A DNA stretch of 64,000 nt from a virus (lineage: Duplodnaviria; Caudoviricetes): IMG/VR virus record IMGVR_UViG_3300044728_000163, positions 8,465 through 72,464 of that record, one strand, 5' to 3'. The notes beneath the pieces were generated by a model. That model made no database searches and was not told the DNA's origin. It was given only the letters and a program-made list of their open reading frames with translations. Made by a program: the position numbers and the translations under genes. Below are positions 1 through 64,000 of the stretch, piece after piece. Each line of letters starts with the position of its first letter. Position 1 is the stretch's first letter.

Positions 1-299
1 GCGGCATGCGCGTCCAACCAGAACATGGACGGCCCCATCAGGATCGAGGCCACGAACGGCAAACAGAACCGCGTGTCCCCCGAAAGGAACGCCACATTGG
101 AATGGTTGGCGCAATGCTCACGCGCCAAATCCTGAAAGTCCGAGTTGACCTCGATGGTATAGACCTTCGAAAACCGTTCCGCCGCCCACAAGGTCGAATC
201 CCCCTCGTACGTGCCCGTCTCGACCAGCACCTCGAGATCGAACCGCTGCTTCAACCCCATCGCCAGACCCGCCACGGGTGGATCACTCAGCTTCGACAT
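1..299 (-). CDS. Class I SAM-dependent methyltransferase-like protein (partial, runs off the window start)
   Basis: Not in the ORF track; translated by hand from ATG 299 (GGAGG RBS at 306-310): MSKLSDPP...LVETGTYEGDST...VYTIEVN...NVAFLSGDT...MFWLDAHA. The ETGTYxG, IE, GD and WLDAH motifs fit a Rossmann methyltransferase family. Confidence 0.7.
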   Translation of the reverse strand, partial: MSKLSDPPVAGLAMGLKQRFDLEVLVETGTYEGDSTLWAAERFSKVYTIEVNSDFQDLAREHCANHSNVAFLSGDTRFCLPFVASILMGPSMFWLDAHA

Positions 300-337
300 G
301 CGACACCTCCGACCCGACACCACGAGGAGCGACCCCA

Positions 338-1492
338 ATGGCCACTCTATCGGTCGGACAAAACCAGCAATACGTCACGATCGCCGCCGCCGTCGCCGCC
401 TCCCAAAGCGGCGATGTCATCACCGTCCAGGCGGGCACCTACACCAACGACTGGCTGAACATCGACCACGACCTGACCCTCACCGCCCAAGGCGGCTGGG
501 TAAAGCTGGTCACCAACCAGGCCCAACCGCCCGATGGCAAGGCCTACATCACCGAGTCAGGCAACGTCACCATCAGCGGCTTCGACATCAGCGGCGTCAC
601 CGTGCCCGACGCCAACGGGGCCGGCGTACGCTACCAGGGCGGCAACCTCACCCTCGACAATGTGTTCATCCACGACAACCAGGAGGGTCTTCTCGGTGCC
701 GCCGATCTCAGCGGGTCGATTACCATCACGAATTCTGAGTTCGCCCGCAACGGCCTCGGCGGCGACGGACATACCCACGCCATCTACGTCGGTCCCGTCA
801 GCAACTTCACCCTTACCAACAGCTATATCCACGACACCAACATCGGCCACGAGGTCAAATCCCGCGCCCAGAACAACGTCATCACCGGCAACCGGATCTT
901 CGACAACGATGCATCGGCGTCCTACAGCATTAACCTACCCAACGGCGGCACGGCCACCATCACCGGCAACGTCATCCAGCAAGGACCAAACAGCCAGAAC
1001 CCCGCGATTCTGGCATACGGTGAGGAAGGCATTCCAACGGGCTACAGCACCGGAGCCACGGTATCCAACAACACGATCATCAATGATCAGGGTTCAGGTT
1101 ATTTGCTACTTAACCCTGGCGGCTATCCTGTTAATTTCGTTGACGGCACGGTATTTGGGCTGACCACGGGTGGCACGGTTCTGGCGGCACGCCCTGTTTT
1201 GGACCTGGCTCCGATAGGATTCCTTGGAGCGTCACCACCACCGTCGCCACCGCCACCAGCGGCACCGCCGCCGCCGCCACCAGCCACGCCACCATCAGTG
1301 CCTGACCCATCGCCCGCTCCCGTCCTCACGCCGCTTGAACAATATCACGCCGACGTTCTCGCCGATTTCAAAGCCTGGGCACCCACCCACATCAAGTTGT
1401 CCACCATGGACCGCACGCTGGCCGTGTTGAACACCGAACTGAACTCCACCACCGTTCTCGGCATCATCCGCGGCGACAAGTGGAGCCACTAA
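338..1492 (+). CDS. Right-handed parallel beta-helix (pectin-lyase-like) repeat protein with poly-Pro linker
   Basis: GAGGAG RBS before ATG 338. N-terminus TIAAAVAASQSGDVITVQAGTY, repeated ITxSxFxxN / IxGNxIxxN rungs, then a SPPPSPPPPAAPPPPPP linker and a short C-terminal domain. Confidence 0.75.
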   Translation: MATLSVGQNQQYVTIAAAVAASQSGDVITVQAGTYTNDWLNIDHDLTLTAQGGWVKLVTNQAQPPDGKAYITESGNVTISGFDISGVTVPDANGAGVRYQGGNLTLDNVFIHDNQEGLLGAADLSGSITITNSEFARNGLGGDGHTHAIYVGPVSNFTLTNSYIHDTNIGHEVKSRAQNNVITGNRIFDNDASASYSINLPNGGTATITGNVIQQGPNSQNPAILAYGEEGIPTGYSTGATVSNNTIINDQGSGYLLLNPGGYPVNFVDGTVFGLTTGGTVLAARPVLDLAPIGFLGASPPPSPPPPAAPPPPPPATPPSVPDPSPAPVLTPLEQYHADVLADFKAWAPTHIKLSTMDRTLAVLNTELNSTTVLGIIRGDKWSH

Positions 1493-1532
1493 AAAAAGAC
1501 CCGGCGCTCGCTCTGCTAAGAAGCGCCGGGTC
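1491..1532 (-). terminator. Intrinsic terminator for leftward transcripts (possibly bidirectional)
   Basis: Perfect 11-bp stem GACCCGGCGCT...AGCGCCGGGTC (1498-1532) with an A7 run at 1491-1497, i.e. a U-tract on the minus strand, lying between convergent genes. Confidence 0.7.
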
Positions 1533-1614
1533 AGTTGGGGGTCTTGGCGGTGGAAGTGCTAAAAAACACCGCCTGTCGGCCTGGACGGGGGTGGGGATGC
1601 CCAGGCCAACCTCG

Positions 1615-1698
1615 TTACCACACGGTCCAGACCGCGAGGCAAAACACCGCCCAGAAGGCCACCACGAGGACGACCAACCAGGCTAAACCATCAGGCAC
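1615..1698 (-). CDS. Possible 27-aa single-TM peptide
   Basis: GTG start overlaps the end of the upstream PEP-CTERM gene; MPDGLAWLVVLVVAFWAVFCLAVWTVW is strongly hydrophobic. Confidence 0.3.
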   Translation of the reverse strand: MPDGLAWLVVLVVAFWAVFCLAVWTVW

Positions 1699-2455
1699 GA
1701 CGACGCCGACGCGCCGCCACCAGTCCAGCCATCCCCATTCCAAGCACCGCCAGCGTGGCGGGTTCCGGGGTATCGACGGCGGTCGGCACGATGACCAGGT
1801 AGAAGCTTTCCGCGCCGTCGCTGGCACCACTCCACGCCGCGTGGAACAGCAGATTGTCTCCCGGCTGGATCACGCAATCGGCCAGGACGAACTGGCCGCT
1901 GTCACGGCAACCCAGTGACAGGTCGAACCCGCTGATCAGATAGTCCCCTTTCCCGTTACCGTTCTGGATATCCGGCAACGCGAGCGGCAGACCGGCGAGG
2001 TCGAAGATCACCCGCTGACCGGCGGGCTTGCTGATGTCCAGAAGCTGAAACGCGTCCAACGTCTCGCCGCCATGCGCGGTGTTCACGTCGATGACGACAC
2101 CGAATTTAAACAACGGATCAGTGCCGCCCGCGTTCAGGAACGCCTCCAGAAAGGCCCCGGTGTAGGGCAACGCATTGGCTTCAAGATCACCCACCAACGG
2201 CCCGCCATTGGCGATGTTGGTGGAAAACGTGTTGAACGCCGCGTCGGTCCCCCGGTTACTGAAGTCGTTATAGCCGAACCCAGACGGCTGGCTTCCGGCG
2301 TTCGTGCCGCAGATGATGCACGGGGCTGACAGAGACTGCGGCACCGGGTTGGCCAGTGTCGTGACCGTCAGCGCCGCCTGGACCGGAGCCGGGATCGCCA
2401 TGTTGGCGAACACAGCGACCCCGACAGACGCGGCAAGGAGAATAGAACTCTTCAT
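1691..2455 (-). CDS. PEP-CTERM sorting-domain protein (secreted, exosortase substrate)
   Basis: Signal peptide MKSSILLAASVGVAVFANMAIPAPVQA; C-terminal DTPEPATLAVLGMGMAGLVAARRRRRA (PEP + TM helix + Arg cluster). Confidence 0.85.
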   Translation of the reverse strand: MKSSILLAASVGVAVFANMAIPAPVQAALTVTTLANPVPQSLSAPCIICGTNAGSQPSGFGYNDFSNRGTDAAFNTFSTNIANGGPLVGDLEANALPYTGAFLEAFLNAGGTDPLFKFGVVIDVNTAHGGETLDAFQLLDISKPAGQRVIFDLAGLPLALPDIQNGNGKGDYLISGFDLSLGCRDSGQFVLADCVIQPGDNLLFHAAWSGASDGAESFYLVIVPTAVDTPEPATLAVLGMGMAGLVAARRRRRA

Positions 2456-3135
2456 GCCGCGCACCCCTCAAAGCTAGCGCGCCGTTTCCGGCGCGTCAGC
2501 CCCAGACCCACCAGACCGGCACCCAGGATCGCCAGCGAGGCCGGTTCCGGCACGTTGGCCGACTCAGCCGATACGTCGCCCGTGAAACTGGCCGTGAACG
2601 CCCCAATCGTCGCCGCGCCGATGCCCGCGGAGGTGAGGTGCAGCGCGGGAGAAAGGTTGACGAAGGTCAGATTGAAGCTGGTGGGATCTTGCAGTTCGCT
2701 CGCTGGGACCACGTTGGAGGTCAGCGTCAGCACGTCTGGCGGGCTGCTTGCCGAGATCACGAGGCCCGTGCCGCCGTTCGCCCCAAACGCCGCGTCCGAA
2801 AACACGCCAGACAGGAAGTTGCCGCCGCAGCCCGAGATTGAGGAAACGCAGAAGCTACCGGCGAAGTGCTGGATAACCGAGCCGCCGAAATTGACCGCCG
2901 TGTCGATGGAAGTGGCGGTCATCTGGAAGCTGGCACCCGCGACATTGAACGAGCCACCACCCAACGTCACCAAAGTCCCCGGCGCGATGCTGATCGTGGT
3001 CGTCACCCCGTTGTCGGTCGCGACGACGGTGTTGGTCCCGCTTTCCTGCGCCATCGAGGTGATCAACACCGCCGATGCCGGGTTGGCCAGGCCGATGGCG
3101 CAGAGCGCCGCGCCCGCGTAAAGTAATTTCTTCAC
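2452..3135 (-). CDS. PEP-CTERM sorting-domain protein (secreted, exosortase substrate)
   Basis: GTG start after GGAG; signal peptide MKKLLYAGAALCAIGLANPASA; C-terminal NVPEPASLAILGAGLVGLGLTRRKRR. Confidence 0.85.
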   Translation of the reverse strand: MKKLLYAGAALCAIGLANPASAVLITSMAQESGTNTVVATDNGVTTTISIAPGTLVTLGGGSFNVAGASFQMTATSIDTAVNFGGSVIQHFAGSFCVSSISGCGGNFLSGVFSDAAFGANGGTGLVISASSPPDVLTLTSNVVPASELQDPTSFNLTFVNLSPALHLTSAGIGAATIGAFTASFTGDVSAESANVPEPASLAILGAGLVGLGLTRRKRRASFEGCAA

Positions 3136-3311
3136 AGTGAAGTCTCCCATGGGTTAACGGCGATCCACCGCCGCGAAACCCATTGTAGGACCGTCACCAT
3201 CAGCCGTCCCGGCGAAACGTCGCGGCGATGTTTATTGGACGCTGTAATAAACTCAATAAGTTGCGGACCAATACAGGGGAAATTCCCTTAAACCGTCGCC
3301 ATTCTTTACAG

Positions 3312-3482
3312 TCACCAAAACCGCCCTTCCATCGTATCGACCGGCGTGCGGGTCGGAGCCAGCAACGCTTTCACCGCCTCGCGCAGTTCCAGATTATGCC
3401 GGGTGATGTTGGCTACCTCGCGCTCCAGGTTGGCGACCCGCGCCCGTAGCCAAAGTATGTCCTCGTTCTCGCTCACCTTCAT
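3312..3482 (-). CDS. Small coiled-coil protein (56 aa)
   Basis: Hand translation MKVSENEDILWLRARVANLEREVANITRHNLELREAVKALL..., 2 nt after the methyltransferase stop; heptad pattern. Confidence 0.55.
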   Translation of the reverse strand: MKVSENEDILWLRARVANLEREVANITRHNLELREAVKALLAPTRTPVDTMEGRFW

Positions 3483-3484
3483 GT

Positions 3485-5101
3485 TTATTTCCCTTTCGAT
3501 ACCAGTTGGATGCGCTCACCAATCCACCTGACGACCGGCGCGGCGAATGAATTCCCCAATGCTTTGTATTTCGCCCCATCAGATGCCGGTTTGCCACGAA
3601 ACTGAATATCCAGATAGTCGTCGGGAAACCCCTGTAAACGGCAACACTCGGTTGGCGTCAGCCGCCGCACGGCGGCTCCGGCCTCTACCATCGGCGTGCC
3701 ACGCCCGGTGCCGTCTTCGCTACCATCGAAGCCCTCGCCGGTCAGCGCGTGGGTCACGACCGTCCCCTCCATGGCACCGGTCCCCGCCGACGCGTCACGC
3801 AGCGGGCTGGCCGTGTCGGCCCAGTTCCACCAGCCCTGGCCGGTGTTGTTGTACGTCACCACCACGTCGCCGCCCTGCGCGCCGCTGACCGGTCCCGATC
3901 CCATCAGCGGTTGCGATACCTCCACGGCGCGGGCCTTGTAATCGGTGTTCTGGCGCTGCGGCATGATCGAATAGAGTTGCTGGGCGACGAAGGTATCCTG
4001 GCTGTCGCGACCAGACCCGAACACGCCGCCCTCGTCCTGCTTGCCAGCCGAGACAGCGTAGGCCGGGTCGGGAAACCCTTGGGTGATGAACGTCTCGGTT
4101 TCGAAGTCCATCCTGCCACCGGGATGGGCGTTGCACGCGGTGGCCACGTCGAGGGGGCCGGACTGCCGATTGCCGCCAAACGCCACACCGCCACTCAGAT
4201 TCCGAGCGCGGAAATTGGTGCCTTCGTGGCTCCAGGTTTTCCACTCGGTGGTGCTGACCGGGTCCGCGACGGTCTGGATGTAGGTTTCCTGGTCGAGGTC
4301 GCCGCGCCAACCACCTTTGCCGGGAGTTCCTCCAATGGGTCGGGAAACAGCGACAACGGGGTCTTGGCCTCTGGTTTCACCACCGCGGGAGTAACCCCGG
4401 CCACTCGCTCCAAGGCTCTGTGCAACGGGGTGGGTAATGCCTTGCCCCGCTTCGCCGCGCGCCGGAGGATTCCCAAGCATGCTCGCGCGCTCAAGTAATA
4501 CCGGCTCCCGATCGGCCCAGTTTCCAAAATCGCAGACAAAGAAGATACGCTTGCGCCGTTGCGCCAGTCCCCGCCATTGCGCGTCCAGCACGCTCCACTC
4601 GACCATCCCAGTTGGTCCGACAGCACAACCGGTGCTTCGCCAGCCATCTCGCGGAACGTCAAATCTGGTCCCAACCAGACCGCCAACCACGCCAGCAAAG
4701 TCGCGTCCCGCGTGGGAACTGAACAGGCCTGGGACGTTTTCGATGACGACCCAGCGGCATCCGCAATGCTGCCTGGCCCGCTGAACAAATCGCATTGCAT
4801 CCCAGAAAAGACCGGACCTGGTGGCGCTTCCATCGGCATGCTTAAACCCCCTCCTTTTCCCCGCTATACTCACGTCCTGGCAGGGAAAACCACCCACGAC
4901 GACATCGACGCGACCCAGCGCCCGAATAACATCTTCGTCAATATATCTAACATCGCCCAAATTGGGCGCGGTGCGGTGCCGTACCTTCAAGACCTCACAA
5001 GGGAATGGCTCCACCTCTGCCGTGGCGACGCACGTCCAACCCAGCGGCTCCCACGCCAGCGACGCCGCCTCGATGCCGCTGAACAAGCTGACGAACCGCA
5101 T
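3485..5101 (-). CDS. dcm: C5 DNA cytosine methyltransferase with enlarged variable region
   Basis: Motif I SLFSGIEA, motif IV GGFPCQDVSIAG, motif VI IENVPGL, motif VIII QRRKRIF, motif IX RRLTPTECCRLQGFPD, motif X GNSFAAPV. Confidence 0.93.
   Translation of the reverse strand: MRFVSLFSGIEAASLAWEPLGWTCVATAEVEPFPCEVLKVRHRTAPNLGDVRYIDEDVIRALGRVDVVVGGFPCQDVSIAGKRRGFKHADGSATRSGLFWDAMRFVQRARQHCGCRWVVIENVPGLFSSHAGRDFAGVVGGLVGTRFDVPRDGWRSTGCAVGPTGMVEWSVLDAQWRGLAQRRKRIFFVCDFGNWADREPVLLERASMLGNPPARGEAGQGITHPVAQSLGASGRGYSRGGETRGQDPVVAVSRPIGGTPGKGGWRGDLDQETYIQTVADPVSTTEWKTWSHEGTNFRARNLSGGVAFGGNRQSGPLDVATACNAHPGGRMDFETETFITQGFPDPAYAVSAGKQDEGGVFGSGRDSQDTFVAQQLYSIMPQRQNTDYKARAVEVSQPLMGSGPVSGAQGGDVVVTYNNTGQGWWNWADTASPLRDASAGTGAMEGTVVTHALTGEGFDGSEDGTGRGTPMVEAGAAVRRLTPTECCRLQGFPDDYLDIQFRGKPASDGAKYKALGNSFAAPVVRWIGERIQLVSKGK
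4195..4839 (-). CDS. Nested alternative-frame ORF inside dcm (overlapping partner polypeptide)
   Basis: 214-aa same-strand ORF wholly inside dcm containing SSLSAILETGPIGSRYYLSARACLGILRRAAKRGKALP, a motif I recognise from alternative-frame ORFs of phage C5 methyltransferases. Confidence 0.55.
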   Translation of the reverse strand: MPMEAPPGPVFSGMQCDLFSGPGSIADAAGSSSKTSQACSVPTRDATLLAWLAVWLGPDLTFREMAGEAPVVLSDQLGWSSGACWTRNGGDWRNGASVSSLSAILETGPIGSRYYLSARACLGILRRAAKRGKALPTPLHRALERVAGVTPAVVKPEAKTPLSLFPDPLEELPAKVVGAATSTRKPTSRPSRTRSAPPSGKPGATKAPISALGI

Positions 5102-5565
5102 CAGGCGTGCCCCACGTCTTCATGGATCTGGATCGGTCGTATCTCGCCTTCGAACATCGAGATGATCTTATCGCGCATCCGGATCACCATGAGGTCACGA
5201 TCCTCCACCGCGCAGTCATCGCAGACCAGGAACATGACCGCGCCGGTCGCCGCCCGCGGCGCGTGCAGCGCGCCGAGCGTCGCGCAATGCGACAGCCGCA
5301 CCGAGCGGGCACAGAACAGGCATCCGACCGCGCCCCGCGTCATGTCGCGCTCGACCGCCTGGATGAACAACTCCAGCGAGAACCGCGCGTGCGCGTCGCC
5401 ATCGCGCGTCCGCGTCACCAGCCGCGGCACATCCTCCAGCCAGATAAACGAACTCACCATCAGCCCCTCGCCTTCGCTGACGATGCGGTTGATCTGTTCC
5501 TGTATCGCGTTCACCGCCCGAGCCACGCCGAACGAAGCTGATCGAAGGCGCTCAAATGAACCCAA
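5101..5565 (-). CDS. Hypothetical protein (CxxC pairs, possible Zn binding)
   Basis: ORF abuts the dcm start; CLFC and CDDC motifs. Start uncertain. Confidence 0.5.
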   Translation of the reverse strand: MGSFERLRSASFGVARAVNAIQEQINRIVSEGEGLMVSSFIWLEDVPRLVTRTRDGDAHARFSLELFIQAVERDMTRGAVGCLFCARSVRLSHCATLGALHAPRAATGAVMFLVCDDCAVEDRDLMVIRMRDKIISMFEGEIRPIQIHEDVGHA

Positions 5566-5804
5566 AGATTGAACAACGGCCCCGGCTTGCCACCATACGC
5601 GCGCAACGCATCGACCATGGCCGTCCTCCTGTTTTCCTCTGGCCCAAGATCACCCGACTGAATGACGAACGGCGGCATCACCGTCCCAGCCCTTTCGTGA
5701 TGCGCCAGCAAATCATGTAACAGTCCATGCGAACTGGCCATGACCATGTCCATCGCCCGCGTCAGCGCCGGAAGCCGGACGCTCATATCGCGATCATCGC
5801 TCAT
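5511..5804 (-). CDS. Hypothetical protein
   Basis: 97-aa ORF tightly packed in the operon. Confidence 0.5.
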   Translation of the reverse strand: MSDDRDMSVRLPALTRAMDMVMASSHGLLHDLLAHHERAGTVMPPFVIQSGDLGPEENRRTAMVDALRAYGGKPGPLFNLWVHLSAFDQLRSAWLGR

Positions 5805-6006
5805 CTTTCCCCGCTTCCATCCTGCCCAGCAAATCGAATACTTCCAGCCTCATTTTCGCACCGCAACGAGGGATCAAAAACCACCGGCCCGAGCGCAGCC
5901 CCGCCAGATCGTTGATCCCATCGTTGACCAGGAGCCGCGCCGCGCGCGTGGACAAGCCGAGACTTCTCCAGTGATACACCAGCCTCTCGCGCTCCTCGCC
6001 GGTCAT
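5794..6006 (-). CDS. RNA polymerase alpha-CTD-like (HhH) small protein
   Basis: LGLSTRAARLLVNDGINDLAGL...IPRCGAKMRLEVFDLL follows the alpha-CTD pattern LxLSxRAxNxLxxxGIxxxxDL...PNxGxKSxxEIxxxL. Confidence 0.6.
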   Translation of the reverse strand: MTGEERERLVYHWRSLGLSTRAARLLVNDGINDLAGLRSGRWFLIPRCGAKMRLEVFDLLGRMEAGKDER

Positions 6007-6338
6007 GTTTCCGGTTCCTCTTTCACCGCCCTCCACAACACGCGATTCGAACCGTCCTGAAAGCGTCGCAGCTTTGTATCGACGATCAAACCCATCTCGG
6101 TCAGTTCCGATCGCCGGGTGCGATGAGTGCTTTTGTGATCATTGAAATACGACTGAAGGTCCAGGTCGGTGATCGCTTGTGGCCAGATCGAACGGAAATA
6201 ATCCAGCACTTCAATCTGGATATCCGTCATCCGATGTTGGATGCGCTCCGCGGCGATATGCGATGTGTCGGGATCGCCAGGCCGCGCGCGGGTATGCGGT
6301 TCGAACAGACTTATCTGGTTTGAGTTTTTCCGTGCCAT
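6003..6338 (-). CDS. Winged-helix DNA-binding protein (phage)
   Basis: ARPGDPDTSHIAA...ITDLDL...RTRRSELTEMGLIVDT...RVLWRA; helix-helix-recognition helix-wing pattern. Confidence 0.55.
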   Translation of the reverse strand: MARKNSNQISLFEPHTRARPGDPDTSHIAAERIQHRMTDIQIEVLDYFRSIWPQAITDLDLQSYFNDHKSTHRTRRSELTEMGLIVDTKLRRFQDGSNRVLWRAVKEEPET

Positions 6339-6357
6339 GACGGTTACCAGTCGCCGG

Positions 6358-6873
6358 TCATGGCGTCGTTTCCTGTTCCTTCCCGATCCCCAGACGGCTC
6401 GCCATCATGGTCAGCGTCGTGGCGACCGGCGTCGGCTTATCTGGCGAAACGATCTGCGCCACATGCCGGTCGCGCGCCAGGTAGCCGATCAACTGCAGCG
6501 CGCTCGCCTCCGCGTAGGCCCGCGCCTGGCCGTTCGCGGTCATGTCGTTGGCCACCTCCACCGCCCGTACAATCGACCCCGCCGCGCGCCGGGTGCTACG
6601 GCGGATGCGGCGGCGCAGATTGACCCCCACCAGCGCGGCCCGCTCCGCTTCCAACCTCTGATAGCCAACCGTCCGCACGTTCACGAACAGGCTTCCGCCT
6701 TCCTTGTTCGCCAGGTCGATCGCTCGCAACACCAGATACCGACGCGCCTGGACATCGGCCCCGATCGCGGCGGAAAGCTGCGAATACGTCACGATCTCGC
6801 CAACGCTGGTCGCCATCAGCCGGTCGCGTAGATGCTGGATATCCGCGGCCAGAATACTCTGTGGTTTGAACAT
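6358..6873 (-). CDS. Putative winged-helix protein, first gene after the repeat array
   Basis: AGGAG RBS just after the last pentamer tract; N-terminal GEIVTYSQLSAAIG...FVNVRTVGYQRL is wHTH-like. Confidence 0.55.
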   Translation of the reverse strand: MFKPQSILAADIQHLRDRLMATSVGEIVTYSQLSAAIGADVQARRYLVLRAIDLANKEGGSLFVNVRTVGYQRLEAERAALVGVNLRRRIRRSTRRAAGSIVRAVEVANDMTANGQARAYAEASALQLIGYLARDRHVAQIVSPDKPTPVATTLTMMASRLGIGKEQETTP

Positions 6874-6976
6874 GGATTATCTCCTGGGTTGAAGACGATG
6901 CGATGCGATGAGCAGTGCAGCGCAGAGATGCTGGGCGGCGCGACGCGGTGCGAGGCGCTGCGGCGCGGCGTTGGGC

Positions 6977-7022
6977 CTCTCGACCCGGCATCCAGTCCGC
7001 AAACTGGATGCCGCGTGGAGAG
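6977..7022 (-). repeat. Array hairpin repeat H1
   Basis: + strand CTCTCGACCCGGCATCCAGT-CCGCAA-ACTGGATGCCGCGTGGAGAG. Confidence 0.9.
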
Positions 7023-7119
7023 GCAATGCGATGCGATGCGGGGCGCGGTGGCGCGATGTGGAGCGGTGCGTCGCGGCGCGGAGCGCTGTGAAGCGCGGAG
7101 CGGCGTCGCGGGGTTGAGT

Positions 7120-7164
7120 CTCTCGACCCGGCATCCAGCAAAACGCTGGATGCCATGTCGAAAG
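7120..7164 (-). repeat. Array hairpin repeat H2
   Basis: + strand CTCTCGACCCGGCATCCAGC-AAAAC-GCTGGATGCCATGTCGAAAG. Confidence 0.9.
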
Positions 7165-7246
7165 AACGATGCGAGGCGACGCGGGAAAGTGCGCTGTGGC
7201 GAGACGCGGTGCGGCGCGCGGCGCAGTGTCGCGCAGGGTGTCGGGC

Positions 7247-7290
7247 CTCTCGACCCGGTATCCGGCCTGATCCGGATGCCATGTCGAGAG
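7247..7290 (-). repeat. Array hairpin repeat H3
   Basis: + strand CTCTCGACCCGGTATCCGG-CCTGAT-CCGGATGCCATGTCGAGAG. Confidence 0.9.
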
Positions 7291-7427
7291 CGATGCGATG
7301 CGGGGCGCAGCGTGGCGTAGCCGAGCGCAATGACGCGGAGCGAAGCGGGGTGAAGCCATGAGAAGCGGTGAGCAGCGATGTGTGGCGTGGCGCGGTGTTG
7401 CGACGAGGAGCGCCGTTCGGTTTGAGT

Positions 7428-7474
7428 CTCTCGACCCGGCATCCGGCCCACGAGTCTGGATGCCGCGTGGAGAG
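7428..7474 (-). repeat. Array hairpin repeat H4
   Basis: + strand CTCTCGACCCGGCATCCGG-CCCACGAGT-CTGGATGCCGCGTGGAGAG. Confidence 0.9.
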
Positions 7475-7581
7475 CGATGCGAGGCGATGCGAGGCGCGGA
7501 GTGGTGTTGCGTAGTAGTGCGTAGCGCGGTGCTGCGCGGCGTGGTGCTGCGCCGAGGCGCGCGGCGTGGGACCACCTGGGC

Positions 7582-7624
7582 CTCTCGACCCGGTATCCAG
7601 CCGATCTGGATGCCGCGTCGAGAG
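7582..7624 (-). repeat. Array hairpin repeat H5
   Basis: + strand CTCTCGACCCGGTATCCAG-CCGAT-CTGGATGCCGCGTCGAGAG. Confidence 0.9.
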
Positions 7625-7766
7625 CGTCGCGTCGCGACGCGTTGAGTTGCAAGGCGGTGCGTTGCGCCGCGAGGCGGGGCGATGGGCTGCGGAGCGGCGC
7701 GTGGCCTGGTGGTGCGGCGTGTGGCGTGGCGCTGTGCAGAGCGGCGAAGCGGCGCGACGAAGGGGC

Positions 7767-7810
7767 CTCTCGACCCGCCCTTGGGACCGATCCCAAAGCC
7801 ATGTCGAGAG
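7767..7810 (-). repeat. Array hairpin repeat H6 (inner stem replaced)
   Basis: + strand CTCTCGACCCGCCCTTGGGA-CCGA-TCCCAAAGCCATGTCGAGAG. Confidence 0.85.
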
Positions 7811-7908
7811 ACGGTGAGGCGATGCGAGGCGATGCGGCGCGGGGCAGAGCGCAGAGTGGCGAGGAGTTGCGTGAAGCGGCGGCGCGGCGCGCTGCGTTGA
7901 GTGAAGGC

Positions 7909-7952
7909 CTCTCGACCCGGCATCCAACATGACCTGGATGCCGCGTCGAAAG
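7909..7952 (-). repeat. Array hairpin repeat H7
   Basis: + strand CTCTCGACCCGGCATCCA-ACATGACC-TGGATGCCGCGTCGAAAG. Confidence 0.9.
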
Positions 7953-8071
7953 ACGCGTTGCGCGGCGAGGAGTAGCGGCTCGTCGTGAGGCGTAGCGTGG
8001 AGCGGCGTTGCGTCGAGTCGAGGCGTGAGGCGCTGCGGCGCGCGGTGTCGCGACGAGGAGCGTCGTTGGGC

Positions 8072-8118
8072 CTCTCGACCCGGCATCCAGCCGCGAAGGC
8101 CGGATGCCGCGTCGAAAG
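8072..8118 (-). repeat. Array hairpin repeat H8
   Basis: + strand CTCTCGACCCGGCATCCAGCC-GCGAA-GGCCGGATGCCGCGTCGAAAG. Confidence 0.9.
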
Positions 8119-8199
8119 ACGCGTTGCGTTGAATAGCGACGAGTCGCGGGGCGAGGCCGAGCGATGAGTTGAGATGCCTTGAGGCGGTTGGCCTTGAGT

Positions 8200-8244
8200 C
8201 TCTCGACCCGGCATCCAGACCAAATCTGGATACCGCGTGGAGAG
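8200..8244 (-). repeat. Array hairpin repeat H9
   Basis: + strand CTCTCGACCCGGCATCCAGA-CCAAA-TCTGGATACCGCGTGGAGAG. Confidence 0.9.
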
Positions 8245-8331
8245 AACGATGCGATGCGATGCGATGAGATGCGCGGAGGTGCGTTGCGCCGCGATGCGCC
8301 GCGTCGCGCGGCGAGGTGTAGCGTCGATGGA

Positions 8332-8381
8332 CCTCGCGATCCGACCTTCAGACCAACCGGTCTGAAAGCCGCATGGCGAGG
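8332..8381 (-). repeat. Array hairpin repeat H10 (divergent, gene-proximal)
   Basis: + strand CCTCGCGATCCGACCTTCAGACC-AACC-GGTCTGAAAGCCGCATGGCGAGG; same position and fold, different sequence. Confidence 0.65.
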
Positions 8382-8452
8382 CGAGGCGTCGAAAAGCGAT
8401 GAAGCGCGAGGCGTCGCGGCGCGGTGAGAAGTGTTGCGGCGCGGTGGAAACA

Positions 8453-9046
8453 TTAAGCTGCGATCTGGCGATTATCTTGCCATACCAGCTTATCGATTTG
8501 GAAACGACCGTTCGTTCCACCCTTCTCGGGCCGGAACCGACCGATGCCAACGAACAGGCCACTCAGGTTGACCATCTCGCGGAAAATCGTTTCGGTAATA
8601 ATAGGATCTAGGATAATCACATCGAAGGTTGATTGCCATTCCGGCATGATCGGAAACCTACGCGTCACCCGCTTGCCAGAGCCGCGCACCCCATCGGGGT
8701 TGGCGCTGATGGTCACGCTCGTCACCGTCGCTGGATCGATGTTGAGCGCGGGGTCTTCCAGAACCGCGATACCCGCCGTAAACTTAGCTGTCCATGTCGC
8801 CTTGCCCTGGCCGGGGATTTGTCGCTTGGAATATTTGGCACCAGAAGCGAAGCACTGTTGCAGACCATGCGCCGGAATCACCACGGTCGGTTTCCCATCG
8901 CGAATGGTGTGATTCATCTTGTGTTTCCAAGTCCTTAAGTCCCAATCGTCGGGCCTTTCTCCTTCTAGTTTAGGCTCATCATGCTGACGGCTCTGCGACA
9001 AGGGCGTGATGCCCTTGATCGTGACGGTGGCGATGCTGGCTTGCAT
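8453..9046 (-). CDS. Solitary RAMP-superfamily (Cas7-like) RNA-binding protein
   Basis: N-terminal strand ATVTIKGITPL, RAMP-like VVIPAHGLQQCF (xIPxxxLKxxL), and C-terminal Gly-rich loop GLFVGIGRFRPEKGGTNGRFQI. No other cas gene in the window. Confidence 0.7.
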   Translation of the reverse strand: MQASIATVTIKGITPLSQSRQHDEPKLEGERPDDWDLRTWKHKMNHTIRDGKPTVVIPAHGLQQCFASGAKYSKRQIPGQGKATWTAKFTAGIAVLEDPALNIDPATVTSVTISANPDGVRGSGKRVTRRFPIMPEWQSTFDVIILDPIITETIFREMVNLSGLFVGIGRFRPEKGGTNGRFQIDKLVWQDNRQIAA

Positions 9047-9066
9047 GGTAAAAGTCCTTTTTTAAC

Positions 9067-9131
9067 GTGGCGTCGAGACGCGATGAGAGGCGTTGAGTCG
9101 AGATGCTATGCGACGCGCGGCGACGCGCGAT
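9067..9131 (-). promoter_or_regulatory. Isolated pentamer tract in the 5' leader of the RAMP gene
   Basis: + strand gtggc gtcga gacgc gatga gaggc gttga gtcga gatgc tatgc gacgc gcggc gacgc gcgat: 13 in-phase pentamers ending about 10 nt upstream of the RBS. Confidence 0.6.
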
Positions 9132-9321
9132 CGTCTCCAGCCTCGCGACTGGCGTCCAGCCGCAAGACTCCATCCAGAATGTCGCAGATGATCCAACTGA
9201 CTGACCGGCGCTCCATCTCGGCGCGCCGATTGAGCACGCCGTACAGGTCGTCGGTCAGCCGAACGTGAACTGACTTACCCTTGGCCCCGCCCGAACCAGG
9301 CGCGACAGGTCTTCCAGCCAT
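9106..9321 (-). CDS. Ribbon-helix-helix (CopG/Arc-like) regulator
   Basis: KSVHVRLTDDLYGVLNRRAEMERRSVSWIICDILD: beta strand followed by two helices. Confidence 0.7.
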   Translation of the reverse strand: MAGRPVAPGSGGAKGKSVHVRLTDDLYGVLNRRAEMERRSVSWIICDILDGVLRLDASREAGDDRASPRVA

Positions 9322-9386
9322 CACTCACTCCAACCCTGAACAGACCAAACGGACTATCATGGGAACATGAGGATAGCAATGGGTAA

Positions 9387-9719
9387 TTATTTCAATATTC
9401 CGTTGTCGATGCCCCACCCACGCATGATGTCCAGGCCACGCTGGCGCTTCTCTTTCTCGGTGTGGCCATCGTTGTAGAAATTCACCCCCGTGAGGATGTC
9501 GGCCACCCACTCCTTGCCGTCCGCGCGCATCACCGGACCCACTTCGCGATCACCTCCCTGGCGCTCCCAGATCGGCTCGTAGAACCGGTTGAACAGCACC
9601 TCGCGACCGGTCTTCGTCGTCCACATGCCGTAAGCGATGTCATTCTGACGTTCGAAGTCACGCGCGGTGGCGAAGTGACGAGGCTTCCCGCCGTGGGTGA
9701 ACCGTTCCTTGAAACTCAT
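9387..9719 (-). CDS. Hypothetical protein
   Basis: 110-aa ORF with GGAGG RBS upstream. Confidence 0.6.
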   Translation of the reverse strand: MSFKERFTHGGKPRHFATARDFERQNDIAYGMWTTKTGREVLFNRFYEPIWERQGGDREVGPVMRADGKEWVADILTGVNFYNDGHTEKEKRQRGLDIMRGWGIDNGILK

Positions 9720-9983
9720 GTCCCTACCTCCCTAACGTGCCTCTACCATCCGCCCCTACCTATTGTGAAGAAAATGGCTGATTTCCGCCATTTGCCTCCA
9801 CGTCACCACCTCCCCACCGGTTTTCCAAAACCCTCTCCTGTGCGTGCGTATACACACATGCGTGCAGGTGCCTATAGGTAGGGGCGTGGGGGCATGTTGG
9901 TTTATTACCTAGAGAAAGCTGGTTGGGGAAGTGCCACCACGGTGGGGGCATAGTGGGGGCGAAACACCCAAAGGTAGAGGCAA

Positions 9984-11423
9984 TCAGGTGCCAGGAGCCT
10001 CGTCAGGCGGTTGCCAGGTCGTGGTCTTCCCGCGCGACAGTTCATTTTTGACTGTTGGCAATCTAACGTGGCGAGACGCGATCCATCCCATCGCCTTCAG
10101 AACCTCGGCCACCCTCATCTCATGCACCTTAGACATTTTATCTTTTGTCATGCCGATCGCGTGTTCCAAGATCCTGGCGACGTAGATTGGTTCGACGGCG
10201 AGGAACGCGTCGGTCGGTTCCGCCTGATCGGCGATGATCCGCGCCTTCGCTTCCGAGCGCTCCCGTTCGGTTTTGGCGACCCATCGTTGGACGGCCACGG
10301 TCCAGATGTCCTCGCGCATGCGCGTGTTGGTCAGCCGCGCCGCCTCGGCCTGCAGTTCGTCGGTGTCCAGCCATAGCCGCCGGTCGTCCCCTTCCGCCTC
10401 GCGCGCCGCCGCTTCCGCCCATAATTGTTCTCTGTTAGCAATGATCCATTGAACATCCGCCTTCTGACAGAAGGCCGGCCAGAACCGTGTATTCCCAGTT
10501 GTATCCTTCAAATAATCTTGTTGATTTGTCGTTCCAAAGAACACTCCCTCGCGTGGCACGTCGCGGAAATGGCGCTCATACGGTGGCCGGAAATGATCGG
10601 TGTTCCTTGACAAAAACGCCTTGAGTGTTTCCACATCGGAACGGATGACCTGCTCGATCTCGCTGAACTCGACCACCCATTTGCCGAAAAGTCCTTGCGC
10701 CGCCTCCTTGTTTCGCAAATCCGCGAACACCGTGTCGGTGAAGAACTCCTTGCCGTACAGCACCTCGATCACCGTGCTTTTGCCGAGCCTTTGCTCGCCT
10801 TCCAATATCAACATCGAATCGAATTTGACCCCTGGACGGCGCAGCCGCCGCACCGAAGCGACCAGCATCCGCGCGCCGATCGCGGCGTAGTAATCCTCGC
10901 GTGCCTTCCAGCGAGCGTATTCCGCCTCGTCACCATTGCGGTCGAACTCGTTGCGGACATCGAAGGCCTCGACCATCCAGGTGTCGATCCGATAGACACC
11001 ATCCCATCGTAACGAATTAATCCAGTCCAGTATTGGATGATATGAATTCTGCCGCGCCACGACCTCCATGGCGTCGGCCACGTTGGCGCGTGGCCAGTTC
11101 TTGTTCCAGGCGCACTGCAGGTACCCGGTGACCAGGGTGATGTCGGTGGTGTTCCACGGCCTGGGGTATGGCCCCCGCTCGTCCACCTCCGAGCCGTCGA
11201 ACCGGGGTGGTGGCCGCAGCAACACCGCCTGACAACGGTAACTGTCGAAGGCGAACATCGGACCCAGCGTGCCCGTGAACGGATCATCGTTAGCCAGGAT
11301 CATCATCGCGTTATGTAAAGTAACAAAGACATCACCGTCTTTGGGCCGCGCCAGGCGGAACCGCCAGCCTGGGTCCGGTGATTCGAAAGCGTCTGGCGCG
11401 TCGGGCGGATCATTTGGCATCAT
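9984..11423 (-). CDS. VapE/VirE-family (SF3-like) replicative helicase/ATPase
   Basis: KFDSMLILEGEQRLGKST (Walker A), WVVEFSEIE (Walker B), FRPPYER, FFGTTNQQDYLKDTTGNTRFWP. Confidence 0.85.
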   Translation of the reverse strand: MMPNDPPDAPDAFESPDPGWRFRLARPKDGDVFVTLHNAMMILANDDPFTGTLGPMFAFDSYRCQAVLLRPPPRFDGSEVDERGPYPRPWNTTDITLVTGYLQCAWNKNWPRANVADAMEVVARQNSYHPILDWINSLRWDGVYRIDTWMVEAFDVRNEFDRNGDEAEYARWKAREDYYAAIGARMLVASVRRLRRPGVKFDSMLILEGEQRLGKSTVIEVLYGKEFFTDTVFADLRNKEAAQGLFGKWVVEFSEIEQVIRSDVETLKAFLSRNTDHFRPPYERHFRDVPREGVFFGTTNQQDYLKDTTGNTRFWPAFCQKADVQWIIANREQLWAEAAAREAEGDDRRLWLDTDELQAEAARLTNTRMREDIWTVAVQRWVAKTERERSEAKARIIADQAEPTDAFLAVEPIYVARILEHAIGMTKDKMSKVHEMRVAEVLKAMGWIASRHVRLPTVKNELSRGKTTTWQPPDEAPGT

Positions 11424-12256
11424 CTCTTCCCCAGTGGAGTGCGTCGGCCAGCCTTGATCGCGGAATGGATCGTCGCCGCGGCTTCCATCCCGTCCAGGCC
11501 CGCGGCGCGAGCGGCGGCGTAGAGGGTATCCACCGCCCGGTCCTCATCCAGCAACCCGGCCCCGATCAACTTACCGATCGTCCACGCGCGCCGGTTCAGG
11601 ACGATGTTGCGGCCCCCCTCGCGCGCGTCGCTGATCGCGAACGCCGCCCGGTTCAGCGCCTCGTGGGCGGCGTTGCCAGCCCGCTCCCCATCGGAGAAGC
11701 GCTCCGCGACCGGCGGCGGCGGCGGGGTCCGCAGCGCCGTCAGGAGCCACCCCGGCGCGTCCGGCGGGCTGACCTCCCATGGTGCCACGATCCACCGGTA
11801 AGCCCGCCCCGTGGTGGTGTGGATGCTGGGCGGGATCGTTTGCGTCTGGGCACCCCTCTTGGGGTCGATGCCCGCCCACGCGGCTCCCAGCCGGTCGGAC
11901 GACCCGACCAGGTTCAGGCCGATGTTGGCGCGATAAAATAACAACACGCCGCCGCCACCGGATCTGGCCCGCGGCCCGACCGGCAAGGGTCCATTCTCGG
12001 CGACCAGCCGCGCCATCGAGGCGATCCCGTCATGCGCGTGCGTCTCGGTGGAATCCACATCGAGGCCCCACACGCCAGACCGGCCAAACACCACCCGCCA
12101 GTTGCAGCCGGGATGCTCCCTGGCCCACAGCGCCAGGGTATTGAGGTCGGAGGTCGCCTCGCCCTGTGACCCCTTCCAGAGGCCCGCCCTGGACGTGCGC
12201 GAACAGGGATATAAAGCCCATCCAAGCAACGCCAGGCGTTCCAGGTCCCGATGCAT
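11420..12256 (-). CDS. Bifunctional DNA primase/polymerase (Prim-Pol)
   Basis: GWALYPC, ATSDLNTL..W...PGCNW, GLDVD, RARSGGGG..FY, SIH..TG..YRW motifs. Confidence 0.85.
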   Translation of the reverse strand: MHRDLERLALLGWALYPCSRTSRAGLWKGSQGEATSDLNTLALWAREHPGCNWRVVFGRSGVWGLDVDSTETHAHDGIASMARLVAENGPLPVGPRARSGGGGVLLFYRANIGLNLVGSSDRLGAAWAGIDPKRGAQTQTIPPSIHTTTGRAYRWIVAPWEVSPPDAPGWLLTALRTPPPPPVAERFSDGERAGNAAHEALNRAAFAISDAREGGRNIVLNRRAWTIGKLIGAGLLDEDRAVDTLYAAARAAGLDGMEAAATIHSAIKAGRRTPLGKR

Positions 12257-12324
12257 CCCCGACCCCGTCCCCTTATTGGGCGACCAGTTATACGCCGGTC
12301 GCCGGTCCCGTCACCGCGGCGCGG

Positions 12325-12495
12325 CTAATCCTCGACCGTCACCTTGAAGCCGTTCCTGGTCGCGTCGATCACGAACCGCGCACCCACCAGAAACCCCATG
12401 AACATCACCCGTCCGGACGGCAGCGTGACCATGATCTCACCCTCCTGGGTGACGCGGGTGACGATCACTTCCGGTTCATCCTCGACGCCGCTCAT
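12325..12495 (-). CDS. Small hypothetical protein
   Basis: TGATG stop/start overlap with the upstream gene. Confidence 0.5.
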   Translation of the reverse strand: MSGVEDEPEVIVTRVTQEGEIMVTLPSGRVMFMGFLVGARFVIDATRNGFKVTVED

Positions 12496-12908
12496 CAGCC
12501 CCGCTCCTTCGCGTTCCACGGTTTGAACGCGCGCATCGCGTCGGCCTGTAGTTCCGGCGCGTTCCAGTCACCTCGAAAACAGACCGCCCGGTCGTCGATC
12601 GTGAGCCACGCCGCCGGTTTCTCGTGCGCGAACTCAATTTCCAGCGGCTGCACGGGATCGCGCTGACCACCGGCTTTGATCCAGGTGTTGCGCTGTTCGT
12701 GCAGCCATGTGCCCATCGCTATCACGCCCGCATCGTCTTTGGACCGTGATGAGTAGATCACGAGCCTGAACTTATCCCGCACCGTCTCGACCCATTCAAA
12801 GAAGCCCTCGGTGACATCATCGTATAGTTCACCGTTTTGCCACCCCTTGCTGTATTTATTTATAACGCCATCGAAATCAATACAGATTGTTGGTTTGAAG
12901 TCGCTCAT
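12495..12908 (-). CDS. HAD-superfamily phosphatase-like phage protein
   Basis: ICIDFDGVI (DxDG motif I), VIYSSR (motif II), KP...IDDRA (motifs III/IV). Confidence 0.75.
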
Positions 12909-12912
12909 CGTT

Positions 12913-13122
12913 TCAGCCCTTCTCCATCGCCCGCAGCAACAGCCAGGCGAGGATCACGGGATGCGACTCCCCGCCGCGGGATCGTTCCATGGCGGCGCGC
13001 ATCGCCGCCGCATCGCCTTCATACGTCCCATCGGCGTTCAGGATGATCTTCACCGCTTCGTTACCGAAATTAAAAGTGATCTTCGCCGGGAACGTCGGAT
13101 CGCCGTCGAAGAAGCTGTTCAT
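12913..13122 (-). CDS. Hypothetical protein
   Basis: Start MNSFFDG overlaps the helicase stop; the longer track ORF extends into the helicase and was trimmed. Confidence 0.5.
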
Positions 13123-14453
13123 CACACCCCCACCAGCACCAGGCCCCGAGCGGCCCGCGTCGCCCCGGTATATAAAAGCCGCCTGACCTCCAGCGGATTG
13201 TCCGGCATGCGCGCCCGCGTGTTGGGGATGTCGAGGAACGCGAACTGAAACGTCGAACCCTGCGAGGCGTGCAACGTCATCGCGTAGATCGACTGAGCGC
13301 GCGTGAAGAAATTCATGAAGTCGTGATACTGGCTCCATGTTTTGGACGAACCCTTGCACTCGTCGCGCAGTTCGCCGAGTTCCAGTTGATACTCCTGCCA
13401 GTCACGCGGCACATGGATCATGTGCGGGATGCCAGCATCCGTCTCGACCTGAATGTCCCAGGTCGAAACCTTGGCGTGCAATCCCTTCTCGATCGTCCTG
13501 ACGCGCACTTCCTCGTTGGTGGCGATCAGCACCGTGTCATCGATCACCAACGGTGAGCGCATCAGCAACATCTCACCCGGCAAATACGGCGACTGCTTCG
13601 CCTCGTCGCCGTAGAGCCAGCCGCGGACGCGGGTGTTGATCTGCAGGACGCGGTCGTTGGTGTGGCAAAGGTAGCGAGCGAAGTCAGGGTCTTTCGCGAA
13701 GTCCTCCGACATGATGGCCTTCTTCAGCCACGCGTCGGTCTGCCCCCGCGGCGGCACGAAGATGCCGATGTCGCCCACCCGTTCCGGACGGCACCATGAC
13801 CAGTCCATCGGTGCCTCCGGCGTCTTCTGCGTGGCGCGGATCACCTGGGCCGCGGCGATTATGGGGTTATCCGCCGCCTGGCGCACCACGGTCGTCAGAT
13901 GCGAAGCCGGTAAAACCTTGAACGAGTCCGAATTCATCTCTCCCACGGGAGGTATCTGCGCCGGGTCGCCGACGAATATCACCGCGCGAACATCCAGCCA
14001 GCGATTGATCATCTTCATGATGTCCTCGCCGAACATCGAACATTCATCGAGGATGAACACCTGTCCCTCGATCGCCCTGGCGTTGTCGGAGCGGACGAAT
14101 ACCTGTTTGTCGCGCACCTGTTTCGGTCGCAGCGACAACAGCGAGTGGATGGTGCCGCAGGGGATGGAGCGGCCTATCTTCGCGCGCAGCACCGCCGCCG
14201 CCTTATGCGTCGGCGCGGCGCATCGCACATCAATAAACCGATTTTTCAGTTCCGCCGCGATGATCTGGACGAGGGTGGTTTTGCCGGTCCCCGCCGAGCC
14301 GGTCAGCAGATGCTGCCGCCGCATCTCGATCGACGCCATGATCTCGGCCTTGGCCCGCGCCTGGTCCTCGGTCAGCGTGACATCGGGTACCGGCACGGGG
14401 GCGTAATCCGATACCCCGTAGTCGTCATCGTCGTCATCCCATTCCCTGTCCAT
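13122..14453 (-). CDS. RecD/Dda-like SF1B helicase
   Basis: LTGSAGTGKTT, APTHKAA, TIHSLL, ILDECSM, VGDPAQIPPV, LTTVVRQ, YAMTLHASQGSTF, LYTGATRA. Confidence 0.9.
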   Translation of the reverse strand: MDREWDDDDDDYGVSDYAPVPVPDVTLTEDQARAKAEIMASIEMRRQHLLTGSAGTGKTTLVQIIAAELKNRFIDVRCAAPTHKAAAVLRAKIGRSIPCGTIHSLLSLRPKQVRDKQVFVRSDNARAIEGQVFILDECSMFGEDIMKMINRWLDVRAVIFVGDPAQIPPVGEMNSDSFKVLPASHLTTVVRQAADNPIIAAAQVIRATQKTPEAPMDWSWCRPERVGDIGIFVPPRGQTDAWLKKAIMSEDFAKDPDFARYLCHTNDRVLQINTRVRGWLYGDEAKQSPYLPGEMLLMRSPLVIDDTVLIATNEEVRVRTIEKGLHAKVSTWDIQVETDAGIPHMIHVPRDWQEYQLELGELRDECKGSSKTWSQYHDFMNFFTRAQSIYAMTLHASQGSTFQFAFLDIPNTRARMPDNPLEVRRLLYTGATRAARGLVLVGV

Positions 14454-14656
14454 CAATCTTCTTCCTCTGTTATTTTCCTGCTGGTCCACGACCACAGGGC
14501 GCACGGCTGCACGGAAAAATCTGTTTCACATTCATCACAATGTAATTCGTAGCCGCCCTCATCGAAGTAGTGCGCTTCATCGAGTTTCCATGTGTGGCCA
14601 CAGCCAGGGCATTCCGGACCTTCATGGCTGAACGAGGAAGACCCCCAGCGCGTCAT
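14453..14656 (-). CDS. Small zinc-ribbon protein
   Basis: CPGC...CDEC pair. Confidence 0.55.
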   Translation of the reverse strand: MTRWGSSSFSHEGPECPGCGHTWKLDEAHYFDEGGYELHCDECETDFSVQPCALWSWTSRKITEEED

Positions 14657-14961
14657 TCTTCTTCCTTAACCTCGCCATCATCTGGCACCGCGCCGACAGG
14701 CTCCGATGGCCCATCGATCAGCGGGAAATGTATCTCATCCGGAACCTTGCCACGCCAGCCACGCAGGTAATAAACGCCAGATTCCAATGTCCCGATCATG
14801 TGGATCGGCCAGTTCAACAGATCGTTGATCGTCAAACCCAGAGTGCCGTTCTTGTTCTTCCACAAGAGTCCGGTGTAATGCGGCGGCACGTCCGGCGGTT
14901 TGAAGTTCCGCACCACGCCAGGCACCCCGCGATCGGGATCGTCCTGTTTAAAATCCGCCAA
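14653..14961 (-). CDS. Hypothetical protein
   Basis: Probable TTG start after GGAGAG; operon-packed. Confidence 0.45.
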   Translation of the reverse strand: MADFKQDDPDRGVPGVVRNFKPPDVPPHYTGLLWKNKNGTLGLTINDLLNWPIHMIGTLESGVYYLRGWRGKVPDEIHFPLIDGPSEPVGAVPDDGEVKEEE

Positions 14962-15178
14962 GTTTCTCTCCGATCCTGTTGATGATTTCCCACATCTTGT
15001 CGCTGATCCGCGTCTTGTTTCCGTAGTCGAGGAGACGATCTCCCACATCGTCGATGAACGCGGCCTCCCAGTCGGTCAGCACATTGCTGTGTTCCGCCTC
15101 GCTAACGATTTCCCTGATGCGTTCCAGTTCGTCATCAGTCAGAACATCGTGATCCTGTGGTGTCGGCCTGGTTCGCAT
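14948..15178 (-). CDS. Hypothetical protein
   Basis: 76 aa, LTDWEAAFIDDV...ISDKMWEII; operon-packed. Confidence 0.55.
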   Translation of the reverse strand: MRTRPTPQDHDVLTDDELERIREIVSEAEHSNVLTDWEAAFIDDVGDRLLDYGNKTRISDKMWEIINRIGEKLGGF

Positions 15179-15195
15179 CGGGAAATCTCCAGTGT

Positions 15196-15675
15196 CTAGA
15201 AGGGAATCGAGTCGTCCTCGATGGTGCCAGCCGGGACCGCCTTACGCGCCGCCGCCGGACGCGCCGCCGGTTTCGCCGCCGTCGCCTCGGCCTCGATGTA
15301 GTCACGCACGCTGTTGGACGGTCCATACTCGCCACGCGCGGGCCGCAACGCCAGGTTCAGCTTGCCGGTCTTGCCCTGGCAATCCCAGGCATCCAGTTCG
15401 CCGCTTTCATATTCCGCGATCAGGCCAACCGCGGCGCAGAAATGCCGCACCTTCCACTGGCTTTTCTCATCCGCGCCCAAATAATCAAAAACCTTGCGCT
15501 GTTCGCCCTTGGTGTTGAACACCAGAAGCGTCAGCTTCATCTGGTCGCGGCCACTCGCCTTGGAGGTTTCATCCTCCGCGAGTTCGACCTCGAAATCGTA
15601 GGTGCCTGACGGCCACGGCACGAAGTTGCCGCCTTTATCAGCTTCTTCCTTCGACATTGTGGTAGGGATTCTCAT
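15196..15675 (-). CDS. DUF669 family putative ssDNA-binding protein
   Basis: FVPWPSGTYDFEV...SKASGRDQMKLTL...KVFDYL...WKVRHFC; acidic tail EDDSIPF typical of SSBs. Confidence 0.75.
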   Translation of the reverse strand: MRIPTTMSKEEADKGGNFVPWPSGTYDFEVELAEDETSKASGRDQMKLTLLVFNTKGEQRKVFDYLGADEKSQWKVRHFCAAVGLIAEYESGELDAWDCQGKTGKLNLALRPARGEYGPSNSVRDYIEAEATAAKPAARPAAARKAVPAGTIEDDSIPF

Positions 15676-15899
15676 CTGGGTTTCTCCATTGTTAAGGACA
15701 CGATCGACGCCACCAACCTGGCGACATCGCCTTCATTCAGCCAGACCCGGCGCACCGAACCACGTCCAATGCCGATCGACAGAATGTTACACTTCGCCAC
15801 CCGGTCATGAACCAGTTCAAGGACCATCGGTGGTTCGGTTTCCATGACCACGCGCCGCAGCACACGCGGCGAGCGCGAGGGCACCGGTTTGAACTTCAT
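15672..15899 (-). CDS. Hypothetical protein
   Basis: Overlapping start/stop with neighbours. Confidence 0.5.
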   Translation of the reverse strand: MKFKPVPSRSPRVLRRVVMETEPPMVLELVHDRVAKCNILSIGIGRGSVRRVWLNEGDVARLVASIVSLTMEKPR

Positions 15900-16258
15900 T
15901 CCTTCATCGCGATCCGGATGTCGTAAGCACCGGTCTTTGGATCACGGCCAACGATCTTTCCGAAACCGCAACACATGGCTATTACACCCATGGTAGATTT
16001 ATCCATCCGCCATTCCATGACCGGAGGCGCGTTGAGAACAAACATCGCGCCCACGAACATCTCGAAATAGTCTTTCGCTTCCGGAATGTCCCAGACCTCG
16101 CGCGGATCATCATCGAATCCGCTGATCATCAGGTGGAGATCCGCGAACGGATATCGCCGCATCGCCATGATCACGATTTCCGCCGCCGCCATGGCGTTGA
16201 AGGAGGTCAGTTCCCCCGCCCCGCCGATCTCGATGAAGGCCGCGTCGAACCCTTCCAT
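15896..16258 (-). CDS. Hypothetical protein
   Basis: 120 aa, coupled to the ATPase stop. Confidence 0.55.
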   Translation of the reverse strand: MEGFDAAFIEIGGAGELTSFNAMAAAEIVIMAMRRYPFADLHLMISGFDDDPREVWDIPEAKDYFEMFVGAMFVLNAPPVMEWRMDKSTMGVIAMCCGFGKIVGRDPKTGAYDIRIAMKE

Positions 16259-17175
16259 CAGCCACCCGCCTGACTGATCTTGTTCTGCAGATAGACGATC
16301 GCCTTGCCGATGCGCTCCTCCGTCATCTCATCCCACGCGGAGACGTTCGCCGCGGCCAGCCACTTATCCACCGTTCCATCTTCCAAACGAACAATGTCCA
16401 GCAACCGCGCCACCTCGGCCAGTTGTTCCGGTGTGGCGAAGCTTTCCTTTACCGGCGTCTCCTCGATCACATCGCCGATGCGGGTGGCCAGTTCCTCGTA
16501 ATTACAATCGAAAGTGTCGCCTTGTGGAAAGGCCGCGAGCCGGGTCTTGCGGACCCTGGCGAGACGCCTCGATCCCGCCTTGAACATGCCGATGGCGAGG
16601 TCCAGTTCGTACTCCAACCTGGGCCAGCAGTCGAATGTCGTTCCGATCTGGGCACGTTCTCCGTTCACCAGACCCCACTCAGCCGTCTCACCCGCGATCA
16701 GAATGACGTTCATGTTCAGTCTGGGAAGCCACGCCACCAGTTGCCGCATCGCGCCCACGGCTGGTTTCCGATCCGCACCGAATTCGTTCTTTTTGCCAGC
16801 GTCCTGCAGCCTCTCCGCTTCCCTGGCGATCTCGTTGGTGAAGACTTTCGTTATGCTATCGATGACCAGGGTCTTGCGATCATGCTCAGTCGTGGCCAGC
16901 GCCTTGACCTGGTCAAGCACCACATCAAGCGATGCCGCGCCTTCATCGGGACCAAGATATAAAGCCCCGGCGTCGATCAGCCTTTGACGATACTCCGGCT
17001 GCGTCGCGCCGCCCTCCGAATCGATAAAATACACGTCGGGAAATTGCGTCGTCAGCACCGTCTTGCCGACGCCACTCGGCCCATACAGCAGTATGGTCGG
17101 GTGCCTCGCCTGTATAATCGTGGCGGCGGTGCCGAGAAGTTTAGTTCGCCTTTTCGTCGTGGTTCCGTCTGGCAT
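16258..17175 (-). CDS. AAA_24-family ATPase (Sak4-like phage recombinase)
   Basis: ILLYGPSGVGKT...FIDSEGG...TLVIDSIT; adjacent to the DUF669 SSB, a typical pairing. Confidence 0.75.
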   Translation of the reverse strand: MPDGTTTKRRTKLLGTAATIIQARHPTILLYGPSGVGKTVLTTQFPDVYFIDSEGGATQPEYRQRLIDAGALYLGPDEGAASLDVVLDQVKALATTEHDRKTLVIDSITKVFTNEIAREAERLQDAGKKNEFGADRKPAVGAMRQLVAWLPRLNMNVILIAGETAEWGLVNGERAQIGTTFDCWPRLEYELDLAIGMFKAGSRRLARVRKTRLAAFPQGDTFDCNYEELATRIGDVIEETPVKESFATPEQLAEVARLLDIVRLEDGTVDKWLAAANVSAWDEMTEERIGKAIVYLQNKISQAGG

Positions 17176-17311
17176 TTTTGTTTCCTCGAAACTGATCGAT
17201 GATTCGTCGGATCAAATCCGACACGGTTATCCCGAGCCGGTCAGCTTCTTCGCGAAGATAAGAAATCTGTGGCTGGGTGAATTGAACTGTGCGCCTTGAT
17301 AGTTCGCTCAT
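17141..17311 (-). CDS. Ribbon-helix-helix regulator (56 aa, below track cutoff)
   Basis: GGAGGAG RBS; MSELSRRTVQFTQPQISYLREEADRLGITVSDLIRRIIDQF. Confidence 0.7.
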   Translation of the reverse strand: MSELSRRTVQFTQPQISYLREEADRLGITVSDLIRRIIDQFRGNKNARRNHDEKAN

Positions 17312-17356
17312 GGCTCCTCCATCGAGGTGCGAATTGGCACCTCAAAAACAATCCTG

Positions 17357-17605
17357 TCAAGGATAAATATCGATGCTGATTCGCACCCGCACCACGCGTG
17401 GTATTTTCATCCCGTGCGGCTCCACGCGCGCGTCCCGACGCCGCGCGATCCAGCCATGCTTCTCCCAGCACCACGCCCGCGCCTCGCGCCTGGTGGCGAA
17501 CAGGCGGGTGCCGGTCGTGCCGTTCGGAACACCCTCCAACCACGATCGATCGCCATCCAGTTTGTTGACCGATCGATGCAGGATCGCCCAGGCGAACGTG
17601 GTCAC
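17357..17605 (-). CDS. Hypothetical protein
   Basis: 82 aa, operon-packed. Confidence 0.55.
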   Translation of the reverse strand: MTTFAWAILHRSVNKLDGDRSWLEGVPNGTTGTRLFATRREARAWCWEKHGWIARRRDARVEPHGMKIPRVVRVRISIDIYP

Positions 17606-17865
17606 TCATCCCGCTCCATATCCTCGCGCGCCTCGCGCACGATCCGCAGTGTGATCGGGTCTGGCCGCGACCACATCGGGCGCTCTTCCACGACCTCGAC
17701 CGGCGGCGGCGGGTCGGGCCGCGGCCTCCAGTCACGCAGGATCTGGCCGACACGGGCGCGGCTGATGCCATGCAGCCTGGCGATGGTCGTCTGACTCAGA
17801 CCAGCGGCGAACTGGGCATGGACCTCGGCGTTCCGCGCTTCTTTGTTCACGGGGGCAGCCTCCAT
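17602..17865 (-). CDS. Helix-turn-helix protein (sigma region 4-like)
   Basis: GLSQTTIARLHGISRARVGQIL. Confidence 0.7.
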   Translation of the reverse strand: MEAAPVNKEARNAEVHAQFAAGLSQTTIARLHGISRARVGQILRDWRPRPDPPPPVEVVEERPMWSRPDPITLRIVREAREDMERDE

Positions 17866-17866
17866 C

Positions 17867-18079
17867 TCAACGAAATGCTTCAGACAGTGGTCCCTTTGGG
17901 TGGCGTTTCAGTTCGGCCTTAATCGCCTTGTCGGTCCAAATGCGATGGGCCAACGGACACATGCCTGGCGCGTAGCTGGGGAGACTGGACAGACAAAGTG
18001 GGGCGCATTGCTTTGTTCCGATGGAGCGGCACGCGGCCTGTTGTGCTGGTGTCGCGTCCGTCATAACGGCAACCGCCAC
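17867..18079 (-). CDS. Hypothetical Cys-containing protein
   Basis: 70 aa with four Cys. Confidence 0.4.
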   Translation of the reverse strand: MAVAVMTDATPAQQAACRSIGTKQCAPLCLSSLPSYAPGMCPLAHRIWTDKAIKAELKRHPKGPLSEAFR

Positions 18080-18555
18080 TGCAGCCCCTTCGATTTAGGT
18101 CGACGCCATTCCTTGCCCACGTAACGCGGTGGGGCCTGTGGCCTGACGCCGCCCATCTCCGGTAAAAGAAACAGCGCCACCATGACATCGAGCCGCTCGA
18201 TCGGTCGCACGATCAACTCATGCACATTGCCGTCGTTGCTGACCACACCGACATGTTCCAAAAGGTCCATGGTGGCTTTTTCCCAGTTTCCGGTATCCCG
18301 TTTCGATATCGGAACCTCGATGAGACAATTGAATCGGCACGTCACCTTTGGCATGCCAACCGTCTGCATCTTAACTTCCCACCCGGCCCGATTGATCCAG
18401 GCGACATAGTCGGGCGATCGCACCCGTGCCCGCCCATTTCCTCGTATCCACAGGGCATTGGTGCTGGGACCGCCGGTCATCGTCAGCACCCGGTCGGGCG
18501 GCACGCTGCTCCAGTGAGGTCCGCTCACCGAATGCCGCCGCCCGACAATTGGCAC
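18061..18555 (-). CDS. rusA: RusA-family Holliday junction resolvase
   Basis: PSTNALW...RSPDYVAW...KRDTGNWEKATMDLL...VVSNDGNV. Start uncertain. Confidence 0.7.
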   Translation of the reverse strand: MPIVGRRHSVSGPHWSSVPPDRVLTMTGGPSTNALWIRGNGRARVRSPDYVAWINRAGWEVKMQTVGMPKVTCRFNCLIEVPISKRDTGNWEKATMDLLEHVGVVSNDGNVHELIVRPIERLDVMVALFLLPEMGGVRPQAPPRYVGKEWRRPKSKGLQWRLPL

Positions 18556-18583
18556 CCATCAACGGCAACGCCAGCCGAGCATA

Positions 18584-18889
18584 TCACAACCACGTCTCCT
18601 GTATCTCTTGCGGATCATTGGGATCGGCGACCGCCATGACCAGCCCAGGCGGCAGCAAGGTCCGCAATTCCTCCAACGTGTCATGGCTCATGACGAACCG
18701 CGTGCGCCTCAGTTCAGGCAGGATGATATGCATTCGGGTCACCCAGAGGCCTGGATACTCGCGGGTAACCGGCTTGTAGATCACCCATATAGGCATGCGT
18801 TTTCTCAGCTTATCGTGCAACCGCCGCATATAGTCCGCGTCCCGGATAAGAACGATCGGGAAACCATCGGCGCGCCACCAGGTGGTCAC
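18584..18889 (-). CDS. Hypothetical protein
   Basis: IWVIYKP...EYPGLWVTR...TLEELRTLLPPGL...DPQEIQETW. Confidence 0.6.
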   Translation of the reverse strand: MTTWWRADGFPIVLIRDADYMRRLHDKLRKRMPIWVIYKPVTREYPGLWVTRMHIILPELRRTRFVMSHDTLEELRTLLPPGLVMAVADPNDPQEIQETWL

Positions 18890-19158
18890 CGGGTGCGCCC
18901 ACCCAGCATGCTAAAGCCGCCCGGTCCCAGCTTTGGCCGATCCGGTGCCGGTAACGGCTTCACTGGCCGTTCGACCGGTGGCGGCTTGCGGTTCCACCTC
19001 CCGGCTTGCCACAGCACTTCGTGTTCGGACGGGTACCATCCCAGGACCGGACGCAGCCGCCCCCTGATCGCGCCGACATAGACATTTGACAGCGTCAGCC
19101 GGTCCAACAGCGCCAAGGCCTCTGGGGGCCACGTTCGCTCCCTCTGATCGTACAGCAT
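18886..19158 (-). CDS. Hypothetical protein
   Basis: 90 aa, ATGA-coupled to the downstream gene. Confidence 0.45.
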   Translation of the reverse strand: MLYDQRERTWPPEALALLDRLTLSNVYVGAIRGRLRPVLGWYPSEHEVLWQAGRWNRKPPPVERPVKPLPAPDRPKLGPGGFSMLGGRTR

Positions 19159-19378
19159 TCCGCTCCCTCTCCTCGTTCATCATGGCCGTCAGTTTAGCCA
19201 GCGCCCTTGGCGAATTCCGTTGCATGTAGCGCCACAGGTGCCACGCCTCGCGGCGTTCGCGATCGGCACGACCGCGATTGTATTTTTGTTGGCAGTCCGA
19301 TGAGCAATAGCGTTTGTGCGCCATCGCCTTGTGACCCGGCCCGGTCGGGATCAACTTCCCGCATCGCTGGCAATTCAC
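18911..19378 (-). CDS. Zn-finger protein (CxxC...YCSxxC)
   Basis: MNCQRCGK...RYCSSDCQQK; the C-terminal half overlaps the next ORF. Confidence 0.55.
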   Translation of the reverse strand: MNCQRCGKLIPTGPGHKAMAHKRYCSSDCQQKYNRGRADRERREAWHLWRYMQRNSPRALAKLTAMMNEERERNAVRSEGANVAPRGLGAVGPADAVKCLCRRDQGAAASGPGMVPVRTRSAVASREVEPQAATGRTASEAVTGTGSAKAGTGRL

Positions 19379-19590
19379 GCGGCCCCCATCAGTTTTCTGT
19401 CGTACAGATTCGGCTCGCCGGTCCTGACCTCATGCTCCCAGCGCGCCGCCTGGGCATCCATCCGGATCGCCGCTTCCAGGCGGGTGATCGACAAGATGCT
19501 ACCCCCGCCGCCGGTCAGCATGATCTCAGGCATGCCCTGGCCATGTTCCCAGCGCAGATCATCCGCCATGTCGCGGCAGACCTTGACCAT
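19375..19590 (-). CDS. Hypothetical protein
   Basis: TAATG overlap at 19590 gives MVKVCRDMADD... Confidence 0.45.
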   Translation of the reverse strand: MVKVCRDMADDLRWEHGQGMPEIMLTGGGGSILSITRLEAAIRMDAQAARWEHEVRTGEPNLYDRKLMGAA

Positions 19591-19832
19591 TACGTGGGGA
19601 ATGATTGGACGGTAACGTCCCGCTCCGCGGGGTTTGTACGCACGCCACGTTCCTTTTGTATCGTATCGGCCAAGAGGCACAGCGCCTCGGCTATGATCGC
19701 TTTCCGGTAATGATCCGGTTGATCCAACATGTTCATCCCGCCCAGGCCCAGATACTGATTGGCCAGGGTCCGAACCTCCCACAACGTCGCTCCGCTTGGT
19801 GGTGCCTTCATTTTCCATCCCCTTATCCTCAT
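19590..19832 (-). CDS. Hypothetical protein
   Basis: 80 aa, coupled to the beta-clamp stop. Confidence 0.45.
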   Translation of the reverse strand: MRIRGWKMKAPPSGATLWEVRTLANQYLGLGGMNMLDQPDHYRKAIIAEALCLLADTIQKERGVRTNPAERDVTVQSFPT

Positions 19833-21022
19833 GCCCGTAGTGGCCCGCTGACATAAGTCACGCTGGCGTCATCCTCATCCGAAACCAGGAACGGCGCGCT
19901 CGCGTTGAAACCGAACACCAGCCGCCCCTTCGCCAGCTTCGCCGGTTCGATCAGCGAGGCGGCGTTGAAGGCGATCGTCGCCTTGTCGCCCGTGTAGGTG
20001 AACGACCCCTCCGGCAGTTCGGAGACGATCTGATCGTTGCCCTCACCGCCGGTCACGCCGACACGGTCCTTTGACATCGACAGCCTGACCCATGGCTTCT
20101 TCTTTTCCTCGCGCGAGAACAGCGCCGCCAGTTCGATCACCTCGACCAGCGCCTTGCCGTTGACCGTCAGAACGTGCGGTCCAGCCGGAGGGATCACCCT
20201 GAGATAATCGGGGAAGGTCGCCGCGATCAACTTGGTCAGCAGAACCATCTCGCCCACCGTGGCGACGAGCGCCGCCTCGGTGATCGACAGGTCGACCGTG
20301 TCGGCTCCGCGCAGCAGCCGCTCCAGTTCATCCGCCGCCGGGGCGGGGACGATGATGTCGGGCATACCATCGGCCCCCGGCGGCACCGGGACGGCGATGA
20401 CGGCCAGTTCATTGCCGTTGGTTGACGCGGCGCGCATCCGCGCCTCATCCTCTTCACCGCGCACGTTCAGCGATACACCACAGAGGTAGAACCTGGTTTG
20501 CTCCTGGGAGATGGCGTAATGCACCCGCGCCAGCATATCGGCCAGCGTGGCCGCGGACATGACGAACTCGGTGGTCTTGTCGGGCCGCAGCGAGAACACG
20601 GGGAAGTCCGACAACGGCCACAGCGTGATCGTCACCCGCGTCGCACCGGATCGCACCACCAGCGCCGCACCGGCGAATTCCAGCGTCGTATCGCCCTCCG
20701 GTGGCAGACGGCGGATGACCGACGCCAGCTTGTCCCAGTCGACGCAGCCGCCGCCCACGCCGACACCAGTGATGGTGATGGTCTGGCGCAGCGCCTGTTC
20801 CAGGTTCGATGACTCGATGGTCAACCGGCCACCGCCCGCGGTCAGGGCGACGCAGTTCAGGATCGGCAGCGTCCCGCCGCGGGTGACGAACCCGGCGGCA
20901 CGCGCCAGCGCGGCGGCGAACGTCTTGTTGCCGACGCGGATTTCCATCAGGTCCGACGTGGCCTGGACCGGAGCGGCCTTCGCCGCCCGCGGTTTCCTCT
21001 CCCTCTGTTTTACTTCACTCAT
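19829..21022 (-). CDS. dnaN: DNA polymerase III beta sliding clamp (phage-encoded)
   Basis: LPILNCVAL...SSNLE, FPVF, YAISQEQTRFYLCGV, ASTNGNELA, LIAATFPDYLRVIP, IAFNAASL; about 400 aa three-domain length. Confidence 0.88.
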   Translation of the reverse strand: MSEVKQRERKPRAAKAAPVQATSDLMEIRVGNKTFAAALARAAGFVTRGGTLPILNCVALTAGGGRLTIESSNLEQALRQTITITGVGVGGGCVDWDKLASVIRRLPPEGDTTLEFAGAALVVRSGATRVTITLWPLSDFPVFSLRPDKTTEFVMSAATLADMLARVHYAISQEQTRFYLCGVSLNVRGEEDEARMRAASTNGNELAVIAVPVPPGADGMPDIIVPAPAADELERLLRGADTVDLSITEAALVATVGEMVLLTKLIAATFPDYLRVIPPAGPHVLTVNGKALVEVIELAALFSREEKKKPWVRLSMSKDRVGVTGGEGNDQIVSELPEGSFTYTGDKATIAFNAASLIEPAKLAKGRLVFGFNASAPFLVSDEDDASVTYVSGPLRA

Positions 21023-21225
21023 GATGCCCTTTTCCTTTGTGTCGTGACCAGCGCCGCCTCGATCTTACGCCGCATGCCGGTCCTGACCCTGCGACCATTG
21101 CGAAGATCAAGAACAAGATGGGAATCGCCAGCCACGCGCTTGCCGAACGCCGTGCCCGTCTCCCCGGTTTCCCGCAGATAGACTTCAATGGCTCGTAGTA
21201 ACTCTTTTTCCACTACCTCATACAT
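21019..21225 (-). CDS. Cro-like HTH regulator
   Basis: IEVYLRETGETGTAFGKRVAGDSHLVLDLRNGRR, typical of alphaproteobacterial phage Cro-like proteins; first gene of the leftward operon. Confidence 0.7.
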   Translation of the reverse strand: MYEVVEKELLRAIEVYLRETGETGTAFGKRVAGDSHLVLDLRNGRRVRTGMRRKIEAALVTTQRKRAS

Positions 21226-21254
21226 TGGGGCATTCCCTCACAATTGTTTTACCC

Positions 21255-21289
21255 CGTCAACAGCAGAGGGGACATTTTCCCACTTGACG
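21255..21289. promoter_or_regulatory. Back-to-back -35-like hexamers in the divergent control region
   Basis: CGTCAA (21255-21260) and TTGACG (21284-21289) form an inverted pair between divergent operons; -10 matches are weak. Confidence 0.35.
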
Positions 21290-21338
21290 ACTTATACAAC
21301 CGCTGCCATGAAGGTCAGGCATTCAGAAGGGAAACCCG

Positions 21339-21821
21339 ATGCCAACCAAACGCCACGCGGTCCAGACCATCGTTCGCTCCGCTGACCTCGCCACCGATTT
21401 CGGCCTGGAATGGGCCACCAAACTGTTCGGCGCGGAGGCCATCGCCTCGCTGCCCGTCCGCTCTGTCGGCAAGAACAAGGGCGCGCCCAAGGGCCACGTC
21501 CTCTGGGAAAAGGCGGCGACCGCCGGTTACGTCCCTCACCTCGGCCACGCCGTCGCCGTTGGCTCGCTCATGGGAGCCTGGATCGGCGGCTCCAACCAGA
21601 CACCCCGCGGCGCGGCGGTGTCGGGCAAATGGCTGGGCCGGGTCCAGACCCTCGCCGCCTCATCCTATTACCTGTTCGAACAGGGCCGCGAGCGGCACGC
21701 CGCTGAAGTGGCGGCGAACGAGGCCCGCATCGCGGAACAGCGGGCCGAGTGGCTCGCGGAGGAAGCCGAAATCGACGCCGAGATCGCCCGCCGCCTCGCC
21801 GCCAAAGCGGAGGCGGCATGA
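21339..21821 (+). CDS. Hypothetical early protein
   Basis: First gene of the rightward operon; C-terminal coiled coil. Confidence 0.6.
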   Translation: MPTKRHAVQTIVRSADLATDFGLEWATKLFGAEAIASLPVRSVGKNKGAPKGHVLWEKAATAGYVPHLGHAVAVGSLMGAWIGGSNQTPRGAAVSGKWLGRVQTLAASSYYLFEQGRERHAAEVAANEARIAEQRAEWLAEEAEIDAEIARRLAAKAEAA

Positions 21822-22006
21822 GCGTCACTCTTACCCGCCACTGGTCGGACGATGCCGAGTGGCTCGTCCTCGAGGGTGGCCATCACCTGGGCAGCATCCT
21901 CTGGCTGTCCCAGCCCATGCTGTGGCGCGCCCTGGCGCACGACCGTCGCCCGGTGCGCCACTTCGAAGAGATGAATGACGCCATCACCTACCTGGAGAAC
22001 AACTGA
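21818..22006 (+). CDS. Hypothetical early protein
   Basis: GGAGG RBS and ATGA overlap; MSVTLTRHW... Confidence 0.55.
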   Translation: MSVTLTRHWSDDAEWLVLEGGHHLGSILWLSQPMLWRALAHDRRPVRHFEEMNDAITYLENN

Positions 22007-22215
22007 TGACCGACTACAAATACATCCGCGCCTGGGGCCTCATGATGAACTCCATGGAGTATTACATCCGCGGCGAGGTCGACAGAGCGCGCCGCGAGAA
22101 GGCACCCGCCGACGCGATCTACAAGAACCACGATGGCAAGTGGGCCACCTACGCCACCATCGCCCGCGACGACACGCGGACGCTGTTGGACCGGCTGGTC
22201 GAGGGGGTTCAGTGA
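22006..22215 (+). CDS. Hypothetical early protein
   Basis: TGATG overlap. Confidence 0.6.
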   Translation: MTDYKYIRAWGLMMNSMEYYIRGEVDRARREKAPADAIYKNHDGKWATYATIARDDTRTLLDRLVEGVQ

Positions 22216-22361
22216 TGCTGAACCACCCTCTCGCCTGGCACCGTCACCACCGCCGCCGCCTGACCGAGCGGCTGGAAGCCTTTCTGGAGTGGCTTCCAGA
22301 CTCCCTCATGGTGATCGCCCTGACCGCCGCCGTGCTGGTCCTCGTCATGGTGGCGACATGA
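22215..22361 (+). CDS. Small membrane protein
   Basis: MLNHPLAW...LMVIALTAAVLVLVMVAT; one C-terminal TM helix. Confidence 0.45.
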   Translation: MLNHPLAWHRHHRRRLTERLEAFLEWLPDSLMVIALTAAVLVLVMVAT

Positions 22362-22558
22362 GCCACTTCCGAGTCCGCTGGAAACATCAGGGCAACCACG
22401 TCTACGCCCGCGTGTTCGCCGCCGGTCATGAAACCGGCGGCTACGCCATGAACGGCCAACTGGTGTTCCGCGAGGACGAGTGGTTCGCGTTCGCGCGCTG
22501 CTTCGACAGCGACGGAAGCGATACCGTCAAATTCATCCCAGAGGAAAACCAACCATGA
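22358..22558 (+). CDS. Hypothetical early protein
   Basis: ATGA overlap; MSHFRVRWKHQG... Confidence 0.55.
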   Translation: MSHFRVRWKHQGNHVYARVFAAGHETGGYAMNGQLVFREDEWFAFARCFDSDGSDTVKFIPEENQP

Positions 22559-22764
22559 CCGACGAACGACTGCCAGAAAGGGATAAGGAAACATACATCG
22601 GTGATGGCCTGTACGTGTCCCTCGATGGCTACCGGGTCTGGCTCCGCGCGCCTCGCCCTGAAGGCGATCACCACATCGCCCTGGAACCGGAAGTCTGGCG
22701 CGCGTTGCGCGCCTGGATCGACAGCCACTCGCTCCTGAAGCTGCACATGGAGGGCAAGCGATGA
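22555..22764 (+). CDS. Hypothetical early protein
   Basis: ETYIGDGLYVSLDGYRVWLRAPR...IALEPEV. Confidence 0.6.
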   Translation: MTDERLPERDKETYIGDGLYVSLDGYRVWLRAPRPEGDHHIALEPEVWRALRAWIDSHSLLKLHMEGKR

Positions 22765-22991
22765 GCCGCGCCGATCAGATCAACCGCTACCTGGCCCGCG
22801 GTGGCATTGTCAGGCTGCGCGCCGATGGTCCCGAGTGGCGCACCATCACCGCCGCCAACCACATGTTCTCGGAGTGGACTTTTGTGACGTTTAACGACGG
22901 CACCGAGCGCGTCCTGGGCACTGAGGCGAACGACAGCTTCACCCTGGAATACGCGCCGGGGCCTGACTTCGTAAGGGGAGAGCAACCATGA
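22761..22991 (+). CDS. Hypothetical early protein
   Basis: Operon-packed with ATGA overlap. Confidence 0.55.
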   Translation: MSRADQINRYLARGGIVRLRADGPEWRTITAANHMFSEWTFVTFNDGTERVLGTEANDSFTLEYAPGPDFVRGEQP

Positions 22992-23263
22992 CCGACAGAC
23001 CGACCGGCTGGATCGAACCGCCGGACCCCACCGTGCGAGGCCGCTGGTGGCTCACCCGCCGCGAGGCCGATAGCGCCCCCGGCTACAGCGGCTCGCCGAT
23101 CCTGCCCGACCTCCGCGTTTGCTGGGAGTGGAACGTCGAGGAGGCTTGCTGGATCAAGGGCACTCTGAGAGACAAGCAGAACCGCCCGATCCCGCACAAC
23201 GTCGTGATCCACAGCAATAATGGCTGGCGCATCGAAGGCCCGTTCGAAAAGCGGGAGCCATGA
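22988..23263 (+). CDS. Hypothetical early protein
   Basis: Operon-packed with ATGA overlap. Confidence 0.55.
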   Translation: MTDRPTGWIEPPDPTVRGRWWLTRREADSAPGYSGSPILPDLRVCWEWNVEEACWIKGTLRDKQNRPIPHNVVIHSNNGWRIEGPFEKREP

Positions 23264-23634
23264 TGCGCTCGTTCATATGGGTAAAAGGCCGGTCAGTCGA
23301 AGTGTTCCCCGATCCAAACAAAGACCGCACCCGCCTGTTCGCCAACCAGGTGTTCGCGCTGCACGAGGAGATTTACGAGATCGAACTCAACTGGGATACG
23401 CCAGATGGCCCCTGGTTCGCGCACAGGCTTCTCCAGGTGGCGCTCGATGATCAGGTCGCTTTCCTCCACGACGCCGATCCCTGGCGCGAGGAACTGCGCG
23501 ACATCCGCGCCGCCAACACGTTGCGCCCCGGCAAGGCGCTGGAGTTGCTTTACGCCCTGGCCTGGGACGGCGGCGGCTGGCGACCGGAGGGTGAGACATT
23601 CGGCTGGATCGACCGGCTGGAGGACCAGGCATGA
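23260..23634 (+). CDS. Hypothetical early protein
   Basis: Operon-packed with ATGA overlap. Confidence 0.55.
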   Translation: MMRSFIWVKGRSVEVFPDPNKDRTRLFANQVFALHEEIYEIELNWDTPDGPWFAHRLLQVALDDQVAFLHDADPWREELRDIRAANTLRPGKALELLYALAWDGGGWRPEGETFGWIDRLEDQA

Positions 23635-23849
23635 CCATCAGGGACGACATGGGAATGGTTCAGGTCGCGCTCGCGCGCATCGCCGATCCCACCGAGCGCG
23701 AACGGACCATCGAAGCGTTCCACCGCATCATCCTGGAGATGTACGACATGAAGGCCCGCATCCGTTCGGCCCAGGAGACGCTGGCCGACATACGCGAACA
23801 ACTCGAAAGCCAGATGGAATTCTGGAAGCCCAACGGGGACAAGTCCTGA
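23631..23849 (+). CDS. Hypothetical coiled-coil protein
   Basis: Operon-packed. Confidence 0.55.
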   Translation: MTIRDDMGMVQVALARIADPTERERTIEAFHRIILEMYDMKARIRSAQETLADIREQLESQMEFWKPNGDKS

Positions 23850-24055
23850 TGCTGCACCTCACGAGTTGCGAGATCGTCTGTCACCCCAAAACGTGCCAGC
23901 ACGACTGCCTTGGCCTCGGCTACTGCGTCCGCGCCGTGGACAACAAAAAAGCCCAGAGCCGTGAGGCTCTGGGCGAGGTGGAACGGGTGTGCGCGGTCGC
24001 GGGGGCGACCGCGCTAGAGCATGCCAAGCAGGATCAGAATCAGCACGATAATTAG
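23849..24055 (+). CDS. Hypothetical Cys-rich small protein
   Basis: TGATG overlap; MLHLTSCEIVCHPKTCQHDCLGLGYC. Confidence 0.4.
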   Translation: MLHLTSCEIVCHPKTCQHDCLGLGYCVRAVDNKKAQSREALGEVERVCAVAGATALEHAKQDQNQHDN

Positions 24056-24172
24056 CACCGTCGAGAGGACGCCGGTCGGGGCGTAGCCCCAGCCGGAGGA
24101 GTAGGGCCACTGCGGCAGCACCGCGATCAGCAAGACGATCAGGACAATGAATACAAGGACGTTGCGTGGCAT
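24014..24172 (-). CDS. DUF3309 family small membrane protein (52 aa, below track cutoff)
   Basis: GAGGAA RBS; MPRNVLVFIVLIVLLIAVLPQWPYSSGWGYAPTGVLSTVLIIVLILILLGML carries the LPxWPYSxGWGYxP signature between two TM helices. Confidence 0.8.
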   Translation of the reverse strand: MPRNVLVFIVLIVLLIAVLPQWPYSSGWGYAPTGVLSTVLIIVLILILLGML

Positions 24173-24184
24173 GGTGGCTTCCTC

Positions 24185-24550
24185 TCAGACCGTCTCGACA
24201 ACGTAGAAGCGGCTGGCATCGTTGTTCGCGGTGCCCGCGCCGCCTTTGTTCCTGATCGTCCGCTCATGCACGGGCTGGCCGCGCCACTGATCGACCACCT
24301 CGATCGATCCATCATCGTTATAACAAAGGAACACGGCGATATGCGATGAGCCATTCGTCTGGTTCGCGTATCGACCGGCTGAATTGAAGGTGGCGATGAT
24401 CGCCCCCGGCGGCGTGTCCGGACCCACCTTCGCACCCCGGCGCAACGCCGAACTGTGCGGTACGCCATGGCATTCCTGCACATGCCTCATGCAGTGGCCG
24501 TTATCGACCACCTGTCCCAGCGCCTCGTGGGGATCGCTCGCGATGATCAT
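24185..24550 (-). CDS. BPSL0067-family / NlpC-P60-like peptidoglycan amidase
   Basis: GHCMRHVQ (catalytic Cys), IATFNSAGRY.N...HIAVF...VVDQW...R.I...NDASRFYVV. Confidence 0.7.
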   Translation of the reverse strand: MIIASDPHEALGQVVDNGHCMRHVQECHGVPHSSALRRGAKVGPDTPPGAIIATFNSAGRYANQTNGSSHIAVFLCYNDDGSIEVVDQWRGQPVHERTIRNKGGAGTANNDASRFYVVETV

Positions 24551-24558
24551 GTCACCTC

Positions 24559-25173
24559 CTAGTGTGTGGCGAGTTTCTTGGCGATCTCACGCGCCGCGCC
24601 GACCGCCACCTTCTCCTGGCTTTCGTCTGGTTTGGTTTCCGATGCCCAGGCGATGTAGATCACGCCGACGAACGATTCCGGATTTGGTGGAATGGGAACG
24701 GCGCAGCCACGATGCATGCCCCTGTCGGCCAGCCGACGCGCCAGCGGCGAGCCGGTCGTCTCCAGGTTAACGCAGGAGGGATGTCCTTCCATCACATCAA
24801 TCAGCGCCCGCACATCGGAGGTATGCACGATGATCGGCAGTCTGCGCGGAGCCGGGATCACCGGGCGCTCTCCATCCCGGCGGCGCGCGGCGAGAAACCA
24901 CTGTGAATTACTGGAGAGATCGACAGCCCAGATTTGAACCATGTCGGCATTCGTTTCGGTGACCAACTTATCCATCGCTTCCGGCACCAGATCGTTCCGC
25001 AGTTCCGGTGCCGATGGCGTCAGCCACGCCTCGATGATTTCGTCGCGCTTCTCATAAAGCACCCAGGCCGTTCCGCAGATAAGAAACGATATAATAACGA
25101 AAGCGGCTTTCCAGGGTTTGTCGCCGATGAAGGCCAGGGCACGATCAATAATGCCCTTGGCCTGTTCCACCAT
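24559..25173 (-). CDS. Putative class III (T4 gpt-like) holin: one TM helix plus periplasmic GAF-like domain
   Basis: N-terminal amphipathic helix, TM helix at about residues 23-40, about 160-aa C-terminal domain with GCAVPIPP...FVGVIYIAW; directly after the endolysin. Confidence 0.55.
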   Translation of the reverse strand: MVEQAKGIIDRALAFIGDKPWKAAFVIISFLICGTAWVLYEKRDEIIEAWLTPSAPELRNDLVPEAMDKLVTETNADMVQIWAVDLSSNSQWFLAARRRDGERPVIPAPRRLPIIVHTSDVRALIDVMEGHPSCVNLETTGSPLARRLADRGMHRGCAVPIPPNPESFVGVIYIAWASETKPDESQEKVAVGAAREIAKKLATH

Positions 25174-25183
25174 CGGTCTTCTC

Positions 25184-26002
25184 CTAGTCCGTTACGACAA
25201 TGTCGCGTTTATGACCCGTCGTGCTGATCAGCACCGCCGCTCCCTTGGGAAGCCGCAGCGTCAGGATGCCGCCCTGGATCGATCCGACGACGTGGATCGA
25301 TACACGGTCATACTCACCCTCGATAACGTCACCATGATCCACCGGAGGTCGCTCCGGTCGCGGTGGCCGGTCGGGCCGTCCCGGTAGCAGAACAGGGCGA
25401 CCACCAGCCCACTCCGCTTCCAGCGCCGACATGGGGCCGTCGTACGCGTCCTGATCGACATCGCCGACGATGCCGGGTGTCTTCCCCTTATCGGTCCATT
25501 GCCACAGCCAGGGCGTGTCCCAGCCGGGTGGGCAGACCGGTTGGCTGGCATAGTGCGCCAGCCAGAGGCGGCAACGCGACAGCGTCGCGTTGGGTGACCC
25601 CAGTGCTTCCTTCGCCGTGTTGCCCGAGTAGAGGACCGGCAACTGGCCGGTCTGGCTCTCCACCTCGGTGACGAACTGCACCGCCTGACTGAGCGACATC
25701 GTGCCGGTCGAGTTGGTGTTGTCCTCCCAGTCAAGCGCCAGCAATTCGTTTTCGTCGTTCAGGTCCGCGAGAAAGTTACGGACCTGGCTCATCACATCGC
25801 TGCCCTCCGCGAAATGATAACGACCAAACAACAACCCCGCCTTGCGACAGCCCTCGCGCGCCGCGGCAAACATGGGATCTCTGTAGCCAGTGCCTTGCGA
25901 AAACTTATGGACGACGCCATGGACACCCGATGCCTTGATCGCATGCCAGTCGGTCACCTCATTCCAGTGCGAAATGTCGATGACCATACTGTTCTGGATC
26001 AT
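25184..26002 (-). CDS. GH25 lysozyme endolysin
   Basis: VIDISHWN...HKFSQG...FGRYHF...LALDWED...PVLYSG...LWLAHY...WLWQWTD...VDQD. Confidence 0.9.
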   Translation of the reverse strand: MIQNSMVIDISHWNEVTDWHAIKASGVHGVVHKFSQGTGYRDPMFAAAREGCRKAGLLFGRYHFAEGSDVMSQVRNFLADLNDENELLALDWEDNTNSTGTMSLSQAVQFVTEVESQTGQLPVLYSGNTAKEALGSPNATLSRCRLWLAHYASQPVCPPGWDTPWLWQWTDKGKTPGIVGDVDQDAYDGPMSALEAEWAGGRPVLLPGRPDRPPRPERPPVDHGDVIEGEYDRVSIHVVGSIQGGILTLRLPKGAAVLISTTGHKRDIVVTD

Positions 26003-26220
26003 GACGCGTGCGCGGCCCCGTTGGCCGATGCCGGGACCGGCGGCAGCACCTCGCCCTCGCGCGCGGCCATCTGCCGCTTGCCCTCGACCTCTTGGACCTG
26101 GCGCATGATATCCGCGATGATCGGCGCGGCCTGGCGGTAGGGCGCGCTGTGCAGCGCGTCCAGCACCCCATTCCACATCTGGGCTTCCAGGGTGATCGAT
26201 ACCTTGTCGGTGAGTTCCAT
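25999..26220 (-). CDS. Small protein after the tail fibre (possible fibre assembly factor)
   Basis: 73 aa, VLDALHSAPYRQAAPII; position after the fibre gene. Confidence 0.55.
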   Translation of the reverse strand: MELTDKVSITLEAQMWNGVLDALHSAPYRQAAPIIADIMRQVQEVEGKRQMAAREGEVLPPVPASANGAAHAS

Positions 26221-26229
26221 GGTGTTCTC

Positions 26230-28581
26230 CTAAGCGATTGTTCGTGTTTCAGGGGGTCGTTCAAGTTCAACGATGCGCCGGATGGCGACCGCCAGATCAG
26301 CCGTGGTTTTGTTTAGCTTATCGTTCAATTCGCGCAACGCATTGATGACGACGAACAACAACGGCTTCTCGTCCACCGATAGCTGGCCAGGAAAACGGAT
26401 ATCGGGCGGTTGCTCCTCGTCCATGGCATTATGTGGCTGCGGTGGCGTGGGATAGACGGCTTCCGGCACCAGCGACTCCAGTTGCTGGGCGACCAGCCCG
26501 ACGTGGCGCTTGCCGTCGTCGGCGGTGCCGCCCAGTCCGTTATAGAGATAACTGACCGGCGTCAGTTGCATGATGACATCGAGGCCGCGCCGCCAGGGTG
26601 CGACCTCCTTCTTGACCCGCTCGTCCGATATCGCGTTGCCACCATAGAACTGGCCAAAGGCATTCACGTTGCCCGAGCCGTCCACCCAAAACATCGCGTT
26701 CCGGCCTGGCCCCCACTTATCGGTATTGCCGCGAAACACCATCGAGCCATCAACGGAACTCCAGGTCAAAGCCCAGCCATCGCTCTGAAACTGGATGGCG
26801 CGGCCAGAAGGGCCACCATAGATGGCGAAGTTCTGGCCAAGCCCAGGCTGACCGGCCCCGTTGCCCGCGCCGACGAAAATCCCCTGGAAAGCATAGATAT
26901 TGCCAACCATGTCCATGGCACCGACGCGCGTGGACCCCCAGTAATATTCGAAGGCGTAAAGCGGACGCCCGCCGCCGTTGAATATCTGGTTGGCCCCGCC
27001 GGTAAAATCAGTGCTGCCACAAACCGTGATATATGAATTATTGTCACGCGCGTTGATGCTGTTGTCGCCGAGAGAAATATACAGCCGATTCTGCAAGTTG
27101 GTGACGCCGACGACGCCGACGTTGCGCCCGACGTGGAGATCGTAACCAGCGAACAGGCTGATCGCGGCACTGATATGGCCGGTCATATACAGACTGCCCC
27201 GGTTGCCATCGTTGATGGGGTTCTCCGTCACCATCCCGCCCCAGTAAATAAGCGCGTTGCCACTGCCGTCCATCTGGCCGAACCGCAGACCGGTGTCGGC
27301 GTAAATCCCGGCGGCGAACTGGTGGTAGTCGTCCCACATACAAAACGATGGGTTGTTGTTGTAACCTTTTGAGGTGATCCGCGCGCTACTGGTGAAGATG
27401 CGACCGGCGGTCGTGAGCGGCCCGCTCATCGACACCTCGGCGGTCTGGCGATTGATGTAGATCGGCGCGTCGAGGTAAGTCCCGCCGTCGTTGCAACGGC
27501 CCAACAAAAAATTGGAGCCGATATTGCTGCCGTCCTGCCGGTCGGTATCACCCGTGCCCAGTTGCAAGATCCAGCGAGTGAACCCGCCGCTGTAGCCGAC
27601 GATCTGGTTGACCTGGGCGTAGCCGTTCGGGCGATTGAGGGCGAGGGTCGAGGACTGACCCGGCTGGGCGGGGATGCCGATATAATTGGTGGCGTTGAAC
27701 GCGCCGTTGGCGGTCAACGCTCCCACCGTGGCCGCGCCCGTGATCGTGAGCGCGCCGGTCGCCGAGAGCGCGCCGCTCACACTGAGCGAACCACCCATGG
27801 TCCAGCCGGTGTAGCCGTTCTCCGCGTTCATGTTCAGCGTCGTCGTACCAAAACCGACGTAGCCCGCGCGCACGCCGTTAGCCTTGTGGAAGGCGACGTA
27901 GCCCGCGTTGTTGGCGTCGCCCAGGTTGAGCGCCGAGTAGCCGACCGCCGGGGCACGCGCCGTGACACCAGCCGCCTGTAGCCCTCCGCTAACGGCGACC
28001 GTGCCCAGTAAATTGATGCTGGTGCCGGTCAGGGTGATGGTGTTCAGCGTCATGCCCGTGCGGGTGACGGAGAGCCAGTTGCTGGACACGGTGTAGGGGT
28101 CGTTCATGGCGCGACCCCAAAGGGTGTCGCCAGACGAGAGGAAGTCCCACGCCTTACTGTCCGACGCGCCCGACTGTTCGCGCACACCGATGATCGCGCC
28201 GCCCCCGGTGGCCGTCGCGTAGAACCCCTTGGCGGTGATGTTGGCCCCGGCGACGGAGATGTTGCCCGCGTTATCGACCCACAGCGTCCGTTCCGATGGA
28301 AGATCGTTGTATATTTTAGTTTCGCCCAGGAAATTGAGGCGCGACAACGAGCCGGCAGAATTCTTTAAAACCGTAGTCCTGTTCAGCTTGTTTGGCGAAC
28401 CAGCGGTATAGGTTCCGATACCCCATTCCATCTGCGCGCCATCGGTCATCACGTAAAAACACTGCGCGCCTGACGCGAACCAGAAGCCGAACGGCAAACG
28501 TCCGGCGGTGGGGCCAAGCAGATTGCAATCCGCCGCCGTCCCCGGCGCGTTGGTCAGTTCAAGAACGAGGTTGCCAAGCAT
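26230..28581 (-). CDS. Tail fibre with C-terminal S74 intramolecular chaperone/peptidase
   Basis: Gly/Asn/Thr-rich beta repeats; SDERVKKEV...IMQLTPVSY...HVGLVAQQLE..VPEAV followed by a coiled coil. Confidence 0.85.
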   Translation of the reverse strand: MLGNLVLELTNAPGTAADCNLLGPTAGRLPFGFWFASGAQCFYVMTDGAQMEWGIGTYTAGSPNKLNRTTVLKNSAGSLSRLNFLGETKIYNDLPSERTLWVDNAGNISVAGANITAKGFYATATGGGAIIGVREQSGASDSKAWDFLSSGDTLWGRAMNDPYTVSSNWLSVTRTGMTLNTITLTGTSINLLGTVAVSGGLQAAGVTARAPAVGYSALNLGDANNAGYVAFHKANGVRAGYVGFGTTTLNMNAENGYTGWTMGGSLSVSGALSATGALTITGAATVGALTANGAFNATNYIGIPAQPGQSSTLALNRPNGYAQVNQIVGYSGGFTRWILQLGTGDTDRQDGSNIGSNFLLGRCNDGGTYLDAPIYINRQTAEVSMSGPLTTAGRIFTSSARITSKGYNNNPSFCMWDDYHQFAAGIYADTGLRFGQMDGSGNALIYWGGMVTENPINDGNRGSLYMTGHISAAISLFAGYDLHVGRNVGVVGVTNLQNRLYISLGDNSINARDNNSYITVCGSTDFTGGANQIFNGGGRPLYAFEYYWGSTRVGAMDMVGNIYAFQGIFVGAGNGAGQPGLGQNFAIYGGPSGRAIQFQSDGWALTWSSVDGSMVFRGNTDKWGPGRNAMFWVDGSGNVNAFGQFYGGNAISDERVKKEVAPWRRGLDVIMQLTPVSYLYNGLGGTADDGKRHVGLVAQQLESLVPEAVYPTPPQPHNAMDEEQPPDIRFPGQLSVDEKPLLFVVINALRELNDKLNKTTADLAVAIRRIVELERPPETRTIA

Positions 28582-29366
28582 CAGAGGCGCTCCTTCACGC
28601 GGAACTTCCACGCGTGTCGATCATGAAAGCCCGCGATATAGCTGACATCGGCGGTCACCGTGACGCGCCCGAACACCGCTTCGCTCGCCACCGTCTGCGA
28701 GGTGTAGGTGGGAATGAACAGGATGTTGCCACCGTAACGAGATACCCGGTCGAGGTTCTGCGCGTCGGTCCACAGTTCGCTGTCGGTTATCGCGTCGAAG
28801 GCGGCTTCCCAGCGTCGTTGCTGAAAGCGATAGGTGGGATATTCCTGGCCACCGCGCGAGATCATTTCATCAACGGTACTATCTCTGCCGTACGTGCTGT
28901 TCCATGTGAAGCCCAGTTTGGGAATCCAGCCGGGGCCAAGGAAGGCCAACGGCACGTTGATGAAGCCATCCGGATTGCCCGCGTCGTTGATCTCGACCAC
29001 GCAATAATCCGCGTAGATGTCCTCCAGCGCCACGGCGACGACCTGGCCGTAGCCGGGTTGCGGTCCCGTCACCGTGCCGCTCCAGACCAACGTGGAGGGG
29101 TTGATGAACAAGTTGAATGTCACACTCGCGCCCTGCGACAGGTTGGTCCTGAACAGGCCGAATATCCGCCATAGCTGGCGCGGTGGCGTGCAGCGGAAGG
29201 TCGCCCCGGCGGCGGCGGTGACCACCCCGGCGGCGGTCTGCCATGCCATCGAGGACGCGCCTGAATCGGTCTGCAGATTGGTGATCGGCATGTTGTTCGC
29301 GGTGGACCCGGCGATCAGCGCGCCGGATTTGACCAGGTTCTTGATGCCGAGCGCCGAGTTTCCCAT
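28581..29366 (-). CDS. Tail/baseplate structural protein
   Basis: Position between hub and fibre; GYSTx/RRWEAAF-like distal-tail features. Exact role inferred. Confidence 0.6.
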   Translation of the reverse strand: MGNSALGIKNLVKSGALIAGSTANNMPITNLQTDSGASSMAWQTAAGVVTAAAGATFRCTPPRQLWRIFGLFRTNLSQGASVTFNLFINPSTLVWSGTVTGPQPGYGQVVAVALEDIYADYCVVEINDAGNPDGFINVPLAFLGPGWIPKLGFTWNSTYGRDSTVDEMISRGGQEYPTYRFQQRRWEAAFDAITDSELWTDAQNLDRVSRYGGNILFIPTYTSQTVASEAVFGRVTVTADVSYIAGFHDRHAWKFRVKERL

Positions 29367-31138
29367 CAGACCAAGATCCTGATCGTGACCGCCGCGTCGG
29401 GCGAGCGGAATGAATAGCCAACAATCTGGCCCATCTTGCCGTTACCCAGGTCATCCATCGGATAGACGATGGTGACGACATGACCCATGTCCAGCACGAT
29501 GCCAGAGAAGGCGGGCACGGTGACATCGTAGAGCCGCCGCCTGACCCCCCATAGCGCGCCCAGGTCGTTGACCACCTGTTGGGCGTCAGCCTGACGCAGC
29601 AACAGCCCGGTGACCGGCGGCGGGTCGTTGGGACGCCTGAACGCGGTCAGCACCGCCGTGGACGACCAGTAGGCGAACGCGCCGGTCATCTCGACATATT
29701 GTTTGTGCGTCGCCGACATCGACGCGGTGTTCATGTCCGATGTCTGGATCGTGTAGTTGTGGGTGTATTCGGAACGGATACGATACGGCGGCGGGTCGAG
29801 CGTCGCGGGCAGGGCGATGGGCGCGATCTGGATGATGTTCGACAGGTCGAAGGTGCCCTCGGAGCGCGGGTTCGCCGTCAGCGCGCGGAGCATGAACAGG
29901 CCGAGCCGCCCATCCCGCTTGGAGATCAGCTTGGCACCGGGTCCGGACACCATGGCCGACAGCACGTCGATGCCGGTGATCGATGATCCGGAGTCGTAAT
30001 AGCCACCCGCCACATATGGCCACGATGCGTCCACCACGTTGAACGATGCGATATCGATCAGTTCCGGTGGCAGCACCAGATCCTCGGTCAGAGTGAACCG
30101 GGCGATCTGGCTGAACGTGGTGATCGCCCCGGCCACGGGAAACTCGCCGGTCACATCACAGGTGATCGCGTGGACCGCGACCGATCCCAACTGGAAAAGC
30201 CCACGCGAGTTGTCGGTGCGATACCGGCCCGCCGGGACCGACCCGGCGTAGAGGTTCGTCGTGTCGCCGTTATAAGTGATGACCTGGGCACCGCCCTCGT
30301 AAAGCGCCACGACCGAGCCGCGCCCATCGGTGTACTGGTAGATGCGGTTCACCGGATCGACCAGCACCGGGGTGATGTTCTGTACCGGGTTGGCGGCGGT
30401 GCCACCACGCGTGCGCGGGAGCGGCTTGCCGGTCAGCGTGGCGGTGCCGTCATAGCCGCCCGTGCCGCCGTAGACCGTCTGCTGATAAGGCTTCTCCAGC
30501 CAGTAGGTGGCGTCGCGGATGGGCACGGTCAGCGCCGCGTCGGATAAAAACCACGGTGCCGAGATACCCGCCCACATAAATTGCAGCGAGGCGTAGGGCG
30601 GGTCGCGGTGATACTGGCGCGCGGAGTCCCAGGTCTTCACCCCGGTCAGGATGCGGACGTTGCGGCCATCGGAGTTGAAACTTCCCGCGGTGGCGTCGAA
30701 CAGGTTGTCAGCGTTGGAGAACACGATGGTGCCCCAGGCCGCGCCGACACCCGACGCACTCATTTCGAGGTTGATCTTATTATCCACCTGAAACGCCTGG
30801 TTCAGTATCGGCGGATAAGGCCTGATGCCACCGGCATCGGTGGACATGGAGCGATAGCCAAGGTCGGATGCGATGATCTGGCTGTCGAGCGGAGCGGGGT
30901 CTTCCAGCAACGCCAGAGCCAGGTTGGGGCGCGAGTTATAGGCATCCTCGGTGGTCAGTTCGTGAACCACGCCGGGATTGTAGACATTAAGTTCCACCAC
31001 CAGAAACCGGATCTCCGGTCCTGGGATATCATCGTAATGCTCGATCTCGATCGGATTGATGCCGTCTTCAGTCATGATTGGCTCGTCCCCGTTCTCTTCC
31101 ATTCGGATAGCGTAAGGACCGCCGAATATCCAGAGCAT
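29366..31138 (-). CDS. Tail tip / baseplate hub protein
   Basis: 590 aa; YGGTGGYDG...GKPLPRTRG...NITPVLVD, C-terminal LDMGHVVTIVYP...GQIVG...VTIRIL (Tal/hub-like end). Confidence 0.65.
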   Translation of the reverse strand: MLWIFGGPYAIRMEENGDEPIMTEDGINPIEIEHYDDIPGPEIRFLVVELNVYNPGVVHELTTEDAYNSRPNLALALLEDPAPLDSQIIASDLGYRSMSTDAGGIRPYPPILNQAFQVDNKINLEMSASGVGAAWGTIVFSNADNLFDATAGSFNSDGRNVRILTGVKTWDSARQYHRDPPYASLQFMWAGISAPWFLSDAALTVPIRDATYWLEKPYQQTVYGGTGGYDGTATLTGKPLPRTRGGTAANPVQNITPVLVDPVNRIYQYTDGRGSVVALYEGGAQVITYNGDTTNLYAGSVPAGRYRTDNSRGLFQLGSVAVHAITCDVTGEFPVAGAITTFSQIARFTLTEDLVLPPELIDIASFNVVDASWPYVAGGYYDSGSSITGIDVLSAMVSGPGAKLISKRDGRLGLFMLRALTANPRSEGTFDLSNIIQIAPIALPATLDPPPYRIRSEYTHNYTIQTSDMNTASMSATHKQYVEMTGAFAYWSSTAVLTAFRRPNDPPPVTGLLLRQADAQQVVNDLGALWGVRRRLYDVTVPAFSGIVLDMGHVVTIVYPMDDLGNGKMGQIVGYSFRSPDAAVTIRILV

Positions 31139-31158
31139 CGCATCGTGCGCCTCATCAG

Positions 31159-31446
31159 CTAGATTTTATCGGGCAGCTTCTTGTGCAGCGCGGCCTGACC
31201 GGCGACCTGGGAAATCTCCCACATCTGCGAACAGGTGGCGCACGTAAACGTCGAGACGTGGATGTTGGGATCGGAATTCGTCATCCTTCCGGTGCCATCG
31301 TAGATCGGCTCCCAGGCGATGACCGGCTCGACCACGCTCGCCGAGCGCGCGACGCGGCACTGCGAATAATCCGGCTGGTGGGGACAGTCCGGATTGGCGT
31401 TGGGCGCGGGTGGGGGCGGTCCCCCACCGGATACGGTATCTCCCAT
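31159..31446 (-). CDS. Hypothetical protein (CxxC)
   Basis: TGATG-coupled; FTCATCSQMW. Confidence 0.5.
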   Translation of the reverse strand: MGDTVSGGGPPPPAPNANPDCPHQPDYSQCRVARSASVVEPVIAWEPIYDGTGRMTNSDPNIHVSTFTCATCSQMWEISQVAGQAALHKKLPDKI

Positions 31447-31796
31447 CACATCGCCGCCTGGCCGTTGTCCAGGGTCTTGATGATCGGCGCGGCCAGCGCC
31501 CAGAACGCGTCCCACTGCACGGCCAGCGCCTGCACGGCATCGGCGTAGGCCTGGCCGTTCAAACCGGGCGTGGTGGGATCTGGCTGCACGCCGAAATTGT
31601 TCTGCGTGTAGGGCATCCCCATGCCACCGCTGGCGGCTTCGAACTCGGTCCCCGCCGTTCCCATGAAACCGGTCGAGGCGGTCGCCACGGCCTCGTTGAG
31701 CCGCACCACGGTGGTGTTGAGGCCCGCCAGCCGGGAGACGACACTGTTGGTCATCTGCCCAAATGTCGTACTGTTCGGAATGATAATCGCGGCCAT
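31446..31796 (-). CDS. Hypothetical structural-region protein
   Basis: MAAIIIPNSTTFGQ..., directly after the giant fibre. Confidence 0.6.
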   Translation of the reverse strand: MAAIIIPNSTTFGQMTNSVVSRLAGLNTTVVRLNEAVATASTGFMGTAGTEFEAASGGMGMPYTQNNFGVQPDPTTPGLNGQAYADAVQALAVQWDAFWALAAPIIKTLDNGQAAM

Positions 31797-31797
31797 G

Positions 31798-34700
31798 TCA
31801 GTGCATCCTCTGTTCAAGTTGTTCCATGCGCGCCATGAGCGCGACATTCTGTTCCGTCAACTGCTGAATGGCGCGTGCCATTGTCGCGATCAGCGGCAGT
31901 TCCCTGATTTGCGCGTAGCCTTCGCCCTCGTTGTTTTTGACGACGGCGAGCGGAATGACCTCCTCCACCTCGTCGGCGATCAGCGCGCAATCCCAGTGCT
32001 GGCTGACGGCGTTGGGGACCGGCGGCAGAAGATCGAGTTCATGAAACGTCAGTCTGTTGATCTGGCCAAGCGCGTCGATGGTGGCGGGCCGGATGTTGCT
32101 TTTCAGGCGGCGGTCGGACCAGACGATTGACCAGCCCGCGAAGCCATCACCCGGCCACCAGATGCCACAGGTTCCGTTACCGTTGAGCATCAACTGATGA
32201 CAACCGGTCCACCCGCCCCCGGTGTCATACGACCTGAGAAGCCGTCCCTGGTAACCTCCGTCCAATCTGAAGGCAACACTATAACCATCCCATGGAAGGG
32301 CGACGGCCTGTCCGTTCCATGCCGAATAGACGATGCCGTTGTTATTGCACCAGACGATGCTGAACGTGGGACCGGCACCGTAATCGCAGTTCTGGTTTGG
32401 GCCGTTGGGGTCGCGCGTGTCGCGCAGTTCGACGTAGGCCGCGCCGCCATCAATCCAGCACTGTACACGACCGTTCCAACCCATCGCGAGCCATGAGTTG
32501 GACCACCACCGATATTTGTGACCGTATTGTCCATCGTTGTAGACGTTCTTGGTGACGTTATCCCCAATGAAATTGGTCCCAGCGAAAGTAGGACCGGCAC
32601 CATTATCGACGTTCTGGTTGGGCGTGTAAGCGCCGATGTTCTTGAAGTTGGCGGAAGTCCATTGCCGTGCCGCGATGCCATGCTGGTAGACACCGTCAAC
32701 GTAAAGATTGATGAGGCCGTTCGTCCCGTCCCAGCCGAAGCCGATTTGATTGACGGCGTAGCTGCGATAGACGACGCCGCTCGTGACCGAAGCCGTGCCA
32801 ACCACATGAATATTTCCACCAAGTAGAACGCCGGTCGGCCCGTTCTCCGGTTGGATGTAAAGCCAGTTAGTGTCTGTGTTGCCGATGTAGCCTGTGCGCG
32901 CCCCAGCGTTGTTGAACAGCGCGACGTAGCCGGAATTGTTCACGCCAGCGGGTTGCAGCGCGATGTATCCGCCAGATGCGGTTCTGGCCTGGACAAAGTA
33001 AGCGAAGACCGCGTGGTTAAACGAGGCGTCCCCGGTGGCACGATTGAGGACAAATGGCGCGTCGAGATAAGTGCCCGCGTCGTTGTAGCGATGGATCAGG
33101 AAGTTATCACCCGCCTGACCGTCACCCAGTTGCATGTTCCAGTGTAGCAGACCGCCTCTGTTCCCGATGATCTGCGAGGGCTGACCCGCTACCGGGACCA
33201 GCCAAAGGGTCGATGCGTTACCGGCGGCGGCGGTGATCGTTATCGCGTTCGTCACCCCCAGCGCGCCGGTCATGCTGTCGCCTGTCTTGGCGACGTAATT
33301 TCCTCCTGAGATAGCAACGAATTTGTTATCTGTGTACTGCTTTGTCGCCGCTTCATAAGCAGATGTTGGATCGCGTCCTAACGTGACGGTGAGCGTGCTT
33401 GAAAGCGTGATACCGTTGCCATTGAAACTCGCGACCAACCCACCCGCCGTTGGATAGAAATTGGTGGCCCCACCAGCGACGATGTTGAGGGTGCCGCCCG
33501 TGACGCTGAATCCGTAGTTGGGTTCCCAAAGCTGGATGTGCTGCGAGAGGTCGAGCGGGTTGTTGCCGATGGCGGTGCGCTGGCCGAACGTGAGGCCCGC
33601 GTTGGGGACCGCGAGGACGCCGTTGACCTGTAGCCGGTTGCTGAAGACCGCGTCGCCGTTTGTTCCGATCCAGAAGCGTGCGGCGGGAGCATTCTCGTCC
33701 GAGATGACGTAGAGGCCGTCGCTTCGCGTGCCCGCGCTCCAGGTGCGAGCGTTGGTGACGGTTGACCAATAACGCGCGGACTGACCGGCTGGCACGGTCA
33801 TCTGGATTGTGTCGCTGCTGGGGCCTCCCTGCATCAACATCCGCCCCGTCTCGCGGTTGAAGCGGAGGATGGCCCCCGGCGTGCCGGTATCGGTCCAGCG
33901 CGTGAGGATCAGGTCGGAGCCGACGTTGCTGCCCGTCTCGTTGGAATACTCGGCCTGGATATTCCAGCGCGGCGATCCCGACGACCACCACTGGATGGTT
34001 CGCCATGAGGCCGGTGGTCCATCCAGATTGAACTGCGGATTAGTGCCTCTGACCGTGGGCTGATTTAGGAACGTGGACACGCCGTTGAACGTGGCGTTGC
34101 CGTAGATGGTCGCGCTGCCGCCGGGATCGACCTGAAAGATCGGGTTGTTGCCTTCAACGAACCGCCAGAAGCCATCATTGCGGCGCTCGAAATAGTAGGC
34201 CGGGTTGTTGGCCATGATGAACTGGCCACTGTTGGAGACTACCGCGTTGCCACCGATGTTACCCGATGCCCAACTGTAGCCACTGACACTCAGACCGGCC
34301 ATCGTGAACCGCGCGATCTGGGATTGCCTCGCGTCGGTGTTGTCGTCGTTCACCTGATTGGTGATCCAGACATCGAGGAACTCGCTGCCCCAGCCAATCC
34401 CGGCGAAGCCGGAACGGATGGAGGCAACGTAGCGCGCCCCCTGGTCAGCGTTACCGACGAAGTTGCCACCAAAGCGAATTCGGCTTTGCCCGCCGTCCAT
34501 GTTGGGCGTTGAGAGCCACAGTTGCGCGCTCGTATTGTTCGATGCGTGATTGATTCTTAATGGTCCGGACATCACATCGCCGGTTCTCGCGACGTAACCG
34601 CCGCCCACGATGGGCGCGTAATTGTTGACCACCCACTGCCTGGTCACCGCGTCCATGTTCGCCGTGGGGTCGCGGCTCAGAGTGATCTGGCGGAATGAGC

Positions 34701-37700
34701 CGATACCCTCCCGCGTATCGAACCAGATGCCAGCCTGTCCACCAGGGACGGAGCCAGCCCCGACGCTGTTGTAAAAGCCGACGCCCCACCATGATTCGAT
34801 CTTGATGTTGTTGTTGATGGGACCGACGCCATCAGGCCCCTGCCTGATGTAGTTGTTGTTCCCGTTGCTGACGAACTGAATGGCTTGCGTCATCGTCAGC
34901 GGCACGGTCAGGTAGCCATCGACCGTGCCAAGCATCCGATACCATTTGGCGTCGGTCCAGCCACCGTCTTGTTGTGAACGATACCAGATCGCGGGACCGC
35001 CGCCGCGGTCGCGGCCACCCATCATCAGTTGGTTGCGCCAACCCTGGTTGCTGTTCCAACCCTCCAGCACGAGCGCGCACTGGTCATACTGGTCATAAGG
35101 CCAGTTCAACCCACCGCTCTGATTGGTGATCTGGCGCAGCCCCATGAACGAATTCGATGGGGTGTTCATGTCGAACGCGACATTCCCATACCCAATGACG
35201 GCGGGCACCCAGTCCCAGACGCCAAGGCGACGACCGTAAGCCAGTTCATTGTTCGGCGCGTCGGTGGTAATCGGCGTGCGCCCATCGACATACCGCCGGG
35301 TCGCCGCTTCCATCGGCTGGGAGGGATCTTTGTTGAGGGTTACCGAACTGCCGAATGTCGTCGCGCCATCAATCGACACGAGGCCGGGATAGCGAACATA
35401 TATCACTGAAGTCCCGGCTCGATCCGCGAAGGCGAGATCGGAATTAACGCCGGGATGTCCCCTGAACAATCCGCCCCAGTTGGGATCGGTGTAGATGGAC
35501 CCCGGCCTGAAATCACCACCCTGCGTGGACCACGCGATGCCGCCGTTGTGCAGCGTCATGCCGTAGAAATAAATTCCGGTGGCGGCATGGATGGCGACAT
35601 TGTGCTGCGCGCCGTCAATGCGAATACCAAGATTGGATTCACTCCATGGCATGAGCGTGATGACGCCAGAGTTTGGGACACCCGTGCTAACGACGAACGA
35701 GACATCCCCGGCGACGACGATGCCGTTGTATGCTCCGGTCGCGTAATGGTTGGGCCAAATGTCTAAATATACCCCGCCAGAACTCACCTTTATCGCTGGA
35801 GAGAAATTCGTTTGCCCATTGAAATTCGTTGCTCCATTAACCGTTCCGCCGGTCAACGCGAGGTAGTTTCCACTGACCCATCCCCGCGACGCGAGGTAAC
35901 CCAGATCGTTCCCATCTACGAACAGTTTTAGCGCGCTGTCGGCTGTCCAGGTGAAAGCGATGGCGTTGCCGCCGCCCGCGACACCGTTGAAGGTGACTCC
36001 GAGTCCAAAGAGCCGCAGGATGGCGTCAGAGCGAAGAGTCGCCAACGTCTTCCATGTCCCGGTGCCGGTGACTTGCATGAAGTCGAAGCCAGCGGGTGCC
36101 CACGAACAACCGTTGACGAAAGAAACCTCCCCCCACCCACCGGACGAGTTCCAAAGCAGCCAGCCGCCACCGGAAGGAGGGATGGGATCGCCGTTGTGGC
36201 GATTGGTAAAGACGAAGTCACCGTTGGCCGCGAGTTGACCGCGAACGTCGAGGTTCTGCTGAATGGTCAACGATCCGGTCATCGTATCGCCATCGGCATT
36301 CACGAAGCGAGCATCGGCCTGCGCGGTCGTCAGGTAGTTCGTCTCGATCCACCGCTTGTTCACCGCGCTGGTCGGTTGCCATGGGTCTTGCGCCAAATAG
36401 ACGTGGCCGTTGAAACTCACATCGCCGCCGCGCCCTTCCGCGCGCGTGATAAACAACGCCTGACCAACGTAGTGGCCGTCGTTGCCGTAGGCGTGCATCT
36501 CGAAAGCAGACCCGGTTGTGCCGGTAGTGTCGGTTCCCTCGCTACTACCAAGGGCCAGACGCAACAGCCACCGCGCTCTCCCGCTGTTATATCCCCATAT
36601 ACTTGTCTCACCTCCGTTATTATTTAGGATCAGTCCCGCGTTACCCCCAGGAACACCGTCGATCTGGATGTAGCTGCTGACGTTCAATGGCAGATAAGAA
36701 TAAAGTTTGTCGCCGCCCCACACGCGGAGCAACAAGTTCCCACCAGCGTAGAAATCGTATTTATTGCTGGCGTCGAAAACATTGAAATTGAGTGTGCTGC
36801 CGGTCACGAGGATGCTGTAATTCTGCCCGGTTGGCGTGCCATAGAAGGTGATGCCACGCGAAGCATCCTGCGGGTTCCCAACGACCCCGTTGCCAAAGTT
36901 TATCCCTTGGTTGATCCACAGCGTGTTAACCGCCGAGACGCCGTTCCCACCACCGTCCAGATACACGCCGCCGCCTGGAGCGTACAACACCACCTGACCG
37001 GCGGTGTGTTGCATCACCAACCGCGTCGGCATGGTCCAGGCGAGTTGAACCTGAACATTGAACGCGACCGATCCGGCGATAGCCGTCAGACCGATGGGGT
37101 TGGCGCTCCCCGGCCCGTTGATGGTCATACGCTGGTGATCCATGCGGAGGTCGGTGACACCCCCACCGGACACCGCCAGCGCCGTGTAGGCATTGCCGTA
37201 GTCGTCCCTGAACCGGTCGCCGACGTTGACGCTGCCGCCAGGATTGGTGATGGAGACAAGCGACGGGTAACGCGAAAGGGAATTGATCTCGATGGTTTGA
37301 TCGTTGTTGTAGCGCGCGATCCCTAGCGCCTGGACCTGCACCCTGGCCCCGTTGCGTCCCTCCCTGACCGAGAGGCCGGTCATCTCGATGTAGCCGTCGC
37401 GCGTGCTGAACGCGATGCCATACATGCCAAATGGCATCATCTGGCCTGGGCAAGTGGTCGTCAGGCCGATGCCATGCCACGAACCCAAGGCGAAATTGAC
37501 GCCCAGATTGTCAGCGCGGTCCAGGCCCGTGCTGCCGATGAACATGCTGCCATTGAAGAAATTGACCCTGGTGGTCCCGGTCATCAAAATATCGCCGGTC
37601 ATATTGCCGCCGGTCAGCTTCAAATATCCCGACATCTGATCGTCAACGTACTTCTTGTTGACCGCTTGCATGTCCAAAGTCGGAGGCCGGGACAGGTAGA

Positions 37701-40700
37701 TGTCGTAGCCGTTATACATGCCGATGCCACCGGCATTGATCAGCATCACGTCCGCGCCGCCCACCAGGAACACATGGGAGGTGTTGACGTTGGTCGTGTA
37801 GTTCAGCCGCGCGTCGGTGATCGAGAACCCCATACCGGGCTGCCACAGCGTGATGTGACGCGAGGTATCGGTGGGGTTGCCGCTGGGCACCGACTGAGAA
37901 CCAAAGCTGATGCCGCCCTGCATCGTGCCGCCGGTCAGCTTTAGGAACGCTTTGTTATCGACGTAGTCCTTGCTCGCCGCCTGGGTGCCCGTGGTGGGAA
38001 TGCCATCCAGATAGAGATGGCCTTGCATCGTTCCGCCAGCGATTTTCAGATCGTTGGCGTCGAACCACTGCAATGTGTCCTGCACATTGTAGGTGCCCTG
38101 CACCGGTGGATCGACCGCCACCGCCGACGCGGTGAAGTAGACCAGGCCGAGCGGCAGGAAGATCCAGTCCTCGCCGTCGCTGATAAACCAATCGCCGCGC
38201 ACGTATTGCGAGGTGCCCGCTGGCATCGGCGGAATGTGTGTTCCAGAAGCTGGTGGAATGCCCGCCTCGACCACGATGAAGTAACTTCCCTTGACCAGCA
38301 AGGTCGGGTCGGGCAGCGGCCCGTTGGGAAGGTTCAGCATGGTTTTGTAGAACACTTCGTCGCGCGTGCCAGCCGGGTTCAGGTGCAACTGGCCAAAGAA
38401 CACCAGGTTGCCAGCGGCGACCGCCGATATCTGGTCCTGCAAGACCTGATCGGCGTTCCGCACATAGAACAACGGCGTCGCGTGTTCATCGACCGTGGGC
38501 GTCGTGTGCGGCAGGTACAGCATGCCGGTCAGCGCCATCCCAGATCCCGCCGTCAGCGGCAGGAACGGCCCGCCAGCGCGGTCCAGCACCCCATCGGCGT
38601 ACTTCCTCGTCGCCGCTTCCATGTCGGTCGTCGGCTCGCGTCCCAGCGTGACGGTGTAGAAGCCGTCGAAGGTCAGGCCGGTGGCGTCGAACCGGGCGAT
38701 GTCATTGCCGCCGCTGTTGAAATACGTCCAAACGGGGCTGACGATGTTCAGGCGGTTGTTGGTGACCGAGAGGCCGTAGCTGCCACCGAAAAGGTCGAGG
38801 TGCCGCGACAGATCGGTGGGTCTACCAGACGGCGTTGTGTCGCCGCCGAACGACAGGCCCACATACATCGATATCACCGTGCTGGAGAGCGCGACGGTGG
38901 TGATGCTGTCGTTGATGAAATACGAGGCCCCGGCGACGATGTTCATCCCACGGTAGGAGACGTTGATGCCGTGGTTCGGGTAGAGCGATATATGCTTCGT
39001 CAGGTCGGTGTTGTTGTTCCCGGTGATCGCGCTACCGAAACTGATCCCGCCGTTCATCAGCAGACCAGCGGGCTGGAACGTGCCGATCAGTCCGGTCCCC
39101 TGAATCAAAAACTGATGCACGCCATCGAGGCCGGCGACGTAGTTGAAGTGCGCCGGGTTAACCCCGTTCCACTGGACGTTGAAGCCGTAAGTGTGCTGCC
39201 CGCCGCCATCGTAAAGCAGGATGTGCTTCGACAGGTCGTAGTCGCCAGCTACCTGAAACTCGCCCAGGCTGATGCCCAGGTTCTTCATGTGCAGCCCGGT
39301 CGCATTGATCCGCGCTGTCTCGACCGTGCCCGCGATGAAGACGTTGTTCCCCGGCGCGTCGGTGACGTGAGACAGCATCCCGGTATTGGTGACCGAGATG
39401 CCGTAGCCCGCGTAGTGGAACCTGATGTGCTTCGACAAATCCCATGCATCGGTGACGGTCGCGCCGCCGAAATCGATACCGATGTTCTGCACGAACAACC
39501 CGGCCTGAGTGTAGAACCCGCCGGTTTTACGATTGACGCTGAACGATGAGCCAAGATAGTGCCCGTCGTCGGCGAAACGATGCATCGTCAGACCGGAGCC
39601 GATGTCGGTGCCGTCCTCGGCTGGATAGTTGTCCAGGGATAGCTGGAAGCGCGCGACGCTCGCGGCTTGCCACTGGAACCCGGTGCCATACTGAGACTGC
39701 TTCGCGCCGTTGACCGCGACCATGCCGCCGGTCCCGGCTGACGTGCCGACGTTGATGCCGCCATCAACGCTCATCCAGTTCTTGACCGTGACGCGTCCAT
39801 CCCACGCGCTGATCGCGAACGACTGCCCCAGGTAAGTCCCGTCAGCCGGGTTGTAGCGGTCGATCCAGAACGAGCCGCTGTTGCGAAGCTGCATGATCGC
39901 GCTGACGCCGTTCGGCATCCGCTGCCACCAGATGAAGCCACGGCTTTCCGACGTGTCGGAGAGGTTGTTGAAGAAATCGAAATCGACCATGCCGCCGTAA
40001 GACAGGCCCAGGCTGGCGCTGAAATTGGCCGGTGGCGGATTGCCCGCGTTGTTGGAATACCACGTCAGCGGAATGCCGGTTCCGTTCGACCCAGGCCACG
40101 CGATCTCCAGGCCCCCGGTCATCGTGTCGCCGGTTACATTCACGAAACGAGCGTCGGCCTGTGTGGCCGTCAGGTAGTTGGTTTCGATCCATCCGCGGTT
40201 GACGGCATGCTTTGGATAGACCGGATCGCGCCTCAGTTCCAGGTCGCCAGCGTTGTTGAGACTCAGCGTGACCACGCCGTTCATATCAACGAAGTGCGTA
40301 TCCCAGTTCGATACGATGTTGAGCGTGCCGCCCGTGACGCTGAATCCGGCGAAGCCGTTGTAGAGGTTGATGTGGCGCGAGGTGTCCTGGGCCAGGGCGA
40401 CCGTGTCGTTGCCCAAATTAAGGCCACCCGTATAGAGCCGCAGATGCCCGGTCTGGTCGAGGGTCATCCCGTAGTTGCCGCCGCGAACGTCAGGCCCCCA
40501 CTCGGCGCGGCCAGAGCCGTACACGCGGGAGACGCAGTAGCCGCCCAGGCCGTTGTTCGCCGTCAGTTCCCACAGGCTGCTACGGTCGCCAGCGGACCAG
40601 TCGTTCAGCGTCAGCAGACGGAACTCGCCACCGCCATGGTAGGCCGTGCCGTCGTAGCCGATGCCGTCCAGGTCAACGAGGACATCATCCGCCGTCAGCG

Positions 40701-42771
40701 CGCGTGGAGCCGCGCGCGGGCCTTCCGCCGAACGACCGGTGAAGCGCGGCGTGGATGAGTAGGCATTGAACACATCGATCAGGTAGCGAACCGGCATCCC
40801 CAGCGTGTCGGTGCCCGCCAGGACCACCACGCCGCTGTCCACGGGAGATGTGGCGAAGCCCGGTAACGGGCCAGAGCCGTAGTCCCAGATCATCGCCGGG
40901 ACGCCCTCGCCGGTCTTGGGGATCAGGATCGGCCCAGACCGTGACGTGGCGAGCGTGACGGGGGAGGTCGTGGTCGCGGCACCCGGTGTGATCACCAGAC
41001 TGTTATTGGTGGCCGCGCCGATGGTGACGGGACCGCCGCCAGGAAACGTGACGGCCATGGTGTCGCGAAAGGCCCGAATGATCTGGGCCAGGGGGTTTCC
41101 CTGGTTATCGAATGGCCGAATGTTCAGCGGGCTTCCGGTGGCCGTGCCGCTTTCCGCCGCGCCGCCACCCAGTTCGATAGACCAGCGCGGCACGCCGTTG
41201 CGCGCGGCCTGGATATATCCCGCCGCCGTTCCCGCGGCCAGGGCGTCGAAGGTCAGCGTGGGCCAACCGGTTGTGTAACGAATTTTCAACTCGCCGGTCA
41301 TTACGTCGCCGGTCTTCATCACATACCCACCGTTGGCGATGGGCGCGAAATTGTTCGTCACCCACCGCATCGGAACGGCTTGCAGACCCGTGGTCGGGTC
41401 GCCCATCAGATATAGCGGCGTGTAGGTTTCGATGGCCCCCGTGCCGCGTCGGATGACGAGCGGCGTCGGCGAGATCCAGTTACCGTCATCATCGAAACGG
41501 TTCATGATGTAGTCGGTGCCGACGTTGCCACCCGGCTCGCCGCCGCCCGTGCCGAACTCGATGCTCCAGCGCGGCTTGCCGTAGCGTTGGCTCTCGAAAT
41601 AACCGGCGGCGCTGGTCGCCGTCGTCGTGTTCCACTTGACCGCGGGCCAGTCGCCACCCGTGCCGATCACGCGGATCGTCGCATCCGTATCGCTGGTGAT
41701 ATAAAGCGCACCGGACATCTGATCGCCGGTTTTCTTTACATACCCGCCGCTCACGACCGGCGCGAAATTGCCATCGACGTAATTCTTGGGGACGGCTTCC
41801 CAGTCGGATGTCGGCGTGCGCGGCAGCGTGACCGGCACCTTCGCGTAGAGCCAGCCACCATCGGAGGACAACACGTTCGTGCTACCGGCGATCATGTTGA
41901 GGCTGTTGCCGGTGATATTAAAACCACCCCAGCCATCGAACAGCGAGATGTGCTGCGTCAGGTCCGTCAGGTTCGCGCCGAAACGCTGACCAAACGAAAT
42001 ACCGCCCTGCATCGTACCGCCAGACAGGGGCAGGAATTCAGCGGCGGTATCGCCCAGGACGGCGACGGCGACGGTGGTGTTGTTCGGCAGCGGAAACCCG
42101 GTCGCGCTGACCGGCGTGACGTGCAGGATGGTGTAGCCGCCCATGTCCTCCGCTGGCGCGGCGATGGTCCAGCGCGCGACGCGGCTATGATCGGCGATGG
42201 GCTGGATGCTGATCTTCTGGCCAACCTTGAGCGCCATCAGCAACAGCGTCCAATCGCGACCGGCGTTGCTCACCTGATCGACGTAGAGCGCCGTCGCGTC
42301 GCTCTGATTGGATGCGTTGAAGGTGATCGCGCCCGTGCCGGGATCGCCAGAGGCCATCACGGTCTTGATGGTATACTCCATGACCGTGACGCCACCGGAC
42401 GCGGTCGCGGCCATCAGCGTATCGACATAGGATTTCGAGGCCGCGTCCAGGCCTTCCACGGGATCGCCGACCAGGGAGAGATTGCCCAGCATCTGACCGC
42501 CGCTGATCGGCAGGAAGGGTCCGCCAATCGGGACGTGGCTATCGACGTAGCCCTTGGTCGCGGCTTCCTGGTCGAAGCGCGGGATATCATACAGGTAAAG
42601 CGGGCCGGTCAGCTGGCCACCGGAGGTCGGTAAATACGTGCTGCCGTCAATGGCCATTTGAAAGTCGCTGACGCGCATCGAATAAGTCTTCCCGTTGTGA
42701 ACAACGGGAATCAAATCCAGCGTCGGCGTGAAGCCGGTGTGCAGCGGATCGAGTTCGCTGATCTTCGTCAT
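31798..42771 (-). CDS. Giant modular tail fibre/adhesin (3657 aa) with C-terminal S74 chaperone
   Basis: Many YL(P/K)L(S/T)GGTMTG and PTxxxEAATKxYVD trimer-shaft repeats; C-terminal SDRRLKSNI...INRLTFHE...ALIADEVEEVIP followed by a coiled coil. Confidence 0.85.
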   Translation of the reverse strand: MTKISELDPLHTGFTPTLDLIPVVHNGKTYSMRVSDFQMAIDGSTYLPTSGGQLTGPLYLYDIPRFDQEAATKGYVDSHVPIGGPFLPISGGQMLGNLSLVGDPVEGLDAASKSYVDTLMAATASGGVTVMEYTIKTVMASGDPGTGAITFNASNQSDATALYVDQVSNAGRDWTLLLMALKVGQKISIQPIADHSRVARWTIAAPAEDMGGYTILHVTPVSATGFPLPNNTTVAVAVLGDTAAEFLPLSGGTMQGGISFGQRFGANLTDLTQHISLFDGWGGFNITGNSLNMIAGSTNVLSSDGGWLYAKVPVTLPRTPTSDWEAVPKNYVDGNFAPVVSGGYVKKTGDQMSGALYITSDTDATIRVIGTGGDWPAVKWNTTTATSAAGYFESQRYGKPRWSIEFGTGGGEPGGNVGTDYIMNRFDDDGNWISPTPLVIRRGTGAIETYTPLYLMGDPTTGLQAVPMRWVTNNFAPIANGGYVMKTGDVMTGELKIRYTTGWPTLTFDALAAGTAAGYIQAARNGVPRWSIELGGGAAESGTATGSPLNIRPFDNQGNPLAQIIRAFRDTMAVTFPGGGPVTIGAATNNSLVITPGAATTTSPVTLATSRSGPILIPKTGEGVPAMIWDYGSGPLPGFATSPVDSGVVVLAGTDTLGMPVRYLIDVFNAYSSTPRFTGRSAEGPRAAPRALTADDVLVDLDGIGYDGTAYHGGGEFRLLTLNDWSAGDRSSLWELTANNGLGGYCVSRVYGSGRAEWGPDVRGGNYGMTLDQTGHLRLYTGGLNLGNDTVALAQDTSRHINLYNGFAGFSVTGGTLNIVSNWDTHFVDMNGVVTLSLNNAGDLELRRDPVYPKHAVNRGWIETNYLTATQADARFVNVTGDTMTGGLEIAWPGSNGTGIPLTWYSNNAGNPPPANFSASLGLSYGGMVDFDFFNNLSDTSESRGFIWWQRMPNGVSAIMQLRNSGSFWIDRYNPADGTYLGQSFAISAWDGRVTVKNWMSVDGGINVGTSAGTGGMVAVNGAKQSQYGTGFQWQAASVARFQLSLDNYPAEDGTDIGSGLTMHRFADDGHYLGSSFSVNRKTGGFYTQAGLFVQNIGIDFGGATVTDAWDLSKHIRFHYAGYGISVTNTGMLSHVTDAPGNNVFIAGTVETARINATGLHMKNLGISLGEFQVAGDYDLSKHILLYDGGGQHTYGFNVQWNGVNPAHFNYVAGLDGVHQFLIQGTGLIGTFQPAGLLMNGGISFGSAITGNNNTDLTKHISLYPNHGINVSYRGMNIVAGASYFINDSITTVALSSTVISMYVGLSFGGDTTPSGRPTDLSRHLDLFGGSYGLSVTNNRLNIVSPVWTYFNSGGNDIARFDATGLTFDGFYTVTLGREPTTDMEAATRKYADGVLDRAGGPFLPLTAGSGMALTGMLYLPHTTPTVDEHATPLFYVRNADQVLQDQISAVAAGNLVFFGQLHLNPAGTRDEVFYKTMLNLPNGPLPDPTLLVKGSYFIVVEAGIPPASGTHIPPMPAGTSQYVRGDWFISDGEDWIFLPLGLVYFTASAVAVDPPVQGTYNVQDTLQWFDANDLKIAGGTMQGHLYLDGIPTTGTQAASKDYVDNKAFLKLTGGTMQGGISFGSQSVPSGNPTDTSRHITLWQPGMGFSITDARLNYTTNVNTSHVFLVGGADVMLINAGGIGMYNGYDIYLSRPPTLDMQAVNKKYVDDQMSGYLKLTGGNMTGDILMTGTTRVNFFNGSMFIGSTGLDRADNLGVNFALGSWHGIGLTTTCPGQMMPFGMYGIAFSTRDGYIEMTGLSVREGRNGARVQVQALGIARYNNDQTIEINSLSRYPSLVSITNPGGSVNVGDRFRDDYGNAYTALAVSGGGVTDLRMDHQRMTINGPGSANPIGLTAIAGSVAFNVQVQLAWTMPTRLVMQHTAGQVVLYAPGGGVYLDGGGNGVSAVNTLWINQGINFGNGVVGNPQDASRGITFYGTPTGQNYSILVTGSTLNFNVFDASNKYDFYAGGNLLLRVWGGDKLYSYLPLNVSSYIQIDGVPGGNAGLILNNNGGETSIWGYNSGRARWLLRLALGSSEGTDTTGTTGSAFEMHAYGNDGHYVGQALFITRAEGRGGDVSFNGHVYLAQDPWQPTSAVNKRWIETNYLTTAQADARFVNADGDTMTGSLTIQQNLDVRGQLAANGDFVFTNRHNGDPIPPSGGGWLLWNSSGGWGEVSFVNGCSWAPAGFDFMQVTGTGTWKTLATLRSDAILRLFGLGVTFNGVAGGGNAIAFTWTADSALKLFVDGNDLGYLASRGWVSGNYLALTGGTVNGATNFNGQTNFSPAIKVSSGGVYLDIWPNHYATGAYNGIVVAGDVSFVVSTGVPNSGVITLMPWSESNLGIRIDGAQHNVAIHAATGIYFYGMTLHNGGIAWSTQGGDFRPGSIYTDPNWGGLFRGHPGVNSDLAFADRAGTSVIYVRYPGLVSIDGATTFGSSVTLNKDPSQPMEAATRRYVDGRTPITTDAPNNELAYGRRLGVWDWVPAVIGYGNVAFDMNTPSNSFMGLRQITNQSGGLNWPYDQYDQCALVLEGWNSNQGWRNQLMMGGRDRGGGPAIWYRSQQDGGWTDAKWYRMLGTVDGYLTVPLTMTQAIQFVSNGNNNYIRQGPDGVGPINNNIKIESWWGVGFYNSVGAGSVPGGQAGIWFDTREGIGSFRQITLSRDPTANMDAVTRQWVVNNYAPIVGGGYVARTGDVMSGPLRINHASNNTSAQLWLSTPNMDGGQSRIRFGGNFVGNADQGARYVASIRSGFAGIGWGSEFLDVWITNQVNDDNTDARQSQIARFTMAGLSVSGYSWASGNIGGNAVVSNSGQFIMANNPAYYFERRNDGFWRFVEGNNPIFQVDPGGSATIYGNATFNGVSTFLNQPTVRGTNPQFNLDGPPASWRTIQWWSSGSPRWNIQAEYSNETGSNVGSDLILTRWTDTGTPGAILRFNRETGRMLMQGGPSSDTIQMTVPAGQSARYWSTVTNARTWSAGTRSDGLYVISDENAPAARFWIGTNGDAVFSNRLQVNGVLAVPNAGLTFGQRTAIGNNPLDLSQHIQLWEPNYGFSVTGGTLNIVAGGATNFYPTAGGLVASFNGNGITLSSTLTVTLGRDPTSAYEAATKQYTDNKFVAISGGNYVAKTGDSMTGALGVTNAITITAAAGNASTLWLVPVAGQPSQIIGNRGGLLHWNMQLGDGQAGDNFLIHRYNDAGTYLDAPFVLNRATGDASFNHAVFAYFVQARTASGGYIALQPAGVNNSGYVALFNNAGARTGYIGNTDTNWLYIQPENGPTGVLLGGNIHVVGTASVTSGVVYRSYAVNQIGFGWDGTNGLINLYVDGVYQHGIAARQWTSANFKNIGAYTPNQNVDNGAGPTFAGTNFIGDNVTKNVYNDGQYGHKYRWWSNSWLAMGWNGRVQCWIDGGAAYVELRDTRDPNGPNQNCDYGAGPTFSIVWCNNNGIVYSAWNGQAVALPWDGYSVAFRLDGGYQGRLLRSYDTGGGWTGCHQLMLNGNGTCGIWWPGDGFAGWSIVWSDRRLKSNIRPATIDALGQINRLTFHELDLLPPVPNAVSQHWDCALIADEVEEVIPLAVVKNNEGEGYAQIRELPLIATMARAIQQLTEQNVALMARMEQLEQRMH

Positions 42772-45700
42772 GCGGCGATCCTCGCGGGAGCGGTGGAATT
42801 TTGACGCAACTGCGTCGTGATCGTTTCGACCGCCGCTTTCAAATCCGCCAGCGAGGACACCAGTTCAGCCGTCTGGGAGCGCGTCTCGACCTGGAGGACC
42901 GACGCGGTGAGCGTGTCGGGTGCCACGTTGGCCACCGCGCCCAGCGCCTCGAGGACGCGTTGGAAGTCGCTGACGTAGGCCTCGCCCGAGCCATAGACGG
43001 CGCGCGAGGCGTTGAGGAATGTGTCGGCGTAGCCCTGCAGTTGCTGGATCGAGGTGTAGTCGCCCGCGCCCGCGGCACCGGAAACGGCATTGAACCGGCT
43101 GCGTGCCAGGCTGAGTTGGTCTTGCGGTGACAGCGGTGAGGCGTTGGAGGTCTGCAGCCCCTGCGCGTAGGCCACCAGCGAGGTGATCGACCCCGCCGCC
43201 GTCGCCGCCGCCGCTTCGCTTTTCGCCGTGATCTCGTCGGCGTACTTCTTGACGATGGCGAGCCGCTCCTCGCCGAGCGTGACCTCCAGCAACGACATCT
43301 GGTCGGCGTAGGATTGCGACGCGGTGAAACTTTCGCCGAACAGGCCGATCAACTGATCGCGGAAAGCCACCCGCTGGCGTGACGCGCTCAGATCGAAGCT
43401 GAACAGTTCCTTGTCCTGGGCGCTGGCCGATCCGGCGTTGACCCGCCGCGCGTTCAGATCCTCGTCAGCCGCGACCACGGTCTTCCACGCCGCCTCGATC
43501 TGTTCGTTGTATTTCCTGATGATGGCGAGACGCTCCGCGCCGAGCGTCCGCTCCTCCAGCGCCATCTGATCGGCGTAGGCCTGGGTGGACCGGAACGCCT
43601 CGCCGAACGAGGCGATCATGCCGTCGCTGAAATCTTCCCGTTCGCGCCGTGCCCGCACGTCGAACGAATACAATTCCTTGTTCAGGTCATCATAAGGGCC
43701 GGTACTCTTCGTGGCGGCGTTGATCCGCACGTTGAAGTCCTCATCCGCCCTGGTCAGGCTCTTCCACGCGGCGGTGATCGCCTCGGCGTATTTCCGGACG
43801 ATCTCGGCCCGCTCCGCGCCATGCACCCGCTCCATCAGGTTGATCTGATCGGCGTAGGCCTGGGTGGTGCGGAACGCTTCGCCGTAGATGCCGACAAGCT
43901 GGTCGCCGAACTGTCGCGTCTCCCGGTTCGCTTTGACATCGAAGGCGAACAGTTCCTTGCCCTGCGCGTCGCCAGGCGTGGCGTTGGACAGCCGCACCGC
44001 CAGATCCTCATCGATGTCTCGGATCTGTCTTTCCGCCGCTCTCATCTGTTCAGCGGCCTGTCTGACGAGGGCGACGCGCTCCGCTCCCAGCGTCTCCTCC
44101 AGTTGCCGCATCTGATCGGCGTAATAAGCGGTGGAGGTGAACGCGTCGCCGAACATACCGACCAGTTGTTTCTTGTAGGCATCGCGCTGTTGGTCCGCGC
44201 CCTGATCGAAACTCGCCAGCGCGATGGCGCGCGGGTCTTCGCCGTTCGCCTGCATCCGGCGGATGCGGAGCGTGGTGTCGAAGTCGCGGATCTGGGCGTT
44301 CGCCGCGTCGCGGATCTTCGCCTCGCCCGCCGCCTGGGCCTTGGTCAAATCCTCGGTCGCCAGGCCGTATTTCTTCGACCCCTCGACCGCCGCGTTGAAC
44401 GCGTCGTTCAGTTCCTTGACCGCCGCCTCGACCGTCCCCGTGGTCTTGCCGAAATTCATCAGTGTCGGAATCGTGTTCTCGACCAGGACATGATAGTCGG
44501 AGATGGCTTTCTGGAGCGTGGCGCTGTCGGGGAAGCTGGTGCGCTGCAAGTAAGCGTTCAGCTTTGGGTCTTCAGATTTGAAGCGTAACTGATCGAAACC
44601 GGTAGCCAGATCCTTGAATTTCGTTGGGTCTTGGTAACCATACGGCGTGTTCGATCCAAGCTGACCAACGTCACCCAGCGAGGACAATTTCAGCGATACC
44701 GAGTCGAGGTAGCTGTTCAAGGCATCCACATCCTTGATCGCCTGGGTGCGTTCCGCGTCGGTATCGACACCCTGGCCAATCGTGCGTCCGATCACGGCGT
44801 GACCATCGGCGATGTCGATAAGCGTACTGCTGTAGGGGCTGGCTTTCTTGGGACCGATGAAGCCACCCGCGCCGCCGCCCAGAGTACCGCCCAGGATGCC
44901 GCCGATCAGTGCCCCGAGCGGATTTCCCCCGGTGATCAGGAAGCCCGCCAGCGTGCCCATGAGGGCACCCGCGCCCGCGCCAATCTCGGGGGCGGGACCG
45001 GTCGTGCCGCGCGCTCCCTGGATACCCTCACCCGCCAGAGAGCCAAGCACGAAGCCGCCCGCGATGCCGCCGCCGATGCCAGCCAGTGAGCCGCCGACCG
45101 TTGAACCAGCCGCGCCATAGCTGCCGAACAGGTTGCTGGCGGGTCCACCGAGATAATTCGTGATGGGAGTGAAGATCGTGCCGCCGCCCTTCGTGGCCCA
45201 CAAAGAGCCGCCGGGACCGCCAAGCGCGCTGTTGATCGAGCCGCCGATGCCTTCCTTCAAACCGAACAGGTCGGCGAGGGTGCCAGCACCCGAAGCGTAG
45301 GTGCTAAGCGAACCGCCAATGCCGTTGGTCGAGCGGCCAGACGTATCGTCGGTCACGCGGCCACCCGCCGCGCCGCCACCGGCGAAAATCGCGTTGAGGC
45401 CTTCGAACAATTCCGGTTGCCTGGGGCCGATGCCAAGGTAATTGAGGAAGGGACCGACGAACGCCAGTTTGAGGAAGGCCTGGAGAACTTGTTGCGCGGC
45501 GGCAACCATGACGTTCTTCCAGTTCACCGCGGCACCCTGACCCGATATCAGCGCCTGGGTGATCGAGTTGCCAATGGTATCGAACGCCTGGGTGAACGCC
45601 GAACTGACCGCGGTGACGGACGCCTCGATGTTTTTCAGCGCCAGGTTCTGGCGCGCCAGGTCATCCAGTAATGACTGCCGTTCCGCTTTGTCTTCTTTTT

Positions 45701-48700
45701 CGCCGCCGGGGGCCATGTTCTTCACGGCTATTTGGTCGCGCGCTTTCTGAATGAGCAGTTCTCGCGCGTCGGCGTTCATCCCCAGCGTTTTGGTCTGCAA
45801 CTGAACCAGGGCGATCTCATCTTTAGTGGCTATGTTGGCCTTGTTGAGCGTGACCTTGGCCGCGGCGGCGGCTTGTTTCTCCATCTCAAGCGTCAATACG
45901 GCGGTGGCCTTGGTCGCGTCGTCCGAACCCTCTTTGTAATGCTTGTTCGCTTCCGCCAGCGCCTTGTTGGCGATTTCCGTATGGAAAGCGGCTTCCGCGC
46001 CCTTCCGCCACGACTCGGCTAAATTATCGTTGGCGGCGGTATCTTCCTTGAGCGCGCGGACCTGAAGGTCAATCGCGGGAACGCTGTCGTACAGTTCCTT
46101 GGTGAGCGCCGCCGCTTGTTGCGCCAGCGCGGCGCTGGCCGGGTTGGCCTTCGCCGCGTCCTGGGCATACTTCAACCGGGTCGTGAGTTCCTCGGCACGG
46201 CGCGCGGGTGTATTCGCCGCCTGTTCCGCTTCCAGCTTCCGTGTCGATTCAAGTTGTTCATCGTACAGCTTATTTATTTGCGCCTCGGCGGCGATTCTCT
46301 CGTCGGTTACCGGCCCGAATTTCTCCCTTACCGCGATCAGGGCTTTTTCCCTGTTCGCCTGGATTTGCGCCGCTTCCGATCCATGTTGCCACGCGAGGCT
46401 CATGCGGCTGTTGGCGTCGATTTCTTCCTTGATTTTACGGACCTGGGCATCGAACGCCGGGACCGTCTCGTAGATGGCCCTGGTGAGTTCCGTTTGTTGT
46501 TGCTTCCACGCGACGTTGTTGGGGTCGAGTTTCAGTAGTTCCTTGGTGGCTTCCAGTTCGCGGTTGAGCGCCTCGACGCGCCGCTGCGGCGTGGCTTTCG
46601 CCGACGCGGCATCGCTCAGTTCGGCGGCTCTGGTCTGTTCGTTGAACGCCGCGGCCAGTTTCGCCTGGAGCGGAATGAGTTCCGCGCTGTCCTTGCCCAC
46701 CAGCCGGAGCGCCTCGGCCCTGGCTTTATTCGCGTTGGCCTGGATGATCGCCGCGTCGTTGCCCTGGCCCCAGGCGTCCTTTTGCCGACTCTCGGCGTCG
46801 ATGCTCTCCTTGATCGAGTTAACCAGCTTATCGATCTCGGGGATGGCCTCGCTGATCTGTCTGTTGAGGTCTCGCCGCATCTGGAGGTAGGCCTCGTTTT
46901 TCGGGTCGAGAACCAGGGCGTTGTTGATCACCTGAAGCGATTTGCCGAGCGCCTCGGCCTGTTTCGCTGGTTGGCCCGCCGAGAGCGCGTTGGCCATGTC
47001 GATGATGGTCTTGGTCTGGTTGGCCATACCGGCGGCACTGAAGACGGTCGTGGGACCGCCTTCCGGATCTCTTCCGCTCATCGCTCTCAGGCGCGCGTTC
47101 AGCGCGTTGGTGAACTCAGGCAGGGTGATGCCTTGCTGCCCACCTCCCGGCATCGACGGCCAGACTTCTTTCAGCGCCGCCGGGATGCCCGCCGTGCGGC
47201 CCGCCAGGAGATCGGCGTTCAGGTCGCGCCCGGTCACCCTCTTGTAGGTCGATTGAGCCAGTGCCCACGCCGCCTTGTCCTGTTCGGCGGGACTGAACCC
47301 GGTCAGGCCGAGTTCGCTCGCGATGGGCTGGTAGGTCGAGGACAGGAACTGGTAGCGACCGGCGGCGTCGCTGGTCGTGTTGGTCCCCGGTATCCGCACG
47401 GGGACCATGGGATGGCTGGCGTAACTGTCGAAGGTCTGCGGCCCCGCCGAGCCGCCGTAGCGGACGTTGTAGCGACCGCCTGACTCGGGACCGGCGATGA
47501 CATCCAGCAACGCCCTGGCGACCGCCGTGAGGCTCGCGTCGGCGGTGCCGCCATAGGTCGTCGTGGGCCGCATTCCGGCGGGCAGATTGCCGCCCGCGGG
47601 GCCACCCGGCCACCAACTGCCATACAGCGCGGGACCGCCGGTCTTTTGCGCCCAGTCGTTCAGGTCGCGCAGCGCCTGGACGGACATCGCCGTTCCCTTG
47701 ATGATGGCGGCACCCATCGCTCCCGCGGCGGTGCCGATGCCATCGAACGCCTGTTGGCCCGACTGCCCGGTCGCGGTGAAGGCCTTGCCCAGATCCTCCA
47801 CCGCCCTTTGCCACAGCGTCCGCTCCAGCGGCTTACCGGCGTCCTGCACCGCCTTCAGCGCGACGGCGAACGCAGCCGCCTTATCGCCACCCATCGCCAG
47901 CAACCGCGCGTGATCGACCAGATTGGCATCGACGCCTTTCAGCGTTTTTTCCATCTCGGCGAGGAACGCCACCGGATCTTTCAGCGCCTGGCCAAGCTGC
48001 GCCATGTCCAGTTCCGCCTTGCCTTGCGCGGAGGACAACCGGGCGAACGCATCGATGATCGCCTCGACCTCTCGCGCCCCGCCGACGAACCCCGGCGTGG
48101 TGACGATGGCCTTGGCCGCGGCCCGCGCGTCGGCGGTGCTGGTCGGCGTGTTTTTGGCGATGTCGTTCGCCGCCTGGGTCGCCACGCTGGCGAGGTTCTT
48201 GTAGTCGTCGGAGACGAGCGATATTTCGTTACGCAACCCGGTCAACCGGCGGGCCGCGCTTTCCGACGAGGAAATCAGCAAGGCGAGCGAACTGACCACC
48301 GTGACCATACCGGTGATGAACAGGCCGATGGGCGACATGATCGCCTTGAACACGACCCCCAGGATGCTGAACCCGGTGCCGCTGGAAATCGCCACGTCGA
48401 TGATCTGGTGGCCTTGCTGGATCAGCGTCATGAGGATCGGCTGACCGGTGGCGATTCCGGAGATCAACTGCGACGTTTGCACGGTCAACTGTTGCGTGGC
48501 GAACTTCATCTGGCCAACGGAAACGGTGCCGTCATCTACCTTTTTCTTATGATCGACGTGCGCTCTGCTGACGCCGTTGATCGCGTCCACCTGTTTATTG
48601 TAGCTGTTCAGCGCCTCGGCCCGCGCCGCGTTGGCCACCGCCGTTCCATCGGCGACGTTCTTCTCCCACACGGCGATCTCGGCCAGCTTGGCCTTGTACG

Positions 48701-50084
48701 CCTCCTCGGCGGCGAACAGCTTATCGAACCCAGCGCGCATCGCGTTGAGTTCTTCCGGCGTGGGACCGCCCGTCCCGCCGCCCGCGGCATCCCTTTTCTT
48801 GATCGCCACGACCTCGGCGTCATAAGCCGCCGTGGTCCGTTTGATCGCCGCCGTTATCGCGTCCGACATGGTGGGCAACAGCTTCTCAGCCGCCAACAGC
48901 CGGTCGATCTCCTTGTTGTATTTCTGGGTCGCCGCGAACAATGGATCGATGCTGGCGCGCAACGCATCAAAATCGACATGAGCGTCGCCCAGTTCATTGA
49001 TCGCCTTGACGTTCGCGTAATACGCGGCGGCTACTTTCGCCAGTTCCTTCTCGATCACGGCGGCGCTGGACCCCAGCTTGGCGTGATCGGATATGACATC
49101 CGCTAACTCGTTCTGATACTTTTGCAGCGCGGCGGTGAGCGGATCGTACTTGGCCGTTAACTTGTCCAGGCCCAGGAACACGGCTTCCAGTTCTTGCTGG
49201 CGCTTCTCTTGCGCCGCGCCATAAAGCCGGTCGGTGATGACGAGCGTGTTGTCGAGTTGACGCGCCACGGGAGCCGCTCCTGGCTTCACCCGCGGGTCGA
49301 AGGTCATCTGATTCGCCGCGATGACACTAAGCTTCATCGCGCGGGCAGCGGCCTCGACATCGTACATGTGCGCTTCAACGTCGGTCATGCCCTTGACCGC
49401 GTCGCTGGTGCCGCCGGACAGCCGCCTGTAAGCGTCCCCGGCTTCGTTTACCGATATGACTTCCTTGTCCAGGGCGAACTGAATCTCGGCCACCGCGGCG
49501 GCGAACGCCTTTTGCTGGGCTTCCAATGGCACCAACTTGGCGCGCAGCCCATCGACATCGACGGCGACCTCTTTCACCCCCTTGGACAGTCGTTCCGCCG
49601 TCGTGCTCATGAACGCCATCGCGTCGGCGGCTTCGATGGTCCCGGCTTCCAACTGGGCCATGACGCCGATGAGTTCTTTCTCGCGCATCTCCAGTTGTTT
49701 GACCCGCGCGATGGCTTCTTCGTCTTTTATCTTCTTGGCGATCAACAGTGTGTCGACGCCCTTAATCGCCTGTCCGACCTTGCCCATCTCCCGCGACAGA
49801 GAGGTGTGGGCGAAGATCAGCGGGTCCATGCGGCCCAGGTAAGCGTCGGAGTCGGCCTTCGCCTTGCGGAGCGCCCCCGCCGTGATGGTCAGCGAGTCGG
49901 CTACATCTATTCCCGCTTCCGCCGCCCGTTGGGTGGCGGCGGTGTTCTGCATGATTGTCGCGGTGGTCTTGTCGAACTCGCGTTGCGCCGCCCGCTGCGC
50001 CGCCGCCAGTTGCGCCATGCTGAGTTCGGCCTGATCGGCATCGATAATAATCTCGGTAACGATCTGATTTGTCGTGCCGCTCAC
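42768..50084 (-). CDS. Tape measure protein with embedded lysozyme domain
   Basis: 2438 aa, Ala-rich and helical, follows the tail chaperones; internal LLDVIAGPES...AAGRYQFL...FSPAEQDKAA. Confidence 0.9.
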   Translation of the reverse strand: MSGTTNQIVTEIIIDADQAELSMAQLAAAQRAAQREFDKTTATIMQNTAATQRAAEAGIDVADSLTITAGALRKAKADSDAYLGRMDPLIFAHTSLSREMGKVGQAIKGVDTLLIAKKIKDEEAIARVKQLEMREKELIGVMAQLEAGTIEAADAMAFMSTTAERLSKGVKEVAVDVDGLRAKLVPLEAQQKAFAAAVAEIQFALDKEVISVNEAGDAYRRLSGGTSDAVKGMTDVEAHMYDVEAAARAMKLSVIAANQMTFDPRVKPGAAPVARQLDNTLVITDRLYGAAQEKRQQELEAVFLGLDKLTAKYDPLTAALQKYQNELADVISDHAKLGSSAAVIEKELAKVAAAYYANVKAINELGDAHVDFDALRASIDPLFAATQKYNKEIDRLLAAEKLLPTMSDAITAAIKRTTAAYDAEVVAIKKRDAAGGGTGGPTPEELNAMRAGFDKLFAAEEAYKAKLAEIAVWEKNVADGTAVANAARAEALNSYNKQVDAINGVSRAHVDHKKKVDDGTVSVGQMKFATQQLTVQTSQLISGIATGQPILMTLIQQGHQIIDVAISSGTGFSILGVVFKAIMSPIGLFITGMVTVVSSLALLISSSESAARRLTGLRNEISLVSDDYKNLASVATQAANDIAKNTPTSTADARAAAKAIVTTPGFVGGAREVEAIIDAFARLSSAQGKAELDMAQLGQALKDPVAFLAEMEKTLKGVDANLVDHARLLAMGGDKAAAFAVALKAVQDAGKPLERTLWQRAVEDLGKAFTATGQSGQQAFDGIGTAAGAMGAAIIKGTAMSVQALRDLNDWAQKTGGPALYGSWWPGGPAGGNLPAGMRPTTTYGGTADASLTAVARALLDVIAGPESGGRYNVRYGGSAGPQTFDSYASHPMVPVRIPGTNTTSDAAGRYQFLSSTYQPIASELGLTGFSPAEQDKAAWALAQSTYKRVTGRDLNADLLAGRTAGIPAALKEVWPSMPGGGQQGITLPEFTNALNARLRAMSGRDPEGGPTTVFSAAGMANQTKTIIDMANALSAGQPAKQAEALGKSLQVINNALVLDPKNEAYLQMRRDLNRQISEAIPEIDKLVNSIKESIDAESRQKDAWGQGNDAAIIQANANKARAEALRLVGKDSAELIPLQAKLAAAFNEQTRAAELSDAASAKATPQRRVEALNRELEATKELLKLDPNNVAWKQQQTELTRAIYETVPAFDAQVRKIKEEIDANSRMSLAWQHGSEAAQIQANREKALIAVREKFGPVTDERIAAEAQINKLYDEQLESTRKLEAEQAANTPARRAEELTTRLKYAQDAAKANPASAALAQQAAALTKELYDSVPAIDLQVRALKEDTAANDNLAESWRKGAEAAFHTEIANKALAEANKHYKEGSDDATKATAVLTLEMEKQAAAAAKVTLNKANIATKDEIALVQLQTKTLGMNADARELLIQKARDQIAVKNMAPGGEKEDKAERQSLLDDLARQNLALKNIEASVTAVSSAFTQAFDTIGNSITQALISGQGAAVNWKNVMVAAAQQVLQAFLKLAFVGPFLNYLGIGPRQPELFEGLNAIFAGGGAAGGRVTDDTSGRSTNGIGGSLSTYASGAGTLADLFGLKEGIGGSINSALGGPGGSLWATKGGGTIFTPITNYLGGPASNLFGSYGAAGSTVGGSLAGIGGGIAGGFVLGSLAGEGIQGARGTTGPAPEIGAGAGALMGTLAGFLITGGNPLGALIGGILGGTLGGGAGGFIGPKKASPYSSTLIDIADGHAVIGRTIGQGVDTDAERTQAIKDVDALNSYLDSVSLKLSSLGDVGQLGSNTPYGYQDPTKFKDLATGFDQLRFKSEDPKLNAYLQRTSFPDSATLQKAISDYHVLVENTIPTLMNFGKTTGTVEAAVKELNDAFNAAVEGSKKYGLATEDLTKAQAAGEAKIRDAANAQIRDFDTTLRIRRMQANGEDPRAIALASFDQGADQQRDAYKKQLVGMFGDAFTSTAYYADQMRQLEETLGAERVALVRQAAEQMRAAERQIRDIDEDLAVRLSNATPGDAQGKELFAFDVKANRETRQFGDQLVGIYGEAFRTTQAYADQINLMERVHGAERAEIVRKYAEAITAAWKSLTRADEDFNVRINAATKSTGPYDDLNKELYSFDVRARREREDFSDGMIASFGEAFRSTQAYADQMALEERTLGAERLAIIRKYNEQIEAAWKTVVAADEDLNARRVNAGSASAQDKELFSFDLSASRQRVAFRDQLIGLFGESFTASQSYADQMSLLEVTLGEERLAIVKKYADEITAKSEAAAATAAGSITSLVAYAQGLQTSNASPLSPQDQLSLARSRFNAVSGAAGAGDYTSIQQLQGYADTFLNASRAVYGSGEAYVSDFQRVLEALGAVANVAPDTLTASVLQVETRSQTAELVSSLADLKAAVETITTQLRQNSTAPARIAA

Positions 50085-50368
50085 TGTTCGGAGTCCTTTT
50101 GCGCCTGCGCCTGGGCGCGTAGCCAGAGGTCATCCATCCGCTCGATCAAAGCGACCTCCCACGACAAAAGGCTCAGACCCGACAGGCGCGAAAACGCCTC
50201 GATGTCTGGCCATTCCAGCGGCGAATGGCCAAAGCCATTGCCGCCTTTCCGTCCACGCAGTCGATGGTAGACACGCCAGAGGTACATCATGGACATCGGG
50301 AATTCCGGCATCCACAACTCGGCCTCGTACTCGGCTCGCTTCTCCGCGCGCCGCGACCGGTTCAGCAA
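50081..50368 (-). CDS. Tail assembly chaperone, frameshift (GT-like) extension
   Basis: LWRVYHRLRGRKGGNGFG..PLEWPDIEAF...WEVALIERMDDLWL; lies in the -1 frame of the upstream chaperone. Confidence 0.75.
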   Translation of the reverse strand: MLNRSRRAEKRAEYEAELWMPEFPMSMMYLWRVYHRLRGRKGGNGFGHSPLEWPDIEAFSRLSGLSLLSWEVALIERMDDLWLRAQAQAQKDSEQ

Positions 50369-50406
50369 ACCCTCGAGAGTTTCCCGCCAGGAAACCCCGC
50401 TTTTGT

Positions 50407-50898
50407 CTACTGCGTTAAGTCTGAACTCGCACTCGGCGAAGTCTGTGAGGTCGTCGCCGAGCGTTTTGTAAAACTTTCGTCGGAATTGAAGTACTCCAGA
50501 AGTTGTAAGTAAACTTTCCCGAACGATGGATCGAGTAACAGACCCACGACATTCTCGCGCGTGTAGGGATAGTCGTTCCCGTTCAGCTTGATCGGGGTCC
50601 AGCCCAGGACGCGGGTGGCGAAGCTTTCCGCGTTCTCCCTTCTCATGTCATCCGGTGTGCGATCCGGCTCGACCCATTTACGCCGGTTGACCACCGCCTG
50701 TTCGCGCAGCCGGGTCAGCCGCAACGCATCCCGCGCCGCGATATTCGCCGACTCGATCGACTTTGGGTGGCCAGGACCGGCGAGCGTCCACACCCATGTG
50801 GTTGGCGCGCCGGTCAACGGATGAACGATGGCCAGTTCATCCGTCTCCGTCGATTTGAGGTCACTGAGATCGAAAGCGTCCCCGTTCTCCATAAGCAC
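50407..50898 (-). CDS. Tail assembly chaperone (G-like)
   Basis: Between tail tube and TMP; IVHPLTGAPT...LAGPGHP. Confidence 0.75.
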   Translation of the reverse strand: MLMENGDAFDLSDLKSTETDELAIVHPLTGAPTTWVWTLAGPGHPKSIESANIAARDALRLTRLREQAVVNRRKWVEPDRTPDDMRRENAESFATRVLGWTPIKLNGNDYPYTRENVVGLLLDPSFGKVYLQLLEYFNSDESFTKRSATTSQTSPSASSDLTQ

Positions 50899-50907
50899 TC
50901 CTTCTTG

Positions 50908-52155
50908 TTAAGACGAACTCTGGATCTTGATCATCGTCGCATCGTAACCAGCCCCGCCGTTGTCCATGCCGACCAGCGCCATGGGCACCGTGATGGACTG
51001 CGTGCGCGGCCCGCCTTCTTTCGAATAGGCGCTCTTCGACAAACCGCCAAGGGTAAGATTCGGAACCGTAATTGATACGAAACTCTTAGGTTCCGCCTCA
51101 TTCTCCACCGCGAGGATGTGGATGGAGTACTGCGTTTCGGCTACGAAATCATTGAGGAACTGCAAGTCTTTTCGCAAACACGTAAAGTTGATGCCGATTC
51201 CCATCTGACCCGTGAACACATCCGGCCCATATTTTATGTTTCCGGAGCCGAACACGTCGGGCGACATCGGGGTGATATCCATGGTCAGGTCGAACGATGT
51301 CAGATCGACCATGTCCTGGTTGCCGATGCGGACGGTGGCGTCCACGACCGCCAATGGCAGGGTCGAGGAGGGGACCGGCGCGGTGAACACGGGTGCCGAC
51401 GCGGACGGGTAGGTCTGCATCTGCCCGGTGCCGACGCCGCTGGGATCGACCGTGATGATCCCGTTCGGAGCCATCCCCAGCCGCATCGCGCCCCACACGA
51501 AATCGGACATCACCTCGGAGGTGTCCACGTCGATCTCATACTCTTCGACGGTGAAGTAGCGTTTGATCAACTGGGTACCCGTCTGGATCAGCTTCTTGCC
51601 GGGGCGGGTGATAGTGAACGTGGTGTCCGCCGTGGGAGCGGGGGCAAGCTGTTCAGCGACCGAGATGACGGTCGGCGTCAGGGCGGCGATGCGGAGGTTC
51701 TTGCCGTTGTTCAGCGGATCGCTGTGACCGCTGATGCGGATGATGTCGTTAACCCGCAGTCCAGCCGTGATCCACGAGCCGCCCGCGGCGGTGATGGTGC
51801 CGCCGCCGACGCCGGTCGCGGTGACGATGGACAACAGCCCACCCGTGGACTCGGTGATCGTCAGATCAGCGGTTGACCATGTGTCGCGCATGATCGCCTC
51901 GATGATCTGGTCGAAGCTGCCAAGCGAACCTTCCGCGCTCCACGCGCCCACGGTCTTTTGGATGCCGTGACGGCCCCGCGTCCGCATTCCATCGTAACGA
52001 ACTTCGTTACTCTCGGTGGCGGCCTTGGTGAGGCTTCCGCCCGACCCGCCAGCGACGCGCAGGATGGACGCACCGGCACCGGTCGCTGGCACACCGAGTC
52101 CGGACTGGGCTTTGTAGGCGACGATGGAGTTGGATTGAGTTTGATATACGGGCAT
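50908..52155 (-). CDS. Major tail (tube) protein
   Basis: 415 aa Thr/Ser/Gly-rich beta protein in the canonical position; YFTVEEYE, GQMGIGINFT. Confidence 0.75.
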   Translation of the reverse strand: MPVYQTQSNSIVAYKAQSGLGVPATGAGASILRVAGGSGGSLTKAATESNEVRYDGMRTRGRHGIQKTVGAWSAEGSLGSFDQIIEAIMRDTWSTADLTITESTGGLLSIVTATGVGGGTITAAGGSWITAGLRVNDIIRISGHSDPLNNGKNLRIAALTPTVISVAEQLAPAPTADTTFTITRPGKKLIQTGTQLIKRYFTVEEYEIDVDTSEVMSDFVWGAMRLGMAPNGIITVDPSGVGTGQMQTYPSASAPVFTAPVPSSTLPLAVVDATVRIGNQDMVDLTSFDLTMDITPMSPDVFGSGNIKYGPDVFTGQMGIGINFTCLRKDLQFLNDFVAETQYSIHILAVENEAEPKSFVSITVPNLTLGGLSKSAYSKEGGPRTQSITVPMALVGMDNGGAGYDATMIKIQSSS

Positions 52156-52193
52156 TTCTGACTCCTTTCGAGAGCGAACCGTTAGCGAACCTT

Positions 52194-52631
52194 TCAGTTC
52201 GTGTAGTAGAAATCGAAGGGCACGCTACAAAGCAGAATCGCATAGTTCCCTGCTTCATCCGTCGCCACGCTGTCGTAAGCCGAGAAGTCAAGAGTTCTGA
52301 CTGTCTGTCCGAGTTCGGGCACCCTGCCGAATTCAGCCCTTTCCATGAAAGCCGCCAGCGCGTCGGCGACATCCAGGGAATCATCCATCCCGGTATTCCA
52401 GGGTGCCCAGATGTAGAACCGTATCAATCCGGGGTGGATATAAAGTTGGTTGCCACGCTGGCTGAACCCGGTCAGCGCGTTGTAGCCACCGATGATTTCA
52501 CACTCGACAAACGGCGAGGCGGTCTGCATCGGGTCTTGCCCGTCCCAGTTCTCGTTCGCCCACCGCAGTGGAAGCGCGTTGAAGTTGGCGTCCACATGCG
52601 CGCGGATCGCCTTGATCGCCGGTCCAAGCAT
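52194..52631 (-). CDS. Tail terminator/completion protein
   Basis: Position before the tail tube; PFVECEI...GLIRFYIWAP...G....ADALAA...VPFDFYY. Confidence 0.7.
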   Translation of the reverse strand: MLGPAIKAIRAHVDANFNALPLRWANENWDGQDPMQTASPFVECEIIGGYNALTGFSQRGNQLYIHPGLIRFYIWAPWNTGMDDSLDVADALAAFMERAEFGRVPELGQTVRTLDFSAYDSVATDEAGNYAILLCSVPFDFYYTN

Positions 52632-52634
52632 TGG

Positions 52635-53375
52635 TTACCTCGCTTCGATCTCCAGCGCCGGGAAACGATCTTTCGCGTCGTTGCCGTGGCGCGGCCCGCC
52701 CTGTGAATGGAAGCGTCCCAGTTTGTTTCGCCTTGGCGTGCGCGCGATGGCCTCTTGTTCGATCAGCGCGCCCTCGACATTGCCGTGATAGGCGAAACGG
52801 ATGATCGCGACCTTTTCGTACTTGTTCTTCAGGTCGCGCGCGGTGACCTCGTAGACGCCGTTCGGTGCCTGGGCGGACAGGCCGGGACGCCGCTGGGTCA
52901 GCCGCGCGCGATACTTATGCTTCGCCCCACCCTCGATCTTCCTGGCGTAGGGTTTGACGTTGATGATGACGACCTTGTCACCCTTCCTGAGTTCGACCTT
53001 GGTGCCACCTTGCAACATCACGTCGCGGCGCTGGCCGTTGACGTAGAGTAAATGGTTGTCACGATAGTGCCCGTTCCTGCCGGGTCCGACCGGTGAGCGA
53101 GAGATCAACAGCCGCAGCGCTTCATCGACCACATTGGTGTGCAAGTGGAAGATCGTGTCGGTGACCGATTGGGCCTGGTTCAGCGGCTTGCCAACCTGGC
53201 CGTCCACGATCAGTTCAGTCGGTGCCGGGGAGCCGAACGCCTGCATGATGCGGTTCTGGTTCAAATCCGTCAGCCGTTTCGTCTCGCTGATCAGCATCTC
53301 GCGGGTATTCGCGCGATAAATCTTGATCAGGTCATCGACCTTTTGCGGCGTGAAACCCAGCATCCCGGCCATCAC
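52635..53375 (-). CDS. Neck/tail completion protein
   Basis: SPVGPGRNGHYRDNH and NVKPYARKIE resemble HK97 gp10-like motifs; position fits. Confidence 0.6.
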   Translation of the reverse strand: MMAGMLGFTPQKVDDLIKIYRANTREMLISETKRLTDLNQNRIMQAFGSPAPTELIVDGQVGKPLNQAQSVTDTIFHLHTNVVDEALRLLISRSPVGPGRNGHYRDNHLLYVNGQRRDVMLQGGTKVELRKGDKVVIINVKPYARKIEGGAKHKYRARLTQRRPGLSAQAPNGVYEVTARDLKNKYEKVAIIRFAYHGNVEGALIEQEAIARTPRRNKLGRFHSQGGPRHGNDAKDRFPALEIEAR

Positions 53376-53722
53376 GCCATCCCCATTACCTGCATGATAT
53401 GCTCCGCGATCACGCCGCCGGGTGCCGCGACCTGGACGCCCTGCACCGTGTAGGTCGTCGCGGCGATGATGATCTGATCACCCCTGCGGATCGGCAGGGG
53501 AAAGCCGCTGGCGGTGATTTCCTTGTTCGACACCCGCACATCAATGCGACCCTGCACCACGCCACCCACGGCCTCCCCAGGCGCGACAAACGTGGGCACG
53601 CATTTCAACGTCACCTCGACCCGCGGCTGGGTTTTGGTCGCCAGCCGGATCAACGTGCCGGGTTCGCCGACGCGATCGATCGCCGCGGCGACCTGTTTGG
53701 CGACATAGTCCCCTTTGTTCAC
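53372..53722 (-). CDS. Head closure / head-tail joining protein
   Basis: GTGA overlap; IRRGDQIII..TTYTVQGV. Confidence 0.65.
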   Translation of the reverse strand: MNKGDYVAKQVAAAIDRVGEPGTLIRLATKTQPRVEVTLKCVPTFVAPGEAVGGVVQGRIDVRVSNKEITASGFPLPIRRGDQIIIAATTYTVQGVQVAAPGGVIAEHIMQVMGMA

Positions 53723-54387
53723 GTATTGAATTCCTGAAACGGCTGCAGCATCTCGCAAATCTCCGGCGGCAGCGCGGACGTATTCGGCATCGTCATGCTG
53801 TTGTATTCTTCCTTGATCACGCCTGGGATTTCCTGCGATCGTAGGAACCGGTCGCGGCCCCAGGTATCATTGCGGATCTTCAGCAACGACAGGCATGCCG
53901 CCTGCAGATCGGGCGGCAGATCATCGGGGGTGCCGTAGCCGCCCGTGTAGACGATCTCCAGGGACATCATGGCGGCGTTCGACCAATGCCACGACCAGTA
54001 AGACCGCATCCCCTCGTGCAGCCGCCACAGCCGTCCCCTGTAGGCGTCAAGCTGGTAGTCATCCGCGGTCAGCGGCGGGTCTTCATCGATGGAGCCGAAC
54101 GAGGTGATCTCCACCACCGGATAACGGCGCAGATTTAGCGGTCTGATCTCCTGGGAAACCTCCGGAAGGTACCAGTAATCCGCGCCGTGCCAGACTTCCT
54201 TGACCGTCTCCTTCACCAGGACGCGATTGCAGTGCCGTTCGATATAAACGCTGGTTTCACGTATCCACCGCGCCAGCCGCGCATCATTCTCGTCGGTGTC
54301 GATGCCGAGTTCCTCTTTGGCGATATCCAGCGTGGTCAGATCGTGCGTCGCCGCCGGAGTGATCACTTCGATGATCGATGATTTCAT
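53719..54387 (-). CDS. Head-tail connector (adaptor) protein
   Basis: LTTLDIAKEELGI...SVYIERHCNR...IVYTGGY...PPDLQAACL...LPPEICEMLQPF. Confidence 0.8.
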   Translation of the reverse strand: MKSSIIEVITPAATHDLTTLDIAKEELGIDTDENDARLARWIRETSVYIERHCNRVLVKETVKEVWHGADYWYLPEVSQEIRPLNLRRYPVVEITSFGSIDEDPPLTADDYQLDAYRGRLWRLHEGMRSYWSWHWSNAAMMSLEIVYTGGYGTPDDLPPDLQAACLSLLKIRNDTWGRDRFLRSQEIPGVIKEEYNSMTMPNTSALPPEICEMLQPFQEFNT

Positions 54388-55055
54388 GGCCGCGACACCC
54401 TCCGAAACGCGAACGAGGTAATCTCCTCGCGGCCCAGGATCGTCTCCACGTAGCTGACCTCACGCACCGCGAAGCCGAGACACCACATAAAATTGATCAG
54501 GCCATCCCTGCTAAAATACCAATAATGCTCATCCTTGCGATAGTGTTTCGATGCCAGCACGTCATCGGGACCGGCGAATGTCGGCAGCGAGATGAAGACG
54601 CTGTCCTCGACCTGTTCCAGAAGCTTTGGGAAATCGGGAATGTGTTCCAATGAATCCCAAAACGACATCGCCAGGCACGGCTGGCGGTAAGGGTTCCACA
54701 GCTTCTCCTGGGCCTTCAGCCAGGCGACCCCCGCCGGGTTGACATCGTAACCCCACGTAAACGGTCTGGCATCCACGAAAGCCCCGCTGCCGATGCCGAT
54801 GTCAACGAGATGGCCAGTGTAATGCCGCGCGACCAGCGCGATGCGCGCGACATTCAATTTCGCTCCCAGTTCGGTGCGAGCGTATGCCTGATACTTTTCG
54901 AAGTAGGCGGCATCGTAGATCGTGGTGCCGCCGGTCGCCGGGTAGTAGCCGTATCCCAGTTCAGGAAACCAGCAGAGTCCAGTGGACAGCGCCTTCGTCA
55001 GGCAGCGCGGGAAGACCGGGAAAGGCGTGGCAAGGCATTCGCCCAGCGACGCCAT
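54384..55055 (-). CDS. Class I SAM-dependent methyltransferase
   Basis: LVDIGIGSGAF (motif I), GYDVNP, FWDSLEHIPD, KDEHYWYFS. Start uncertain. Confidence 0.75.
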   Translation of the reverse strand: MASLGECLATPFPVFPRCLTKALSTGLCWFPELGYGYYPATGGTTIYDAAYFEKYQAYARTELGAKLNVARIALVARHYTGHLVDIGIGSGAFVDARPFTWGYDVNPAGVAWLKAQEKLWNPYRQPCLAMSFWDSLEHIPDFPKLLEQVEDSVFISLPTFAGPDDVLASKHYRKDEHYWYFSRDGLINFMWCLGFAVREVSYVETILGREEITSFAFRRVSRP

Positions 55056-55915
55056 TGCTTTTCCAGGTCCGGTATCCGCTTCTCGCACTGATGACGCATG
55101 TCGATGCATGTGCAGAAATCCTTTGGGGTCGCGAACCCAATCAGGGATGGGTCCATGCGGTGATCGATAAGCTTGTTCGGCGCGTTCATCCCGCCATTGC
55201 CGCCCAACACGATGAAAGCCGCTGTTTTCATTGCTATCGCCGCGGGAACGATCCATCCGACACCTCCCACGACCACCGCCGCGTCGCGCACCATCGCCAT
55301 CAACTGATTGACCGTGCTTTCGCCACGCAGTCTGGCCAGATTATGTGGCGGCACGTCGCCCTCGATCCACTCCGCGTTGTAGGTGTTGCTGGTGTCCGCG
55401 ATCACCACCACCGCGAAACCGCGCCGCTTTAAATCACCCGCGATGAAATGAATGTATTCCGGCAACGGGTTCCTGGCCTGGTTGTCCCACTCCAACCGCC
55501 GCATCACCGGGCGCACGACGGCCAGCGGCGCGCCACCCGTGTCGAACGGACATGGACCCATGTCCGGTAAATCCCAGTTGGGCGCTCTCGCTTCCGGCTT
55601 CGTCATGGGCAGCTTGCGTTCCATGGCGGCGAACACGCCATGTTCCATCTCGAGGTGGCCGTAACCCAACGCGACCATACTCAGGCCCGCCGGTAGGGGA
55701 GTCCAACGCTCCGGCGGCTGGCGACGGATGTTTTTGTTCTGCGTTCGCAGCAGCCGCTCGCCGCGCACGAATTTCAGGTTGTCGATATCGTCGTAGAATT
55801 CCGGCCACGGCGTATCGACGTAGAGCGTGCGCTGTTTCGCCGCCGCCTTGAGGAGAGGGCGAACGTAGATCGCGTCGCCCAGGCCCCACGGCGCTTTAAC
55901 GTGCAGTGGCGTCAA
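54998..55915 (-). CDS. GT-B glycosyltransferase (GT9 heptosyltransferase-like)
   Basis: WGLGDAIYVRP (GLGDxIxxxP), later LMAMVRDAAVVVGGVGWIVPAAIAMKTAAFIVLGG. Confidence 0.7.
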   Translation of the reverse strand: MTPLHVKAPWGLGDAIYVRPLLKAAAKQRTLYVDTPWPEFYDDIDNLKFVRGERLLRTQNKNIRRQPPERWTPLPAGLSMVALGYGHLEMEHGVFAAMERKLPMTKPEARAPNWDLPDMGPCPFDTGGAPLAVVRPVMRRLEWDNQARNPLPEYIHFIAGDLKRRGFAVVVIADTSNTYNAEWIEGDVPPHNLARLRGESTVNQLMAMVRDAAVVVGGVGWIVPAAIAMKTAAFIVLGGNGGMNAPNKLIDHRMDPSLIGFATPKDFCTCIDMRHQCEKRIPDLEKQWRRWANALPRLSRSSRAA

Positions 55916-56169
55916 TGCTTCCGCTTCGCCGCCGCTTTACGTGGCGCTTTCTTCTCGTCGTCGTCGTCGTCATTGTTGTTGTCGTCATCATCTTCCGGCT
56001 CGTCGGCGACCACGCGCGTTGGCTTCGTCTCGCTCAGCGCCCGCACCGCCAGACCGGCCATCTCCAGTTCGGTCGCGCGGTATTCCGATGCTTCGAATTC
56101 CTGCCCTCGTTCCACTTGCCCCTCATGGTCCGCGTTGTACCAGTCAGCCGTTGCTCTCATGAGGGGCAT
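55912..56169 (-). CDS. Small capsid-adjacent protein with acidic tract and basic tail
   Basis: Follows the MCP gene; DDDDNNNDDDDDEKKAPRKAAAKRKH. Confidence 0.6.
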   Translation of the reverse strand: MPLMRATADWYNADHEGQVERGQEFEASEYRATELEMAGLAVRALSETKPTRVVADEPEDDDDNNNDDDDDEKKAPRKAAAKRKH

Positions 56170-56200
56170 GGGAAGTTTCCTTAACTAATCGATTGACGGA

Positions 56201-57412
56201 TCAGGGCAGGGTGCCGTAGATGAATGCGGCAGGACGATATACCGCTAAAGCCAGCCGCTCCTCCGCCCGAATTGTGATCATATTCCTCACAAAGTTGTCC
56301 TGGTCCTCTGTTGAGATTAAAACCTCAATAGACATCCGGTCGAAGATTTGCGCGCCAAGACGGAACGCACCCGTGAGGAACTTGGATACCTGCATCGCCG
56401 GGGTCTGCACCACCGGCAAAGTCCACAGGCGGGCCGCGATCTGATTCTGCGGATCACCAACGATGTAGCGATTCATTCCATCTTTGGTGAGTTCGATCTT
56501 CGCCCAGTCAGTCGGATGCATCACGTATCCGGTGGCTGGATAGAGCGCGAGCGTGGCCTGCAGAGCCGCCAGACGCAGCGTGTCGATCGCTTGTGGCGCG
56601 GTCGGCGCGAACGCCGCCGCGTAGGCCGTCGCCTGTGGGATGATGCCCAGGAGATGCTGTCCGGTGCCGTCACCGTAGAGCAACTCGTTCTCCTCGACGT
56701 ATTCCAGACCGTAGCGCAGACGACCGTCGATGTAGGACTGCAACTGCGGCACATCATCCATGATCTGCCGTGAAGCCTTCATCCAGTGCGCGATGGTGCG
56801 AACCGGCAACGACTTCAGATCGAACGTGATATTCGACTGCGGTTTCAACGCGCCTTCCGAAACCACCGCCGCGCCCGTTGTCATCGGGTTATCCGTTTCG
56901 ACCGGGTATTCAATCGCGTTCGACCGGGTCGATCCCGGCGTCAGCAGATCGCGCACCACCAGATTGCGCCGAGGCGGCTGCACCATCGGCTGGCGGTCGG
57001 GAATGATCAGCGCGTTGGTCGGCGACACGCCCGTGCCCCACAGCGCCGAACCGCTGAAGATGTCCTTCAGTTCGACGGTGATGCGGGCCTGACCATTTTT
57101 TTGTTCCATGAGCGATTTGACGCCCGCGTCGTCCACCACATGCTGGCCGAGCGATTTGAGTTCCGGCGGCACATCGCCGTTGCCGCGGCGTGACATCTTC
57201 TGTTCCACCTCGGTGAGGCGGGTGGACAGTTCGTTCATCGCGGTCAGCGCCTTGTCGGCGTCCGCTTTCGTCTCGGTCGTCGCGGCACCGAGGTTTTTCA
57301 TCTCGGTGGTGACCTTTTCCGCGAAGGTCTTGACCTCGTCGGTCGCTTTCTTGAGGTCTACACTCAAGGCTTTCAGTTCGATGTCGGTTGGAACGTCGCC
57401 ACCATCGGGCAT
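56201..57412 (-). CDS. HK97-fold major capsid protein
   Basis: Coiled-coil delta domain; VSEGALKPQS, VRTIAHW, IRAEERLALAVYRPAAFIYG. Confidence 0.95.
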   Translation of the reverse strand: MPDGGDVPTDIELKALSVDLKKATDEVKTFAEKVTTEMKNLGAATTETKADADKALTAMNELSTRLTEVEQKMSRRGNGDVPPELKSLGQHVVDDAGVKSLMEQKNGQARITVELKDIFSGSALWGTGVSPTNALIIPDRQPMVQPPRRNLVVRDLLTPGSTRSNAIEYPVETDNPMTTGAAVVSEGALKPQSNITFDLKSLPVRTIAHWMKASRQIMDDVPQLQSYIDGRLRYGLEYVEENELLYGDGTGQHLLGIIPQATAYAAAFAPTAPQAIDTLRLAALQATLALYPATGYVMHPTDWAKIELTKDGMNRYIVGDPQNQIAARLWTLPVVQTPAMQVSKFLTGAFRLGAQIFDRMSIEVLISTEDQDNFVRNMITIRAEERLALAVYRPAAFIYGTLP

Positions 57413-57413
57413 G

Positions 57414-58295
57414 TCAGTCTCCTATCTTTGGAAGGGAAAAGCCGCTGAGAGCGTGGCCAATGTCGCCAAACGCCCTCCGCTTCGATTTTGCCTCCTCTTC
57501 CCGAGGATCGGCGGTATGCGTCTTCTTCCACGCGCGGCCCTCAGACAGCGCGCGGGCTTCCGAATTCGAGTACTTAAAACCAAACTGGGTGGCCGCATCC
57601 CGCAACCAGTCCTCGAATTGTCGGATCGTTTCCGGCTTGGACCTCGTCTTGAGTTCCTCCCCGGTTACTTCTTTGTAGACGCGCTCAAGGTGTTTCTGAA
57701 GCAGAGCGCGCTCCTCGTTGTCTGGCATCTCGCTCACCAGCGCCACGGCGTTGCGGAGTTCCACCGCCGCCATCTGATTGGCCGATTTTACGCTGTCGAT
57801 GCGCGCCAGGTGGTTCGCCGGATCGCAGACCGGATCAGCGGAATACAGTTCCAGGCTGGAAATGCGCCGCCGCGGCTCGTTCGCCTTGGTGCCCCAGGTA
57901 ACGCCGTCCGGATGTGTCGAGAAGGCGATGGAAATGCCGCCCATGACATCTTCCAGCATCAGGTCGTGAACGCGCTTCACGTCCGGATGGTCGAGCGCGA
58001 TCAGGTGACCAGTGACCTTCAGGCCCTTCTCATCGACCGTCATCTCGGTCCACTTGCCGATGGGTAACGGATCGCCACCGAACTGATAGGCCGAGTGTTC
58101 AGCGAACATGAAGGGGAGCGTGCCCTTGGATTTATGATCGGCCAACGTCTTATCGAACGCGGTTGGCTCGATCACGTCACCAGCGACATCCTCCACGCCA
58201 AACACCGAGGCATAGCCAGTGAGTTCACCGACTCCCGTCTCGGACTTCCGGTATTTTAGTTCGGCGTTCGCCGCGTAGCGTTCGCGTTGGAGCAT
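57414..58295 (-). CDS. HK97-family prohead protease
   Basis: GYASVFG..D..GDVIEPTAF...EH...PIGKW...GLKVTG...GGISIAF...ELYSAD. Confidence 0.9.
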   Translation of the reverse strand: MLQRERYAANAELKYRKSETGVGELTGYASVFGVEDVAGDVIEPTAFDKTLADHKSKGTLPFMFAEHSAYQFGGDPLPIGKWTEMTVDEKGLKVTGHLIALDHPDVKRVHDLMLEDVMGGISIAFSTHPDGVTWGTKANEPRRRISSLELYSADPVCDPANHLARIDSVKSANQMAAVELRNAVALVSEMPDNEERALLQKHLERVYKEVTGEELKTRSKPETIRQFEDWLRDAATQFGFKYSNSEARALSEGRAWKKTHTADPREEEAKSKRRAFGDIGHALSGFSLPKIGD

Positions 58296-58304
58296 ATCGA
58301 TCCC

Positions 58305-59594
58305 CTATGCGCCCGCGGAGGACGCGGCTGGTTGATCCTTGGTTGGATCAGGTGGAGGAAGCGTCGGCGACTGCATCGGTTGTTCACCCAGCTTGTCGAG
58401 CGGCAGACGGCCAGAGGCCATGGTCAACTGGTCGCCGCCTTCCATGGGTGGATCGTTGTTCTTCGCCCGCATTTCGTTCGGCGTGTTGATGCCGGTATCG
58501 ACCATTATCTTCATGACGTTCGCGCGACCAAGGCTGTCGGTACGCAGCAAACCTTCAACATTGAACTCGCAATAATAGGCGATGCGCTGGGCCGGCGTCA
58601 TCACGGCGCGAGTGATTTCCTGTTCGATCGAGCGCAGGATTGGACGTAACCCATACGTAAGGAACCACAGGTTCATTTGCTCTAAACCCGTGCCCCAGGC
58701 GGTGGTCTTTTCCATGTGACCAACCATCACCGGAGCGACGCCATACCATCTGCAGATTTGTTCGACCGACCACGCGCGCGTCGCCAGCAACTGCGCGTCT
58801 TCCGGTTTCATCGTGATCTGATCGAGGCCCCAACCGCCCTCGACCAACGGGATCTTGCCGCTGTTGATCGAGCCGGTGAACTTCTCCATCCATTCGGAGC
58901 CGAACCGTTCCCGCTGCGTATCAGACAGGAAGTTGGGAGCCTTCAGCACCATGCTTGGGCGCATGCCGTTGCGAAAGAAGCTGCCCGCGCTCTTCTCGGC
59001 GGCGACCGCGATGCCCAGAGTCTCGCGCGCCTGGGAGATCGGCGACATGCCGATGCGGCCATCGAGCGAGAAGCCCCTGATGTGGAAGATCTGCTTCTCG
59101 GTGAAGTCCTCGCGCCGCTGACCATCGGCGTAAGCGTAGGTCAGCGATCCGTCTTTCTCGGCCTTGACGGAAACCCGGTTGGGTAATAGTGGCGTAAGCG
59201 AAATGACTGAGTTATCTTTACGCCGGTCTATGTAGGCGTAACCATTTCCCCAAAGTAAAAGGCACGCCGTCATGGCGGTCCAGAATGTCGCCGCGCTCAT
59301 GTCCGCGTTGGGCTGGTCGTGCAGCAAATAATAAAGCGGAATGTCGCGCACCTGATTGCCGCGGCCATCGGGCAGCTTCTCAAAGGTCTGCATCGGCAGC
59401 GTGCTGATAGTGCTGGAGATCAGCCGCACACACGCCCAGACGGTATCGATGTTGAGCGAGGCCTCGACGCCGACCGCCTCGCCCGCGTAGCTGGGACCGG
59501 CCCCGAAATATTGATACAGGCGCGGATCGGTCAGACCGATGCCAGAGGCGATGGTGGTGACCGCCTTGAGTTTGATGCGGCTCCAGAGGGACAT
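58305..59594 (-). CDS. HK97-family portal protein
   Basis: VWACVRLIS, LLWGNGY, IFHIRGFSLDG..GMSPI, FFRNG, DAQLLATR, TPNEMRA. Confidence 0.95.
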   Translation of the reverse strand: MSLWSRIKLKAVTTIASGIGLTDPRLYQYFGAGPSYAGEAVGVEASLNIDTVWACVRLISSTISTLPMQTFEKLPDGRGNQVRDIPLYYLLHDQPNADMSAATFWTAMTACLLLWGNGYAYIDRRKDNSVISLTPLLPNRVSVKAEKDGSLTYAYADGQRREDFTEKQIFHIRGFSLDGRIGMSPISQARETLGIAVAAEKSAGSFFRNGMRPSMVLKAPNFLSDTQRERFGSEWMEKFTGSINSGKIPLVEGGWGLDQITMKPEDAQLLATRAWSVEQICRWYGVAPVMVGHMEKTTAWGTGLEQMNLWFLTYGLRPILRSIEQEITRAVMTPAQRIAYYCEFNVEGLLRTDSLGRANVMKIMVDTGINTPNEMRAKNNDPPMEGGDQLTMASGRLPLDKLGEQPMQSPTLPPPDPTKDQPAASSAGA

Positions 59595-59597
59595 GGG

Positions 59598-59777
59598 CTA
59601 CTGATCCTCCGTTGGCGTCGGCATGGGCGGCAGGACGGAGGAGTCGAACGGCGGCGGCGGCGGCGGCACATACGGTGGTACGGGCGGCGGCGGTGTCGAC
59701 AGAGGCGGCAACGGATCAGGCATCACCGGAGGGCGGTATTCCGGAAACGGTGGCGGGTATGGCTCCGATCCGGACAT
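59598..59777 (-). CDS. Poly-proline-rich peptide between terL and portal
   Basis: GAGGAGG RBS; MSGSEPYPPPFPEYRPPVMPDPLPPLSTPPPPVPPYVPPPPPPF... Confidence 0.45.
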   Translation of the reverse strand: MSGSEPYPPPFPEYRPPVMPDPLPPLSTPPPPVPPYVPPPPPPFDSSVLPPMPTPTEDQ

Positions 59778-59790
59778 CGCCACCTCCTCG

Positions 59791-61473
59791 TTACATCATC
59801 GGCCTGGTCAGGAAGCCTTCCAAACCAGCGTTGTCGTCATCCATGCTCATGCCGATCGCCATGATCAGCGCCATCACGCCATCGATCCTGCCGGTACTTA
59901 TCTTTTTCGTCGGCATGTAGTTCTCATTCACATCGGTCCTGACGCGAAGATTAAGCGCCATCCAACGAAGTACCGGATTTCCACCATGATCCAGGCGGTT
60001 CGACAGCAACCATGCCAACAATTCCTTCGTCGGCGCGGTGTAGCTGCGGATCCCCTGGATGAATTCATGCACGTTCAACCCGGCGTTCTGCAGACCAACG
60101 GCGATTTGCGCGGCGTTCCACGGGTCATAGGCGATGGTCGCCACATCGTGCAGCCGGTTGTCCTCTTCCACGTAGCGTTGAATCTCGTTGTGATCGATCA
60201 CGTTGCCTTCAGTCGGCTCAATCAGACCGTCACTGATCCAGCGGCGATACTGGACCTGGTCGCGATCGGCCTTTTGCTCCACCGTGTCACCCGGCATCCA
60301 AAAGTTGGCGACCACCTTCCAGCGCTCACCCAGGCCTAGCGGCGGGAACAGCCGCACATAGGCCGCGAGATCGGTCTTGGTGGCCAGGTCGAGGCCCGCG
60401 AAGCACCTCCTGCCCCGTAAGCTGTCCGGATCGAAGGGACCGAGCGTGTTGGCGTCCCAGAGCGGCCCAGAGATCAACTGCGTGGAGGACGCCGTCCGCA
60501 TATTCAGCCGGAGCCGCTTGAACTCCATCTGTTTCGCGGGATTGTGCTTCGCGGCCCGCGCCTGACGGTGCATGTCGTCGGGCTTTACGCTGATCCCCCA
60601 GTTCGGATTTGCTTTTATCCAGACTTTTGGATCATCCCAGCGATCTTCAGGGTCCAGTGTCGCGATGTAAACGAACCATTCGTCGTCCACGAAGGCTTTT
60701 TGCACCACGTTCCGCGCGTAAGTATGCTCCTGCGCGTAGACGCTCTCGGGGCTGTCGTCACCCGCCGTGGTGATGATCCACATCAAGGGTTGCCTTCTCG
60801 ACCCCATCGCGGTGTCCAGCACGTCCAGAACGGCCCTGGTGCGGTGCTTGTGGAGTTCATCGATGACCATGGCGTGCGGGTTGAGGCCATCGAGGGTCTT
60901 GTCGTCAGCCGATAGCGGCTGGAAACTGGACATGGTGCTGTCCACCGCGAGCGAGAGCCGGTAAACCGAGACGAGTTTCTGCAAATCCTCTGAGTGCAAC
61001 ACCGTTCTTCTGGCTTCATCGAAAACGATGCGGGCCTGATCCTTCTTGGTGGCGGCGGAAAACACATCCGCGCCCGGTTCGCCATCGGCGACGAGGCATT
61101 TCAGCGCGACAACGGAAGCAATCAGGCTTTTCCCGTTTTTCCTGGCGATTTCTTCGTAAACAACCCGAAACCTTCTCAGTCCGTCCTTGCGGAGCCAACC
61201 AAAAGCCGAGCCATGGACGAATTCCTGCCACGGCTCCAATTTAACTCGTTGACCGGCCCATTCGCCTTTCGAATGTCTGCAATATTGAGCAAACTCGATG
61301 GCTTCCAGGGCGACATCGGGTCGCCAGACGTAGCCGGTCTTCTTTTGGTTCGCCAGATCGCGGAAATGCCGCTCACAGGCGAGTTTCACGAGGCCACCGG
61401 TAATGATCTTGTTGTTTACGACATCCCAGGCGTAGGCGGTGACCGGGTCGACCGTCCGTTTTGGTCGTTTCAC
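59791..61473 (-). CDS. terL: Terminase large subunit
   Basis: LEPWQEF, IARKNGKS (Walker A), IDELH (Walker B), ITTAG, GLDLATKTDL, YDPWNA, RIDGVMALIMA; GTG start overlaps the upstream TGA. Confidence 0.95.
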   Translation of the reverse strand: MKRPKRTVDPVTAYAWDVVNNKIITGGLVKLACERHFRDLANQKKTGYVWRPDVALEAIEFAQYCRHSKGEWAGQRVKLEPWQEFVHGSAFGWLRKDGLRRFRVVYEEIARKNGKSLIASVVALKCLVADGEPGADVFSAATKKDQARIVFDEARRTVLHSEDLQKLVSVYRLSLAVDSTMSSFQPLSADDKTLDGLNPHAMVIDELHKHRTRAVLDVLDTAMGSRRQPLMWIITTAGDDSPESVYAQEHTYARNVVQKAFVDDEWFVYIATLDPEDRWDDPKVWIKANPNWGISVKPDDMHRQARAAKHNPAKQMEFKRLRLNMRTASSTQLISGPLWDANTLGPFDPDSLRGRRCFAGLDLATKTDLAAYVRLFPPLGLGERWKVVANFWMPGDTVEQKADRDQVQYRRWISDGLIEPTEGNVIDHNEIQRYVEEDNRLHDVATIAYDPWNAAQIAVGLQNAGLNVHEFIQGIRSYTAPTKELLAWLLSNRLDHGGNPVLRWMALNLRVRTDVNENYMPTKKISTGRIDGVMALIMAIGMSMDDDNAGLEGFLTRPMM

Positions 61474-61676
61474 TTCATCAATCGTGCCCGTACGGCACAA
61501 TCCTTGGCCTCAAGCAACTTCCGGAGCGCCACTGTTCGTTCCGGATTGCGCGGCAAATCCTTGACGATGGCATCCGCCAGAGCGGCGAATTCCTTGCTCA
61601 CGACCGCCAAATGGGGCGGCAGATGCTCATATTCGAAGAATTGCAGCATTGGTTCGGTCGTTGTGTCGGTCGCCAT
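61470..61676 (-). CDS. Acb2/Tad1-like helical hairpin protein (possible signal-nucleotide sponge)
   Basis: FFEYEHLPPHL...LADAIVKDLPRNPERTVALRKLLEAKDCAVRA; PxxxExxxALxKLxEA hairpin pattern. Confidence 0.5.
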   Translation of the reverse strand: MATDTTTEPMLQFFEYEHLPPHLAVVSKEFAALADAIVKDLPRNPERTVALRKLLEAKDCAVRARLMK

Positions 61677-61677
61677 G

Positions 61678-62208
61678 TCAGTTCACCGTTTTCGCCGTGT
61701 TTTGGAGGTAACTCTCGAGACTCCGGCTGGGCGCGTCCTTGGGTTTGGCGTGATTCTGGCTGGCGATCGACGCGGACATCGCGGGTGTTTTCGAGTTGTC
61801 GGCGAGGATGCGAGGGCGCGAAATCGGCGAAAAACCGAGTTCGGCACCGTGTTTTCGGACCAATTCGCCCTGTTTGTTGATGATTCCGAGCAATGGGTTC
61901 TGCGCCAGGCCCATTTTCTTCTCGATCGTCAGGTCTTCCTGTCCCATCTCCTTGACCGCCTTCCTGTGCGTGTGGAGGGCGACGCAGTAAGCCTCCAATA
62001 TTCCGGTATCGAGACGTTTAATCAGGTTCGGCGGTGAATTGCGGATGGCGAACTCCCAGACCTCGCGTAATTCCAAAGAGAAGTGCGCTGGCGCTGACGT
62101 GGGATCATCGCTCAACGGATGGTCCGGTATCGGTTCGTCCTTGTTCTCGGGCAATGTCGAGCCATGCAGCCTCTTCATCCCCGGCATCGCCTGTACCCGG
62201 CCTTTCAT
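61678..62208 (-). CDS. terS: Terminase small subunit (P27 family)
   Basis: APAHF...VWEF...LEAYC...NPLLGI...AELGFSPISRPRI. Confidence 0.88.
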   Translation of the reverse strand: MKGRVQAMPGMKRLHGSTLPENKDEPIPDHPLSDDPTSAPAHFSLELREVWEFAIRNSPPNLIKRLDTGILEAYCVALHTHRKAVKEMGQEDLTIEKKMGLAQNPLLGIINKQGELVRKHGAELGFSPISRPRILADNSKTPAMSASIASQNHAKPKDAPSRSLESYLQNTAKTVN

Positions 62209-62405
62209 GGTGTCTCCTGATGATTCAGAATGCGAACGCCTTCAAGGATGCCGCCAGGCTCCACGATGTGGGAAAACTGGCCTTCCTCGCGTTCGGTGAT
62301 GACATCGATCCACTTTCCGCCGAATTCCACGGCGACGATCACCCGCCCGCCTGTCTTGCGGAGCCAGACGCCGGAAATGAGGATTTGATCCCGCTCTATC
62401 GCCAT
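62205..62405 (-). CDS. Hypothetical protein
   Basis: VWLRKTGGRVIVAVEFGGKWIDVI...FSHIVEPGGI; coupled to terS. Confidence 0.6.
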   Translation of the reverse strand: MAIERDQILISGVWLRKTGGRVIVAVEFGGKWIDVITEREEGQFSHIVEPGGILEGVRILNHQETP

Positions 62406-62677
62406 ACCTGACCCTTCTCCTTGTGCCGGATGGCGTCACAGGCATCACACAGCAACCGGAGGTTCCAGTCGTGGTCGGGACCACCCTGTGTGCGCGGCCT
62501 GATGTGATCGACCCGCCACGAATCGGGCTTGCCGCAGTTCGCGCAGATGCCGCCGTCGCGATATTTGATCCGGTCGCGCGTTTGTTGCCACGCGAAGGTG
62601 TTGTAGAAGGATTCGGTGACCTTTCTGGGGGCTGGTTTCCAGCCTGGTGGACGGTGTTTAGGGGGCGCGAAGGGCAT
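62396..62677 (-). CDS. HNH endonuclease (packaging cofactor type)
   Basis: FY..FAWQQTR...RDGGICANC...VDHI.P...GG...NLRLLCDACDAIRH. Confidence 0.88.
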   Translation of the reverse strand: MPFAPPKHRPPGWKPAPRKVTESFYNTFAWQQTRDRIKYRDGGICANCGKPDSWRVDHIRPRTQGGPDHDWNLRLLCDACDAIRHKEKGQVWR

Positions 62678-62825
62678 GTATTTAGTGTCCTTTCAGGCCC
62701 CAGAGACACATTCCCTAGATCGTGACGTTTTTCTGGTCATTCGTGTGCGTTTTTGTCAAGCGCCGATTCGGGTGGATTCGGGTGGAATCTGACGTTTTGG
62801 GTCCGTTCCGGCCCTTTTTTTCGTC

Positions 62826-63077
62826 TCAATCGCCGAAATCCACCATGAAATGCCCGCATTCGGGGCAGCATCGGCCATGCGCGGAGATGCCTTTCCACGC
62901 GGAATGGTCGCATGGCGGTCCCTGGACCCGCCTCAGTTCAGCGCGGTAGATCGCCTCGGGCATCTGGCGGCAGAAACAGGCCATGGGAGTGTTGGCGATG
63001 CACTCGCCGGTTCGACTGAGGACGCAGCAGAGGTCGCTCACTTCAACATCCCAACCTCGCGCAGCCGCTCCATCCAT
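62826..63077 (-). CDS. Cys-rich Zn-binding hypothetical protein
   Basis: CDH...CPECGHFMVDFGD. Confidence 0.45.
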   Translation of the reverse strand: MDGAAARGWDVEVSDLCCVLSRTGECIANTPMACFCRQMPEAIYRAELRRVQGPPCDHSAWKGISAHGRCCPECGHFMVDFGD

Positions 63078-63304
63078 TCCTCGGCTGAGTAGAACGTGCG
63101 GCGATCACCATCATCCAGGGCATTCAGGAACTGCGCGTAGTGTCTCTGAAGCCTGACGGACTCCTCCAGCGCCTTCCACACGTCGGCGTTCAGTCGGTGT
63201 TCCACCGCACCGCAGATGTCGCAGGTTTCACCAGGCTTCAGATGGCATTCCCCGCAGGGAGGTTTGCCGTCTCGCCTCCCCGGCTGGGGGAACGGCTCGC
63301 TCAC
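63038..63304 (-). CDS. Hypothetical protein (CxxC pairs)
   Basis: GTGA-coupled; PPCGECHL..GETCDICGA. Confidence 0.55.
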   Translation of the reverse strand: MSEPFPQPGRRDGKPPCGECHLKPGETCDICGAVEHRLNADVWKALEESVRLQRHYAQFLNALDDGDRRTFYSAEEWMERLREVGMLK

Positions 63305-63486
63305 GCGTTCGTCCACCAGCCACTTTTGGACATGCCGATGAGGATGATGACCAGACAGGCCATCACGATGATGAGTTTCAGGACCGGATCGACCAGCAAC
63401 GGGCCGCGGGCGACCGCGACGACCAGATCGACCGTCCATGCGCCGAGGTATGCCACGATGAACCAGACGATGGCTCGTTCCTGCAT
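63301..63486 (-). CDS. Small two-TM membrane protein
   Basis: TGATG-coupled; MQERAIVWFIVAYLGAW...LIIVMACLVIILIGM. Confidence 0.55.
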   Translation of the reverse strand: MQERAIVWFIVAYLGAWTVDLVVAVARGPLLVDPVLKLIIVMACLVIILIGMSKSGWWTNA

Positions 63487-63941
63487 CAGAACGGTGCCTT
63501 GTTGAACAGGTCCGGATTGCTCTGCGACCAGTTGTTCATCGCCGAGATGAGCGACGGGTGGCGGAAGTTGCCGCGCAGCTTCATGTCCTTCTCCCCGGCG
63601 GTCGCCAGCCAGGTGAAGAAGTTCATCACGGTGCCGCGCCACATGTCGGGCACGTAGACGCTGTCGTCGTGGATGTGCGCCCACTGCGGCATTCCAGGGG
63701 AGGGCGGCGGCAGGGAGCCGGTCACCACCGGGTGACTGCTGTCGGCGTCATCCTCGTTGACCACCCAGCCCAGGACCGGATTGTCGAACAGATCGACGCA
63801 TGTCTCTCCGTTCTGGTCGTAATAATTGCACGAGAGGATCACGTCGTTCGGGTCGCCGGGGATCGAGAGCATGGAAAAAGCCTCCTTGTACGCTGCTTGT
63901 ACAGACTGCCCGATAAATCGATAAATAGCCATTTTGACCAT
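63486..63941 (-). CDS. Hypothetical protein
   Basis: 151-aa ORF; start uncertain. Confidence 0.55.
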   Translation of the reverse strand: MVKMAIYRFIGQSVQAAYKEAFSMLSIPGDPNDVILSCNYYDQNGETCVDLFDNPVLGWVVNEDDADSSHPVVTGSLPPPSPGMPQWAHIHDDSVYVPDMWRGTVMNFFTWLATAGEKDMKLRGNFRHPSLISAMNNWSQSNPDLFNKAPF

Positions 63942-64000
63942 ATTTGGCGTGTTTTTGGGGCTTTCAGGGGGTGTTTTCGGGTCTATTGGGGACGTTGCTG

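What the first reader, a model, noticed from the sequence alone, without database searches (positions are those of the whole stretch)
6977..8381. Array hairpins show covariation and point to a minus-strand RNA
Seen: consensus CTCTCGAC-CC-GGCATCC-[variable stem-loop]-GGATGCC-GC/AT-GTCGA(G/A)AG. The loop-proximal stems differ but still pair (AGT/ACT, AGC/GCT, AGA/TCT); in H6 and H10 the inner stem is entirely replaced (TTGGGA/TCCCAA; TTCAGACC/GGTCTGAA). By my manual count about 10 imperfect positions become G-U wobbles on the minus strand versus 3 on the plus strand. Inference: selection acts on RNA structure in the RAMP transcript; the hairpins are processing sites (RNase III-like duplex or the RAMP itself) or protective ends that release single guides. 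They are longer than typical CRISPR repeat stems and no Cas6 is present.
Basis: partly seen in the sequence, partly recalled or inferred. Interest (0 to 1): 0.7.

Follow-up and report, generated by a model that had tools for sequence, protein, structure and literature searches.

The report
Hairpin tails of phage VIPR guides
The ten hairpins are real, structure-conserved RNA elements that sit at the end of each guide RNA in a phage VIPR system, a CRISPR-like RNA-guided silencing system first described in 2026, so this is a further example of a known kind rather than a new one.

Summary
Observation confirmed. Ten 47-51-nt hairpins (6975-8381) separate tracts with a strict 5-nt period. They keep pairing through compensatory changes: 95% of cells are paired, 8 of 19 pairs change on both sides, and 0 of 500 shuffles reach this. 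Imperfect positions give 18 G-U wobbles on the minus strand against 3 on the plus strand.

The locus is a VIPR system (bioRxiv 10.64898/2026.04.26.720920). The 197-aa neighbour matches the solved SUSP1 Vipr protein (E 6e-11) and folds like Cas7. The tracts are guide RNAs (vrRNAs), here with a fixed C-R-C triplet instead of the published G-G-Y.

The minus-strand reading is supported mainly by orientation. In 60 related loci, 245 tracts lie on the vipr-sense strand and 16 short ones on the antisense strand. SUSP1 shows the same arrangement.

Each hairpin starts 0-4 nt after the last repeat unit, which is where the published structured 3' tail sits. I read the hairpins as those tails: caps that delimit and protect single guides. 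Whether they are cut, and by what, is untested.

This hairpin family occurs only in this phage and one relative. Other relatives carry different hairpins or U-rich linkers.

This scan has found VIPR loci several times before on other DNA. Verdict: new member of a known kind, low to moderate interest.

The parts
9118..9321 (-). 68-aa ribbon-helix-helix (Arc-like) gene at the head of the unit. Its last codons overlap the leader tract.
   Evidence: ORF read. Weak match to phrog_3431, Arc-like repressor, E 4.8e-4.
9070..9129 (-). Leader tract T0: 12 NN-CRC units in the 5' UTR of vipr, with no hairpin after it.
   Evidence: Pentamer layout. Related loci and SUSP1 also have a tract just upstream of vipr.
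8453..9046 (-). vipr: 197-aa Cas7-like RAMP protein (P0001), the protein that coats the guide tracts.
   Evidence: A family profile hits PDB 36pp 'SUSP1 Vipr protein' at E 6e-11 over residues 14-182. hhalign gives 98% probability, E 2.7e-13. The AlphaFold model (pLDDT 96.8) matches type VII Cas7, Csm3 and Cmr4 chains at E 2e-7 to 1e-5. It matches phrog_4652. There are about 1000 homologues, 51 of them in viral contigs.
6893..8452 (-). Array of 11 guide tracts (T1-T11, 12-26 NN-CRC units each) separated by the ten hairpins. T3 (8121-8197) is partly degenerate.
   Evidence: Each tract keeps a single pentamer phase. C is at 75-100% in fixed positions 1 and 3, and G at 60-89% in the middle position. 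The 5-nt spacing is also seen.
6975..7024 (-). Hairpin H1, the last in transcription order.
   Evidence: Minus-strand fold -39.2 kcal/mol. Model R1 scores 76.5 bits.
7118..7167 (-). Hairpin H2
   Evidence: Minus -35.2 against plus -29.6 kcal/mol, with 2 G-U on the minus strand.
7245..7292 (-). Hairpin H3
7426..7476 (-). Hairpin H4
7580..7626 (-). Hairpin H5
7765..7812 (-). Hairpin H6, with the inner stem replaced. An identical copy is present in the related phage L070.
   Evidence: Minus -31.7 against plus -21.8 kcal/mol. The L070 copy is at 539-593.
7907..7954 (-). Hairpin H7
   Evidence: Minus -36.0 against plus -25.7 kcal/mol.
8070..8120 (-). Hairpin H8
   Evidence: Minus -43.5 against plus -31.4 kcal/mol.
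8198..8248 (-). Hairpin H9
8333..8381 (-). Hairpin H10, the first in transcription order. Both the inner stem and part of the outer stem are replaced with compensation. It is missing from a strain variant (L096).
   Evidence: L096 lacks 8302-8367.
6358..6873 (-). 171-aa accessory gene (P0002, vap-like). Its ribosome-binding site follows the last tract directly.
   Evidence: A homologue lies next to vipr in 53 loci, downstream of it in nearly all. hhalign to SUSP1 vap1 gives only 46% probability, E 2e-4 over 91 columns. BLASTP finds nothing. No Pfam, NCBIfam or PADLOC family matches.

Best explanation
The region is the guide-RNA array of a phage VIPR system.

Shown:
- The 197-aa gene encodes a Vipr protein.
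- Pentamer tracts with three fixed and two free positions flank it on its own strand.
- Each of the ten hairpins begins 0-4 nt after the last unit of a tract and is followed by a 3-12-nt linker before the next tract.
- The hairpins keep pairing through compensatory changes.

Inferred:
- One minus-strand transcript runs from upstream of vipr through the array into the accessory gene.
- Vipr protomers bind one pentamer each. They hold the C-R-C triplet and expose the NN bases, which read double-stranded DNA with one base skipped per unit.
- The hairpin is this clade's version of the structured 3' tail of published vrRNAs. As a duplex it cannot be threaded into the filament, so it ends the filament, marks the guide boundary and shields the 3' end from exonucleases. 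Host nucleases trim the unprotected linkers, which releases single guides.
For: Identity:
- The family profile hits the SUSP1 Vipr protein in the PDB (E 6e-11). hhalign gives 98%. The model has a Cas7/Csm3 fold.
- Pentamer tracts flank the gene in nearly all of 60 related loci.

Strand:
- 245 tracts (3317 units) lie on the vipr-sense strand, against 16 short runs (99 units) on the antisense strand.
- In SUSP1, where vrRNAs were sequenced (bioRxiv 10.64898/2026.04.26.720920), the GGY tracts are also on the vipr coding strand, behind a TTGACA-16-TATACT promoter.
- Locus L028 has TTGACA-18-TATAAG just upstream of its leader tract, by direct reading.
- The hairpins show 18 against 3 G-U cells and the minus strand folds more stably.
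- Read on the sense strand, positions 2 and 3 of the triplet (purine, then C) match the published G2 and Y3. Their contact residues are kept: SUSP1 R138, W178 and R179 correspond to R126, F171 and R172 here.
- The G1 contact D177 is R in CGC loci and Q in all three CAC loci (residue roles from 10.64898/2026.04.26.720927).

Tail reading:
- Published vrRNAs carry a conserved structured tail of about 40 nt directly after the last repeat, with covariation. The tail is treated as needed for complex formation (10.64898/2026.04.26.720920; 10.64898/2026.10.15.759431).
- Here the gap from tract to hairpin is 0-4 nt.

Guide function:
- T1 matches vipr genes at the TAKFTAG motif in codon phase: 21 of 24 in L002 and L030, against 1 of 300 shuffles.
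- A guide of the related phage L070 matches this phage's VapE gene at 26 of 32, against a maximum of 23 in 100 shuffles.
- Across 630 guide windows, scores of 17 or more out of 20 are enriched only under the one-base-skip rule: 44, against 17, 23 and 29 for the other skip rules and 22 for shuffled guides.
Against: - No RNA data exist for this locus, so the ends of the mature RNAs are unknown.
- Hairpin counts do not settle whether the hairpin belongs to the tract before it or after it. The window has 11 tracts and 10 hairpins with a tract first. L070 has 8 and 8, with a hairpin directly after the vipr stop.
- The leader tract and the last tract have no hairpin.
- In most copies the 3' arm and the following GCCCA/ACTCA are nearly invariant while the 5' arm drifts. 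This could mean the 3' arm serves the following guide.
- Vipr proteins that are 70-80% identical carry unrelated hairpins or no hairpin at all, so a specific Vipr-tail contact is doubtful in this clade.
- The G-U asymmetry does not generalise to other hairpin families (43 against 30, p = 0.16).
- The target matches are statistically modest, and T1 also matches the phage's own vipr at 20 of 24.
Confidence: 0.65

Rival explanations
1. The hairpins are endonuclease sites that are consumed during processing, not retained tails. RNase III, or Vipr itself acting like Cas6, cuts the ~20-bp duplex. Mature guides would then carry half-stems at both ends. Because the outer stems are the same in all copies, the two ends of one guide could pair with each other.
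For: - The stems have 18-22 pairs with conserved single mismatches, a length RNase III accepts.
- The outer stem is uniform across copies while the inner stems are free to differ.
- The 3' arm and the downstream linker are nearly invariant.
- The published papers do not say how arrays are processed.
Against: - Published vrRNAs keep their structured tail (10.64898/2026.04.26.720920).
- Related loci with the same protein use U-rich linkers without any duplex, so a duplex-specific nuclease is not generally required.
- No nuclease gene lies in the unit.
Confidence: 0.22
2. The guides are plus-strand RNAs with a G-Y-G/NN motif, transcribed antisense to vipr.
For: - The plus strand is G-rich like published GGY guides.
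- The hairpins also fold on the plus strand, at -22 to -38 kcal/mol.
- Predicted DNA targets are the same for either strand, so the target matches do not discriminate.
Against: - Tract orientation follows vipr in 245 of 261 cases, and SUSP1 guides are sense.
- Tracts run straight into ribosome-binding sites with no room for antisense promoters.
- No promoter-like site was found on either strand of 6300-10000.
- The plus-strand reading would change two of the three fixed bases while their contact residues are conserved.
- G-U cells are 18 against 3 in favour of the minus strand.
Confidence: 0.04
3. The hairpins act mainly on gene expression, not on guides. They would be attenuators, or 3' stabilisers of the vipr mRNA, that set how much of the transcript reaches the accessory gene.
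For: - In L070 a hairpin follows the vipr stop codon directly with no tract before it.
- The accessory gene lies at the far end of the array with no promoter-like site of its own.
Against: - No U-run follows any hairpin, and the scan found no terminator-like site in the array.
- Ten terminators in series would shut off a gene that is conserved next to vipr in 53 loci, downstream of it in nearly all.
Confidence: 0.06
4. The hairpins are DNA-level palindromes, such as REP-like mobile elements or recombination sites, inserted between tracts, with no RNA role.
For: - Units are gained, lost and shuffled between relatives. L096 lacks H10. L070 shares some units at 95% identity and differs in others.
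Against: - The strand-asymmetric G-U pattern has no meaning for DNA cruciforms.
- The family is found only inside these arrays. One viral-contig hit was a chance match in a coding region, and 78 of 80 metagenome loci showed only a chance match to the 17-mer.
- The position relative to the last repeat unit is fixed.
Confidence: 0.03

Closest known systems
Type II VIPR system of Escherichia phage SUSP1 and the Pseudomonas fulva prophage (bioRxiv 10.64898/2026.04.26.720920 and 10.64898/2026.04.26.720927)
   Same: - A homologous Vipr protein.
- Guide tracts of pentamers with three fixed and two free bases, one upstream of vipr and an array downstream, all on the vipr strand.
- A structured element directly after each tract.
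- A small accessory gene next to vipr.
- A phage location.
- Guide matches that follow the one-base-skip rule in codon phase.
   Different: - The fixed triplet is C-R-C (CGC), not G-G-Y.
- The G-loop reads G-I-G-R-F-R-P with a 4-residue insert, where SUSP1 has G-V-G-D-W-R-P.
- The tail is a plain 18-22-bp hairpin rather than a hairpin with a pseudoknot.
- The array holds 11 guides of 12-26 units, against 3 guides of 9-16 units.
- The array lies between vipr and the accessory gene rather than after both.
- Homology of the accessory protein to vap1 is only marginal.
Non-canonical VIPR arrays reported from a genomic language model (bioRxiv 10.64898/2026.10.21.760802: 21 clusters with motifs such as GAC/NN, CAC/NN, WGT/NN)
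   Same: A fixed triplet other than GGY next to a Vipr-like fold. CAC/NN, named in that paper, is the motif of three relatives of this locus: L049, L052 and L057.
   Different: CGC/NN is not named in the text I could read, and the figure that lists all motifs is not held. That paper does not discuss tails or hairpins.
CRISPR repeat hairpins of class 1 systems (Cas6-processed crRNAs)
   Same: A conserved stem-loop alternates with variable guide segments. The stem-loop is kept by structure and caps each guide. The guide is bound by a Cas7-type filament.
   Different: - No Cas6, Cas1 or Cas2 is present.
- The guides are not contiguous spacers but pentamer tracts of variable length.
- The stems are about three times longer.
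- There is no evidence of acquisition machinery.

Membership tests
VIPR system | Vipr protein: a minimal RAMP (RRM core, glycine-rich loop, thumb) homologous to the described Vipr | tested here: met
   PDB 36pp SUSP1 Vipr at E 6e-11. hhalign 98%, 167 columns. The model (pLDDT 96.8) has a Cas7/Csm3 fold. The glycine-rich loop G167-F182 is nearly invariant.
VIPR system | Tandem pentamer tracts (three constrained and two free positions, 9 or more units) in the intergenic regions flanking vipr, co-oriented with it | tested here: met
   Twelve tracts of 12-26 units. 245 sense against 16 antisense tracts across relatives. The same script recovers NN-GGT on the vipr strand of SUSP1.
VIPR system | Canonical fixed triplet G-G-Y | tested here: not met
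   The triplet is C-G-C (C-R-C) on the sense strand. The family as published admits 'related consensus' repeats (NNNGG, YNNNG, NNNNG) and non-canonical triplets such as CAC. This therefore makes the locus non-canonical, not a non-member.
VIPR system | Conserved structured 3' tail directly after the last repeat unit of each vrRNA | tested here: met
   Ten of twelve tracts are followed within 0-4 nt by the covarying hairpin. That the hairpin stays on the mature RNA is inferred.
VIPR system | Adjacent accessory (vap) gene | tested here: inconclusive
   A conserved 171-aa gene lies next to vipr in 53 loci, downstream of it in nearly all. Its relation to the described vap1 is weak: 46% probability, E 2e-4, and no BLASTP match.
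VIPR system | Encoded by a phage or prophage | tested here: met
   Neighbours include VapE, Prim-Pol, DUF669, AAA_24 and an SF1 helicase. 51 homologous loci lie in viral contigs.
VIPR system | Guides specify DNA targets by the NN bases with one base skipped per unit | tested here: met
   Support is modest. T1 against vipr scores 21 of 24, with 1 of 300 shuffles reaching it. An L070 guide against this phage's VapE scores 26 of 32, with a shuffle maximum of 23. Enrichment is seen only at skip 1: 44, against 17, 23 and 29. The database was small and biased toward vipr loci.
VIPR system | vrRNAs are expressed, co-purify with Vipr and silence targets | not testable with these tools
   No RNA or biochemical data are available for this locus.
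CRISPR-Cas array | Direct repeats with contiguous spacers plus Cas6 or other cas genes (Cas1/Cas2) | tested here: not met
   No cas family appears in Pfam, NCBIfam or PADLOC scans of the neighbours. The 'spacers' are phased pentamer tracts of 60-130 nt.
Hammerhead-interspersed VIPR arrays / known self-cleaving ribozymes | A ribozyme fold between adjacent guides | tested here: not met
   Rfam finds no match at gathering score in the window. Only two chance-level hits, neither a ribozyme, appear at E up to 1 over 6800-9200. The element is an unbranched hairpin.

The most novel reading that the evidence does not exclude
In this clade the tail may be a fast-evolving tag rather than a fixed Vipr handle. 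Vipr proteins that are 70-80% identical carry unrelated tails: this 20-bp hairpin, other single or double hairpins, or U-rich linkers. The published work shows that satellites hijack Vipr by copying the tail. Tail turnover here could therefore be an arms race against guide hijacking. Alternatively, the uniform outer stems could let the two ends of each processed guide pair with each other. A second open point is whether R or Q at one G-loop position sets G or A in the fixed triplet. If so, that would be a simple specificity switch.
Probability: 0.2. Interest if true: 0.55.

Novelty: new member of a known kind. Interest (0 to 1): 0.3.

Why it matters
The hairpins themselves add little that is new, because a structured, covarying tail after each vrRNA is already part of the published VIPR description.

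The locus is still useful as a natural test set for a large environmental clade: about 1000 proteins in metagenomes, mostly assigned to Alphaproteobacteria.
- Its fixed triplet is C-R-C rather than G-G-Y.
- One G-loop residue tracks the middle base of the triplet.
- Tails differ between close relatives.
- Its guides appear to aim at rival phages' vipr and VapE genes.

These points bear on how Vipr reads its repeat and on what the tail is for.

Tried and rejected
- My first ideas were a TRAP-like RNA-binding leader and a phage replication origin with iterons. I dropped both once the 197-aa protein matched Vipr and the literature search found VIPR.
- CRISPR and TIGR readings are rejected: there are no cas or Tas genes, and the period is 5 nt.
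- Rfam finds nothing at gathering score and no ribozyme at E up to 1.
- The covariance model of the hairpin found no copy in 60 related vipr loci.
- The exact 17-mer of the 3' arm gave one viral-contig hit, which is a chance match inside a coding region.
- The metagenome scan gave mostly chance hits. It also gave two real arrays, L070 and L096.
- Extending the G-U strand test to hairpins of other families gave 43 against 30, not significant.
- Sense-versus-antisense folding energies of those linkers are mixed and confounded by G-richness.
- The other eleven guides of the window had no match above shuffles in the roughly 0.5 Mb of sequence held. I did not scan the large collections for targets, because exact-pattern scans cannot tolerate the 10-20% mismatches that real targets show.
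- BLASTP of the accessory protein against SUSP1 vap1 found nothing.
- The simple promoter scan found no consensus promoter in 6300-10000.
Full report
**What is in the sequence**

Between 6890 and 8450 the window holds ten hairpins of 47-51 nt. They are separated by stretches of 70-140 nt in which the same letters recur every 5 nt. On the plus strand the unit is G-Y-G-N-N. On the minus strand it is N-N-C-R-C, with R mostly G.

All genes nearby lie on the minus strand. In transcription order they are:
- a 68-aa Arc-like gene (9321-9118);
- a 12-unit leader tract (9129-9070);
- a 197-aa gene (9046-8453);
- eleven tracts separated by hairpins H10 to H1;
- a 171-aa gene (6873-6358), whose ribosome-binding site follows the last tract directly.

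The surroundings are a phage replication module: VapE, Prim-Pol, an SF1 helicase, DUF669 and AAA_24. A C5 DNA methylase also lies nearby. The whole assembly held for this window is one 72-kb contig.

**Check of the observation**

The quoted consensus and the replaced inner stems of H6 and H10 are correct. On an alignment of the ten copies, the predicted structure has 19 pairs.
- 95.3% of cells are paired, against 87.9% in shuffles.
- Eight pairs change on both sides, against 3.1 in shuffles.
- No shuffle of 500 reaches either value.
- Shifting the pairing register by 1-3 columns drops pairing to 27-44%.

Positions that are not Watson-Crick give 18 G-U wobbles when read on the minus strand and 3 when read on the plus strand. 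These fall in eight columns against two. The minus-strand RNA is more stable in 7 of 10 copies, with sums of -336.9 against -290.4 kcal/mol.

Two cautions apply.
- The copies are paralogues, so the cells are not independent events.
- An excess of C-to-T changes on the non-template strand would produce the same asymmetry without selection. It would point to the same transcribed strand.

**What the locus is**

The 197-aa protein has no Pfam, NCBIfam or PADLOC family. It belongs to phrog_4652 and to a very large family: 984 clusters in one search and 1120 representatives in another.

A profile of 73 diverse members matches one entry of the Protein Data Bank, the 'SUSP1 Vipr protein' (36pp), at E 6e-11 over nearly its whole length. 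A profile comparison with the SUSP1 gene product gives 98% probability. The AlphaFold model (pLDDT 96.8) is most like Cas7-type subunits of type VII and type III CRISPR complexes.

A literature search found the matching description. VIPR systems have a lone Cas7-like Vipr protein and guide RNAs (vrRNAs) made of GGY/NN pentamers. These guides read double-stranded DNA while skipping every third base. Each guide ends in a conserved structured 3' tail (bioRxiv 10.64898/2026.04.26.720920). The structures are in 10.64898/2026.04.26.720927. The biology is in 10.64898/2026.10.15.759431.

Earlier notes of this scan had reached the same identification on other genomes.

**Related loci**

I fetched 60 loci that encode relatives of the protein: 51 viral contigs and 9 genomes, mostly Alphaproteobacteria. 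Nearly all have pentamer tracts directly upstream and downstream of the gene.

A tract finder run on both strands gives 245 tracts (3317 units) on the vipr-sense strand. It gives 16 short runs (99 units) on the other strand. The same approach on phage SUSP1, where the guide RNAs were sequenced, puts its GGT units on the vipr coding strand. They lie behind a near-consensus promoter.

A 171-aa homologue lies next to vipr in 53 loci, downstream of it in nearly all. Its similarity to the published vap1 is marginal.

**Which strand**

The wobble count adds to it.

A further argument comes from the protein. Read on the sense strand, the fixed triplet C-R-C keeps the purine at position 2 and the pyrimidine at position 3 of the published G-G-Y. 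The residues said to hold those two bases in SUSP1 (R138, W178, R179) are kept here as R126, F171 and R172.

The residue that reads the first G (D177) is R in loci with CGC and Q in all three loci with CAC. This is inference from an alignment, not a structure.

The wobble test did not generalise. Hairpins of other families in related loci give 43 G-U on the sense strand against 30 on the antisense strand (p = 0.16). Predicted targets cannot tell the strands apart, because either reading specifies the same duplex site.

**What the hairpins are**

In every case the hairpin starts 0-4 nt after the last unit of the preceding tract. A linker of 3-12 nt (often CCAAC or TCAAC) follows before the next tract. 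That is the position of the published tail, about 40 nt directly after the last repeat. I therefore read each hairpin as the 3' tail of the guide before it.

As a duplex it cannot enter a filament that binds single-stranded pentamers. It would therefore end the filament, mark the guide boundary and protect the 3' end. Unprotected linkers would be trimmed by host nucleases.

Several observations keep this from being settled.
- The leader tract and the last tract have no hairpin.
- In the related phage L070 a hairpin follows the vipr stop codon with no tract before it.
- In most copies the 3' arm and the bases after it are nearly invariant while the 5' arm drifts.
- The published papers do not say how arrays are cut.

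Cleavage of the duplex by RNase III remains a real alternative. I put it at about one in five.

**How widespread this hairpin is**

A covariance model of the ten copies found no match in the 60 related loci. The 3'-arm 17-mer gave one chance hit in viral contigs. In metagenome contigs it gave two true arrays among chance hits.

- L096 is the same phage with a 66-nt deletion (8302-8367). The deletion removes H10 and fuses the neighbouring tracts in pentamer phase.
- L070 is a relative with eight hairpins of the same family. Its vap gene is 90% identical in DNA. Some guide-hairpin units are shared with the window at 95% identity and others are different.
- With the L070 copies added, the structure still holds: 96.0% of cells paired, and 26 cells with a change on both sides against 8.3 in shuffles.

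Other relatives, whose Vipr is 70-80% identical, carry different elements between tracts. These are other long hairpins with regular single mismatches, double hairpins, or short U-rich linkers without a stem. The tail is thus much less conserved than the protein. This argues against a sequence-specific Vipr-tail contact in this clade.

**Do the tracts look like guides**

Under the one-base-skip rule the first guide, T1 (8445-8386), matches vipr genes at the conserved TAKFTAG motif, with NN on codon positions 1 and 2.
- It scores 21 of 24 in L002 and L030.
- It scores 20 of 24 in this phage's own vipr.
- Only 1 of 300 shuffles and 0 of 300 resampled guides reach 21.

The second guide of L070 matches this phage's VapE gene near 10392-10439 at 26 of 32, in codon phase. 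The maximum in 100 shuffles is 23. The first guide of L070 hits the 3' end of vipr genes.

Over 630 ten-unit windows from all loci, scores of 17 or more out of 20 number 44 at skip 1. They number 17, 23 and 29 at skips 0, 2 and 3, and 22 for shuffled guides. These figures are modest and the database was small. They do agree with published reports that vrRNAs target rival phages, including the end of their vipr genes.

**Comparison and novelty**

The locus meets the defining features of VIPR that can be tested from sequence. The exception is the canonical GGY triplet. The family already admits related repeat patterns, and a later preprint lists non-canonical triplets, including the CAC found in three relatives here.

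Compared with the characterised type II systems, this locus differs in four ways:
- the triplet is C-R-C;
- the tail is a plain long hairpin instead of a hairpin with a pseudoknot;
- the array is larger, with 11 guides of up to 26 units;
- the array is placed between vipr and the accessory gene.

Rfam gave no ribozyme match, so this is not one of the hammerhead-interspersed arrays.

A structured, covarying element at the end of each guide is already part of the published picture. I therefore file the finding as a new member of a known kind, with low to moderate interest.

Noticed in passing
window 8453-9046 (residues 167-182 of P0001); L049, L052, L057: The G-loop residue aligned with SUSP1 D177 is R in loci whose fixed triplet is CGC. 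It is Q in all three loci whose triplet is CAC. The CTC locus (L047) and the CGA locus (L048) keep R. This may be a specificity switch for one base of the repeat.
   Followed up: partly
window 8386-8445 (guide T1) against 8755-8790 (own vipr), and L002 and L030 4256-4291: Under the one-base-skip rule, guide T1 spells the conserved TAKFTAG motif of vipr genes in codon phase. It scores 21 of 24 in two rival loci and 20 of 24 in the phage's own gene. This suggests either an anti-VIPR guide or self-regulation.
   Followed up: partly
window about 10392-10439 (VapE gene, minus strand); L070 293-378: The second guide of the related phage L070 matches this phage's VapE-like replication gene at 26 of 32 NN bases in codon phase. 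The maximum in 100 shuffles is 23.
   Followed up: partly
L096 (same phage) against window 8302-8367: A metagenome variant that is 99.8-100% identical lacks 66 nt. The deletion removes hairpin H10 and fuses guides T1 and T2 while keeping the pentamer phase.
   Followed up: partly
window 9059-9071 and L062 (SUSP1) 2153-2164: The 13-mer GCCACGTTAAAAA lies between the leader tract and the vipr ribosome-binding site. It also occurs in the tail of SUSP1 vrRNA1. No other fetched locus has the 12-mer CCACGTTAAAAA. This may be chance.
   Followed up: partly
ends of all tracts in the window and in L001-L060: The last two or three units of most tracts are nearly fixed: ATCGC in the window and AACGC in most relatives. 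A short YCAAC or TCCAC motif usually follows each hairpin. Neither is explained.
   Followed up: no
L028, L001, L002, L051, L059 linkers: Hairpins of other families show regularly spaced single mismatches, for example 7-1-7-1-7 pairs. Many share a GGGATGCC-like motif in the 3' arm.
   Followed up: no
L012, L014, L023, L030, L045, L053, L060 and others: Many contigs of relatives end within a few hundred bases of vipr, that is, at or near the arrays. The repeats probably break assemblies, so array sizes in databases are likely underestimates.
   Followed up: no
window 278-3150: A beta-helix (NosD-like) protein and two PEP-CTERM proteins lie here. These look like host genes rather than phage genes, so a prophage end may lie near 3200-3500, next to the C5 methylase at 3485-5101.
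   Followed up: no
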